Assembly: GCF_009914755.1 (NCBI RefSeq) | Contig: NC_060937.1 | Reading direction: 5' to 3' (one strand) | Length of the DNA stretch: 64,000 bases | From: the human T2T-CHM13v2.0 reference genome, Homo sapiens | Part shown: in pieces, positions 1 to 64,000 of the stretch | Numbering within the stretch: the first letter of the stretch is position 1 | Layout: every line of letters begins with the position of its first letter | Program-made: the position numbers and the translations under genes | Notes under the pieces: generated by a model | The model's input: only the letters and a program-made list of their open reading frames with translations | What the model was told of the DNA's origin: nothing | The model's database searches: none

Positions 1-2855
1 ACAATAAATGTTCCTTATTACTACCGCCACTTTGAGGCCTGTGGAAAATAGGACTTTTTTAAATAGAAGATTTATTTTTCATATAAGAAATAGAAATTGG
101 TATGTCAAATACCACTCTGGCTTTAAGGATTCTGCAAGTTTTTAAAGACAGTCATTTCAGCAATGATACAGTGTAGTCATTCAGCCCAAAGAAAGACACA
201 AGGAGAGGAAAGTGAAATTAGATTTGAGGGGGGGGCCGTTATTACATGTGTATGTGTATCACATGTATCTATGGTCATGTGTGTATATATATATATATAT
301 GTTTCTGTATTATATGAATATTGGCATGAAGAATATATTCATCCTTTTTTTATATAATCAAAATAACAGGTGCTATACAAATTAGTGGCATATGTTAGTC
401 TATCAAGAAATAGAAGTAGTTTTTCAGGATAAGCATTATAACATACTTTTTAGTTAATAAGTTGGTGACAAAAAATTGTATGTTCTCACTTATGTTGTTT
501 AACAATTACTTAATAAAATTCTTCTTGTGAACAACATGAGACTCGGCAAAGGTAAGGTAATAGGAGAGAGTGAAAAAAAACATAAACAGATAATCTACTC
601 AGGATCAAATATAATTTTGAAGGCCACTTCATGTAGATTAAAATCCATGAAAACTCATTTCATGCTTCTATAAAATTGCTTTCAATTATCTTCAAGGATT
701 AGTAAACACTGAGAAAAGTGAATAGAGCAGCCCAGTGTAACAAAGATTTAACAGGATGACTAAAATTAGCTTTTAAAATGAATACTGCATTTTTGAATTA
801 AGAATTTGGACAAAGTCCTACTGAGGCTTATCTGGGGTTGGCTTTGGGCCTGCAAAAGTACTTATTATGGTCAACCTCTGCTACTGAAACATTTATTAGG
901 GCTGGATGGAGTTGGACTTGGTCAACGAGAGCGATGCTTTTAATTGCATTCATTCTTGATACTTATGTTTTTCACAGTGTTTTAATTCAAAATAGTCCAT
1001 TTTACTGCAGGACAGATTTTTCTATCCCATTTACCATGTATAATTTTTTAAATAACATTTTTATTGAGGATGTGTAGAGCTAGATTAAGCTTTAGAAAAT
1101 AAATGATTATCTACCAGTGGTCAGATCAATACATAAAATAGACATTAGTTGCACACAAGAAGCCCTCCTCATGCTCCATTCCTCTATCTACTCCTGAAAA
1201 TAACCACTATCATGGTTTATAACACCATGTATTAATTTACCTGTCTTATAACTTGGTAGAATAGAATAGTATATTTAGGCTCTTTTGTTTCAACATTATA
1301 TTTTTATATCCAGACATGTTTTGGCATGTAGCAATACTTTATTCATACTCATTAACTGTATAGTATTTATTCCATCAATAAATCGCAATTTATCTATCTG
1401 ATAGTCTATTGATGGGCGTTGGGATTTCAAGTCTAGGCTATTATGGATAGTGCCACTATGAATTTTTAAATATCTTTTGATGAACACGTGTATGCCTTTC
1501 AGTTATTCGTAGTCTAAAACATATCCTAGAACTTGAATTCCTGAATATATATATATACATACACTCAGACTTAATAGATACCGCCAAACAATTTTGCAAA
1601 GAAGCTATTACAATTTACACTCCCACCAACAGAGTGAGTTCCTATTATTTAAATTCTTGCCAGCACTTGTCACTTTGTCTTTTTTTATTTTAACCATGCA
1701 AGTCCTTCAGTTTTGTTTTCCTCCCTCAAAACTGCCTTGGTTATCCTTAGCCTTTGCATTTCCGTGTAAATTTTATGATTAAGTTTGCAAATTTTCACAA
1801 AATCTGCTGTGATATAGATTGGAATTGCACTGAATCTATGTATTAATATAGAGAGAATACACATATTTACAATAGTGAGCATTCCTATTCACAAACATGG
1901 TGTACCCTTCCAGATACATTGAGGTCATTTAGAAGTGCTCTTAATAATGTTTTCTCATTTCATTATAGAGGTCCTCCACATCTTTTGCTTTATTCTTGCT
2001 TGATTTATTCTTAAGTATTTATTTTTATACTGTCGTAAATAATATTTTTAAATTTCACTTTCTATTTGTTCTTGAGATGTAAAAAAATATTTTTATTAAA
2101 ATATGCTGGCAATTTATCCAGTAATTTTGCCAAATTTACTTATTAATTTAAATATTTGGCTATAGATTTTGGGAGGATTTTCTGTATACATCATCATCTT
2201 AACTCTGAATAATGATGTCTTTTTATTCTTCCTTTTATAAGAAATCTTTAAAAATGTATTCTTATTGTACTGTCTCTCCTATAACATGGTGAATAGAAGT
2301 GCTAGCAGGAGAATCTGTCTTGTTCCCATTGTTCTGAAGAAAGCTTTCCATATTTCAGTATTTGGTGCAAAAAAAATGTTAGATACTCATCATTAAATCA
2401 AGGAAATTTCTTTCTAATCCTAGTTTGTTAAAAAGCTTTCATGATATTTGTCTATTGAATTTCATCAAATGTATTATTCTTCAACTGCTGAGATTATCTT
2501 AAAATTTTTCTTTTCGTTTTCCAACAATATGGTGAATTACACTGAGTGACCAGAACATACAAACACTTTCGACCTTCTGGTGTAAACCTCATTGTGGTTG
2601 CAATGAATTATACTTTTATACATTGCTAATATTTCACTTATGATATTTTACTTCTGTTTCATGAGAGAAGTTGGTTTATAATTTATTTGTCTTATATATC
2701 CTTTTTAGGTTTTACATCACAGCTAAACTAGGCTTCTAAAACACATTTATAAGTATTTCCTTTTTTTCTCTTTTCTGGAAGAGTTTCATAAGATTGGCAT
2801 TGTTACTTTTTAATACTTGGAGGAATCATTAGTGAAACTTGGTCTCAGGAAGTTG

Positions 2856-3632
2856 TTTTTTTTTTTCAGCTTTCTTGAGGCATGATTGACAAATACTGTA
2901 TTTATTTAAGTTGCACAACATGATTTTTTTTGTTTTTTTTGTTTTTTTTTTTTTGAGACGGAGCCTCGCTCTTTCGCCCAGGCTGGAGTACAGTGGCGCG
3001 GTCTCGGTTCACTGCAATGCGCTCCGCCTCCCGAGTTCACGCCATTCTCCTGCCTCAGCTTCCCAAGTAGTTGGGACTACAGGCGCCCGCCACCACGCCT
3101 GGCTAATTTTGTTTTTGTATTTTTAGTAGAGACAGGGTTTCACTGTGTTAGCCAGGATGGTCTCGATCTCCTGACCTCGTGATCCGCCCGTCTCGGCCTC
3201 CTTAAAGTGCTGGGATTACAGGTGTGAGCCACCACGCCCTGCCCTCATGATGTTTTTATTTACAGATACACTGTAAAATGATTACCACTATCAAGCTAAT
3301 TAACGTATCAATCACCTCATGTAGTTACCTTTTTTTGTTTATTTTTGTGGTGAGAACACTTGAGATCTATTCTCTAAGCAAACTTCAGGTATACAATACA
3401 TTATCGTTAACTATAGTCACAAGGCTGTACATTAAATTTCAGAACTTATCATCTTATAACTGAATATTTGTACCTGTTGACCAACTTCTCCCCATTTCTC
3501 CCACTCCCAGCCCCTACTAACCACCATTCTATTCTCTTTCTATGAATTCAACTTTTTTAGATTCCATATATAGGTGAGATCGTGTATTATTCATCTTTCT
3601 GTGTCTGGCTTTTTTCACTTAACGTAATGTCT
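2856..3632 (-). mobile_element. L1MA-type 3' end nested in the older L1 and split by an AluY
   Basis: T-tail at 2856 followed by tttcttgaggcatgattgacaaa...ttcaacttttttagattccatatataggtgagatc, typical of an L1MA 3' UTR. Confidence 0.7.
2924..3243 (-). mobile_element. AluY-like SINE
   Basis: Full antisense Alu with AluY motifs ttcacgccattctc and gttagccaggatggtctcgatctc; catgat+T-run on both flanks (TSD-like). Confidence 0.93.
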
Positions 3633-4000
3633 TAGGAGTTTTCTTTAGGGGAAGGTTTTCAGTAACTAATTTGACTTATTTAGGAGTCTTCAGATTTCTT
3701 AATTCTTCCAGTCATTTTGATTCGTTGTGTTTTGTTAAGAAATTTGTCCATTTTCCCTCAAATGCTCTTATCATTACAATATCTTTGGAATCTGTAGTGA
3801 TGTCTTGTTTTTAATTCCTCATGTTATTTACGCTTTCTCTCTTTTTAAATTAAGTTTCTTTCACTAGGGTTTATCTATTTTTATAATTTATTTTAAAAAA
3901 CAATTGGTTCTGAGGATTTTCCGCATTATGTTTGTTTTCTACTGATTGATTTCTTCACTTACATCTATGGTTCCTTTCCTTTTGTTTTCTTTGGAATTGA

Positions 4001-4399
<399 letters not shown>

Positions 4400-6974
4400 T
4401 AAGTAGTACTTGCTTTATCTGTATACTCCATATTTTGATAGGTATTTCATCAGTTAAAATATTTTTTAATTTTCATTTTTAATTCTACCTTGACAGAGGA
4501 GCTATTTGGAAGCTTCCTCCTTACTCTCTGAATAGTTGGATATATTATATTTAGCATTTCATTATTTACTTCTATTTTAATTACAATGTGGGAAGAGCAT
4601 ATACTCTGATTTATTTGAATATTTAAAAATGTATTAATATCAGTTTTGGTAAATTTACACATGCTATTGAAATGAAGTTTTATTCCATTATTGTTAGTTG
4701 TAGTATTCTGATAGTATTCTGTACATTACAATTAGAATGAGTCTGTTAATATTGGCCAGTCTTTTGGTTGCCTTCTTTTATTAGTTATTGAGAGAGAGAT
4801 GTTAAATTCTGTCTCTATCCTTCTATCCTTACCTCATATTTATTTATTGTAAGATTTATTTTATTTACACAACTTATAGCCTATTTATATTATTTATATT
4901 CTATATATTTAAAATATTAACTGGTGCATAGACGCTCATAATTGTTATACTTTCCTGTTTATCATAATAAACTATCATTCTCTGTCTCTGTTTATGTACT
5001 ATTACTGCTTTTTGCCTTAACAAAGCCGTGATTATTCTACTTTGCCTGATATTATATTGGGACACGAGCTTTCCTTTAGTTAGTGATTATATAGTATACC
5101 CTTTTTCTATTCCTTTACTTGCAACTTTTGCGTGCATCTATTACAATGATTCTCCTATAAGCAAATATAGCTAGATTTTGTTTATTTTATCCACTGTAAG
5201 AATCTTGGACTTTTAATTGTAATATTTGGTCTACTCACGATTAATCCAATTGCTGATATATTTGGGTTTATAGGCATCATCTTACTTTTCATTTTTTCTG
5301 TTTGACCTATCTGCATGTTGCTATTCCTTTTTCTCTTTTTCAAGTGTGTGAATCAACTACTTATTAATTTTCCTTTTCCCCTTTATTAAGTGGTTACTTA
5401 CAATTCTCCAAGCTTATTATTCCCTGAGACATGCTGTCCCTGACATTTTACCACGTAATAGGGTTTAAGAACTTTTCCCTTTATCTGACCCTTTTGCGTT
5501 ATTGTTATCTTGTGTTTTAACTCTATTATTTTTTAAACCCCAGAAGACCTTGTCATTTATTACTGTTGTATAGGTCATAGGTATTTATATTTCCCCACAT
5601 AGTTACTCTCTCATTATTCCTTATTCTGTCTTGCATTTCCATGTTCCCATCTGAGGCCATTTTTCTGTTCCCTGAAAAACTCATTTTAGTATTTGAGTGC
5701 AGGTGTAGTTTCTTCATTATGGCTTGTCTTAAAATGTCTTTATTTTGTGTCTATTTCTGAAGGATTTTTGATGGATATAGAATTCTGGATTAGAAGCTAT
5801 TTCATTTCAGTACTTAAAGATAACTGTGTTTACACGATGAAATGGAAGTCTTTTTTGGAGTTTTAGTTGCTTCTGTAAAAAAGTTGTGTCTTTTTTTCTG
5901 ACTGCTTTAAAACTTTTTCCACTTTGTCTTAGGTTTCTAGTGCGTTCACTAAGATCTGCCTTACGGTGTGTTTCTTAGTATTTATTCTATTTAGGTTGCC
6001 TACACTTCTTGAATCTGAAAGTTGATGTCATAAATCACTTTGGGAACATTCTCAGTTTATCTGTTTTTATATTTTTTTGTCTCATTTTTCTCCTTTTGCT
6101 GTTTCTGAAACTGCAATTATGCATATTAGAACATTTCATTAAATTTCATGCGTCTCTTTTATTTTGTTCATTTTAAATTTTTTTAGTCCTCTCTTTGATT
6201 CAATTTTTCTCTGATTCAGCTCCTCTCTGTGATTCAGATCAACTTTCTATTGATCTGTCTTACAGAATTAATCCTCTTTTCTCTTATAAACCAAACTGTC
6301 AATTTATTGATTTCAGTTATTTTGTTTCTTTTCATTTCTAGGATTTCTACTCAATTCTTATTACAGATAGTAATATTCTGTTAAAATTGCAACCTTTATT
6401 ATATTCTTTATCTATTTCTCTTTATCTTTCTCTTTATTTCCTTTATCTTAAAAACCAGAAATATTTTCAAAACTTTGTTTCCAACTCCAATATTTAGATC
6501 ACCTGTAGTTCTATTTCTTTTGTGTAATTTTCCCCTTAGATTTTGTTCTGTGGTTCCCTTTCTTAAATTTTCTAGAAATTTTTGGTTAAATATCAAACAG
6601 TGTCTTTACAAATATTTATAGTCTCCTAATTAGTTTACATCCTGCAGAGAACAGCCCCTGTTTCCTCGGCAGGGTAATTGAAGGAAGGAAAGATCATTTT
6701 AATTTAACTCAATTTGAGATTAAACTGACTCTCAACTGGACTGCAGACTCATAAGGTTTCTTCTGCTTTTGATGTGATCATACTCTTGGCAGAACCTGCT
6801 GAAGGCTTCCAACTCAGAGTCTGGAGAATTTCCTGGGGCCTCTTCTCCTGGTGAGGTCTCTACTGCAATTCCTAGACCTGCACTGTTGACAGTTCTGTTC
6901 TGCCTTTCAGAGGTTCTCTTCTGCTTAAACTTGCTGCTTCAGAATTCCTCAGATGTCTTTAGGGAAAAAAAAAT

Positions 6975-7062
6975 ACACAGGGGATATATGGAAAATGTAT
7001 GTATCTTCTGCTCGATTTTGCTGTGAACCTAAAACTGCTCTTAAAAATAAAGCATATTTTTT
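6975..7062 (+). mobile_element. Short L1M 3'-terminal fragment
   Basis: ttttgctgtgaacctaaaactgctcttaaaaataaag resembles the L1MB/MC terminus with a poly(A) signal. Confidence 0.6.
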
Positions 7063-7899
7063 TAAAAACCCCAAAACAGTGGCAAGCTCAGTTTTTTACT
7101 CTCCTTCCCACTGACATGCTGGCCTTTCAAGTTTCTAAATTTGTCTCTCCAGCTGAGCTCCATCGGACTACCAGCGCCTCTGCAGGTTCCCGTGTACTCA
7201 GTGGCAGTCCTCTGACGCGGAAAATCCTGCATTTTCACCTCCTTACCTTCCTCTAGATAAAGCTAATGCCTCCAGAGTAAAAATGTTGCAGAATGTCAGT
7301 CATCCAGCACCCCAGCAGTGTCACTTCCCTGGGATCTTAATCCTCCAGTGATGTCTGATTTAGTAGCTCTTCCAAGGCTTTAAATAGATTTATCTGTGTG
7401 TATTTTATCCAATGTTTAAAATTTTGTTTTTCTTGTAAGGAGTGTAGGTCTTATCCTAAGCTATTCTGTTATACTTGAAAATGGAATTTCTCCTAAGTCA
7501 CGTCATTATGATTTATTATCTAATACACAGATCTGTTATAAACCTTACTTTTTTGTTCTTTATGGAGTTAACCTTGTTTGTTTAGAGATACATGGATATG
7601 AGATACATGAGATTTCCCCTAAGAATTTTACCCATATAAATAAGCTGCAGATAAACACGCTTCTTCTTGAACAACTAAGAATAAACTGTGAGGTACATGA
7701 AAGGTAGTCATAAATTAAAAATATTTAGCATAATTAATGTTTAAATGTTTTTGGTAGACATTTTAACACTAAAGAAATTTAATTGATCTTGTAATGTTTA
7801 CATAGTACTGTGCATAGGTTCTAGAAGAAAACTATAACAAAATGAATAAACAGTGAATTCTGATTAGTTTTTTTTAAATGTCATTAAAATTTTTTTGTG

Positions 7900-8433
<534 letters not shown>

Positions 8434-8769
8434 CTATGAAATAAAATACTTTGGTTCCAATTTGATTGATAAAATAAATAACATAGTATTGCATTATTAC
8501 TCAAAACATAAATATCCATGAGTCCATACTCAATAAATGACAAAATAAATAAATAGGAGAAAGTGGACAAGTATCCTGTGCAGAAGAATCTCAAATACTT
8601 TATACAGATACTCTTAAGGAAGCAGACTATATCTCCCTATCCCTGAAATGTGGGCTGTGCAGAGTGAAAACATTTTTTCAATGAGTACAGTATGGAAATA
8701 GTGAAAGACTAAACCTTCAGTGGAAAAAACCTGACAAATACTACCTGAGCCGGATGATCAAAGTCAACC

Positions 8770-8816
8770 TTGACAGTGATAATACATATTGACAGCGATA
8801 ATACATATTGACAGCG
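8770..8816. repeat. 19-bp tandem repeat, about 2.5 copies (ttgacagYgataatacata)
   Basis: Direct reading: ttgacagtgataatacata ttgacagcgataatacata ttgacagcg. Confidence 0.95.
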
Positions 8817-9090
8817 TGTACTCTTGATCTGTTATGATGAGAAGGGCACTTTACTTCTGCAGTCTTCTTCCCAAAATACATGGCCCCAGTCTTAGCATAA
8901 GAAAGACATCAGACAAACCCCCAAAAATGAGCATAGTACAAAACACCAGGACTCCTAAAAAATGTCAAGGTCATCAAAAACAAGAGATATCTGAGAAAGC
9001 GTCACATTGTACTGGGGCCTACAGAGACATAACAACTAAATGTAATGCAGTATCCTGGATGGGGTCCTGGGGCAGAAAGAGGACATTCAG

Positions 9091-9329
9091 TGAAAAACCA
9101 AGGCTATATGAATAAAGCATAACTTCGGTTAGTAATAACATATGAATATTGTTTCATTAGCTGTGACAAGCCATAGTAATGAATGATGTTAATTATAGGG
9201 AAAACTTGCATCCAGTTTTCCCTATAATTAACATCATTCATTACCATGGCTTGTCACAGCTAATGAAACAATATTCATATGTTATTACTAACCGAAGTTA
9301 TGCTTTATTCATATAGCCTTGGTTTTTCA
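9091..9329. repeat. Inverted repeat with 116-bp arms, a 7-nt spacer and one mismatch
   Basis: 9091-9206 is the reverse complement of 9214-9329 except A9175/C9245; spacer tgcatcc at 9207-9213. Confidence 0.98.
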
Positions 9330-12300
9330 TATAGGAGCTCTCCATACTGTCTTTGCAACTTTTTGTCAACTAAGAATATTCTAGAGTTTTTTAAAAGTTT
9401 ATTTTTTAAAAAGTTTGGTTTCACTGAGTAAGATAATGACGTATTATGCCTGTTTTCCCTATTCCCAATACACGTAATCTGACATAAATTGCTGAACAGC
9501 TAGTTGCAAGACTAAAGTGAGTTTCTCATTACAGGTTGATGTAGTCATTTACTAATTGTCATTAAATCTGAATAAATTATATAAATATAAACTATACAAG
9601 ACCAAAGCCAAACAAAATTGATTATATTTTTACTCTAAATTTAACCTATAATTTCATGAACTATCCTTCATGCCCTGAGTATGTAGGCAATTAGATAAAA
9701 GTGATACATGGGTTGAGGAAAAATTTATTGAAATATGTTAAGTCTGCAAACATTTTTAATAAAGTCCTACCTAGATGCTTCTTCTAGCTTGGCAATTATT
9801 TATCTCACCACATAACCTCGCTTCATAGTATAATCTTTTATGTAGAATGAATAAGTTTTTTGGTAAAAATTCCCTTTGTCTTTTATAAATGTATATTATA
9901 TTCCAAGAGCAGAATCTAAGTTTATTGCTTATTTATTTATTTATTGTTTATTAAAACAGCATTGTTTTGAATTAATCACTCAACTATAATGAGAGTTGGG
10001 ATGACCATTTTGTGACTTAAGAATTTCAGCACCATTGTTCTTAGTCTAATCACTTACTTTAATAATTAGTAGATCATTAGATGACTTCCTTGTCCAATTA
10101 GATTTTTGTTCATTTTTATAATTTAAAAATACTATTTCAAGAAAGATTATAAAACTACTTGAATTTACAATACACATTTGACATTTAAAAACACAGAAAA
10201 TATTTATAATTTTTACTACATGTGCAAACTGCATGGCTGAGTTTGCAGAAATGCAATATTTTCTTTCCTGGCTCTATAGTCACTTGTCTCCAAACTCTCA
10301 TGACCTTCTTTTTATAGATTATGCCTAAGATACCATCTCTAATTAAATTTCCGTGTAGTGTGAATAATTCAATTTATCAAACTCTCGTCATTGAGACAAG
10401 CAATTCACCACATTCAATGTAATTATTAATGTAAATTCCTCCAGATAATATCTTCATTGACAGACAGCATCCCTTCATTTTTGTGGGCCTCGCAGATGAT
10501 TTACACAAGAGAATTTGATATGTTTTTATTTATTTTTTCCTCCAGAAAAAGAATCCTAAAAAAGATTCTTGTGAAAGCACTAGACACAAAGATGTTGACA
10601 TGTTATACCTCTAAGCAACATAATTTATGTTTGGGGGAAACGCCCAGTGTTGGGTTCTGACCATCAATATTTCTGAAAAAAAAATGTAGACTTTACAACA
10701 AAACAGTTTACTTTTTTAGTATAGATTATCAAATAAAAAGGATGAGTTGAGCAATTATGCGGCCTCTAGCAACTTATATCAGAAATAGAAATAACCCAGA
10801 TTCAAAAATAACTTACAGGCCCATCAGTCAATCAAATAAGGGTGCTGCTGAAAAAAGACCTAAATATCTCAGTCACAACAAAGACAACTATTTTCAGAGA
10901 GGGCACTGTAGACAAAAACACTGTTTGCAGCTGCAACCCAGCCCTAAGGAGGGCTGCAGACTGGGTTGGGAGAGAGGCCGGTAATGAGCAAAACGAACTC
11001 TGTAGCCTAGCTCTCCAGTGAGAAATGCAGGCCAATCAGACCATTTTTAGCCTGCCACAATTGTCCAGGGAGCCTCAGGGCACAAAGGTTGCACAACTGC
11101 ACCCTTGAATAAACACATATTTGGATTAGTGTCATAAGAGCATGCACGATTGGCTTTTCTCCAAAGCCCCACATTTTGACTGCTGGGACAGGGAATAAAG
11201 CAATGTATTATACGGTTAACCAGTGGGCCCAGAGGAAAGAGAAAGAATCCATCCAAGCGTCTCAGAGCACAAGCCATAAAGCTGCCTGCTGGAACTGCAG
11301 GCATCCACAAAGAGCCCATCACTCCTTCATCTGCCTAAGAAAACTTTCAATGCCTAGTGCTAAGAAGCAGAAAGAGCCACACTGGCTAGGAGGGGGCTAG
11401 TGATAGAATTTGAGGAAGATGAATGAACCGCATGTTAAGCTGCTTCACTGTGGATCCCAGTTTAAAAGCCCTGGTAAATAATTTGCCATCCACTGTTACC
11501 TGGAATAGGATGAAAGGCACTGTGTGAGTCGATCCATTACACTACTTAAGATAACTTTGAAAACATGGGAAAACAAGTGATTCCATTGCCTTTGAAAATA
11601 AAATAATCTTGCAAAACTACTTTGGTTCTTAAATAAAATATAAATTGGATGTTGGCATTTGCAATATGAACCAAGGAATTATGATGGGAAAAGTTAACGT
11701 GACTGCATGCATCATCAGTCATGAGAGAATAGGAACAGCTTTGGAAGACAGCATGGGGAGGATGAGAAGCCAGTGCTTTCCCATCATCAGAGCCCTCAGG
11801 CTCTGAAAGAGTGGCCCTGGGAGCAATCTGGAGAAAGGTGGCACTGGCATGGCAATGTCATCTGTTTTTCATATGCCCCTAAGTGAGCTCCAAGGCTGGA
11901 AAATCATAATTTGGGATCTTCTCCAGGCCTTCTAAAACCATGGTGCATAAATTTCTGAGGGTATTTATAAGTGACAGACATACTTCCAAGTACCATTAAC
12001 TAGAGTACTCTATTCATGACATATCCTACTTGGTTTAGTTATGATAACTCAGTCAGCAATTCATTTACTTATGCACTCATTTATTCACCTAATGTCTATT
12101 GATTATTTAGAATGCACCAGGCACTTGATCCAGCTGTCCAGAATACAAGATATACTCCTGAAGTCTGACTTTCATTCATTAACAACCACATGGATGAAGA
12201 AAGCATAAAAAAAGAAACCATTAAAAGATAGCTGGATTATAACCTAGCTCCCATTTGCACAGAGAGCTGTGGAAGTCAGCAGGTAACAGTTAGCTTTGGG

Positions 12301-12519
12301 ACAAAATTCATAAGATGAATCATTCTTAGGACACGTCACTTATGCAAAGGTTCAATCTTAAATATTTCAAGTCATGAAACTTCTGAGGACCTCTACAGTT
12401 GCTTTACAAAGCTATATGTGGGTTCTGTTTAGTAGAAATATTTCTCAGTTACTAGTTTATTGGCTCATGTACTTTGTACCTCATCCCAGGCCATTCTCCT
12501 CAGCCTGGAGGAAATTTGG

Positions 12520-13720
12520 TAGTCATTAAGGACATACAATGTAATAAAGTGTATATTGGTGGCAATATGTTTCCTTTCTCTGTCAGCTGAGAGAGCCCAG
12601 AAGCAATAACACCCCAGTAGCAATTAGCACACCTCCTGCCCAGATCATGGCTTCTAATACTATTCTCCAACAAAGGAAGCCCAAGCCCCTTGCAGAAATA
12701 AGTGATTCTAGGGCTGAGGCAGAAAAAGGAGGCTGAGCCTGGGGCATCTTGTAGTGTCAGTAAGTAAGACAGCATTTAAAACAAACAAAGCACCCCAAAA
12801 ACCCACCTGACGACGATGGGGGTTATGTCCAAGGGACACAAGAGCCAATTGAAGGAGCCCAGATTGCCAAATACACAGCAATTTGAGCAACCAAAAACTA
12901 TCACAGGATTGGATCATAACCCAGTGCTTAGGACCAATATCCATGTGTCCATATTGTTATCAATTAATGGTTGAATAAATAAATAAATGAAGAAGAAGAG
13001 ATGCAAGCCCTGTGCAGAATCATTCCATTTAATGTATAATTTACATTCTGTTCTCCCTCCAGGAAGTGGAGGATCACATCTCACCCTGCAAGTGCGAGCT
13101 ATGCAGAGTGCTGTTCTGCTGAGGAATGCGTATGGAAAGGTGAGGAAAGCAACCACACAGCGGATAAAGTTGAGAAACACTACCTCAGCCCTGTGGCCAA
13201 GGTCAGCATCAACAGCGACACATTATGTTGGTGGTATATACTCACATGATGTGGTCATGTGATGTGGTGATGAGAAGAGCATTTCCTCCTCAAAGCCCAT
13301 AACCCCATTCTAATAATGAGAAAACTATCAGCAAACCCCAAATTGAGGCACAGAGTGCAAAGTGCCTGGCCGGTACTCCTCAGAACTGTCAAGGTCACCA
13401 AAAACATGGACAGACCCAGCAACTGCCACAGCCCAGAGGAGCCTAAGACGAGATGAATAAATGTCATATAGTCTCCTGAATACCATCCATGAGCAGAAAA
13501 AGGACATTGGGTGAAAACCAAGGACATCTGAATAAGGTATGGACTTCAGTTAATAATAATGATCTGTATTGATTAATTGGTTGTGACCAAAATACCATAG
13601 TAATATATAAGGTGTTAACAATAGGGAAAACTGGGCACAGGGCATGTAGGAACTCTTGGTATTATTTTTGCAACTTTTTTGTAAATGTATAACTATTCTA
13701 AATAAAATATTCATTTAAAA
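12520..13720 (+). mobile_element. Old L1M (L1MC/MD-like) 3' region, paralogous to 8385-9410
   Basis: ggacttcagttaataataat...atagggaaaactggg...gcaactttttt...ctattctaaataaaat L1M 3' terminus. Confidence 0.75.
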
Positions 13721-15430
13721 AATATAGAAACTTAGAATTCCCTCTGGTAGCCTCTCTGCTGTCCCCTTTATGACACAGGTGAGAAGGGAGGAAGGAAAGG
13801 GAGGTCCTTCGGGTGGCAAGCGTGAAGGGAGTGAGAGCTCCATTCCTCCTTCGTCTTTTTGTGAGAGCAGGGCCTCTTGCCATCCCGGGTGCCTGAGTCT
13901 GAAAGGCACTGTGGCTCAGAGAGGGCATTTGGCTTGTACACAGCAAGCAGGGAAGTGGGAATTTCAAAGGGGCCAAAATGGCGAAGGAGGAACCCTGAAT
14001 CAGCTGCCAGAGCTGGGATGCCTGTTCCTGTAATGATTACACTGAAATTACTTCCATCCAGAATGGAATACATATATACTCTCACCAAAGAAAGGGTTTT
14101 TTTTTTTTTTTTAACGCGAGACTTGTTTTTAAAATCATCACTTGCTCTTTATGAGTATGCAGTGACATCATGGTGCTAGTCATAAAAATATAGCGAAAGT
14201 AGGAGAGACATATCATCTTTTGTCCACAGTTAGACAAACAACAAACATTTAGAAAATTTCAGGTTGTTGCTGTCAAGTACTAAAGCCACCATCTGCATAA
14301 GGCATGGCAACCCAAGGTTAAACCCTAAAATGGAATCTCTCTGAGTCAGGGTCTCTGCCCACTGAACCAGCCTGAAGGTTAAGCAAGGTCAAGAAGCAGC
14401 TGCAGAGAATGAATCACCGGCTTCCTCCTCACCAGCAGGGGCTCCAGCCTGCTTGCCGTCTGATTCTATGCCTGTATACCTGCTTTCTGGTCTCAGGCTA
14501 CCTCTGCTTGCAGTGACACCTTGAACTCTCTTGACATGAGTGTGTCTCTTTGCTGGCCCCTGTCCAAGTTTGTCCTCTGATATGAAGTGTGATTCTGTCC
14601 CGGCAAATTAACCTTTTCAGGTTTGATTGCTGGACCCTCTTTTATTAGGAAGTATATGGCCTGAAAATGCATGGATTCAGGCACTTTTCAGGATGTTGGA
14701 CAGATCTGCAGAGATTAGAGAGCAGGTGTCCATACTCAAGGGGACAGTTATTTGCAGAGCTGGATGTCCTTACTGAACTCTGGAGGGTTGGCAGCAGGTG
14801 AGGTTTGGTGGAGAGAGATCAGGATCATCTAGAGTGCCTTTTAGACTCCCTGCACATGCTCTTGGAAATAATGCTATACCCTCTCCCAAACAGGGCGTAT
14901 TCAAACCCCCCACATAGGGAATACTGTTGATGTGAGTCACTGTTACTCGTGACAGCTTCTTACTCCACAGAAGTGCTGAACACAGGTAATTGGGCCACAT
15001 TCCTTGGTGCAGAGTGGTGGTTAAATATCACAGTCCCTCCATAGTGGGTGGTAACCAGCCACTCTTCTTATCCTCGATGTGACTGGATGCTCCCCCTTCT
15101 CTCCCAGGCCCTGCATCACCCGGCCCTCACCAAAATTCAGTGGCAACAGATGCCTGACACAGGATGCAGGTGCAAGGGTGCTGAGGGTCTGTGCTTCAGT
15201 GCCTCAGCCGCTGCTGTCACTGGGATATGCCAGAGCCAGCTGTTCAGCATTTTGGGCATCACTGCTGTCTGTGCTGAAGGTAGAGAGCTGCTACAGATGG
15301 ACTGAGCCAGAAAACCTTTGAGCGGGGGCTGGAGCTTCTGTACTTTTTGATGACTTGTCCAGTTGGGAACCACTAACCAAGACTTCACTATTCCTGTTTT
15401 CTGAATATTTGTTGGTAAAGGGCTAAGTCA

Positions 15431-15432
<2 letters not shown>

Positions 15433-15472
<40 letters not shown>
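15433..15472. repeat. (GT)20 microsatellite
   Basis: Direct reading. Confidence 0.98.
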
Positions 15473-15474
<2 letters not shown>

Positions 15475-16399
15475 AATTGCAGATTTTTACGGGGTGTGTT
15501 AAAGTAGGAGGAGGTAAGGCAGTTGCAAAAAACATAATATGCAGACATCAAGAAAGATGGCAATTTACCCGAAGCACATTTTATGCCATCATTGAGCTTC
15601 TCCCTGCCTTTTAAAATTTGTCATTAGTTAAACAGACACAGTAAACATCTTTGATCCATTCTTTCGATTATTTGCCTTCCTAAGTATGTTTGCAAACTTG
15701 CCCCCTCTTCTTCATTCCCTTTGTCATTGATTTTTGAAGCAAGAGTGGCTTCAATACATTTCTCTTTGCATCTCTATATCCAATGTCTCCCTCCCCCAGG
15801 CCAACCTCCTCCACAGCCATCAAAGTGATGCTTACGAGACCCAAAGCTGATCAAGCCATCGACCACTTAGATTCTGCAGGCACTCTCTGTCACGTAAGTG
15901 TAATGCATTAGTCTCTCAGCGTGACCAGAAGGTGTTGATGATGTGATGTGTCTGTTCTTATCTCTTAGCACTGCCTTTGCTCTGCCTCCTTTCAGATGTA
16001 TCAAATATTTGAAGTTGTCTGAGCAAACCATGGTCAGATTGGGGGGCCTCTGTCTGCACAGGCCACTCCCTCTCCCTGGGAAGCCTCTTTGGCCTTTCTT
16101 TCCTTCCTGCTGCCCACCCTTCTCCCCAGTAACTTCCACTGTGCTGATGGGGTTGACCACTTAGCTTCAGCCTGAACCCTTGGTCACTTCTGGTGAAGGC
16201 CTGCTCTTGAAAAAAGCACGGCCTTTTTGTCTTTACAGGCCAAACATTGTATGTACAACTCAGCCATGCGGTCACCACCCAGGTGTTTTACACCTTAAGG
16301 GCACTCCAGGCCCTCTGTACAGCACACTGCAGGTAAATCAGCTGGTGATCATCGAATACACAAATGAATGGCAAGAACAGAAGGAACTGGCTGGTGGAA

Positions 16400-17450
16400 C
16401 AGGCCCAACACCATGTGGAAGTTGCCAAGGCTTGGGGCCTGCACCCTTTGAAGCAATGGCCCAAGCTGTACCTTGGCCCCTTTCGGTCATGGCTGTAGCT
16501 GGAGTGTCTGGGACATGGAGCACCAAGTCCTGAGGCTGAACAGAGCAGCGGGACCTTGGGCCCGGCCCACAAAACTATTTTTTCCTCCTAGTCCTCTGGG
16601 TCTGTGATGAGAGAGGCTGCTGCCAAGATCTCTGACATGCCATGAAGACATTTTTTTCCCCATCGTCTTGATGATTAGCATTTGGTTCCTCGTTACTTAT
16701 GCAGATTTCTGCAGTGGCTTGAATGTCATCTCAGAAAATGAGTTTTTCTTTTCTATCACATTGTCAGCCTGCAAATTTTCCAAACTTTTATATTCTGCTT
16801 CCCTGTTAAACATAAGTTTCTATTTCAGATGACCTCTCCCAGGTTCAAAGTTCCACAGATCTCTAGGTCAGGGCCAAAATGCCACCAGTCTCTTTGCTAA
16901 AGCATAGCAAGAGTGACCTTTGCTCCAGTTCCCAAGAAGTTCCTCATCTCCATCTGAGACCATCTCATTCTGGATGTCATTGTTCACATCATTACCAGCA
17001 TTTTGGTCAAAACCATTCAACAATTTTCCAGGAAGTTCCATACTTTCCCACATCTTCCTGTCTTCTTCTGAGCCCTCCAAACTGTTCCAACCTCTGCCCA
17101 TTACCCAGTTCCACAGTGACTTCCACATTTTCAGGTTATCTTTATAGCAGTACCCGACTCTCTGTAGCACCAATTTACTGTATTAGTCTGTTTTCACATT
17201 GCTATAAAGAACTACCTGAGACTGTGTAATTTATAAAGGAAAGAGGTTTAATTGACTCACGGTTCCACATGGCTGGTGAGGCCTCAAGAAACTTACAATC
17301 ATGGTAGAAGGGAAAGCAAACACCTTCTTCACAAGGTGGCAGGAGAGAGAAAAGCAGGGGAAACCACCACTTATAAAACCATCAGATCTAGTGAGAACTT
17401 ACTATCATGAGAACAGCATGGGGGAATCTGCCCCCCATGATTCAGTCAGC
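16400..17450 (-). mobile_element. THE1-type MaLR: partial LTR (17179-17450) plus adjacent internal sequence
   Basis: LTR end tgtattagtctgttttcacattgctataaaga...ggaaagaggtttaattgactcac; MaLR internal ORF remnant GRGWNSLEGSEEDRKMWES (16868-17173, -). Confidence 0.88.
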
Positions 17451-18004
17451 TCCCGCCAGCTGCCACCAGGTCCACGACCTATATCTTTATCATCCCTCTG
17501 TGATGTATGGTGGGCAAACATTCTTTAGAGATAAAAGTTTCCTGTTAAATATTTGGAAATATACTTAGGAAATAATGCTGGTGCAACTGACAAATATCCC
17601 TCTTTAGTGACTCCATAGCCCATGTCCCTCCTGGAACACATAACCTCACTGTCTCATTGTAGACTGGGGAAAAGCCGACCCATCCCCCACACAGCTGCAG
17701 CGAGATCTTCCTAAAGTTCACGTAAGATGTTATCACCCCTCTGGCTTAGGAGAAACAAAACAAACTTCCTATGACTCTCGCTACCTTGAACAAATGCTTC
17801 ACAGTGCCTTTTGCCGTGGAGCTCAAACCTGCTGCTCCAGAGTCATCTCCTTCTTCTCTTTCTTCCTTTCTGTGCACCTTCAGTTTCAGCAACACTGAAC
17901 AACTAACCATTCCCAGAACATTCTACATTTGGCCATGTCTTTGTGTCATTGCCTAGCAAGCTCCTTTTGGCCTGGGTAGCCTATCTTTACCTTTTCATTT
18001 ACTC

Positions 18005-18122
18005 AGGCTGGCACCTTGATCTTGGACATGCCAGCCTACAGAACCATGAGAAATAAATTTCTTTTGTTATAAGCCATCCACTTTATGATATTTCATTACA
18101 GTAGCCAGAACGAACTAAGACA
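18005..18122 (+). mobile_element. MLT1 LTR 3' fragment
   Basis: caccttgatcttggac...ccagcctacagaaccatgagaaataaattt...aactaagaca. Confidence 0.75.
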
Positions 18123-19249
18123 TGTGTGAATGTCAAAATTTTGCTCTGCCCCTTACTTTGGCATTTCAATAGTTAAATAAAAGGTAGGCATGCCTCATCA
18201 GCCTGTGTAACAACTTAAAATGTTCTCAAACAGGCCTTCCAATCCTCCAATCTAGTTCCATTCCTCCCACTTTTAACAATTTCTGGACTCTCCAAAGAGA
18301 GCATCAGTGTGAAGCTCAGGAGCCATTCTGCCGACTGTAGCACCATGCAATATATGCCCTGATTATTCTCTCCTGCTTTGGTTCTAACAGAAGCATCACT
18401 GCTCCCACTAGTGATGGTGCCCTCACGCCATGTTGGCATCTCCTAAGAGCCACAAAGCCATGTTCTTCAGGATGTGAGAATGGGATGGGAGTTTCTGAGC
18501 AGAGGTGGCATGCCCATGGTACCCTCCTGCTTATGTGGTTACCTGTGTCCCAAGGTGGGTCAGCCTGTGTTCAGGATCTCACAAAGTCTCTCATGAAAAT
18601 AGTTGTGGGCTTCAGACTCATTCTTTGCTCCCAAATCAAAGTTTAACACAAATCATGGGCTCTTGTGTGGCTCTGGCATGGTTCATCCTTTGACCCCAAA
18701 GCCAATGTTCTTTCCACCATCACCTACTGCTTTACACATCCACAAAGGAGGTGACACACAAATCTGTCTAAATACAAATACACAAATCTGTGATTCTTGT
18801 TTGTTTGGCCTGAGATCGTCATACTCAGTATACTTGTACGGCTCAGTAATACTTGCCCTGGATGGTCCGTTCCCTAAATTGTCTCTACCCAAAAGCGTGA
18901 TAGGCAGAGCTCTGATGGTTTTAGGAACTGCTCCCAAGTCATCCTTCACATTACCAACCCACCGACTTGCCACTGTCGAGGTTGCCTATTACCTTCCAGT
19001 GGCCCATCCAATGGGCACCCTGGTCCTCCTCCCACTGCCTCACTCTCAGCGTCCCACACAGGTGGTTATGCTCTTCCTCAGAATGCTGGCTTTCATGGCA
19101 CCATAGCTTTCCCCACCTTTGTTAGCCTTACCTCTGAGCTCCACTGAGTGCTTCTCCGGAGTTTTTCCTTTGGGTTTCTGATAAAAATCTGATTCCCCAG
19201 GATTGCCTGTGTCCCTGTTACTTTCTTTCTCAGACTTCAGCTGGATGTC

Positions 19250-20125
19250 TGCACTCCCCCTCTCGGCTCTAATACCCTCTGCCTACTCAGAGCTCCATAC
19301 TGGTGTGTTAAGTCCACGCCTTTCTTGTATGAGGAATCATATCTCATCTACCTTGACACCCTCAAAACTGAGCTCCCCATCCCACCCTTCCAATCCTGTT
19401 GCTCTCTAAGTCTTTCTTATCTCTTTAAGTGATGTCACACTCTTCAATTTCACATTCAGTTTGCAGTAAATTCTGCATGGTGAGTCTTCTGAACATACTT
19501 TGAACCCACCTTACATTTTCTGTATTCAGTGCTTCTACCTAAATCTGAGCCATTATTATCAGATCTCTTCTTTTCTCTTGGCCTGACCCCTTACTCTATT
19601 CAAGGTCAATACACCACATGGAGTCAAATTTTTCTTGATTAAATATCATCCTACCATTCTCTGACTTAAAAGGCTGCACTAACTTTGCATTTTCCTGGAG
19701 TTAAATCTCATCTCAGACTGTGGCTTATGATGTCTTGCTTATTCTCCTAAACTTGCCTCAGCTTACCCTTTCATTCCCATACTCTATCCTCTATCCTCAC
19801 TACACTGATCTTTGCAGAGTCTTGACCAACGTTTCCTGACTTACAGCTTGCATATGGTGTTCTTCGTACCTGGGATACCTTGTCCCTTGTCCTTCACATG
19901 TGCTTCCCCTGATGTTTCACCTAAATAGGATCCATGCACAACCCTTCATTAATTTTTTACCTAAGCATGGCCTTTATGGCATATTTCTAAGTCTGTAATT
20001 ACCTATTTGTTAATCTGTTTATGATCTGTCTCCCTCTACTAAGCTATGTGCTCTATGTAGAGGGGGGCCCATGTTTATTTTGCTCTATATTGTTTATTCA
20101 TGATCTGCATAGAGCCTGCTTGTCT
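19250..20125. mobile_element. Decayed L2 fragments
   Basis: Pyrimidine-rich L2-like text including the 3'-end motif tgtctccctctactaagctatgtgctc. Confidence 0.5.
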
Positions 20126-20129
20126 GAAA

Positions 20130-20280
20130 TTTTTTAAATTAATTAATTTGAATATTTATAATTGACATATTATAGTCGTACCTATTTATGGGGTACAGTG
20201 TGATGTTTCAATGCATGCACATGATATATAATGATCAGATCAGGGTAATCACCATATCCATCACTTTAAACATTTATTGT
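20130..20280 (-). mobile_element. L1MA 3'-end fragment
   Basis: tatttatggggtacagtgtgatgttt...aatgatcagatcagggtaat...ccatcac. Confidence 0.75.
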
Positions 20281-20524
20281 TCAATAATAGGAAATGATTC
20301 AAATCATTAGTCATTATACCAGGATATTATTTATCATTTAAAATGATATAAGAATGAAGATTGACATACAAAGTATTTATGGAATACGGTTACTAAAAAG
20401 CAGGTTGTAGAGCAATGTGATTTAATTTGATCTTCTGTGCCAATCTGTCCACACGTCTGTTCATCTGCCTATTTGTTCATCCATCAATTCACCCTTCCTC
20501 TCACCCATCCATCCCCCTATGTAT

Positions 20525-20548
20525 TTTAAAGGGTGATCACCCTTTAAA
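20525..20548. repeat. Perfect 24-bp palindrome tttaaagggtgatcaccctttaaa
   Basis: 12-bp arms, no spacer. Confidence 0.97.
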
Positions 20549-20649
20549 TTTACTAAGGGAAGGAAAATAGATCCTGGTGTAGCAACCACAATGTCATATA
20601 TATATATAGTAAATTTTGTCTAGCAATTTATAGATTGTCCACTCAAGCC

Positions 20650-21145
20650 TGTGAGTTTTAGAAGAAGCTAACTCTTCCTCTGGTCTCAGGGGTGGAGCGG
20701 CTGATTAAGGCCTAAACTGATATCAGAGTAACCCCATCACGTGGCTACAACTGTGGATTCAGAAGCGAATAAGTAAGTCCTCTCAAGGAGTGAGATGAGG
20801 AAATATGCTTGCTAAGAACTTGTGATAATGACAATTCTTGCTCTCCTAAGATAACTTTCATAAATGGCTCTCAGTTCCTCTCCTTGAGTATGAGTATGCC
20901 TACATCTGTCCCCACCAGTGCTCGGGACCAATCCTGATACGATTAAAAAAAAAGAGACAGGCTTGGATGAAGCTGATACCATAGGAAATAGAATAGAGCG
21001 GGGAAACTTGGCATCGCTAAGCCGCTGCATCAGTAAACCTTTAAGCTACCCTGCCTGTGGCCTCAGATCCACACAGACCCCCAGTCCCCTTAGTCATTCA
21101 AATCGATTGATTTAAGTGGGCTTTTCTCTTATCCAAATCAAATGT
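20650..21145 (+). mobile_element. Possible old ERVL LTR (LTR16/LTR33-like)
   Basis: caggggtggagc..tgattaaggcctaa start and tttaagtgggcttttct end resemble LTR16-family text; weak. Confidence 0.4.
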
Positions 21146-21448
21146 ACCATGATTTGGTGTGCATGTGTGTGTAAGTATATGAGCATTGGCAGATAAAGAG
21201 AGACATACAGACAGAGAGAAAAAAAGTCTGAAGTGACACCCAACAGAATGTAACAATGTTCTGGGTTACAATGATAGTCAACTTTTCAAATCACATTTGA
21301 CCTTTCAAATTTTTTTTTTGCAATAGGCCTGAATTACTTGTTTGATCAGAGAAAAACATCAACAAAAGCAACAAACCATTTAGAAAACAAAAATCAGGCA
21401 GTTGCATTTGGAGGAAAACAGACTAAGTTCAGAATGTGGTAGAAAGGA

Positions 21449-21488
<40 letters not shown>

Positions 21489-21490
21489 CA
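21449..21490. repeat. (TG)14(CG)4 alternating purine-pyrimidine tract
   Basis: Direct reading. Confidence 0.97.
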
Positions 21491-21519
21491 TAATTCTCAT
21501 TATCTGTGACCATGAGTAC

Positions 21520-21720
21520 CACATGAGCCAAAGTATGATACATTAGCCAAAAAATACATATGAATATAGTACAAACTTTTTTTTAACAAGACAGTGTCAA
21601 GGTCAGGGGTGTTAATAATGCCACTGTTCTTTGCTCAAGTCAGACCACACTTGAAGTATCAGTTTCAATTTCGTTACTACAAGAGTTCAGGAACTAGCTG
21701 ACACGTTCCAGGGATACTGG
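21520..21720 (+). mobile_element. L3/CR1 LINE remnant
   Basis: gtcagaccacacttgaagtatcagtttcaattt resembles the conserved CR1 ORF2 C-terminal motif. Confidence 0.55.
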
Positions 21721-24342
21721 GAAAGGATTTATGCATTTGGAAAGAGATGGAATTTTAAGACTTTTGAAATTTTTTTCCCATTTAAGATTCTATAGTTCTC
21801 TGATTTTCATGTTGCTCTTGGACATTAAAAAAGCAATCATATTATAAACAGAGAAACCACAGATCAGAGAGCTCAAGTGACATGCCAAGGCCCTACAATT
21901 GGTTAATGCCAGAGTTTTGTCCAGAAGCCACTTCATAACCCACACGCTTATTAAAGAGGAGTAGACAGATGAGATCTGTCCAGAGAACTGCAACAGGGAT
22001 GACTTGGGCCGCACAGATCATTTCCAAATGACTCATGTTTAAAGAACCAGAGAACCTTGTGAGGGCGAGAGAGCATAATGTTGTTATCAAATAAAGCTGT
22101 CATAGGAAGAAGAATGCCACTTGTTGTGATTAGCTGAAATAAAAAGAAACACAGAGTTGATGAAGAGCTTTCTTTTTTTTCTTTAATAATAGAAGTAAGG
22201 ATTTTCTGACATGAAGAAATGTCTATAGATGGTCTAAGGTGATCGAGAGTGGGAAGGGAAGGTGGCAAAGACTTGTCATTGCTCCGTTCTTCCATGAATA
22301 GACGCCATAGCTTTTAGGTAGGCACCTGGCTGCCCAGGTGGAGAGCACATTGCCCCGCCGCTTGGCAGTAAGGTGTGGCCTGTCACAAAATAACTTATTC
22401 TCTTTACAAATTAAAGGTTGGCAGCCACATAATGAGTTTATTTGCTATGCATTGCAGGGCTTATATGGTTCAGAAAACAGATCCACACAGCCTGGGATGT
22501 CCTGCCTGGGCCTCACTTTTGAACTGCTTGACACCTAGAGAGACGGCAGCCTTTACCATTCAGTTGTTAGGGGTTCAAGTAATTGCTGAAAGTGTACCAC
22601 AGAGAGACTTAGAAAAAAAAAACAAGGAAAAGAGGCACACATGGGTTATCTAAAGTTACAAAGACAGGGGAATTAAAATAGAAGTAGAAGTTTGTTAGGA
22701 GCTTAGTTAAGTTAAATTATCTTGGGCCATTAAAGTAAGTCAATAGGTAATGGGTATAATGCATTAATGAAGAATGAGGGATAAAAATTCGTGTTTTCAG
22801 AGAAATGGAGTCACTGCCAGGGGAAACTGCCAAGCTAGTGAATAGTGGTTGCCTATTTGGAAGTGGAGCTGGGTGGGGTGTGCATGAAGCAGGACATTCT
22901 TGTTTTCAATTTTAAGTGCTAAGTACTATTTTATTTTTAAATATGAGCACATATTACTTTAGGAAAAATGCATGCACACACACACATGGCTCTAGCTCTG
23001 GTTCTGAGGGATGCTGAATGATTTTTCAAATGTGGGTGGGTTCTGCACACAGTCTGTAGATGGGACATCAATACGGAATGGATGGGCTGCTACCTGGAGG
23101 CTAGAGTGTGTTTAAACATACAGAAAATTATGCTGCCTTTGGTCTGTTACATCTCCGACTGTCACGGGAGGCAAACATTCTCCTCTTTAGCCCAGCACAC
23201 AGAGAGTGCTTGTGACTTGCACCCAAGTGCTTTACTTCAGCATACTATTCTCGGGTTTCCTCATAAAAAGTTATTGGGGCTTTCAGAATATTAGAACATG
23301 AGTTTTTCTGTTACATAAAGATTCAGCTTAGCACAATTAAAAAAAAGATACGTATTTTTTATTTGAAAATTGTCTTGCAGTCTGCCATTTTACTCCCACC
23401 AAAGCAACGTGTTGAATGTTTAAAAACCTTTGTCAATATACAGAGTACAGCACTCAACCATGAGAGAGTAAACTGCTGGTTGCTCATGTGAAAATCTCCA
23501 CTATGAGTATCTGGTATTTTTCTCAAGACCTTGTTGAAATTGAAAACTGCAGAAAAATAAATATATTTTTCTTTTTACTGCACAAAACCTCTTGCTCACC
23601 CTCCCCATGGTAGTTAAATATGTCAGTACATCATGTCTTCAAAGCCATTTTCCTTCAGCATTATTTCTTTTGTATTGCATGAGTCACAAATCAACCTTTT
23701 GCTTTTCAACATCAGAATCATAGCTTTTCTCCTATGATTGCCAAGCTGAAGGTACAGTGGAGCAAAATAACATGTTTTGTACACCCAGCTCTCTGAAGGG
23801 TGGAGGGGAATGGTGCTTCAAGCCCCAGAAGAATATGCTTCCTCCCATGGAACGGGACTGCAGAACCCCATCCAGGAGCAGTCAAGACGCATCTGTGGGA
23901 GGTTCCAGGGCTCAAGACATTTGGCAGCACTGCTGACGTGGACGTTCAACTCAGAAGACCAGATCTTGGCTTAGCCTCAAGGAGAGTTAGGTCTTTGTTG
24001 TGCTTGGATGGAAACTGGCAGGGCTCTTTGATAGGTGTGAGGGTTTTAAGGGAATGAAATAGTAACATTAAATTTGCAACAGTTATTCTGCAAAATCTTC
24101 AAATCCATAGAAATAGCTCTATTTCTGCTACAAAATGAGTTTTGGATGAGGAATGAATTACCTCGGCATCACTTTTGCATTTGTGCCCTTGTATTTGGTT
24201 TTTCCTTTTTTTTCTCATTTTGGTTTCCGGTTTTTAGGGTTCAATTTTAAATGATTGTAAAAGGTCAAGCCCTGGGTGAATATTTTCAGAGCCCTTTAAT
24301 TGCTTGGAACTTCTTTCTAACATGGGGAGCCTTTCTCGGTAA

Positions 24343-24705
<363 letters not shown>

Positions 24706-25621
24706 TCTAAAAAATATTTTTATTTAAATTATCTAGGCTCTGGGAATCTCTTTTCCACACATCTAAATAAAAGAATCCTAAATATCATTTTATAATTTTT
24801 TTCACTAACAAGAATCCTATCTTGTGGTGTTAGGAAGCAAGGCATGGACTGTATTGTGGTATTCTGAGGTTTAATCTGTACAAGTCCAAGTTGTTACTGT
24901 TAGTCACTTCCACACATCTTTGAAGGTTACACCTAGACCTGATTCTGTGCTGAGATAATATACCTGCTTTTTTTTTTTATTTCCCAAGGGAATTTGGTAT
25001 TTCTTTCTGTATTCACATTTCCTGTCACTCTGACTCTTGCATCTGACTCCAGCCAGGAATGAGCCTAACACATTGCCACCACATTTCCAAAAAGAATTCA
25101 CTGTGTCTGAAAACAGAGATGTAATTGAGTTCTATGGATTGCAGATTACCTAGTTATTGGAATGAATGCTGTCCCAAAACTGTACTGGCTCTTACAACAG
25201 CCTCACAGAACCACAGAGAGCCAGGTATTTCTGCCCCTACTGACTAGGCCTCCCAGCCACTTTATATTAACTAAGCTTTAGAAGAAATGTGCACAAAAGA
25301 GGTAGAGGGGGCCGATAGGAATAGCACAGGTTGTACCATTGCATACTTACTGTTTCTTGGGAGCCTACAACAAAGGCTTTGTACATTTGAATAAAAGCTA
25401 ATGGTGCAACGCTAGTTGCTATGGCTCTAGGGTATTAATGAACATAAATATTAAGGTCTTAATTATGCATGCCACTTAATATATTGCATTTGAGGCACTG
25501 ATATTCTGAAAATATACAAGGTAATCGGCTATTTCTCCCAAAGCTAAAAAGAGAGACTTGCTAAACATTTAAAAAATTGTCTAGATCTTTCTTTTCCTGT
25601 TTCCTTCCATCAATCCTTCCT

Positions 25622-25657
25622 ATATTGTATTTCTCCCAATATTGTATTTCTCCCAAT
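25622..25657. repeat. 17-bp perfect tandem duplication (atattgtatttctccca x2)
   Basis: Direct reading. Confidence 0.93.
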
Positions 25658-26614
25658 TTGTTACTGCCAATCTTCTGTGGATATAGAGACTAAATATCAA
25701 AGCTTGTGAGAATTATTCATAAAGTAAGGACATAAAGGTTCTGATGAAGGAATTTTTAAATAATTTCACAGACTCTGTAATGTTCATTTTAGCTTCTTAG
25801 AAATCAGCCCCTCCCCTTTACTTTGTATGTTTCCTTATTCTTGACTAGATTCTAGATCAAAGATGTATAAATTGTATTCCATAATTCTACAGGGGTGCTT
25901 AAGGAGTAGCTTAAGAGCTACTGTAGATAGGACTGAAGACCCTATTTTTCCTGCTCCCCGTCTGACTATATTGTGAAACTGCATGTGATTAGATTTGTTT
26001 TAAAATGTCCATATTGGTTGAACAGGTTGAAAAACCAGTTCCAGAGAAGGTAATACATAGTTAAATTGCATATAGATAAATAGATCAATCTTGTGATATA
26101 TGCAGCAGCTGTAATGAATTCTTCCATTGACTGATATATTATCCATTGGTAGAATTATAGACAACACAATACTACCCAAACCACAAAACTCTTTGGACAA
26201 AGAAAAGTGAGTGGTGATGAAGATTCACAGGTGTTACAAGTTGGTCTTAAAACATTGAGATTGACTAGTCTTAGGTGGTTTTGCTGAATTACCTCTCCCT
26301 TAATATTAAACCCTTATGAATTTCAAGAAAAATTTCATCCATATGTTTCTGATTCAATTAGTATTAACTCATTAAATGTTTTTTAAAAGCTATTTGAAAT
26401 TTGAGAATCCTTTTTATGAGCTTTAGTAATCCTTTCTTCTTTGAATTAGGAAGGAGAATTTTGCCAAGAGTTAATGGTACTTGAACCTCAATACGCCTAA
26501 GGGGATTCTAAACTTAGCAAAAAATCCACCATCCTGTCACAACCAATGGCACTCGTACTTGCAAACTATCTGCCACTTGCTATCTCCTTCCACATGCTTG
26601 ATGATGTTAGATCA

Positions 26615-26646
26615 TCATATGTAAAAGATATGTCTTTTACATATGA
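26615..26646. repeat. Inverted repeat with 14-bp arms and a 4-nt centre
   Basis: tcatatgtaaaaga-tatg-tcttttacatatga. Confidence 0.95.
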
Positions 26647-28423
26647 CAATGCTAAATAGCTATTGCTACTAAAGAAGGGTAACATCTACAAGTGAAGAAC
26701 AAATCCTAGTTACCAGCACTCTTTATAGAAAGCTAATTAAATACAAATCTAAAATTCCGGGAAGCCGAAATCACTACTCTTTTCTTTGTCTCTTACAGTT
26801 ACAGGTCAGAATACATGGATAGTTTAGGTTAACTCTGAGCAGCTAGCATATAAGAGTTGAACAAAAAGAACAAAGGGAGTAAAACATTTTGTAGTTTAAG
26901 AAACACTAAGCATTCAAATACAGTATTTGCAGAAGTACTCAGAACGTGAACTAAAAAGAACTATGTTTATGCAGAGGACACAGGCTTGCTGAATAATATG
27001 TTCCATTAACATGATATAAGTGCAAATTCAATAGCTATAGATTTTCTTCACATTTAGGTTTTTCCTTTTTTTTTTTTTTTTTTTTTTGATACCAGAATCA
27101 GCAATGGTGACTTCGAAGTCATCATGAGATGGATGGCAGGATGCAAAATTGCTCAAACAGCAGTGGAGAAATGCTCTCTGTACCTTCAGAATGGGAAGTT
27201 TTTGTCGACTAGCTTTCTGTTTGTTTATTTCAATAAGTTGAATCATGAAAACTATTCCTAAAAAGAAAAGAAAAATCATTAGGACACTTGGAAGCCACTC
27301 TCTAAAGCCATGGGTATGGCAATGGAACTTCAAGAACAGGAGCAACCAGCAGGGTCCTTAGAAGCTACAGACACAATGGCCCACTTATATACAAGGTTTT
27401 GAAGAGCTCCTGAGAGAAATGCACGGAAAAGCCAACAGTGGTAGGTACGTGATGGCAATAGCTACTGCCTTTAATCCCAAGAAGGAAGATCATAAGAGCA
27501 CACAGCTTAAGCATACGAGTATCTCTAGTTATCAACATTATATCCCCATGTAAAATATTATGTGATACAGAGTCGAATTGCATATTGAATTCTTTTGAGT
27601 AAGGAGGAAGAAATCTCTTTTGGGAGATCCAGTAAGACTTTTCTACCACTGCTCTTTGGGAAGGTTCCTGTGTAGAGGAAGCTATATTGTGTTCACTCAA
27701 GGGACTAAAGGTTTCCAAGGAAGCAATACAGAACAACTTCAAAGATCAGGGCTTCCAAAAGTGTAGAACGAAACTTTAAACACACAGTCTCTTAGTTCCA
27801 TTTGCTTCCAGATAAACAGAAAGTTTGTACTGCATTGGCAATGTTTATCTTATTTTATTTGTCTGGTAATTGTACAAGAAGGTCAAGGATTGCTTTTGAA
27901 TGAAGGTCATAATTGTTTGCACAGTACAAGCATCTACTTAGAAACACATGTTTTCAAATAAAATTTCCTAGAAAAACTCATTTTAATGAAGAGTAGGGGT
28001 GTAAAAGAGTTTCTTGAAAGTTTTACAAAACCTTACACCCCATGAAATAAACTCATAATTATAAAATCTGTTCAATGCCTCTGCAACCACATTCTGGTTG
28101 AAGAGTTGATGGCATGAGTTTATACAAGGAAATAATGGTCTGTCTGCTAAGTTACACCTGCATCGACCTGCTCAATTTCTCATCTTCAAACCCTGCAATC
28201 AAGAGAAAAATTGTACTAAAGATTATTTAAATCTAAAAAGTACACTCAACAAATGAGGCATTTACAGAGACAAGGATTACTTTTAAGGAGGAAAATAGAT
28301 ACCTGGCCTCTATTTAAAATTCCTTGTCAGCACTATGACTTATATGTGCTGTAAAAGAATTTTTTTTTAAAGGCCTACTAGCAATTTTGCTTCATTTCTT
28401 TTCCTTTTTTCAGTCTTACCCTG

Positions 28424-28782
28424 TGCTAAGATCTGAGTGTTTGTGTGTCCTCAAAATTCCTGTGTTGACATCCTAACCCCCAAGGCAATAGGATTACAGG
28501 GTGGGGTCTTTGGGAGGTGATTAGGTCATGAGGGTGGAGCCCCTATAAATGGCTTTAGGAACCTCATCAAGGAGGCTTGGGGAGCTCTCTCTCACCCCTT
28601 CTGCTATGTGAAAGCACAGCAAGAAGATGTGGTCTGGGAGCCAGAAACCAGGCCCTCACCAGACACTGAATCTCCCTTGATCTTGCCTTTCCAGCCTTTA
28701 GAACTGTGAGAAGTACATTGCGTTATTTATAAGCTCCTCGCTTTATGGTATTTTGTTAACACAGCTGAAATGTACTAGGACA
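28424..28782 (+). mobile_element. MLT1A-type solo LTR
   Basis: tttgggaggtgattaggtcatgagggtggagccc...ccctcaccagacac...ccagcctttagaactgtgaga...ggaca. Confidence 0.85.
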
Positions 28783-30010
28783 GCCCGTGACATAGACAGC
28801 GTGGAAGAACCCCCACTAGGCTACCTGAGGGCGGATGCATGTTCCCTCTCAGCTCAGAAGAATAATGTGGGAAAGACACTCCTCTGGCCAAAGAGGCAGA
28901 CACAAGAAGCTTCCAAAAACAAACATAAGATATATTTGTCTTTCAAAAAGAGTATCCAATTTTTCATGTCAATATAGATAATCTGCTTAATAAAATATTG
29001 AATTTTGTTATTTTTCTTTTCTTCTACTCAAACGTAGGAGTCGTACTGAAGTATTTGAAGTATGTGAGGTATTGGAAAAATAAGCCCGCATGGAGCAGAG
29101 ACACAGATGGTTTCTGTGTTTAATGATTTTCCTTTTTCTTCTTCTTTTCATTGTGTTTTTAATTTTTGTATTTGTGGTTGCCGCCCTTTGCTGGCTGACA
29201 CAGCTCTGGGTCATGTGGGAAGCAAGGTCTTTTGGAGATCATGGTAGTGGTGTGCAAGCTTTAGTTCTTAAATCCACTGATGTCCATGGGGAGACAACTG
29301 CCTTCCCCTGCTTCAAAGCCAAAACAGCGACTCAGCTCATCTTGATTCTTTATCTCTGGCAGGGATTTTAATTTCATTGCTTATTCAAAGAACTAAAATT
29401 AAGTTAGCTTTATGTTTGCTTATATATACTTTAAATAAATTCCTTGAAGAGGCCTAGGAGGTGAATAAAACTGAAGACAGGATCCAAAAAGTTTGGTACC
29501 TTCCTAGTTTTATTTTAAGATGTCATTTGGTTCTTCCTTTTCTCCTTTCTTGTTTGGACATATACTGAACTCACTCCGGTGATAGCTCAGAACAATTCCC
29601 AGAACAGTCTAAGTATGGCATTTAACCCTCCAAACGTTCAGCCAATCTTTACTGCTAGTGTTCATTTAGTTTATCAGTAAGAAAACTGGTGTTAAAGTAG
29701 AGGAATTAGAGCAGAAGAAAGAAAATAATGTGGTATACGATAATTTGAATAAACTTACAAGCTCTAGTTCATTATTTCCCAGCCAAATGTGTCTGTCACC
29801 ATGCTAAGCACAAGAGAAACAGAGACATGTAAAGTATGGCTGCTGCTGTGAGGCTGTTGGGCAGAATGCAGAAACAGACCCAGGAACACATCATGGTGTG
29901 TTGTAATCAGGTCCTCTCAGGCTCCTGTGGCAGAGCGTGGAGATGAGGGCCGTCTCAGGGAGCAGGGATCTTCAGGGAAGCCTTTCTGGAAGAAGTGCTT
30001 TTTACACACA

Positions 30011-30363
30011 GGTTTTAGTCCTTTTGGGTTGCTATAACAAAATACCATAGAGTGAACAACAGAGATTTATTTCTCACAGTTCTGGGGACCGAGAAGTTCG
30101 AGATCCAAGTGCTGTCAGATTCGGTACCTGGCCAGGGCCGCTTTCTGTTTCAAAGATGGTGCCTGCTGTCTGTGTCCTCACTTGGTGGAAGGGGTAAATA
30201 AACTCCCTGAGGCCTGTTTTAAAAGGTGCTAATCCCATTCGTGAAGGATCCTCCCTCCTGACCTAAGGACTCCCCAAAGCCCACTCTTCCTAATCCCATC
30301 ACCCTGGGGGTGAGGATTTCAACATATGAATTTTGGGGGGACACAAACATTCAGACCACAGCA
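30011..30363 (-). mobile_element. MLT1A/MST-type solo LTR
   Basis: ttgctataacaaaataccatag...tttatttctcacagttctgg...ttttgggggggacacaaacattcagaccacagca. Confidence 0.85.
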
Positions 30364-31582
30364 GCCCAGAAATGCTTCTCTCCTTTCTGCTGTCAGCCCT
30401 GTGTGCCTATTTAGGCTGCACCACCTGCCCTGAACTATTGCAACAAGCTTCTAAGCCCTTCAGCACCATTCCGTTTCATGTCACTTTTCACTCAAAGACA
30501 ACCAATTGTGCTCCTTCTACTCCACATGATTGAGAGAGTATGTTTATGGTCCTTTATAAAGGAAAAAGAGGGCAGAAACCCTCAGCAAATGATTAGACAT
30601 ACACTCTGAAAAGCAAGAGGAGGTAATCATTTGGTGCTGAAGACATTTAAAATGCCCCGAGTTATCTCCTGGATCATCTGAGAGGCCAGGCTAGGGCCCC
30701 AGTAAGGAGTTTGTGCTCTTTTATTCCAGGGCCCGACGGTCTGTCCAAGGCATTAGAGTTTGGAGAGGGAAGGAATCCACTCACCTTTACAGTACTGACT
30801 GCTGTTGCCATAGGACAGTGCAGAAGTGGGGTGATGGAGGGTGCACACTGTGAGGCCAGGGCCAATGACCAGCCCAAACGCTGTGTGAGTGTGTAAGAAT
30901 GTGAGAGAGAAATTAGGAGTTGTGGTAGCGAGGATGGATGGAGGCCAGGCAGAGCGCTGAGAGCTACCATGTTCTCCATAGCACCCCTTTGGATTCATCT
31001 TTAGAATCAAGAAAACTGGGAGACGCTTCCACCCTAACACTGCCTTTTACTACACTTTTTGTCAGCGCCAGCTCCTCACATTCTCAGCCTCTGCCTCAGA
31101 GTATTGCTGGTGGTGGGTTGATGAGGACAAGAACACAGCAACGTCACACTGGCATTTCCTGCTTCACTGGGCTCTCCTTGATCTATCTGGAGGTGAAATG
31201 CCCAGTTTGGTCCCCCGAGATCTGGGCAATTTATTTTCTTTATTTCAGAGATCTTTACCTTTCAGACTATTCTCAAACATGATGGGCCCTTTTCAACACA
31301 AAATCTCATTCCAGTTGTCCTGCGGGATTCTGGAAGGCACAGGGCCCCATGCACAGTGGCTTAATTACATTTTAGAGGTAACGCCCCTGTTCCTTTGCTG
31401 ATCAGTTTTGACCTGGCGTCTGTCAGAATTCAGATAAAGGGCGGTCGATCCTCAGCTCCTGCTATCTTGAGTAGTTACACAAGGAGCACCTAGGAGGGGA
31501 AATGCATTTAACTTTGGATAGTACAGGCATGGTAAATAAAGCTTCCAGTGGCTTTCATTAGCTAAACGTTTATACTTTACAG

Positions 31583-31780
31583 TTGTGCTGTCCAATACAG
31601 TAGCCAGTAAACGCGTGACCATTTAAAATTAAAGTTAATAAAAATTAAATACAATTAAACATTCGGCTCCTCAGTTGCATTACCCACAGTCAAGTGCTCA
31701 ATAGCCACTCGAGGCCAGTGACTGTCATATTGGGCAGCACAGAACAAACCGTCAATGTAGGAAGTTCTATCAGCCATCAC
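31583..31780. mobile_element. MER3-like hAT MITE
   Basis: tgtgctgtccaata...tattgggcagcaca inverted ends; gtgctcaatagccac core. Confidence 0.8.
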
Positions 31781-32459
31781 CTTCTTAGAGAGCTCCTATT
31801 GAATGTGGTTGTAGAATCTTGCTTTAATTGTCTTCCAACTAGCACTGAGTCCTATTAAAAAAGAAATTCTTTTGAATTTAGAATCTCTTCCACCTTTTAT
31901 TTTTATTTTGTGTACAGTTTAGGTTGTGCTTTATTTTTTAATTTGATGGTAAGAGGAGATGGTTTTTTTTTAATTCTGGTTCTGTGCTTGGAATTCCTTT
32001 GACTTTTAAAATGATAATAATTATCACAATGAGAGCTAAAGTGGTATAGAATGTCTCTATATTTAAGGAGACCTGCTTTGTGAACAGAGTCAAGTCAGGG
32101 CCTGTTATGTTAGGTTGTCACTGTCTGAACTTTCATATTGGAAAAAAATGAGATAAAACAATATTTTACAGCCTGCAGTCAGCAATAAGCTAACAACACT
32201 TTACATTCTGCGAAAATACTTTCCCCATCTCAGTTTTGATGGAGATTATGTTGGGTTAGCATTAAACACTCAATTGCAAAAATCTTCTGAGGAAATACAA
32301 GTGTTCAGCCCAGTGCTGAAAGTCCATCTGGCCTTAGAATCACTGGTCTTAAAGGAAAGGAAGGTAGGAGGAGGCAGGAGACATTCACATTCCATTTCAG
32401 AATAGCTCCCACAGAAAGTCTATAGGTAAAAGAATAGGTGTCTATACAGGCAAGAAAAA

Positions 32460-32749
32460 GCAGGGCACAGTGGCTCACACCTGTAATCCCAGCACTTTGG
32501 GAGGCTGAAGAGGGTGAATCTCTTGAGCCCAGGAGTTCAAGACCAGCCTGGGTAAGATAGTAAGATTCTGTCTCTACAAATAAATTAAAAATATGTTAGC
32601 CAGGCATGATGACCTGTGCCTATGGACCCAGCTACTCTTGGCACTGATGTAGGAGGATTGCTTGAGTCCAGGAGTTTGAGGCTGCAGTGAGCTGTGATCT
32701 TGCAACCGTACTCCAGCCTGGGCAACAGAGCAAGACCCTGTCTCTAAAA

Positions 32750-32750
<1 letters not shown>
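32460..32750 (+). mobile_element. AluJ SINE
   Basis: Diverged Alu with AluJ motifs (ttgagcccaggagttc, gaggctgcagtgagctgtgat, gaccctgtctc); gcaagaaaa TSD-like flanks enclose the GATA tail. Confidence 0.9.
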
Positions 32751-32799
<49 letters not shown>

Positions 32800-32808
32800 G
32801 ATAGATAG

Positions 32809-32842
<34 letters not shown>

Positions 32843-32856
32843 AAGATAGATAGATA
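32751..32856. repeat. Compound tetranucleotide STR (TAGA)12 TGA TAGA TAGGA (TAGA)8 AAGA (TAGA)2
   Basis: Direct reading; occupies the AluJ tail position. Confidence 0.97.
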
Positions 32857-32964
32857 ACAAGCAAGAAAAGCTGAGTGTAGAGCCAGCAGCATTTGAATAC
32901 ATTTTTAAATGATTTCGCCTCATTGTTAATGACACTTCATACATAGCAAATGATAAATCTGAAG

Positions 32965-33200
32965 GACACAGTGGTTAAGACACCTGAGTTTGGATGCATA
33001 CAAACCTGAGATTGGGTCCTGGATCTATTCCTACAAGTGTGTGGCTATAGGCGACGTCAATTTCCTCTCTATAAACTCAGATTACCACTTGAACATACTT
33101 CATATTGTTTGAGGACTCAATGATACAATGCACATTATGCCCTTAGTACAGTGCCTGGGTATGCACAAAGTACCCAATGCCTGCTATGATAATGATGAGG
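32965..33200 (+). mobile_element. MIR SINE
   Basis: cagtggttaaga...acctgagattgggtcctgg...ccttagtacagtgcctgg. Confidence 0.65.
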
Positions 33201-34012
33201 AGGATGGTGATTAAAGTTTAAAAATAAAATAAATTTAATAAAATCACAGGATGCTATGCTGATAAGCTGGGCTCCAAAAGTTTATGTGTTCGTGTGCAAT
33301 GCACAGGGTAGCAGGGACAGAGCACTGTGGCTGCGCATGATAGGCATTCAATGTGTTTAATAAACACAATGACAGCAAGAAAATATTTTCTAATTTATCT
33401 CTGTAGGTTGTTTTTGTGGTTGTTGTCTTTTAAAAATTGATTATATAAATTTATCTCAAATAATAAGGTTTAGAAGGAAATTACTTTAGTCCCCAGCCAC
33501 CCCCCATCAGTCAACACAGCTCATATTGGTAGACTCTAAGGATTTGCCATCTTGAAAAACCTACCTGAGCCCAGCTGGAGCTTCTGTATCTTTCTGACAT
33601 AGGATACCTTCCTTGATGAATTAGCCATGCATCTGTATTCACTGTGAAATCTCTCTCTGAAACACTCACACGTCTTCTTATTTGTCTCTACAGTGGCCTT
33701 TGTTTCTTCTGTGACTTGTCACTCTAAATTTCAGGTTTGAAAAGGCTGTCGATAAAATATGGCCAGTAAATGAGTAAACCAAACATGTTAGTTTTTAGCA
33801 AGAAAACAATAGTAAGTGCAATTATAATTTTAGAAACAAGTACAGTAGAAACCATACAAGTGGATAAGTTCCTCAAGAAAGTTTATTCTCACTGTTCAAA
33901 TGTTACCAATACAATTTTGATGAAGTGTTCAAAGACCTTTCTTTATTACAAGATAATTATAATGATAATTAAGAATTATCACAGTTGAGATAACAAATAA
34001 CAAACAAAAATA

Positions 34013-34346
<334 letters not shown>

Positions 34347-35093
34347 TCATTTTTAGTATTATATACTTAAGTATATGTATGAAAAATACAATATAATATT
34401 TTTTAGTACTTAAATACTGCAATACTATGTACGAATGTACTGTCAAGTGGCACTAATACATAAGCACATAGGTTAATTATAGGAAATCACATAGATAGAC
34501 AAAATAAAAATGTTTAATGCTTTTTTATGTGAATAGAAGATACAGAATATAGAATTGATATAAAACAATCATTTCATAGAGAACTGATAAATCAGATTAC
34601 TATTTCATCATAAGATTTCATTTTAATGTTATGTTTTGTAAGTATATTTCTATGATATTGAATTTAGCCAAGGTCTCCAAATGACTTTAGATTACCTGGA
34701 AATTTCTAGTAATTGTAGAATATTAATTATGCCAGAGTTAAACTTCCTGCTAAATGAAACTGTCTTCATGTTAGAAACAGATGGATGCTAAAGGTAAAAG
34801 TTGGTTTATTTTTCTTATTTAGTGAACATGTTACAGCAGGTTGAGATTAATGTTTATATTTTTAAAATAATGAGAAAAGTCCTGAAGTAAGTAGTGATGT
34901 TTACTTTGGATTTCAGGTGAGTTTCTGTTTTCTCACAGGGGCTACCCATGACCAGGATGCATAGTCTAAACAGCCATGCGTGGTTAACCAATAATGCACT
35001 GTTATTTTTCTTTGTATCATCATTTAAGCAATATTAAATTTACATGAAAAGAAAACAGTAAAGCAAATGTTACGACATTTTCTTACTATATTA

Positions 35094-37725
<2,632 letters not shown>

Positions 37726-38354
37726 ACAATGAGAACACTTGGACACAGGAAGGGGAACGTCACACACCGGGGCCTGTCGGGGGGTGGGGGGAGGGGGAGG
37801 GATAGCATTAAGAGATATACCTAATGTAAATGACGAGTTAATGGGTGCAGCACACCAACATGGCACATGTATACATATGTAACAAACCTGCACGTTGTGC
37901 ACATGTACCCTAGAACTTAAAGTATAATAAAAAAAAGAAAGAAAGAAAAATGCATGTACTGGTACAATGAAATAATTTAGACTTCTCATGAATCATTAAT
38001 CACTACTTAGTACAATTCTAGTTTTCATATTTTTTGCTTTAAATATGATTAGCTCACTATAAACCTTTTAATCTAGAATCAAAATCTTTCCAGAATGAAT
38101 ACAGAGCTGTGGAAGATTTCTTCCCACAGATCCTGTACAGCCTTCATATGTCACATTTCTTTAGCTTTTGATCTTCTCTCTAAAACCAGAAACCAGACCC
38201 ATTTCCCATTTAACCAAATAACAAAAACCATAGTGCTGCATGCAATCATAATTTCTACATGTTTCATTTTTACTGGAAGAAGGGCAAAGTGAAAATTAAA
38301 GTCTGTAACATCTGTAGTTTTGCCAGTGTGAAAAACTGTGATTGTTTCCAACTG

Positions 38355-39725
<1,371 letters not shown>

Positions 39726-40582
39726 AAAAGCAAACACATTAACAAGAAGATCTACATATTTCCTCTTTTTTTTTCTTCCAAGAAAGAGACCTTATGAACC
39801 CATTAGGTAATGATAGATCTTAGTGTGCGGTTACAACGTTAAGATGTTAAGCATAACTATACCACGTCTACAACATTTACAGCTTGATTTCTATTAAAAC
39901 ATTTGTTGTCAATCTTTCTTCCCCTTGAAGACGCTTGAGTACTTCAAGTTCTCGGTACTTAGGTACTACAAACTGCCATTTATAAGAGTGGCTTCCTCTT
40001 TCAGTGATTCTAAAAAGTAGGATGTGATCTCGAAAAAAAAATTATTATCCTGCTCCTCATCATGACTTCCCAGTTGAGAAATCCTAATTACAGGTAAAAG
40101 ATTAATAAAAGTTTTAAAAACCTTATTTGAAAACAATACTTGTGAAGGCATAAAACTATATGAAATTTTGCATTTAGAAACTTAAGGTGTTTTCTTCTAT
40201 ATGGACAATCATAGTAAGACATTAAGTTTGATTACAGAAGGTGGATTTGTTCAGTGAGTCATTCATTCATTTATCAAATATTCATTAAGTATTACATTAT
40301 TTTAGCTAACATCTTGGATTTTGGAAATACAAATTTTTTTTTTCTTTTGGAGTACTCTCAATTTAGTAAGGAAGACTGAAATGCAAGTCATACATGAAAA
40401 TCATAACTGAACCTTGTTATGGAATCCAACAGTTGTGTATTTGTGGAGATTAAAGTACAATGCCTTTAATTGATAAAAATGCATGATGAAGTAGAAATGG
40501 ATATTTAATTAACTTAAATGACATATTACACTTGACAATCATGTAAACCAATCAATATGACAGAGGTATAATTATTCTTTGA

Positions 40583-40973
<391 letters not shown>

Positions 40974-41291
40974 TCTTTTTTTTTTTAATCCAGGACTTCT
41001 AATGGAGCACTTCGGGAATTAAAGATAGAGTTTAGTAAGTAAGCCATATATATGCCATCTTAGAGAGGCTCTTGTCCTACTTCAGCTTTTCCACATTAGG
41101 TCCTAACAAATTCTGTCTGAAATATCTCCTTTGCTTTACTTTACATATTATGTGTTCACTTAGTTCCAGTTACTACAGTCTCTTCCTGGTGTGATCTTCA
41201 ATTCCCTTTTACTAAAGAGAATGGCCCAAAGAAACCAACTAGTGACAGTAAAAGGAAAAGGGGGGTTGAGTTAGTGAGGAGGCAGGGCACC

Positions 41292-41738
41292 TGATCAGGT
41301 TTGGATGTCCCCTCCAAATCTCATGTTGAATTGTAATACCCAGTATTGGAGGTGGGGCCCCATGGGAGGTGATTGAATCATGGAGTGAGTTTCTCATGAA
41401 TGGTTTAGCACCATCTTCTTGGTGCTGTCCTCGCGATAGTGGAGACAGTGGGTGAGTTCTCGTGAGATCTCAGTGTTTAAAAGTACGTGGCACCTCCCCC
41501 TATCCTCTCTCTCTCTCTCTCTCACTCTTGCCCCTGCTCTGGCCATGTGGCATGCCTTCTCCCCCTTTGCGTTCTGCCATGATTGTAAACTTCCTGAGGC
41601 CTCCCCAGAAGCTCAGCAGATGCCAGCATCATGGTTCCCATAAAGCCTGCAGAACCATGAGCCAATTAAACCTCTTTTCTTTATAAATTAGTCAGTCTCT
41701 GGTATTTCTTTATAGCAATGTGAGAACGATCTAATACA
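41292..41738 (+). mobile_element. MSTA-like solo LTR
   Basis: tg...ccaaatctcatgttgaattgtaat...gccatgattgtaaacttcctgaggcctccccagaagc...ctaataca; 5-bp TSD-like gcacc/gcaac. Confidence 0.9.
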
Positions 41739-44115
41739 GCAACCTTAGGCGCTCATTCATCCTGCCTTTTCTGCTTACACCAGAGTGTGTCGTCTCCTGT
41801 CTCTTTAATTGAGCAGAAGTGACATCAAAGAAAAGGGTAATTTTTTCTGATATATGATGTAATAATTACAAATTATTATGATAGTACTTTCCATTTGCTT
41901 AGAACTTCAGAACTTATATTCACACATGGTTCCTTTATCTGACCTTAGCTGTCTTTTAAGGCAGATGTAACTGTTCAGTTAAGAGACTGAAGCTCAACAG
42001 GCAAAGTTGCGTGCACAAAGCCACACACACACATCAAGTACAGTCTTGGCCAGGGCTGTGGTCATATCCTGTGATCCAAACGAGGTCTCTTGCCACTGTA
42101 GCATATTTTTATAAGTCATTTTAAGTTTTGAATTAGTTTTAAAACAATTTTTATTGTTGATTGGTCTTGAACATGCCATAACTAAATGAGATATCTTCCA
42201 TCTGAGAGCAGAGAACAGAGATTTTCTTTGATCTCCACTCTTCTGAGGAGTCTGTCACTCTGAGAATATGAGAGTCTTTCCTAGCACACACTCTGTAAGT
42301 TTGGGTTTTAAATATATCACCACTCCACTCTTTCTCTTCCTGTCATTTCTTTCTTCCAAAACACAGGAACTGAAACCCATGTCTCATCTCTACAACCAGC
42401 TGTCAAATCTCTGAATCATGCCCCTCAAAGAGTATTTTTAAGGAACTCTGTTTTTGAGGCAAATGTATCTTAAAGTTTCCTCATCATCTCAGATGGCCTG
42501 GAGCCTTCATCCGGCCCCGGTTTCTGTGAACTTGAGGTTGAACTGACCAAGGCTTTGATTTTATGTCCCTTATGCTTGTTTATGTTCATAATCCATGCTG
42601 CCCTCTCTCTATGTTTTCTATCCTTTTCCTCTTGAAAACTCATTGAGAGTTTTTGAAACACTTACCTGCAGTCCCAATGTTATGGTATTTGTCTCACATC
42701 ACACTTGGGAAGGATTTTCTTCCCTTGTATTAAATTTCAAGGCCACTGAGAGTTAGCTTTGTCTTAGCTCTGCTTGGAGACATTTCTTGGATGTTGCTAT
42801 TCAACCTATAGTGGTGATCATTTTAACATTCTTAAAATCCCAGACATTCAAACCAACACTATTCTTGCTTCAGGACAGAATCCAAAGAAAGAGTTGAATA
42901 CCTGGAGATGCTATCATATGAATGTGTTTGAGAAGGGGAGAAATGTTACATTTGTCAGCACTGTTAACTACAAAAAGAGTGACCATAAGGACCATTTCCA
43001 GCCTGTCAGTCTGCACTATGTGCACTGTATTGAAGGCCGATGTCCAATTATCTTCAGCCAGACTTGGATCAGTATGACTGGGGAGAACCACAAATGCCTG
43101 AAATGCACCAGGAGTCTGATTATAGTCAACAGAGAATCAATGCCAAGCCTCCATGGATCCACAAAAACCTGTCCAAGTTGGCAATTCACCTTACATTTTT
43201 CTGCACAAGATAAATCTTTGGCTCTCTGGAGTGTTTGATCTGACCTGTAGATGGGAAATGCAATCAGTCACTGTCCTTATCTATGTTAGATTTTGTGTAC
43301 CATCTATATTGCTAGGTTTCTCCATTATGCCAGACACAGTTGCCCTCTATTGCATGTTTTGATTACAGCAACAGCTTTGGGCTTGTATGAGTCAACTTGA
43401 AAACTCCTATTTGCTTACCTAGCTCATTCACCAGCTCAAGCAATTTATATAGACTTATACATCTTACATATGGTATTTTCTGTTTTCCTACCTGATGTGG
43501 CCCTTAAGAAATGAGTCATTATCTCATCTCTACTAAATTATTACTTTTAAATAGGAAAAGTGTCAGCCAATCATCCTAGAGAGAACTACCGGAGGCCTCT
43601 CAAGAAAGAGTCATGAGCCAGCCTCAGAGAGGGCCACAGAAGCCCAGGAGGGGTGGCTCTTCGAGGGCATTCCTGGGCATAGGTGTTTAGTTGCCTCTTT
43701 TTTCCAGTTTCAATGCTGCATTTTCACTTGACGCATTTTCTCAATTTCATTTTAAAAGTTTATGGGTACTATTTTGGAGCCAATTTGTCTTATTAATGGA
43801 AAATGCAGACTAGAAGTCAGGAAATCTCCGCCTGTCTATTCATTCATTTTCTTTTCCCCAAATCAACTTTTCTACACTTGCTCACAGTGAGACATAATAG
43901 AAATCCATAGAGTAATAAATTGTAAAAGTTCACTTTTTATTAAAATGTGATTATATTTTCATGGATTATATCACTCATTTTCTAAGCAGAGTTGCTGCAA
44001 TATTGAATCCAGGGACTGCAGAGGACCCTGCCCTATTGTCAACAGCATCCTTCCCCCAACAACACATACACCTGTCAATTCCAGGCCACCAAGACCGCTA
44101 TTCGAAAACTCAGAA

Positions 44116-44423
44116 GGCCAGGCATGGTGGCTCATGCCTGTAATCCAAGCACTTTGGGAGGCCGAGGCAGGCGGATCATTTTAGGTCAGAAATTCGAGAC
44201 CAGCCTGACCAACATGGTGAAACCTTGTCTCTACTAAAAATACAAAAATTAGCCAGGTGTGGTGGTGGGTGCCTGTAATCCCAGCTACTCAGGAAGCTGA
44301 GGCAGGAGAATCCCTTGAGTCTGGGAGGTGGAGGTTGCAGTGAACAGAGATGGCGACATTGCCCTCTAGCTTGGGCAAAACAGCAAGACTCCCTCTCAAA
44401 AAAAAAAAAAAGAAAAGAAAAGA
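44116..44423 (+). mobile_element. AluS (Sx-like) SINE
   Basis: Full Alu; TSD aaaactcaga at 44105-44114 and 44424-44433. Confidence 0.95.
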
Positions 44424-47359
44424 AAAACTCAGATTTGGGGGTAAATCTAAATAGTATACCTAGGTTCTGAATTAGAAATTCAAAGTTTAAAGGCCAAGTA
44501 GCTTAGTTTTGAATAAACTCAATGGGGATTTTGCCTTCAAATAGGTGGATTTAACTCCACTGTCCAGAAGGCATAGGGGTGTAATTTACAAAAGGGAAGC
44601 TGAGTTTAAGGAGAAAATGTGGAGCGAGAATGGCAAAGAGGAGGAGGACACAGCTCTATCTGAGGATGGATATCTACCGGGCCCTCAGAAATGGTGCCAG
44701 GTGGGAATATTGGACCAGAGTCAAGGTGTCATATTTTATTTCTTAAGAGAAGCCACGGATTCCAATTTTATCTAATATGTCATCATTTTTATATTTGTAT
44801 TACTTAGTTTCTTTGTGAAATTCAAAGAGGGTCCCAACTTTCCAATGAGTTACCACTTTCTAGTCTTTGTCATAGAGTCAAAGAAAAGGTATTTTTAGTT
44901 TTAATTTATTATTATTATTTTCAAATTCCTTATTTGGAATTTGATGCTCATCTTCTAGGTTTTTTTCCTCTACTCACCTTCCCTGTATGCTGAAATTTGG
45001 GAGTGTATAGAGAATGGATTACCTAAATTCTGAAAACGAGAGGAAAACTGCTTGTTAATTCTTTTGGAGATGAAATCCAAATCCACTGGAAGATTCTTGG
45101 GACACATTCCTGGAAATCTAGCTTCTTATTTCAAAATTAGACTCCCCATCTTCCTCTTTTGAGGTTAGCTCTCCTATTCAAGTAGAGTAGAGCATTAGGC
45201 AGCTAGAGATAAACTAAGTGTAAAGAGACTTTTTCTCAGAAAGATTTATTGCTGTGAGAAGAACATTTACACTCTGGAAGGCCTGCTGATTGAACTTCTG
45301 AATTCTTCATTAAGTCTAGGAAGGAGACTTTTTGTCGAAGACTCCATTACACAACATTCTTCACAAGGCTCATCCTGCTCTTCAAAGGCCCTTAATACCA
45401 GAATAGACCCATCAGCTTCCTCTTTCCACTAGGGACACCCCCACCCATAAAGCTGGCACTACTATATATTCAAGCATATGTCACTCTAAATTACGTACCC
45501 ATATAACCCGGAGAACTTGAAGGTAGAGACTCTCCCTGAAAACAGAAATAAAGGAATCTTGTTTAAATAACCTCTATCTCTAGATGATTTAAAATACTTT
45601 GACAGATACATATTTTTATTTGAAAAAATGAATCAAAAATAATTCAATCAGAAGAGCAACATCTGTTACTAATCAATAGTCTTGCAAAAGAATTAAAATG
45701 GTCTTTTCCTCTCCCCTGAAATCTACTGATAAGTTTTTAGATCCTATGCCATTCATTGAGATCAGACGCATTCACTCTGCCTCAGATCTTGCAATTACAT
45801 AAATAATAAAGTCCTCAAGGCTGATGGCATGGGAACAGTGGAATGTGTAACAATATAATCAAGAGAAAAATCAATATTTAATATAAAGCATTCTAACACT
45901 GTAGAGTAAGATGAATTTTAAAGCTCTTTGTTCTCTGAGGCCAGGTTGTTCCATAGCTAATGTTTTTTACTTGTATTAAATCTTGTGCCATTTTATCTGA
46001 GATGATGTCTTATTTTCTTTGTTTATGACTTTGGAAATTATTATAACAAGAAATGTAAAAGAGGCGACGGAGCAAGTACAAATGGATAAAACAGCATTCA
46101 CTACCCAACACAAGTGTAAACGGGGCCAATAACTTTTTAACTTGACAGTCTCTTAATCTTTTCTAGTGAGCTCAGTGATGATTTTTCTTGTTTCGAAACC
46201 TGTCACAGCATTCATTTGTGACCATTTTTATTGCTGGGATTAGTTGAGGTCTATCAATTCTAAAACTCCAGCTCAGCCCAACGAATGTCAACTTTAATCA
46301 CCAAATGCCAAGCAATGTAAGAATTCCAGTGTGTACCTTTGTGGTTATGATTACATTTTAAAAGAGCACTATAGTTCATGGACTGACCTAAGCCAGCAAA
46401 AATTCAAAATATGGGAGGTCTCTGAATAGGGACCATGCCTTTTGTTCTCTCTAAAACCTTTAGCTATATTATTTGCCAGCTCCTAAAGTCAAAATAGAGA
46501 GCAGTGGTGTTAAACTTACCAAAGTGGTTGTAATTCATACGTGCACACTGACCACCTGCCCATGTCCTTGGCTTGTCTGGATATGAAAATGTTTTCACTG
46601 GAACCTCACCATTGAAATCTGGCTTACTGCTGACATTTAATTTGCATATTTACCAAGGCATGCTATCAGATTTGTATGGCTATTCCTAAAGCTGGATTTA
46701 CAGATGTCTCCTGGCATATTGAGAAGGTCATCTGATAGAGATGTAGAGAATATACCAAGTGCTTTTTGATATCTGCATTTGGATAATGTTTAGAAGGAGT
46801 GATGGTGTTTACCCTGCTCCACCCAGAAGGGCCAATTTGGAATATAAATGATTGCTTTTGGCAAGGGAAGCTTATGAGCTTCTGCCCTGTCCTCCTGCTC
46901 AGAGAGAAACAGAGCCGGGAATACAATGCTTTGTGGTGAATCTAGAGTGTTCCCAGAAATAAATTATCTTTTGAATGAGCTGGAAAATTTTATAATTCCC
47001 TCTGAAGGTTTAGCAGAAGCACTGCACCTGGACTGGCCATCAGAGGCTCCAAGAAGAATGGCTGTCAGCTTAGGCGTGCAAGAGGGAAGAGTCTTTTAAG
47101 ACACTGACTTGCTGCAGACTTGTAGCATGAGCCCATGTTGGGAGAGGCAGGTAGAGGCCAGGCATCCAGACACCCAGACATGTGCACACGTGGGACTGCC
47201 AACCAAGTAGGGTTGCCAGCCAGCAGAGTCAGAGAGACACTGCCACCAAAGGTATTTGTGCACACCATAAGGGGCTTCACACAACTGAAAGACAGTGGTG
47301 GTCTTTCATGTGGAGGTGGGCTTGTTCTAAAGGTGGTGTTCCTCCTCCTCTGGCTCCTG

Positions 47360-47850
47360 AGTCACACCTAAGCTTTTGAAGCAAATGTCTACCCTGGGCT
47401 CAGTCCTCATGAATGTGAATCTGTGATCTGGGATAGGGCCTGGGCATTATTAAGTTACAGTGATGATTCTGACAATGCAAGCTGAGTTTGAGAACTACTA
47501 CCCTAAGGCATAAAGTTCCCGCAGAACATCATGTATTAGAAGAATCAAACCAAAACAAAACAAAAAACAAGCTTTAGTGAGTGGATTGAAGAGGCTATGG
47601 GCCAAATAGGAGGAGGAGGGAGGGTAAACACACATAGATTCCTAGGAAATCAAGCTATGATTAAAAACAAAACAATGGCTTCAAACATTAGGATCCATAA
47701 AAATCCCTCAGAAGCTTGTTTAAAATACAGATTCCTTGGCACATGTCCAGAGATTCTGAATCAGTAGATCTGGTCTGGAGTCAGGAATCTGAGTTTCAAA
47801 ATATGCATTCCAGTAGAATCTGATGCAAGTGTCATAAAGTTGACACTATA
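47360..47850. mobile_element. Two MER5-like hAT fragments (about 47360-47503 and 47673-47850)
   Basis: gtttgagaactacta terminus; cagagattctgaatcagtagatctgg core. Confidence 0.6.
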
Positions 47851-48821
47851 TTTACCAAAATAAAAAACAAAACAAACCATGATGTAAGCATTTTCTTATT
47901 TTTCAAATTGTCAGAGGGTATATCTACACAGAGGACATATGTATTCTCTATATCCCATATAGAGATCTATATCCCATACATAAAATACAATTCTGCAATA
48001 AAGATTTCTTCCTCATTTAGGTTAATCATATAGGGCATTCAAGGAATGCCTTACAATTCACTAAAATATTGCCCACATATGGAGTATTATTATGAGATGG
48101 ACCATAAAAACAGTATTCTACTAGATGTTGTGTTTTTATTCTGATTCTGTCATAAATTTTTGAACTAAATCCCAGTGGGTAATTTATATTGCTTAGGTAA
48201 GAACTTCAAAATCTATGGTGAGAAATCCATTCAAGAGAGAGCTTCAAGAGTATGTACATCTAAGTTAAAATGGTCATCGTTAGTTCGTCAACTTCTTCAT
48301 GCAATGAACTCTTTGGTAGGCTTAAAAGTTATTCAGAAAACTTGACCCACCCCATTTGCCTTACCACTAAAAAAATCACAAAGCAGGCCTTCAGAATGAT
48401 TGTAAAACGTGGCCCTGCCATTACTGTGACACCTGTTCATTCACTTCTAGAATATTTTGTTATTTTTCCAAACTAGTTGGGGGGTTTCGAGAGGCCAAAG
48501 AAAAAGTATAAAAACAGGTAAGGCCTAGATTTCTTCCTTGAGGATATTATAATCTAAGTGAAAGATAAGAGTCACATGTGTGAAACAATTGTGAATAATT
48601 TACAAGTATAATTAAGTATATTATTTGTAAGTGTAATTAAGTGCTAAAATAAAAGTTATTACTAAATCAATTGAGACAGAAGCTACGTTATATATGGAGC
48701 TCACAGTGCAAGAAAGATGAGTAAAAGCTGGGTCATTCAGGCAAAATTCCTGAAGGAGGTGGGGCTAGAGATGCCATTGGATTTATATTCGCTACTTATT
48801 TAATGCATGCATTGTACATAA

Positions 48822-49166
<345 letters not shown>

Positions 49167-49884
49167 TGAACGAGTTCCTAACCATTCCTATCCAGGGCAA
49201 CAGGAGCCCTGCACGTGTTATTTACTTTATCTATCATCATAGATATCTTTGATATTATCAATGTTGGAATTATTAGGTCACTTGCTTTTTACTAATGACC
49301 AGAAATTCCTGACTGGCTAACTCCTGCATGCTTTCTCATTATTTTAGAGCTCACCTCCCATTTCTAGATATTTTACTGTTCATTCCCTGTCTCTTCAATC
49401 CTGTGGCCCTTATTCAGCCTCCCAGGTATCAGGGTAGAAGAGTATAAGAAATACAAATTATTTAGCAGAGCGTTCTGGCAAGTATTAAGCAGTGAGTATA
49501 TCTACTATTCTTAACTCTTAGTAAATGTGGCTAAAAATACATACAGTTAACACAGTTGTATCAATGGTCAGTGTGGTTTGTTGGGGAGCTTAGTGAATAA
49601 GAAGAGAGGAGGAGAAATTCATCAAGTCCCACGTCCTTAGGGGTTTTACATATGGCATCTAATGCAGTGCCCAAAACTACTCATAAAAGTAGAAAACCCA
49701 AAAGATTTTATGGAAGAGAAAACCAAGGTTCAGAGAGAGGAAGCAAGTGGCCATGGTCATGTCAGAATTTGTACTCAGTGCTATCTGACAAATTCCATCC
49801 TCTATCTGGTGCATTAACACACCTAGTGACAACCCAAGGAAGCACTCCCACAAATCAGTGTTCTGCAGTTTCAAAGGCACTTTT

Positions 49885-50490
49885 TAATTGTATTTATTTA
49901 TTTTTTAAATTTCAACTTTTATTATAGATACAGGGGGTACATGCACAGATTTGTTACATGGGAATATTGCATGATACTGAGGTTTAAGGTATGAATCTTG
50001 TCATCCTGGTAGTGAGCTAAGTACCCAGTTGGTAGTTTTTTAACCCTCCTCTCCTCCCTCTAGCAGTCCACAGTGTCTGTTGTTTCCATATTTATGTTCA
50101 TATGTGCTCAATATTTAGCTCCCACCTATAAGTGAGAACATGCAGTATTTGGTTTTCTGTTCCTGAGTTAATTTGCTGAGGTTTTTGACCTCCAGCTCCA
50201 TCCATGTTGCTGCAAAAGATATGGTTTCATTCTTTTTCATGGTTGCATAGTATTTCATGGTGTATGTGTACCACATTTTCTTTATCCAGTCTAACATTGA
50301 TGGCCACCTGGGTTGATTCCTTGTCTTTACTACTGTGAATAGTGCAGCAGTGAACATACAAGTCCATGTATCTTTGGTCGAATGATTTATTTTCTTTTGA
50401 ATCTATATGCAGCAATGGAATTGCTGGGTCAAATGGTAGCTCTGTTTTAAGTTCTTTGAGAAATCATCAGACTGCTTTCCATAGTGGCTG
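49885..50490 (-). mobile_element. L1PA15/16-like 3' fragment
   Basis: ORF2 C-terminus (ORF 50115-50357 ...WIKKMWY...MFSLIGGS) and an old L1PA 3' UTR (cagggggtacatg...gttacatggg). Confidence 0.85.
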
Positions 50491-51282
50491 ATTTTACTGA
50501 TTTCTAACAGCAACCACAAAAAAAGAGGAACAACCGATTCTCTATTTTATTTTACTTTATTTCCATTTTCCTGATGAAAAAATGAAGACTTAAAGATGTT
50601 AGGAAACTTGGGTCAGTAGTGAATTATTCAGAAAAGGGCAAGGATTCAAATAAGAGTCTGCTTATGCCAAAGTTAATGTTCTCTTTTCCACTAGATTGTA
50701 TTGCTAGCAATTCAGTTGGACTTGAGGATGACTCAAGTCCTCAACAGAAGAAAGTTATTTCCACTCATTGAGCTGCTTGAAATTTTATCACTGGAGACTT
50801 GTTGTTTGGGTTTCCTCCTATCTTTAAGAGTGCTATCATCTAGTTCATATGTTCCCCAAAGATGTACCTGCACTATTGCTCATCACAATTTTGTTTAAAT
50901 CACAAGTTATATGTTACTGCTTAACAATTAATTCCAAACATAGTGTTTCAAAATTATAATGATTGATTTATTTAAGATTCCTCCATTTGAACCAGACTTA
51001 ACTGGGCTGGGCAGTTCTCCTGATGGTCTCTCCTGAGATTCCTCAGGTGGCTGTAGTCATTGGACAACTTGACTAGGGCTAGATGATTCAAGATAGCCTC
51101 ACTCATACATCTGGCACTTTGCTAAGACCATGACACTCCAGTTCCTCTCCAAATGGTCTCTCCATCAGATTTTGTATATGGTAGCAGCATGTTTCCCAGA
51201 AAACAAGACTCAATGCTTGAGTGCTTATCCAGTGTTAGCTTGGATTACATTTGCTGATATACCATTAGCCAAAACAATTCAT

Positions 51283-51753
51283 TGTGGACAGGATAATGCC
51301 TCCTCCCCAAAGATGTTCACATACAATTCCCCAAAACTCGTGACTATTTTAACTTACATGGTGAAAGGGACTTTGCAGATATGATTAAGTTAAATATCGT
51401 GGAATGGGAAGGTTATCCTGGACAATTTGGGTGGACCTCATAAGGGTCCTTACAAGAGGCAAGCGGCAGCAGTGTCAAAGTGAGAGAAGGAGACCTGATA
51501 ACAAGAGCAGAGGCTGGAGTAATGCAGTTACAAGCCAAGATACATAAGTGGCCTCTAGAAGTTGGAAAACACAGGAATGAATTCCCCCCCTAAAACCTTC
51601 AGAAGGAAGCCTTCTCTGCTGACATATTGATTTCAGTCCTGTTAGAACAGTTTTCTATTTCTGACATTAAGAACTATAAAATAATATATTGGTGTTGTTT
51701 TGAGCTACTCAGTTTGTGGAAATTTGTTATAGCAACAACTGGAAACTAATACA
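51283..51753 (+). mobile_element. MLT1D-like solo LTR, apparently nested in an older antisense MLT1 (about 50890-51860)
   Basis: ccccaaagatg...ttacatgg..aaagggactttgcagatatgattaagtta...ggaaactaataca. Confidence 0.85.
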
Positions 51754-52536
51754 CACATCACATATCCAAGTCCAGAAGCAACATGGAAGAAGATCATCCA
51801 AGAATCTAAAAGTTAGAAGATGTGATTCACTGAGGCTCATTAATGTAGCAATCTATCACACAGAAGATCTAAATTTTCAATAATAGGGGATTTTTAAAAA
51901 TAGAGTGTTTCCTAATGATAGACTACTACACTACTACACATTTTTTAAAAGGTAGTTAAGTCTGGCTCAAATGGAGGAATCTTAAATTTATGTCCATATG
52001 TGCATTGTAATAACAATGATAATAGTAATAATAATGATATGTTGTAATAATAATAGTAAGTAAAAAGATAAGTTGTAGAAGAACGACATCCTAAATTGTT
52101 CACGATGTTAAATTTCAAAAGCAAGCTACAGAACAGCAGCTACAATATGAATTCACATTGTTAGAGGAACATAAATAAACATCTTATTTTCAGAAAGAAA
52201 AACAGATAATAGAAAGATGGGTAGATATAAATAGTATGTGGGTAAATATATGTATAAGCTCTAAGAACTAGAAGCATACCTGACAAAATGTATACTGAAG
52301 TTTATGGGTATAAATGTATAGTGAAGTTTATGGTTTTTGTTTTATTTGTTTCCACATACTCTCAAATATTCCACGATGAGGATTTGTATTTTTGTTACAG
52401 AAGCAACATAATACTATTATTTAAGTATAATACATATTTTTGAAGAAAACAAAAACTAATAATGCTTTTGGGAGGGCTTTATTAATAGGGTGTACTTTTG
52501 TTGGTGTACATTGTGTTATTGCTTTGAAAAAATAAG

Positions 52537-54165
52537 GGCTGTATAAATGTCTTCTTTTGAGAAGTGAGTGTTCATATCCTTTGCCCACTTTTTGATGGGG
52601 TTGTTTTTTTCTTGTAAATTTGTTTACGTTCCTTGTAGATTCTGGATATTAGACCTTTGTCAGATAGGTAGACTGCAAAAATTTTCTCCCATTAGTAGGT
52701 TGCCTGTTCACTCTGATGATAGGTTCTTTTGCTGTGCAGAAGCTCTTTCGTTTAATTAGATCCCATTTGTCAATTTTGGCTTTTGTTGCAATTGCTTGTG
52801 GTGTTTTCATCATGAAGTCTTCGCCCATGCCTGTGTCTTGAATGGTATTGCCTAGGTTTTCTTCTAGGGTTTTTATGGTATTGGGTTTTACATTTAAGTC
52901 TTTAATCCATTTTGAGTTAATTTTTGTATAAGGTATAAAGGATATAAGAGGTCCAGTTTCTATTTTCTGTGTATGGCTAGCTAGGTTTCCCAGCACCATT
53001 TATTAAATAGGGAATCCTTTCCCCATTGCTTGTTTTTTTCAGGTTTTTTGAAGATCAGATGGTTGCAGATGTGTGGTGTTATTTCTGAGGTCTCTGTTCT
53101 GTTCCATTGGTCTATATGTCTGTTTTGGTACCAGTACCATGCTGTTTTGGTTACTATAGCCTTGTAGTATAGTTTGAGGTCAGGTAGCATGATGCCCTCA
53201 GCTTTATTCTTTTTGCTTAGGATTATCTTGTCTATACAGGCTCTTTTTTGGTTCCATATGAAATTTAAAGTAATTTTTTCTAATTCTGTGAAGAAAGTCA
53301 ATAGTAGTTTGATGGGGATAGCATTGAATCTATAAATTACTTTGAGCAGGATGGCCATTTTCCAATATTGATTCTTCCTATCCATGAACATGGAATGTTT
53401 TTCCATTTGTTTGTGTCCTCTCTTATTTCTTTGAGCAGTGGTTTGTAGTTCTCCTTGAAGAGGTCCTTCATGTCCCTTGTAAGCTGTATTCCTAGGTATT
53501 TTATTCTCTTTGTAGCAATTGTGAATGGAAGTTCATTCATGATTTGGCTCTTTGCTTGTCTACTGTTAATGTATAAGAATGCTTGTGATTTTTTCACATT
53601 GATTTCGTATCCTGAGACTTTTCTGAAGTTGCTTATCAGCTTAAGGAGTTTTTGGGCTGAGACGATGGAGTTTTCTAAATATCGAATCATGCCATCTGCA
53701 AACAGACAATTTGACTTCCTCTCTTCCTATTTGAATACTCTTTATTTCTTTCTCTTGCCTGATTGCCCTGGCCAGAACTTCCAATACTGTGTTGAATAGG
53801 AGTGGTGATAGAGGGCATCATTGTTTTGTACTGGTTTTCAAAGGGAATGCTTCCAGTTTTTGCCCATTCAGTGTGATTTTGTCTCTTGGTTTGTCATAAA
53901 TAGCTCTTATTATTTTGAGATATGTTCCATCAATACCTAGCTTATTGAGAGTTTTCAACATGAAGGGATGTTGAATTTTATAGAAGACCTTTTCTGCATA
54001 GGACAAATACCTAATGCATGCAGGGCTTAAAACCTAGATGATGGGTTGATAGGTGCAGCAAACCACCATTGCATATGTATACCTATGTAATAAACCTGCA
54101 CATTCTGCACATGTATACCGGAACTTAAAGTAAAAAAGTAAAATAAAATAAAATAAAATAATAAA
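52537..54165 (+). mobile_element. 5'-inverted L1PA7-like insertion: inverted ORF2 part 52537-53999 (-), short forward 3' UTR and tail 53996-54165 (+)
   Basis: ORF2 peptides on - strand (52649-54006); ggacaaatacctaatgcatgcagggcttaaaacctagatg 3' UTR on + strand; gcat junction microhomology; no clear TSD. Confidence 0.92.
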
Positions 54166-54180
54166 GTTTTTTATTTTATT

Positions 54181-54299
54181 TATTTTAACTTACATGGTGA
54201 AAGGGACTTTGCAGATATGATTAAGTTAAATATCTTGGAATGGGAAGGTTATCCTGGATGATTTGGGTGGACCTTATAAGGGTCCTTACAAGAGGCAAG
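54181..54299 (+). repeat. 119-bp dispersed duplicate of 51345-51463 (MLT1D-like segment)
   Basis: Ungapped alignment at offset 2836 with 4 mismatches (115/119 identical). Confidence 0.97.
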
Positions 54300-56499
54300 A
54301 GAAGAAGAGTTTCTGCCCTTGCAGAAAGTGTAATCTACTGCCCTTGAAGATGATCTATTTTACTCAAGGAAGCAAAATACGCACTTATGAGAAAATTAGA
54401 TCATATAAGATTGCCGTAATGCTTGAGTGACAATCAACTAGGTAGGGAAAATACATAGAGGAGAAAGGGCAACTTATCAAAGCCTGGTCTTGGGGGCAGG
54501 TAGCTTTGAACTAACATTGACAATAAGTGAGGATACATGTGCTCGTGGAACAAAGGACAAAGTTTGCGGGGATAAGCAGAACCAGCAGAGGAAACAGTCC
54601 TAATAGAGACATAAACAAACTCAGAACACAGAGAAGGCACACATTTACATGAGTAAAACAAGAGGTTTGTGTATTGGAGTAAAAGATAACTTAGGGTGAA
54701 ATCATTGAAAGAAGCAACAGAGGAAGAGAGCTTCAAAAACTAAGCTGAAAAAGTCAGAATGAAATTTTAAAAATATATATTTTTCGTGTCTTTGCTTTAT
54801 TTTGTTTTGTGTTTAACCATCTTGACAGCAGAAGAGGTAAACGCTAAGTTGTTGTTTTCTTGTTTTGTGTGTGTTTTTTAATTATTCCTTTGGAAAAAAT
54901 ATTTTTTAAAATTATTTTAATGGGTCCAGATCTCCTACTAATCTGATATAAGTCTGGTCAGGCCACACTGTGTGCAATTTCGGGGCCCTGCCAACATTAG
55001 AAAGATACCTACTTAAAATAAACCAAATTTGATTTAATAGAAAACAAAAAGAAAAATATTTTAGCCCTTCGTAACTCATTGCCCCAAAGATAACATCATG
55101 ACATTGCTTACTTGCCTACTCTCACTTTCAGCTTTTTATAAAGCTTACTCGTGCAATAAAGAGATGCAAACGACCAAACCTACTTTCTCTGCTTGTCTTA
55201 TAATGGGAGCACAATAGGTACAGAACAAATGCTGGTGCAAAAGTTAAGAATGCATTGAACCCAGGGCTCCAAAGGGGAGGGGAAGCACATCTAGGAATTT
55301 CCCATTTGTAAACCAGACTTTGAATCTAAGACACTTGGGAGTTAAGGTGGAAAAAAAAGAGGAATGTGACACTATTCCCTCCAAAAGATTGTTTTTAAGT
55401 GTTAAATCTCCCACCAAGAAGGACTGATACAATTAGGGTGGAAATAAAAGAGGCATCTGTTCTAGTTCATCAGACAGACCACCTACCACACTTTACTTTA
55501 AGCCTCCCAGCCTCTGACATGTCCAACTTTTTCTGTTTCAAAGGAAACATTACTAGGTTCAGCAGCCACAGATGGAGCTCTGACAATTGTGATGCGCCTG
55601 CTGTCACTGTGCGAGTCAGGGTCATCTATCAATGGTGTTTTAGTCCTGATATTGCCTCAGACTAAGAGACTCTACAGGGTAGAGGCTCTAGTGTGTAAGG
55701 CAGGAGGCAGAGGACCCTTGTTCTTGTCGCCTTCTGTCCTTAGCATTTACAACAGGTACCATCGGGCAGACAGAACAAGGGCACTCCTCACCTCATCTTC
55801 ATCCTCTGAGAAGCAAGAGGTGGACTTTGCATGCTCTGATGTGATTGACAGATATTTTTAAAAACTAAACTCATACTTAATTTTTATTTCAATTTGATGT
55901 TTTTGCATGTTTGGTTTTTTTCAAAGTCAGATCAATTAAAGCAAATGTGCTTCTGTGGCAAAGCATGTGAAGTGAGAAAAATGGAAACAGTGATTCCATC
56001 GTATTTCACTAGTCAGATCCATATTTCTCTCAGGGGAATTTGGAATTTGGAGAGGGAATTATTGCCTATAAAGAGATGGTCGTGCTTGGAGCTCTTAGCC
56101 TGACACCTCCCAGTGCTCCATTTCCTCAGAATACATTTTTTCCAGCTGCTTTTCTGTTTAAACTGTGATTTAGCTATTGTGCTTATGCTTGATTATTATA
56201 GTGAAAAGAGATTTATTATTATAACTTATATTTGAATTTTTGAGCAAATTCTGTGGTAGCAGTTTGAATTCTTTAGAAACTAAGATAAGAGGAGGCCCTA
56301 CTGAACAAAGGCAGCACAAGGAAACAGTTTATTGAGACTATTTAGAGAAAATCAGATTTTAAATGTCCAGTATCTTACGCTTTGACATGCATTCAAAACT
56401 TAAAATTATTTTAACCCTGGAAAAACTGATTTCTACCACAGAGTAGCTTCTGTTATTTTAGATGATCTAATCTTTGGGGAGGGTCTTCACTTACTCTAG

Positions 56500-58350
56500 T
56501 GGCCCCACAGGATCTTCTCAAGCCATTTTCTGGAGCACAAAAATAGGGCCCCACTCCGAGGAGCGCTGCGTGAGCCTGGGGCACTGTGGCCCTGACGCCT
56601 GTCCTGCACGGTTCCCACCCAGCGCGGCCTGGCAGGGAGAGGGCTATAACGGTGCATCCCTCCAGATGGGCATTTTAAAAATACACACAGGAAAACCACA
56701 TCATCCATTGTCCCGTTTTAGCTTTCGCTCAAGGGAAAGTAGTATTTTCAAATCATTTCAACGAAAAGCATCAATTTTAAGGTCAGATAAAATATCTTCC
56801 TTTAGATTTAAGAATGTTCCATCCTATCTGACAGCCTGCTGCCAGGCCATGCTTCCACTTGTACAAGGCCACGGGTGATTTTAACCACTCTGCTTGCAGG
56901 CGGGGCCTGTGTGAGTGTCCGTGCTCAGCTCTTCGGGGCTCTGCTAAGAAAACTGTTCTGGTGGAGACTTCTCATGGCCATGTGACGTGACGTGCTGAGA
57001 AGATCAACAAGGGACATTCAGTTACTGAAATCTTAGGGAAAATTCTATATAGTGCTATGAATATTTATGCCAGAGGAAATGAGAACCTGCACAGATTTTA
57101 TGTGGCAAATGCTCACAAAAATAGTGTCTAGTCCTCTAGCTGTGTTATATGGTTCTGAACCAGCGTTTTCACAAAACAGAGGAACTCACAGTTTCCACAC
57201 ATTGAAAGGGAAAGGTTCCATCAGAGATGAATCAATGCCTCATTGTCCTGTAATTGTCTTATAATGAAACACTGTAAGAATGTAGACATCCTTAGTATGT
57301 CCTCACTAGCTGCTAATTTCAGACAATTTGATTTCCAAAACATCTGTGGAAGACAAAATGTGAGATTTTTCCTCATCATTAATATAATACATTTCTTTGT
57401 AGCTAAGTTGAAAGAAAAAGCATAAAAAGAATTTTAAAATGACTCACAATCCCATATCCAACAGCTAACACTATTGTTAACACTATTGACACATGGGTGT
57501 ATTCCTTTCCAGCTTTAAAAATAATCTGTGCACATTTGTACATTTTTGATTACACAGAAATATCATTTTTTTAAAAGCTGTTTTCAAGACAAACTAATAT
57601 CACAATAATAGTCAAGTACTGAATGTTAAGAAAAAATCAATAAAATTCTGTCGAACTCTAAGTCACATTTTCGATATCTTCTTCTTGCCTTAGTGGGCTG
57701 CTCGGAAGTGGGAGCTGGGGAAAGAGCCTCCTTTGCATTGGCTATGGCAGCATAAATGCGCTTCGCCCGCACAGATCGGGTTCCCGTCACCTGCCTCAGC
57801 TTAATTATTAATAGACTCCTGTCTCACCCTCAAAGGTATCCCAATTGAGACAATAAATTATATGGTCACCCTCTGTAAAAGGCAGGCTGCTTTTAATGCC
57901 TCCACACACTTTTCATGGGAAATTAAGTGTTCACCTGGGTATTGAATCTGCTTATCCAGGGAAAAATCTTTTTCTCCTGTAGAGGGTTTTGTTGGTGGTC
58001 TCTTACCCAGACTGTCACTTATAATTGTCTCTCCCTAGAGCAAAAGAACCATTTAGTCAACTTTGCTTTATTCAGGGGCGGGGGGGTCGGGTATGAGGGT
58101 TAGGGGAAGAAAGCCCCACCGTAATCCAGAAGAGTTCTTTTGAGGAGACGGGGTGGGAAGGGGGAGGTGGAATGAATAATGTTGAAGTGTGTACACTGAG
58201 AAATGGATGGATTGGGTTGCTTGCACCGGAGAGGTCATTTTTCAATGCTGCCGAGTGCGTTCAGTCCATCAGCTCATCTCTTAACTTTGTCTCCACTTTA
58301 AATTTTTTATGGATCAACCCAAGGGTAATGAACCAGAAAATCCTACGGCT
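56500..58350. promoter_or_regulatory. Candidate cis-regulatory region (enhancer or weak promoter)
   Basis: No recognisable repeat; local CpG clusters (56555-56655, 57700-57790); tandem TGACGT, TAATTA/CAATAAA homeodomain-type motifs, GC box ggggcgggg. Confidence 0.45.
58075..58106 (+). other. Canonical G-quadruplex motif
   Basis: GGGG-c-GGGGGGG-tc-GGG-tatga-GGG-tta-GGGG. Confidence 0.7.
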
Positions 58351-58723
58351 ATTGTGTTTTTGTTATGAATTCCTGTTCCTAGGAGTTTGCAACTCAGGTG
58401 CAAAAAATAGTTGTTCTGACTTGAAACGACTTGAAAATTGAGGTAGGAGGTTCAAACATGGGGGCAAATATTTTCTTACAGGCTGCCTGATTAATAGCTA
58501 GGATAGGAAAGTGTCAGGAAATGTGATATTTAGATGTTTCGAATTCTAATAAAAATGAAATTTGGAGAGAAGTAAGGGAGATGTGCTGACTATCAGCCAT
58601 CAGCTTCACTGTTGGTTTCTGTTTCGATATGGACTTTAATTTGATTCATAAATTTATTTTTATACTTCTCTGGTTGTTTCTTTGTTCCACAAGTGTCTTT
58701 TTCCTCTGGAAAGAGTTTCATGA

Positions 58724-59036
<313 letters not shown>

Positions 59037-59399
59037 GGTGCTAATACCTTCATAAGTACCCGAAGCATAATGGGTTCTTACATGTCTATTGAATTCTCAA
59101 GCCTTAGCTGAGACTCTTTATGGAACTGGTACATAAGCATAGTCCCCATTGTCTGGTATTAATAGCCTTAACTTCACCATTTCTGTCCATTCTTTCTCTT
59201 TCTCTCTGCTTTTTTTCAGATCTCAAGTGTCCATATTGAATTAATCATAATCAATGGCTAATGACACACACAATCACACTATAATCCTGGGTCCATGTAT
59301 AGCCCTGTTTTACTCATTTACTTTCATTTATTCATTCATTTAATAATATATCAAATTCCTGTGAACCACTTCCTCATCAAAGACCTGCCCATTCACGTA

Positions 59400-60510
59400 A
59401 ATGCTCTTCCCCAACCCATCACAAATTGGCCTAAATAATATGTTGTCTACATTTACATGTTTCAGGGAATTACTCTGAACGTCTCTTCTGATATTTTCTT
59501 TTTGACCAAATGTGACTTTACAGAGATGCATCTGTGCTGTTGCATGAGCTGCCATTCTTTAATTTTCACTGCTCATGACATTCCATTGTATGTGTCTTAA
59601 TTTCTGTGAACAGGCATTTGGGTTATTTCCAGGTTTTGGTAGTTAAGGTAATTAAGGAAATGGTTTCTATGAGCATTCTTGGAATGTCTCTTGATAGACA
59701 CATATCTGGGTGTTCTGCTAGGCATGGAATTCCTGGCTCATAGAGTGTGCTAATGTTCAGTTTCACAAAATAGTGCCAAAATGTTTTCCATGTGGTTGTA
59801 CAATTTGTACTCTCTCTAGTGATGTATGAAAATGTCCACCGATCCACATCCTTTCCAACATTTGGTATTGTCAGACTTCTTAGTCTTCAACAGCTAAAGG
59901 GGTTTAAGATGGCACTTTATTTGATCTTGATTTGCACTTCCTTAATTAATGCCTTTGAATGTCTTCTCATGTTTGTTACCATTAGTGTTTCCTCTTATGC
60001 AAAATACCTGTTCTTGATTTTTGTTCAATTTTCTCTTGTGTAGTTTGTCTTTTCTCTTATTCCTTCGAAAATGTGTTTCTGTTGTGTGTGTGTCATTGTT
60101 TTTTGCATATTCTTGATACTAACCCTTTGTCACTTTTATGTGTTCCAAATATCTTCCCCCAGTTTGTAGCTTGTCTTTCGCCTTATGTAAGATGTCTTTT
60201 GATGAACAGATTTTTTAAAAAATCAGTATAATCAAATGAATAATTCTTTTTTGTTATGTTTGGCACTTTTGGTGTTATGTTTAAGAAATATTTCCCTACC
60301 CTGAGGTCATAAAGCTGTTCCCTTACATTTTATTCTAAAAGTTTTAAAGTTTTACTTTTGACATTTAAGTTCTTAATCCATCTGGATTTCATTTTTGTGT
60401 ATGGTTAAAAGTAGGAAATCCATTTTCATTTTTTTCCAAATGAATAACTGATTTTTCCAGCTCCATTTGTCGAACTATATTTTTCCCTTTATCAGTGTCA
60501 TAGTAGCTCC
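59400..60510 (-). mobile_element. Old L1M fragment
   Basis: catttgggttatttccagg; tggttgtacaatttgtactc; gatttgcacttcc; tttaagttcttaatccatctgga. Confidence 0.7.
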
Positions 60511-61450
60511 ACAGAAAATTCAGGAAGAACTCCCAAGAGTTTCTTCTCTCTAATGTTAAAAGATAATAGTAAATAAAAATCATCACTTTGAATCAGTACG
60601 TATGAGGTAGCACATCAGAAAATTTTATCCGTTTAATCACAAAAAATATATTGATTAGGTATGCTATTTATCTACATTTTATAGAGAAGCCAAAGGCGGC
60701 TACAAAATGTTAAATGGACATTTATAATAAAGGTAAGTATTTCCCGAGGTCCTGCAGCTGACTGGGGCAGAGTAAGGATTCTAGCACAGGCCCAACAGTT
60801 CATGCTTTCACCATGTTGATAGAAAGGGAATTAAATAGAGCCAGCAGTTTTCTTGCTGTTTGTCCACCTTTGAAAGTAAAAAGGAGGGATTGTCCCACTA
60901 GTAAATAAGTAGATTGAATTGCCCTTTGGCAACTGACTTTCCCTTCTTTTTCACAAAGCCCATAAATTGACACTATCCATTTCTCTCTTCGCTACCACAT
61001 GGTGTACATTCTTCCAGTGTACCATGTTCAATGGAAGAATTCTTTTTTCCTAGAATAAGAAGGAAGTATTCCAACTAGGATATGCAAGCACTGAGCCAAG
61101 GCTGTGGAGCCTTGTCTAGAATGGGTGCTGCCCTCTCTCTTCCCAGGGAGCACTGCTTGGTCATGACGCTGGATGATCAGCATTTGTGTAAATGAGCGAT
61201 TTTCTCATCACTTGTTTAATACTGCAACAATCTCCTCCTCAAACATGCTCTGTGACATATAAGTAATTTTGTAAGGAGATAGCCTTTATTTTAGAAAATT
61301 GTTTCAAATTTTTTGCAACTTTAAAGAAGATACTCAAAATCAGTGTTGATGTGGAGCAATGGGAAACACAGACTTATAATCAATTTGCTGCAGGTTAGAA
61401 TCCCACCCTTCTCCTTACTAGCTACATACCTTTGGACAAGAAATCTAAAT

Positions 61451-61773
61451 TAGGGGTGGCCACACTTTTTCAGTAAAGGTCTAATAATAAATACTTTATG
61501 CTTTGTAGACTACACAGTGTCTGTCACAGGTACTCAACCCTGCTGTGGTAGCATGAAGACAGACACATTAGAAAGATACATTTAACAACGAATTTGCTAT
61601 GTTCCAACAGAAATTTATTTATAGATACTGAAATTTGAATTTTATTTAGTGTATCATAAAGTATTATTAAAATTTTTCCTAGTCATCTAAATGTAAACAC
61701 TTTCATTTCTTGGACTACAAAATACAGGCATCAGGCCAGATTTGGCTCTAAGGCAGTAGGTTGCTGAATCCTG
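61451..61773. mobile_element. MER58-like hAT element, probably splitting a MIR
   Basis: aggggtggccacactttttcagtaaagg start; ggccagatttggc...gttgctgaatcctg end; MIR-like flanks (ttggacaag / tctcatctgtaaaat). Confidence 0.75.
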
Positions 61774-62029
61774 ATCTAAACTGTCTTCAGTGGTCTCATC
61801 TGTAAAATTCATATTACAAGAGTTGTCTCTTGGCATTAAGTTGTGGATGGTGTGAAATCAGTGAGCTCCTTCATTTCACCAAGTACTAGCCCCAAAGTAG
61901 AAACTCAATAATTTTTTTTAAATTTAAAAGTTATAAATTATTATTGCAATTATTAATTGCAATAAAAGGCTTTATTAATTGTAATAAATAGCTTTTATTA
62001 TTAACTGAAAAAATTGATATTTGATAAAT

Positions 62030-63120
62030 ATTCATTGTCTCTGAGGGTCTGGTACTGCTCTAAGTGCTGGGGATGCAGTAATCACCATGACACACAAAGT
62101 TCTTGTCTTTCTAATGCTGACCTTCTAGTGGAAGGAGAAAGATGTTAATACAATAAAAAGGTAGGATTTATGGCACGTCAGGTTGTCATAAATACGAGGA
62201 AAAATAATCAGGGAAGGAGTATAAAGAGAATATTTAGTCTGTGGTTTTAGACTTTGGAGTCATCAACACATACATGGAATGTCAAGCTATCAGATTTTGA
62301 GATCATCAAGAGAGTGAGTGTAGATCATGAAGTGAGAGAGGTCTTCATTTTGAACTATTATTTAGCTGTCAGGGAGATCAGGAGGAAACACCCAAAGAGA
62401 CTGAGAAGGAGGACGATCAGGAGAGCATACTCTTCTGATTGCCAGGTGTTAACAAAGGCTGGGGACAAGAGGAGGGAGATATCACCAAATCAAAACTCTT
62501 CCTTGGTCCAGCAAGACGCAGCCTGAGCTGGGATTTAAGGATTCAGTAACACGGAAGTCACTGGTCCCCTTCACAACTTAGGTGGTGGTGGGTGAGGGAG
62601 TATCATAGAGCCTGACTTGTTCCCGAGAAAACAAGAAGAAACAAGCAATTGGAAGGCAGTAGAGACATCACATTTAAGGATTTTCCCCGTTAAGCAAAGA
62701 TGAAAATGCACCAATAACTGGCAATGGAAGGGTAGGTTCAGATGAGGCAGTGTTGAGAGCTTTGCTTATTTTAAATTACTTTTTTTAAAATAAAAGAAAT
62801 AACAACTTGTTGGTATGCCAATGGGAAAGATTCAACAGAGAAAAAAAATAAATGATGCAACAGAGGGACCAGCAAATCACTGGAGACCAAGACCACAATG
62901 GTTCAAAACCACTATGGAGATGAAGGAGTTGGGCCTCGCTGGAAGCACCAGGAATCATCCATAGAAACAGCAGAGCAGCCGAGGAAACAGACAGAGCCAG
63001 GTGGGTGTGTATACTGGTAGGAGCCTGTAGGAGACCTCTCCTGGCTCTTTCTATTTTCTTAGTGAAATAGGGCTGCAGCTGAGAGTGATAATGAGTGTCT
63101 GAAGTTGGAGGGCAAGAGAA
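62030..63120. mobile_element. L2 fragments
   Basis: ctgctctaagtgctggggatgcag...ttctagtgg; ttggagtcatcaaca; tgagatcatcaagagagtgagtgtag. Confidence 0.6.
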
Positions 63121-63859
63121 GATCTAAATAATCATATATGATTAGTGTTTAATGATTGTTGGGCATTATTTACAGCAAAGTTTCTTAGGTGGGGTACATG
63201 GATTTAATAGTGTGTAGATGGCCTTTAGACTATCCATAGATTCCCTGCAAAATGTATAGGTGGATATTCTCCAAATATGCATTTCTCTGGAAAGGAGTTC
63301 ATAGCTCTGCTCAAATTATCTAATGGGTTTATGACCCAGACAAAATTTTGTAAAAGAAAAAAATATATATACATATATATATTTACAATCAACCTACTGA
63401 TGAAAGATTGCAGCCAGAACCAAGAATCAGAAATACTTCTATACTTCTGCTCGATGCCTGGCTGTTGTGATGGGAAAGCTGACAATCACCTTGCCTTGGA
63501 TGCTGGTTTCCTTATGTGGAGCAAGAAAAGTAATTATGGCTGAAGCCCAAGTGCTATGGTCCAGCTATGGAATCATATTCAAAGGGAGTCGTCAGAAGGA
63601 GACAGTGCCCTAGGTTGCTATCAAGAGGAGACAACTCCAACATGGGCCATAGAAATTTAGGTCCAAGTGAAAAGTCTGAAGGATCAGCTGAAAGCCACAA
63701 GCTTAGCTCTGCTGCTCCCTGCCAAACCCCATCCCTCCATTATCCCTGGCCCTCTAACCTCCGCTTGCCTTTGAGAATGATTTGCAATGGTGAAACCATA
63801 TTCAAACCACAGATATTCAGGACAATTTAATTTCCTCAAAGTTATAGAATCTATTTATT

Positions 63860-64000
63860 ATTTTTTAATTTTTATTTGTTTATTTTTTTGAGACGGACTC
63901 TCCCTCTGTAGCCCAGGCTAGAGTGCAGTGGCGCAATCTCGACTCACTGCAACCTCTGCCTCCTGGGTCCCACTTTAAGCAATTCTCCTGCCTCAGCCTC
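63860..64000 (-). mobile_element. Alu cut off by the window end
   Basis: T-rich tail then tgagacggactctccctctgtagcccaggctagagtgcagtggcg. Confidence 0.92.

What the first reader, a model, noticed from the sequence alone, without database searches (positions are those of the whole stretch)
9091..9329. 116-bp-arm palindrome inside an ancient L1 whose structure records a single template-switch event
Seen: the arms are 115/116 complementary around a 7-nt spacer, although the host L1M is far more diverged from its paralogue at 13.5-13.7 kb. The paralogue reads gggaaaact-gggcacaggg-catgtaggaactc; this copy reads gggaaaact-[tgcatcc + inverted arm ending ca]-tataggagctc. The spacer read backwards is ggatgca, i.e. 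the start of the ~10 nt missing from the forward copy. Inference: the polymerase left after aaaact, copied about 123 nt backwards from the opposite strand starting about 7 nt ahead, then rejoined, plausibly using 2-nt microhomologies (ct at departure, ca at return). This matches the 'inverted repeat with inverted spacer' outcome of replication template switching, at an unusually long scale, and must be much younger than the host element or homogenised since.
Basis: partly seen in the sequence, partly recalled or inferred. Interest (0 to 1): 0.85.

Follow-up and report, generated by a model that had tools for sequence, protein, structure and literature searches.

The report
Long template-switch palindrome in old L1
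A 239-base near-perfect DNA palindrome inside an ancient L1 repeat on human chromosome 13 is best explained as the scar of one copying error, in which the polymerase briefly copied the opposite strand; this is a known kind of mutation, seen here at unusually large size.

Summary
The arms are 9091-9206 and 9214-9329, 115 of 116 bases complementary, around a 7-nt spacer. It is the only such repeat in the window and has no second copy in the genome.

No primate orthologues could be reached, so I used 40 other copies of the same L1 3' end as a stand-in outgroup. After AACT they read a 10-nt stretch. The reverse complement of the spacer ranks 28th of 16,384 7-mers on that profile; the spacer as written ranks 13,016th. 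The spacer is therefore the original sequence, inverted.

This is the published four-point event type 3-1-2-4, an inverted repeat with an inverted spacer, which needs an inter-strand switch. About 123 nt were copied backwards, replacing about 10-12 nt.

The arms differ by 0.9%, while the arm is only 67-78% identical to other copies. The event is therefore far younger than the L1, or the arms have been homogenised.

Published events average 11.6 bp, with maxima of 97-318 bp. This is a long-tail case of a known mechanism. No function is shown. Dating still needs ape orthologues and pangenome haplotypes.

The parts
8872..9413 (+). 3' end of the host ancient L1 (L1M-type; the subfamily name is not tested). 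It is colinear with other copies except for the inserted inverted piece. The extent is approximate and the 5' limit was not mapped.
   Evidence: Alignment with the paralogue at 13.3-13.7 kb starts near 8872. Forty family copies align from about 9014 to the A-rich tail. Genome hits are at 71-81% identity.
9091..9206 (+). Left arm. This is the original L1 sequence, contiguous with the upstream L1, and it served as the template of the inverted copy.
   Evidence: It is colinear with the family. At the one mismatch it carries A, the family state in 33 of 40 copies.
9207..9213 (+). Spacer TGCATCC, which is the original 7 nt that followed AACT, now inverted.
   Evidence: Profile test: the reverse complement ranks 28 of 16,384 and the forward form 13,016; 25 of 27 copies are closer to the reverse complement.
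9214..9329 (-). Right arm, the newly made inverted copy of 9091-9206. Its last two bases (CA, 9328-9329) could equally be original sequence, giving a 1-2 nt microhomology at the return.
   Evidence: The family reads [C/T]A at this place: C in 7 of 27 and A in 21 of 27.
9175..9175 (+). The single arm mismatch (A here; its partner 9245 reads C, whose complement is G). The change lies in the copied arm, either as a later substitution or as a copying error.
9330..9413 (+). Resumption of the colinear L1 3' end (TATAGGAGCTC...) through to the short A-rich tail.
13459..13680 (+). It has no palindrome.
   Evidence: 73.6% identity over 178 nt.

Best explanation
Long after the L1 had inserted, one inter-strand template switch occurred during DNA synthesis. 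In the four-point description the growing strand left its template after AACT (point 1, 9206). It re-primed on the complementary strand 7 nt further on (point 2) and copied about 123 nt backwards, through the 7 nt and then through 9206 down to about 9091 (point 3). It then returned to the original template about 10-12 nt downstream of where it had left (point 4), probably using 1-2 nt of homology (A or CA). The product is the original arm, the 7 nt now inverted, and an inverted copy of the arm. About 3 nt were lost, and the net gain is about 111 nt. The order of the points along the ancestral sequence is 3-1-2-4. Shown: the structure, the colinear flanks, the inverted orientation of the spacer, and the large gap between arm identity and host divergence. 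Inferred: that it was a single event, that it was recent, and which process carried it out. A replication-fork switch and microhomology-mediated repair synthesis give the same product and cannot be told apart from sequence.
For: Structure. The left arm is contiguous with the upstream L1 and the right flank resumes the L1 at the expected place. Spacer orientation: among 27 of 40 family copies with a 10-nt middle, the reverse complement of the spacer ranks 28 of 16,384 on the family profile and the forward spacer 13,016. Mean matches per copy are 3.93 against 1.33, and 25 copies are closer to the reverse complement, 0 to the forward form, with 2 ties. The three copies that read GGATGTG there include two of the best genome matches (L003, L006). 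They differ from the reverse complement of the spacer only in the last two bases, TG against CA. [quoted passage not shown] Youth: the arms match at 115 of 116, while the arm is 66.7-77.6% identical to 39 family copies (Jukes-Cantor 0.13-0.22 per lineage). One difference in 2 x 116 nt gives 4.3 My (95% interval 0.1-24) at 1e-9 per site per year, or 8.6 My (0.2-48) at 0.5e-9 (the rates are recalled, not from a call). Uniqueness: the genome search finds only the locus itself above 81% identity.
Against: No orthologous or population sequence was available, so the pre-event allele is inferred from paralogous L1 copies, not observed. Thirteen of the 40 copies did not have a 10-nt middle and were left out of the profile. 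A 7-nt motif is short: 5 of 5,988 local 7-mers score as well on the profile. The 'ct' microhomology at departure is not supported by the family (AG at positions 8-9 in 5 of 27 copies). Near-identity of the arms could also come from homogenisation of an old palindrome. The 123-nt copied fragment is about ten times the published mean of 11.56 bp.
Confidence: 0.8

Rival explanations
1. The palindrome is old, formed at or soon after L1 integration (for example by the reverse transcriptase or second-strand polymerase switching between cDNA and RNA). Its arms have since been kept alike by gene conversion or by repeated template switches between them.
For: Template switching between imperfect repeat arms is reported to homogenise them and to maintain hairpins (abstracts of PMC8604942, PMC13100816 and PMC8794818 in the listing). 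The sequence alone cannot separate 'young' from 'homogenised'. Both predict that the arms share all their differences from the family.
Against: It needs conversion every few million years over tens of millions of years between arms of only 116 nt. One event explains everything seen. First-strand cDNA synthesis cannot produce this arrangement, because the arm lies 5' of the junction on the RNA and would not yet have been copied (inference). The arm boundaries are sharp and the single difference is in the copy.
Confidence: 0.1
2. An intra-strand fold-back (snap-back) formed it: a free 3' end folded onto its own strand and primed synthesis, as in fold-back inversions.
For: Fold-back priming does make inverted duplications with short spacers (established knowledge; not tested here).
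Against: A fold-back leaves the loop in its original orientation, whereas here the spacer is inverted relative to the family. The published analysis states that spacer inversion cannot occur with intra-strand switches. A simple fold-back also does not return to colinear sequence 10-12 nt downstream.
Confidence: 0.03
3. It is an assembly or sequencing artefact, with no such palindrome in the donor genome.
For: Only one assembly was seen, and neither reads nor a second assembly were available.
Against: The arms differ at one base, and the structure returns cleanly to colinear L1 with a small, mechanistically sensible deletion. Typical missing-adapter or chimeric-read artefacts do not do this (inference from general knowledge).
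Confidence: 0.03
4. It consists of two independent repeat insertions in opposite orientation, or a hairpin-like DNA transposon (MITE), or an L1 5' inversion by twin priming.
For: Inverted neighbouring repeats are the commonest source of long inverted repeats in the human genome (review PMC7999016, passages).
Against: Independent copies of this L1 region are 67-78% identical, not 99%. The inverted piece starts exactly 7 nt beyond the break and has no tail or duplication of its own. There are no other copies of the palindrome in the genome. The order is forward-inverted-forward, whereas twin priming gives inverted-forward with no forward L1 upstream (recalled definition).
Confidence: 0.01

Closest known systems
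Short-range template-switch mutations, four-point model, event type 3-1-2-4 (mirror 1-3-4-2) of Loytynoja and Goldman 2017 (PMC5453318)
   Same: [quoted passage not shown] The flanks are colinear, points 1 and 4 lie only about 10-12 nt apart, and the logic is inter-strand.
   Different: The copied fragment of about 123 nt compares with a mean of 11.56 bp. It lies near the per-individual maxima of 97-180 bp and below the longest reported, 318 bp. It also sits in a masked repeat, a class that the published high-confidence sets filter out. Here the ancestral state is inferred from repeat paralogues, not from an outgroup species.
Ripley's quasi-palindrome correction model (1982), as described in the passages
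   Same: A transient switch to the complementary strand produces a perfect inverted repeat and can invert the spacer.
   Different: Ripley's model perfects a pre-existing imperfect inverted repeat. No pre-existing repeat is evident here: family copies show no inverted copy downstream of AACT.
Microhomology-mediated replicative rearrangements (FoSTeS/MMBIR), fold-back inverted duplications and ODIRA (listing; otherwise recalled)
   Same: They involve template switches at 0-3 nt microhomology that create inverted duplications.
   Different: Those are kilobase to megabase in size and often have kilobase spacers. This event is 123 nt with a 7-nt spacer and returns locally to the original template.
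Palindromic AT-rich repeats (PATRR11, 22, 17, 8), review PMC7999016
   Same: It is a near-perfect palindrome of a few hundred bp (PATRR17 is about 200 bp) that sits in an intron or intergenic DNA and could extrude as a cruciform (fold).
   Different: AT content is 69.5%, against the more than 90% stated in the review. It has a 7-nt spacer and complex L1-derived sequence, and no translocation or instability data exist for it.

Membership tests
Template-switch mutation, type 3-1-2-4 (four-point model) | The fragment between points 2 and 3 is the reverse complement of adjacent sequence. | tested here: met
   115 of 116 arm positions are complementary, and the 7-nt spacer fits the family profile only when reverse-complemented.
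Template-switch mutation, type 3-1-2-4 (four-point model) | Sequence before point 1 and after point 4 is colinear with the ancestral sequence, and point 4 does not precede point 1. | tested here: met
   Both flanks align colinearly with the paralogue and with 40 family copies. The inferred distance from point 1 to point 4 is 10-12 nt.
Template-switch mutation, type 3-1-2-4 (four-point model) | Point 2 lies downstream of point 1, so the spacer is inverted (inter-strand switch). | tested here: met
   for spacer orientation; the definition is from the passages.
Template-switch mutation, type 3-1-2-4 (four-point model) | An ancestral allele without the event is observed in an outgroup or in the population. 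| not testable with these tools
   No primate genome or human haplotype other than the window's assembly is held (one search says it has no relatives here). Paralogous L1 copies were used instead.
PATRR (palindromic AT-rich repeat) | More than 90% A+T (as stated in review PMC7999016). | tested here: not met
   69.5% A+T over 9091-9329.
PATRR (palindromic AT-rich repeat) | A site of recurrent translocation or size polymorphism. | not testable with these tools
Known microRNA or other RNA family (Rfam 15) | A match that reaches the family's gathering score. | tested here: not met
   There are 11 matches at E <= 1 and none reaches its gathering score. The best is the MIR6217 family at 85.2 bits against 110. 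These are generic long-hairpin matches.
L1 5' inversion by twin priming | An inverted 5' segment directly joined to a forward 3' segment, with no forward L1 upstream (recalled definition). | tested here: not met
   Forward L1 continues upstream of the left arm to at least about 8872. The order is forward-inverted-forward.

The most novel reading that the evidence does not exclude
The palindrome is young enough to be still segregating or unstable in people, showing presence/absence, flipped spacers or centre deletions. Because it lies in an intron of the + strand lncRNA LOC107984599 (hub annotation), it would be transcribed as a 116-bp perfect RNA hairpin. That would make it a new double-stranded RNA or small-RNA source created in one step by a template switch, the route proposed for new microRNA genes (PMC10710096, abstract only) but at about five times the stem length.
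Probability: 0.1. Interest if true: 0.55.

Novelty: new member of a known kind. Interest (0 to 1): 0.3.

Why it matters
This is a clean, large example of a mutation class that is usually studied at about 10 bp. In one step it produced a 239-bp palindrome of complex sequence, a size at which palindromes are considered fragile. GRCh38 holds only 718 spacer-less near-palindromes over 200 bp, and its longest palindromes are AT-rich.

It also makes a methodological point. Published scans discard repeat-masked loci, yet inside a transposon the other family copies serve as a built-in outgroup. They polarise the event and reveal the orientation of the spacer. Applied genome-wide, this could recover the long tail of template-switch events that current catalogues omit.

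For this locus alone the result is ordinary: no function is indicated.

Tried and rejected
- **Earlier findings.** A second call failed on a missing field.
- **Orthologues and haplotypes.** None could be reached. The held genome is the window's own assembly, with no relatives.
- **Great-ape event list.** I looked for the locus in the supplement of Walker et al. 2021 (PMC7954356, supplementary files 1 and 2). A phrase search across tab-separated cells does not work (the control found 0). Number-prefix searches for 2238 to 2247 returned no chr13 row. This is weak, because the GRCh38 position (about 22.4 Mb) rests on a recalled offset between assemblies. That method also targets short mutation clusters.
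- **Closed supplements.** The supplements of the bioRxiv preprint 10.1101/2021.11.26.470150 are closed and could list this locus if it is polymorphic.
- **Rfam.** Only sub-threshold hairpin matches were found.
- **Rejected readings.** Twin priming, two independent insertions, a MITE and an intra-strand fold-back were each considered and rejected, as set out under the rival explanations.
- One literature search failed on a term-length slip and was repeated correctly.

Full report
**1. The observation**

The repeat finder reports arms 9091-9206 and 9214-9329, 116 nt, 99% complementary, 7 nt apart. A base-by-base comparison finds a single mismatch, 9175 A against the complement of 9245, which is G. 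Just outside the arms only 1 of 7 position pairs is complementary, so the palindrome ends abruptly. The spacer is TGCATCC.

In the whole window only one other inverted pair of 40 nt or more lies within 2 kb, and it is 40 nt at 75%. Folded as single-stranded DNA, the region gives -129.8 kcal/mol against -22.2 +/- 3.7 for 200 shuffles, z = -29.4.

A search of the window's own genome with 9000-9420 gave 52 matches. Two are the locus itself, on the plus and minus strands. The other 50 are L1 3' ends at 71-81% identity. The palindrome is therefore unique. It is not part of a segmental duplication or of a repeat family with this shape.

**2. The host**

The left arm and its upstream flank, and the sequence to the right of the right arm, align colinearly with the second L1 3' end at 13.3-13.7 kb (73.6% over 178 nt). 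They also align with 39 further copies fetched from the genome.

The order is forward L1, inverted piece, forward L1. In the arm region the window copy is 66.7-77.6% identical to 39 copies (median 72.1%), which gives a Jukes-Cantor distance of 0.13-0.22 per lineage.

**3. The key test: orientation of the spacer**

No primate orthologue could be reached, so I used the L1 family as a stand-in for the ancestral state. In the MAFFT alignment of 40 copies, 27 have exactly 10 nt between AACT and the place where the window's right flank resumes. The other 13 have indels, truncations or insertions there and were left out of the profile. Over those 10 columns the family is G-rich with alternating pyrimidine and purine. 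The commonest first-seven words are GGGTGTG in five copies and GGATGTG in three.

- The reverse complement of the spacer scores +6.5 bits on this profile and ranks 28th of all 16,384 7-mers.
- The spacer as written scores -11.0 bits and ranks 13,016th.
- Per copy, 25 of 27 are closer to the reverse complement, none is closer to the forward form, and 2 tie. Mean matches are 3.93 against 1.33.
- As a local control, 5 of 5,988 7-mers from 3 kb around the site, on both strands, score as well.

The three GGATGTG copies include two of the best genome matches, L003 and L006. They differ from the reverse complement of the spacer only in the last two bases, TG against CA. Those are the two decay products of a CpG; that last point is an inference.

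After the right arm the window reads CA and then TATAGG.... The family reads [C/T]A at that place (C in 7 of 27, A in 21 of 27) and then the same continuation.

The simplest history is as follows. The ancestral copy read AACT, then the 7 nt now inverted, then about 3 nt now lost, then [C/T]A and the rest of the L1.

**4. Mechanism**

In the four-point model (passages of PMC5453318) the points fall in the order 3 (about 9091), 1 (9206), 2 (7 nt past point 1) and 4 (10-12 nt past point 1). [quoted passage not shown] The authors argue that spacer inversion cannot arise from an intra-strand switch. The anatomy here fits that type in every respect that could be tested.

About 123 nt were copied from the opposite strand, and they replace 10-12 nt, for a net gain of about 111 nt. 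A 1-2 nt microhomology at the return (A or CA) is plausible. The 'ct' microhomology proposed at departure would need AG at family positions 8-9, which 5 of 27 copies have, so it is neither supported nor excluded. A stalled fork and microhomology-mediated repair synthesis would leave the same scar, so the sequence cannot say which occurred.

**5. Age**

At the one mismatch the left arm has the family state (A in 33 of 40 copies). The change therefore lies in the copy, either as a later substitution or as an error of the switch synthesis.

One difference in 2 x 116 nt gives 4.3 My (95% interval 0.1-24) at 1e-9 per site per year, or 8.6 My (0.2-48) at 0.5e-9 (the rates are recalled). The host has accumulated 0.13-0.22 substitutions per site. 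Unless the arms have been homogenised, the event falls in roughly the last few per cent of the element's history. Both arms keep the single CpG of the arm (9126), which agrees with youth but does not prove it.

**6. Rivals**

- **Old palindrome kept uniform by conversion or repeated switches.** This cannot be excluded from one sequence; I give it 0.1.
- **Intra-strand fold-back.** It predicts an uninverted spacer and no local return, and is contradicted.
- **Twin priming, two independent insertions or a MITE.** These are contradicted by the forward-inverted-forward order, the 99% against about 72% identity, and the uniqueness of the palindrome.
- **Assembly artefact.** This is unlikely given the single arm difference and the tidy junctions, but no reads were available to check.

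**7. Comparison with what is known**

The mechanism is well described. In the preprint 10.1101/2021.11.26.470150 (passages):

- each person carries 3,049-3,934 such patterns;
- the mean copied length in unmasked DNA is 11.56 bp;
- per-individual maxima are 97-180 bp, and the longest overall is 318 bp;
- among gnomAD clusters the longest events were 119 and 125 bp in tandem repeats and 90 bp in complex sequence.

A 123-nt event in complex sequence is therefore in the far tail but inside the reported range. Both that study and the 2017 paper remove repeat-masked loci from their confident sets, so an event inside an L1 may not have been catalogued.

I found no chr13 row near the expected GRCh38 position in the great-ape event list of PMC7954356. 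That check depends on a recalled coordinate offset and is weak.

As a palindrome it is uncommon. A GRCh38 catalogue of spacer-less near-palindromes counts 783 of 100-200 bp and 718 over 200 bp, with the longest being AT-rich (PMC7680136, passages; review PMC7999016). It is PATRR-sized (PATRR17 is about 200 bp). At 69.5% A+T, and with a spacer, it does not meet the PATRR description.

Rfam gives only sub-threshold matches to long-hairpin microRNA families.

**8. Verdict**

The finding is a new, unusually long instance of a known mutation type, with no sign of function. Its worth lies in being a clear example, and in showing that transposon family copies can polarise such events where outgroups or unmasked sequence are lacking. 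The open question of when it arose, and whether it is stable, needs ape orthologues and human haplotypes.

Noticed in passing
L033 (G000:C2:25473935-25474922) and L039 (G000:C3:145354423-145355417): Two of the 40 L1 family copies are interrupted by an Alu-like sequence. It begins within about 10 nt of the position that corresponds to the switch point (just after, or just before, the GGGAAACT motif). This may be a weak insertion or nicking hotspot, or it may be coincidence.
   Followed up: partly
window 9126-9127 and mirror 9293-9294: Both arms keep a CpG (CTTCGGTT). Most family copies show TG, CA or TA at the same place in the alignment, so this old L1 copy retained a CpG that then got duplicated.
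   Followed up: partly
window 9135-9285: Rfam covariance models of plant and animal microRNA precursors (MIR6217, MIR4387, MIR4371, mir-384 and others) match the palindrome with E-values down to 1e-18 but below their gathering scores. Any long perfect hairpin attracts such hits, so they should not be read as homology.
   Followed up: yes
L013 (G000:C10:71974089-71975074): This family copy reads AGATGCA after AACT, 6 of 7 identical to the reverse complement of the window's spacer. It then leaves the L1 alignment altogether, through truncation or an unrelated insertion.
   Followed up: no

What the first reader, a model, noticed from the sequence alone, without database searches (positions are those of the whole stretch)
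54140..54299. Local DNA captured at an L1 3' junction: fold-back of the tail, then a 119-bp copy of a neighbouring ancient LTR segment
Seen: after the (taaaa)n tail comes its inverted image (ttttttattttatttatttt), running through tatttt directly into a 115/119-identical copy of 51345-51463. The donor lies about 1.1-1.2 kb upstream of the L1 insertion point. Two of the four differences (ca vs tg) are opposite decays of one ancestral CpG. Established: MLT1 LTRs are ancient, so independent copies would be far more diverged. Inference: during or soon after L1 integration the 3' end was repaired by serial template switching (snap-back, then invasion of nearby DNA through tatttt microhomology), replacing the TSD. 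This is not a standard 3' transduction, because the donor is local and there is no second poly(A).
Basis: partly seen in the sequence, partly recalled or inferred. Interest (0 to 1): 0.75.

Follow-up and report, generated by a model that had tools for sequence, protein, structure and literature searches.

The report
Local repair copy beside old L1
A 119-base piece of nearby DNA has been copied to the tail end of an old LINE-1 element, most likely as a scar of DNA break repair, a known kind of event with hundreds of described examples in the human genome; whether it arose with the LINE-1 or later is not settled.

Summary
54181-54299 is a 115/119 copy of 51345-51463, and that local stretch is the best donor among the 40 genome matches scored (97%; next 89% over 75 nt). 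A 14-nt T-rich filler joins it to the tail of a 5'-inverted L1. The anatomy (donor under 5 kb away, short filler, microhomology) fits the repair-mediated duplications of Pace et al. 2009, who list 824 in human. The copy looks younger than the L1: 2 non-CpG-type differences in 117 nt, against 3-5.5% per lineage for the L1. The clock is only suggestive, though: 18 of 160 duplications of similar age are this close. Donor distance leans the other way. A decayed TSD may survive before the filler (not significant). Mirror-image tails are not enriched at 2,927 related L1 ends, so no recurrent L1 pathway shows. Verdict: a new member of a known class; later break about 0.5, made during integration about 0.33. 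Primate orthologues would decide.

The parts
51345..51463 (+).
   Evidence: 115/119 to the copy; dispersed relatives 74-89%, 12-24% from the donor
52527..52536 (+). End of the left flank, AAAAAATAAG, after TTTG: candidate left TSD copy at an L1-endonuclease-like site
   Evidence: L1 homology begins at 52537; endonuclease consensus recalled; TSD status not significant
52537..53999 (-). Inverted 5' piece of the L1 (twin-priming structure)
   Evidence: 87-90% to 29 dispersed L1 copies; edges from sister copies
54000..54135 (+). Sense 3' end of the L1 (L1PA7/8-like by recall); about 630-650 nt of L1 missing between the two pieces
   Evidence: 93-96% to 39 copies; gap 611-650 nt in 22 of 27 sisters
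54136..54166 (+). (TAAAA)n tail; its last 10 nt, AATAATAAAG, are a candidate decayed right TSD copy
   Evidence: sequence; alignment and 17 of 121 chance rate
54167..54180 (+). 14-nt T-rich filler, inverted image of the tail
   Evidence: 12/12 match to the reverse-complemented tail; top of 124 tracts
54181..54299 (+). 119-nt copy of the donor; begins with TATTTT shared with the inverted tail, ends with AAG shared with the end of the left flank and of the tail
54300..54325 (+). Start of the right flank, single-copy by BLAST, weakly like the 3' end of an L2-type repeat
   Evidence: only self hit; 14.5 bits against a home-built profile, picked post hoc

Best explanation
This is a 119-base local duplication with a short filler at the end of an old L1 tail, likely a scar of break repair by template switching and likely made after the L1 had inserted. 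Shown: the copy, the local donor, the filler, TATTTT and AAG at the junctions, the 5'-inverted L1. Inferred steps: a break or gap opened at the end of the A-rich tail; one 3' end copied 14-20 nt from the opposite strand of the tail, switched through TATTTT to the LTR segment 2.7 kb away, copied 119 nt and rejoined through AAG. Synthesis could equally have run from the right flank leftwards. The enzyme (polymerase theta end joining or synthesis-dependent strand annealing) cannot be read from the sequence. No function is implied.
For: Class: donor under 5 kb away, 119 nt, microhomology and filler, as in Pace 2009 (824 cases, median 147 nt, filler 1-68 nt, microhomology 2-9 nt). Timing: the L1's own non-CpG divergence is 3.9-4.5%, 5.5% (22/403) and 3.1% (4/129); same-type sisters differ by 9.4% pairwise. 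A copy of equal age should differ by 6-11% and differs by 3.4%; Bayes factor same-time versus later 0.01-0.25 for 3.9-5.5%, 0.6-0.7 for 3.0%. The filler mirrors the A4T period of the tail, which suggests that the tail already had that pattern (inference). No excess of mirrored tails at 2,927 L1 ends of this type: 2 at 10-40 nt versus 2 at 50-80 nt; T10 runs at 10 versus 17 distinct loci. Such copies arise without integration: one lies inside a sister L1 (L064, 33/33, 1,020 nt away) and two more lie in this window.
Against: The clock is weak in practice: 18 of 160 orthology-dated duplications shared with macaque and 3 of 75 older ones are at or under 3.4%, and two inside L1PA7 elements are at 3.8 and 4.8%. 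Distance favours a time when the L1 was not yet between donor and copy: 47 of 235 listed cases lie 870-1,270 nt apart, 10 of 235 lie 2,500-2,900 nt apart. The patch begins where a TSD would end, a special place only in the integration model. Private L1 differences may be inflated by source-gene differences, since only 40 of 17,395 candidates were scored. None of 39 proximal cases inspected by Pace had a poly(A/T) tract of 5 or more; this filler starts with T6.
Confidence: 0.5

Rival explanations
1. Made during L1 integration. After twin priming, second-strand fill-in runs across the tail and the TSD to the nick at the TSD's right end. The new strand would have slipped there, folded back, copied the donor then about 1.1 kb away and re-annealed through AAG. 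The TSD would be kept, not replaced.
For: Donor distance at the mode of known cases (47 versus 10 of 235). Patch starts right after a TSD-like 10-mer and ends in AAG. Integration-coupled templated insertions exist: 22 cases in a set of 3,598 tumour insertions; fold-back duplications at L1 target sites in 4 cases, 0.4%. 11% of duplications of similar age are this little diverged; partial gene conversion could also lower divergence (the first 54 nt are identical).
Against: Clock leans later. Published integration-coupled templates typically lie within 15 bp of the site, and the fold-backs are 5' of the target site. The TSD remnant is not significant (17 of 121). No genome-wide excess of mirrored tails.
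Confidence: 0.33
2. The patch came first, at an A-rich break 1.07 kb from its donor, with filler copied repeatedly from the left flank; the L1 later inserted at its left edge and made an ordinary TSD.
For: Modal distance; endonuclease-like site and candidate TSD pair; the reverse complement of the left flank end contains TTATTTT (sequence).
Against: The copy would be older than the L1 yet is less diverged; 3 of 75 old cases are this close. The filler matches the tail best.
Confidence: 0.08
3. A short retrocopy of a minus-strand RNA across the LTR; the T-rich filler is its poly(A) tail read on the other strand.
For: On the - strand the copy is followed by a 20-nt A-rich run. AGAAGAAGAGTTT after the copy loosely resembles the sequence before it (10 of 13 with a gap, by eye).
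Against: A retrocopy landing within 3 kb of its source is very unlikely (inference); proximal cases in Pace lacked retrotransposition marks (0 of 39); no exact TSD; no AATAAA or ATTAAA upstream on the - strand of the donor (sequence); no annotated transcript covers the donor (hub table).
Confidence: 0.04

Closest known systems
Repair-mediated duplications (Pace, Sen, Batzer, Feschotte 2009, PMC2671141); 'doublets' of Thomas et al. 2004 as described there
   Same: Single local donor under 5 kb away, 50-600 nt copy, filler and microhomology at the junctions, primate age.
   Different: Lies at the end of an L1 tail rather than inside a repeat, so their pipeline would likely miss it; none of the 33 proximal chr13 rows has this length and distance. 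The filler is an inverted image of the tail.
Templated insertions of polymerase theta-mediated end joining (PMC5068794; GDBr, PMC11724358)
   Same: Serial primer-template switches, a reverse-complement (snap-back) piece, 3-6 nt microhomology; 6,205 such variants counted over the human pangenome set.
   Different: 119 nt from 1-3 kb away is long and far compared with the flank-templated inserts in the passages read (about 85% primed within 10 bp); the enzyme was not tested.
Templated insertions and fold-back duplications at new L1 insertions (10.1101/2024.08.27.596794; PMC10191854; 10.1101/2024.12.14.628481)
   Same: Genomic segment under 250 nt duplicated next to an L1, also with a 5' inversion.
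   Different: Those are somatic or experimental, typically templated within 15 bp; the fold-backs of PMC10191854 are on the 5' side. Here the patch is behind the tail and the donor is over 1 kb away; coupling to integration is unproven.
L1 3' transduction and class 1 templated sequence insertion polymorphisms (PMC5110952, abstract start only)
   Same: Non-L1 DNA behind an L1 tail.
   Different: Donor is local, no second tail on the L1 strand, no clean TSD around the copy.

Membership tests
Repair-mediated duplication (Pace 2009) | Copy of 50 nt or more with one clear donor in the genome | tested here: met
   119 nt; donor 97%, next 89% over 75 nt among 40 scored
Repair-mediated duplication (Pace 2009) | Donor more than 50 nt and less than 5 kb away | tested here: met
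   2,718 nt now, 1,073 nt without the L1
Repair-mediated duplication (Pace 2009) | Microhomology, filler or deletion at the junctions | tested here: met
   14-nt filler, TATTTT and AAG; deletion not testable
Repair-mediated duplication (Pace 2009) | No retrotransposition marks (poly(A/T) tract of 5 or more, TSD) | tested here: inconclusive
   filler starts with T6 but mirrors the adjacent tail; no exact TSD around the copy
Repair-mediated duplication (Pace 2009) | Empty orthologous site in an outgroup | not testable with these tools
   no other primate genome is held (no relatives)
Integration-coupled templated insertion | Same age as the L1 | tested here: inconclusive
   clock leans later, distance leans the other way
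Integration-coupled templated insertion | Template close to the insertion site (typically within 15 bp) | tested here: not met
   119-nt donor is over 1 kb away; only the filler is adjacent
Twin-primed (5'-inverted) L1 | Antisense 5' piece joined to a sense 3' piece with tail | tested here: met
Twin-primed (5'-inverted) L1 | Target site duplication | tested here: inconclusive
   AAAAAATAAG versus AATAATAAAG; 17 of 121 tracts match as well
L1 3' transduction | Donor lies downstream of a distant source L1; second poly(A) and TSD follow | tested here: not met
   donor is local and upstream; no tail after 54299
Polymerase theta end joining | Dependence on POLQ | not testable with these tools
   sequence signature only

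The most novel reading that the evidence does not exclude
A fixed germline record of L1 second-strand synthesis: while filling across the tail and TSD of a twin-primed L1, the new strand folded back, copied 119 nt from DNA more than 1 kb away and was sealed behind an intact TSD. That would place long-range template switching at the 3' junction of L1 integration, where I found no described case in my searches.
Probability: 0.3. Interest if true: 0.45.

Novelty: new member of a known kind. Interest (0 to 1): 0.2.

Why it matters
As a repair scar it is one more neutral example among hundreds and matters little: it lies in intergenic DNA with no annotated gene or element over it (hub table) and no Rfam match. 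If orthologues showed it was gained with the L1, it would be a dated example of template switching during completion of L1 integration, and a reason to search L1 3' junctions for local patches that could be misread as transductions.

Tried and rejected
(1) Idea that both L1 flanks are one old L2 split by the insertion, which would fix the empty site. Direct searches with the flanks found nothing. A profile from 12 motif-selected copies found no hit. An iterated profile of 49 copies (seeded by 6 of the 12, chosen by eye) gave 1.4 bits across the junction. The left flank scored no better than 16% of 1,500 random positions, while true copies scored 31-37 bits. Not supported. (2) First L1 divergence figure, 6.1%: dropped as inflated, the 29 sisters being a mix of subfamilies. 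The 2.2% figure (bases shared with no sister) is biased low by recurrent changes, but under it the clock is not significant (P 0.10-0.38). (3) First likelihood model treated 51399 as a CpG site; relatives show the copy's state there in 13 of 18, so it was redone. (4) 3' transduction and a distant donor: rejected. (5) Rfam: no match in 50500-55500. (6) A wider survey of flanks of related L1 ends for local patches was not done; only 1.5-kb flanks were seen, so the rate of such patches at L1 tails remains open. (7) Thomas et al. 2004 was not held; PMC7719264 gave no ages; PMC12016303 had no passage on templated DNA.

Full report
Observation. The window shows, left to right: an old LTR-type repeat holding the donor (51345-51463); single-copy DNA ending in TTTG AAAAAATAAG at 52536; an antisense L1 piece (52537-53999); a sense L1 3' end (54000-54135); a (TAAAA)n tail ending AATAATAAAG (to 54166); a 14-nt T-rich filler; the 119-nt copy (54181-54299); then single-copy DNA. 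Copy and donor match 115/119 without gaps and similarity stops sharply on both sides. In the genome search the local donor is the best non-self match, 97% over the full length; the other 38 listed matches are 74-89% and mostly partial (40 of 819 candidates scored).

The L1. It has the structure of twin priming as described in PMC12016303. In 22 of 27 sisters that hold both pieces, 611-650 nt lie between them. A TSD cannot be shown or excluded: the left flank end aligns to the tail end with small changes, but 17 of 121 other A-rich tracts give as good a match within 15 offsets.

The filler. Filler plus TATTTT aligns 18/19 to the inverted tail. Among 124 A-rich tracts in 343 kb of held DNA the two best scores are this site from either strand (31, 24); the next is 17. 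None of 21 same-type L1 tails shows such an image (by eye). Two same-strand T-rich stretches within 5 kb score 29 and 28, so the tail is the best but not the only possible source. Genome-wide, 2,927 sites carry this L1's last 15 bases. The 12-mer mirror follows at 10-40 nt in 2 (one is this site) and at 50-80 nt in 2; T10 follows in 10 and 17 distinct loci (overlapping rows merged by me). The mirror here is rare, and folded-back tails are not a visible recurring product of integration.

The four differences. At 51398-9, 13 of 18 related LTR copies have the copy's state; at 51438-9, 7 of 11 have the donor's; at 51423-4, 12 of 16 read TT and none CG. A CpG at the time of copying is possible but is an inference; a route with both changes in the donor fits too.

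Timing. The L1's own non-CpG divergence was 3.9-4.5% (bases shared with at most 1-3 of 29 sisters; 2.2% if shared with none), 5.5% against four same-type sisters (22/403; sisters 9.4% apart) and 3.1% in the 3' piece (4/129, biased low by selection). A copy made with the L1 should then differ from its donor by about 6-11%; it differs by 3.4%. The Bayes factor for same time versus any later time is 0.01-0.25 at 3.9-5.5% and 0.6-0.7 at 3.0%. Orthology-dated cases temper this. In the three of 15 parts of Pace's Table S1 that I read, 18 of 160 cases shared with macaque (mean 6.3%) and 3 of 75 shared with all primates (mean 9.6%) are at or under 3.4%; Pace puts L1PA7/8/8A at 30-42 Mya. Distance points the other way: 47 of 235 cases lie 870-1,270 nt from the donor, 10 of 235 lie 2,500-2,900 nt. 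Clock and distance roughly cancel. What tips me towards a later break is the mirrored A4T period (inference), the lack of any excess at L1 ends, published coupled templates lying within 15 bp, and local copies that formed without integration: L064 carries a 33/33 copy inside a same-type L1, and this window has an inverted 33/34 copy and a 116-nt fold-back.

Mechanism. Shown: the arrangement and junction sequences. Inferred: a free 3' end at the tail end copied the opposite strand of the tail, switched to the donor through TATTTT (TATTTT-ACTT versus TATTTTAACTT), copied 119 nt and rejoined through AAG; the reverse direction gives the same product. In standard priming the strand that starts reverse transcription stays joined to the right flank (own knowledge), so a patch behind the tail needs either a later break or a slip of the second strand at the last nick. 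The second route is the serious rival (0.33) and would keep the TSD. Patch-first (0.08) and retrocopy (0.04) are weaker. That it is a template-switch repair copy of local DNA, at whatever time, has about 0.9.

Known or new. Pace et al. 2009 describe 824 human duplications with donors under 5 kb, filler and microhomology. This locus matches none of the 33 proximal chr13 rows by length and distance; I did not convert coordinates. Templated insertions and fold-backs at new L1 insertions are also described. Searches gave no paper on this locus or on a distant-template patch behind an L1 tail; the library lacks most subscription journals, and preprint supplements were not seen.

Papers seen. PMC2671141: parts 1-3 of 8, passages, Table S1 chr13 rows and parts 3, 9, 10. 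PMC11724358, PMC10191854, PMC12016303, PMC5068794, PMC7719264, 10.1101/2024.08.27.596794, 10.1101/2024.12.14.628481: passages only. PMC5110952: search listing with abstract start. Thomas et al. 2004: not seen, known through Pace.

Verdict. Real, correctly located, a new member of a known class. Interest 0.2; 0.45 if orthologues tie it to L1 integration (probability about 0.3).

Noticed in passing
window 9091-9329: Near-perfect palindrome: two 116-nt arms with one mismatched pair and a 7-nt loop (9207-9213). It looks like a young fold-back duplication inside an old repeat (old L1 3' end by recall); such hairpins can be fragile.
   Followed up: partly
window 51954-51987: Inverted 33/34 copy of 50970-51003, 951 nt away; a second local templated insertion within 600 nt of the L1's left edge.
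   Followed up: partly
L064 1238-1270 (donor L064 186-218): 33/33 same-strand copy placed inside the 3' part of a same-type L1, replacing a few L1 bases, donor 1,020 nt away.
   Followed up: partly
window 15434-15472 and 21449-21487: 39-nt pair at 90% identity, 6 kb apart.
   Followed up: no
window 53999-54000: The inversion junction of the L1 skips about 630-650 nt of L1, larger than the within-20-nt spacing seen in 46% of inverted L1s in PMC12016303.
   Followed up: partly
window 54313-54362: Two 25-nt units at 72% just right of the copy, each starting CTGCCCTTG.
   Followed up: no
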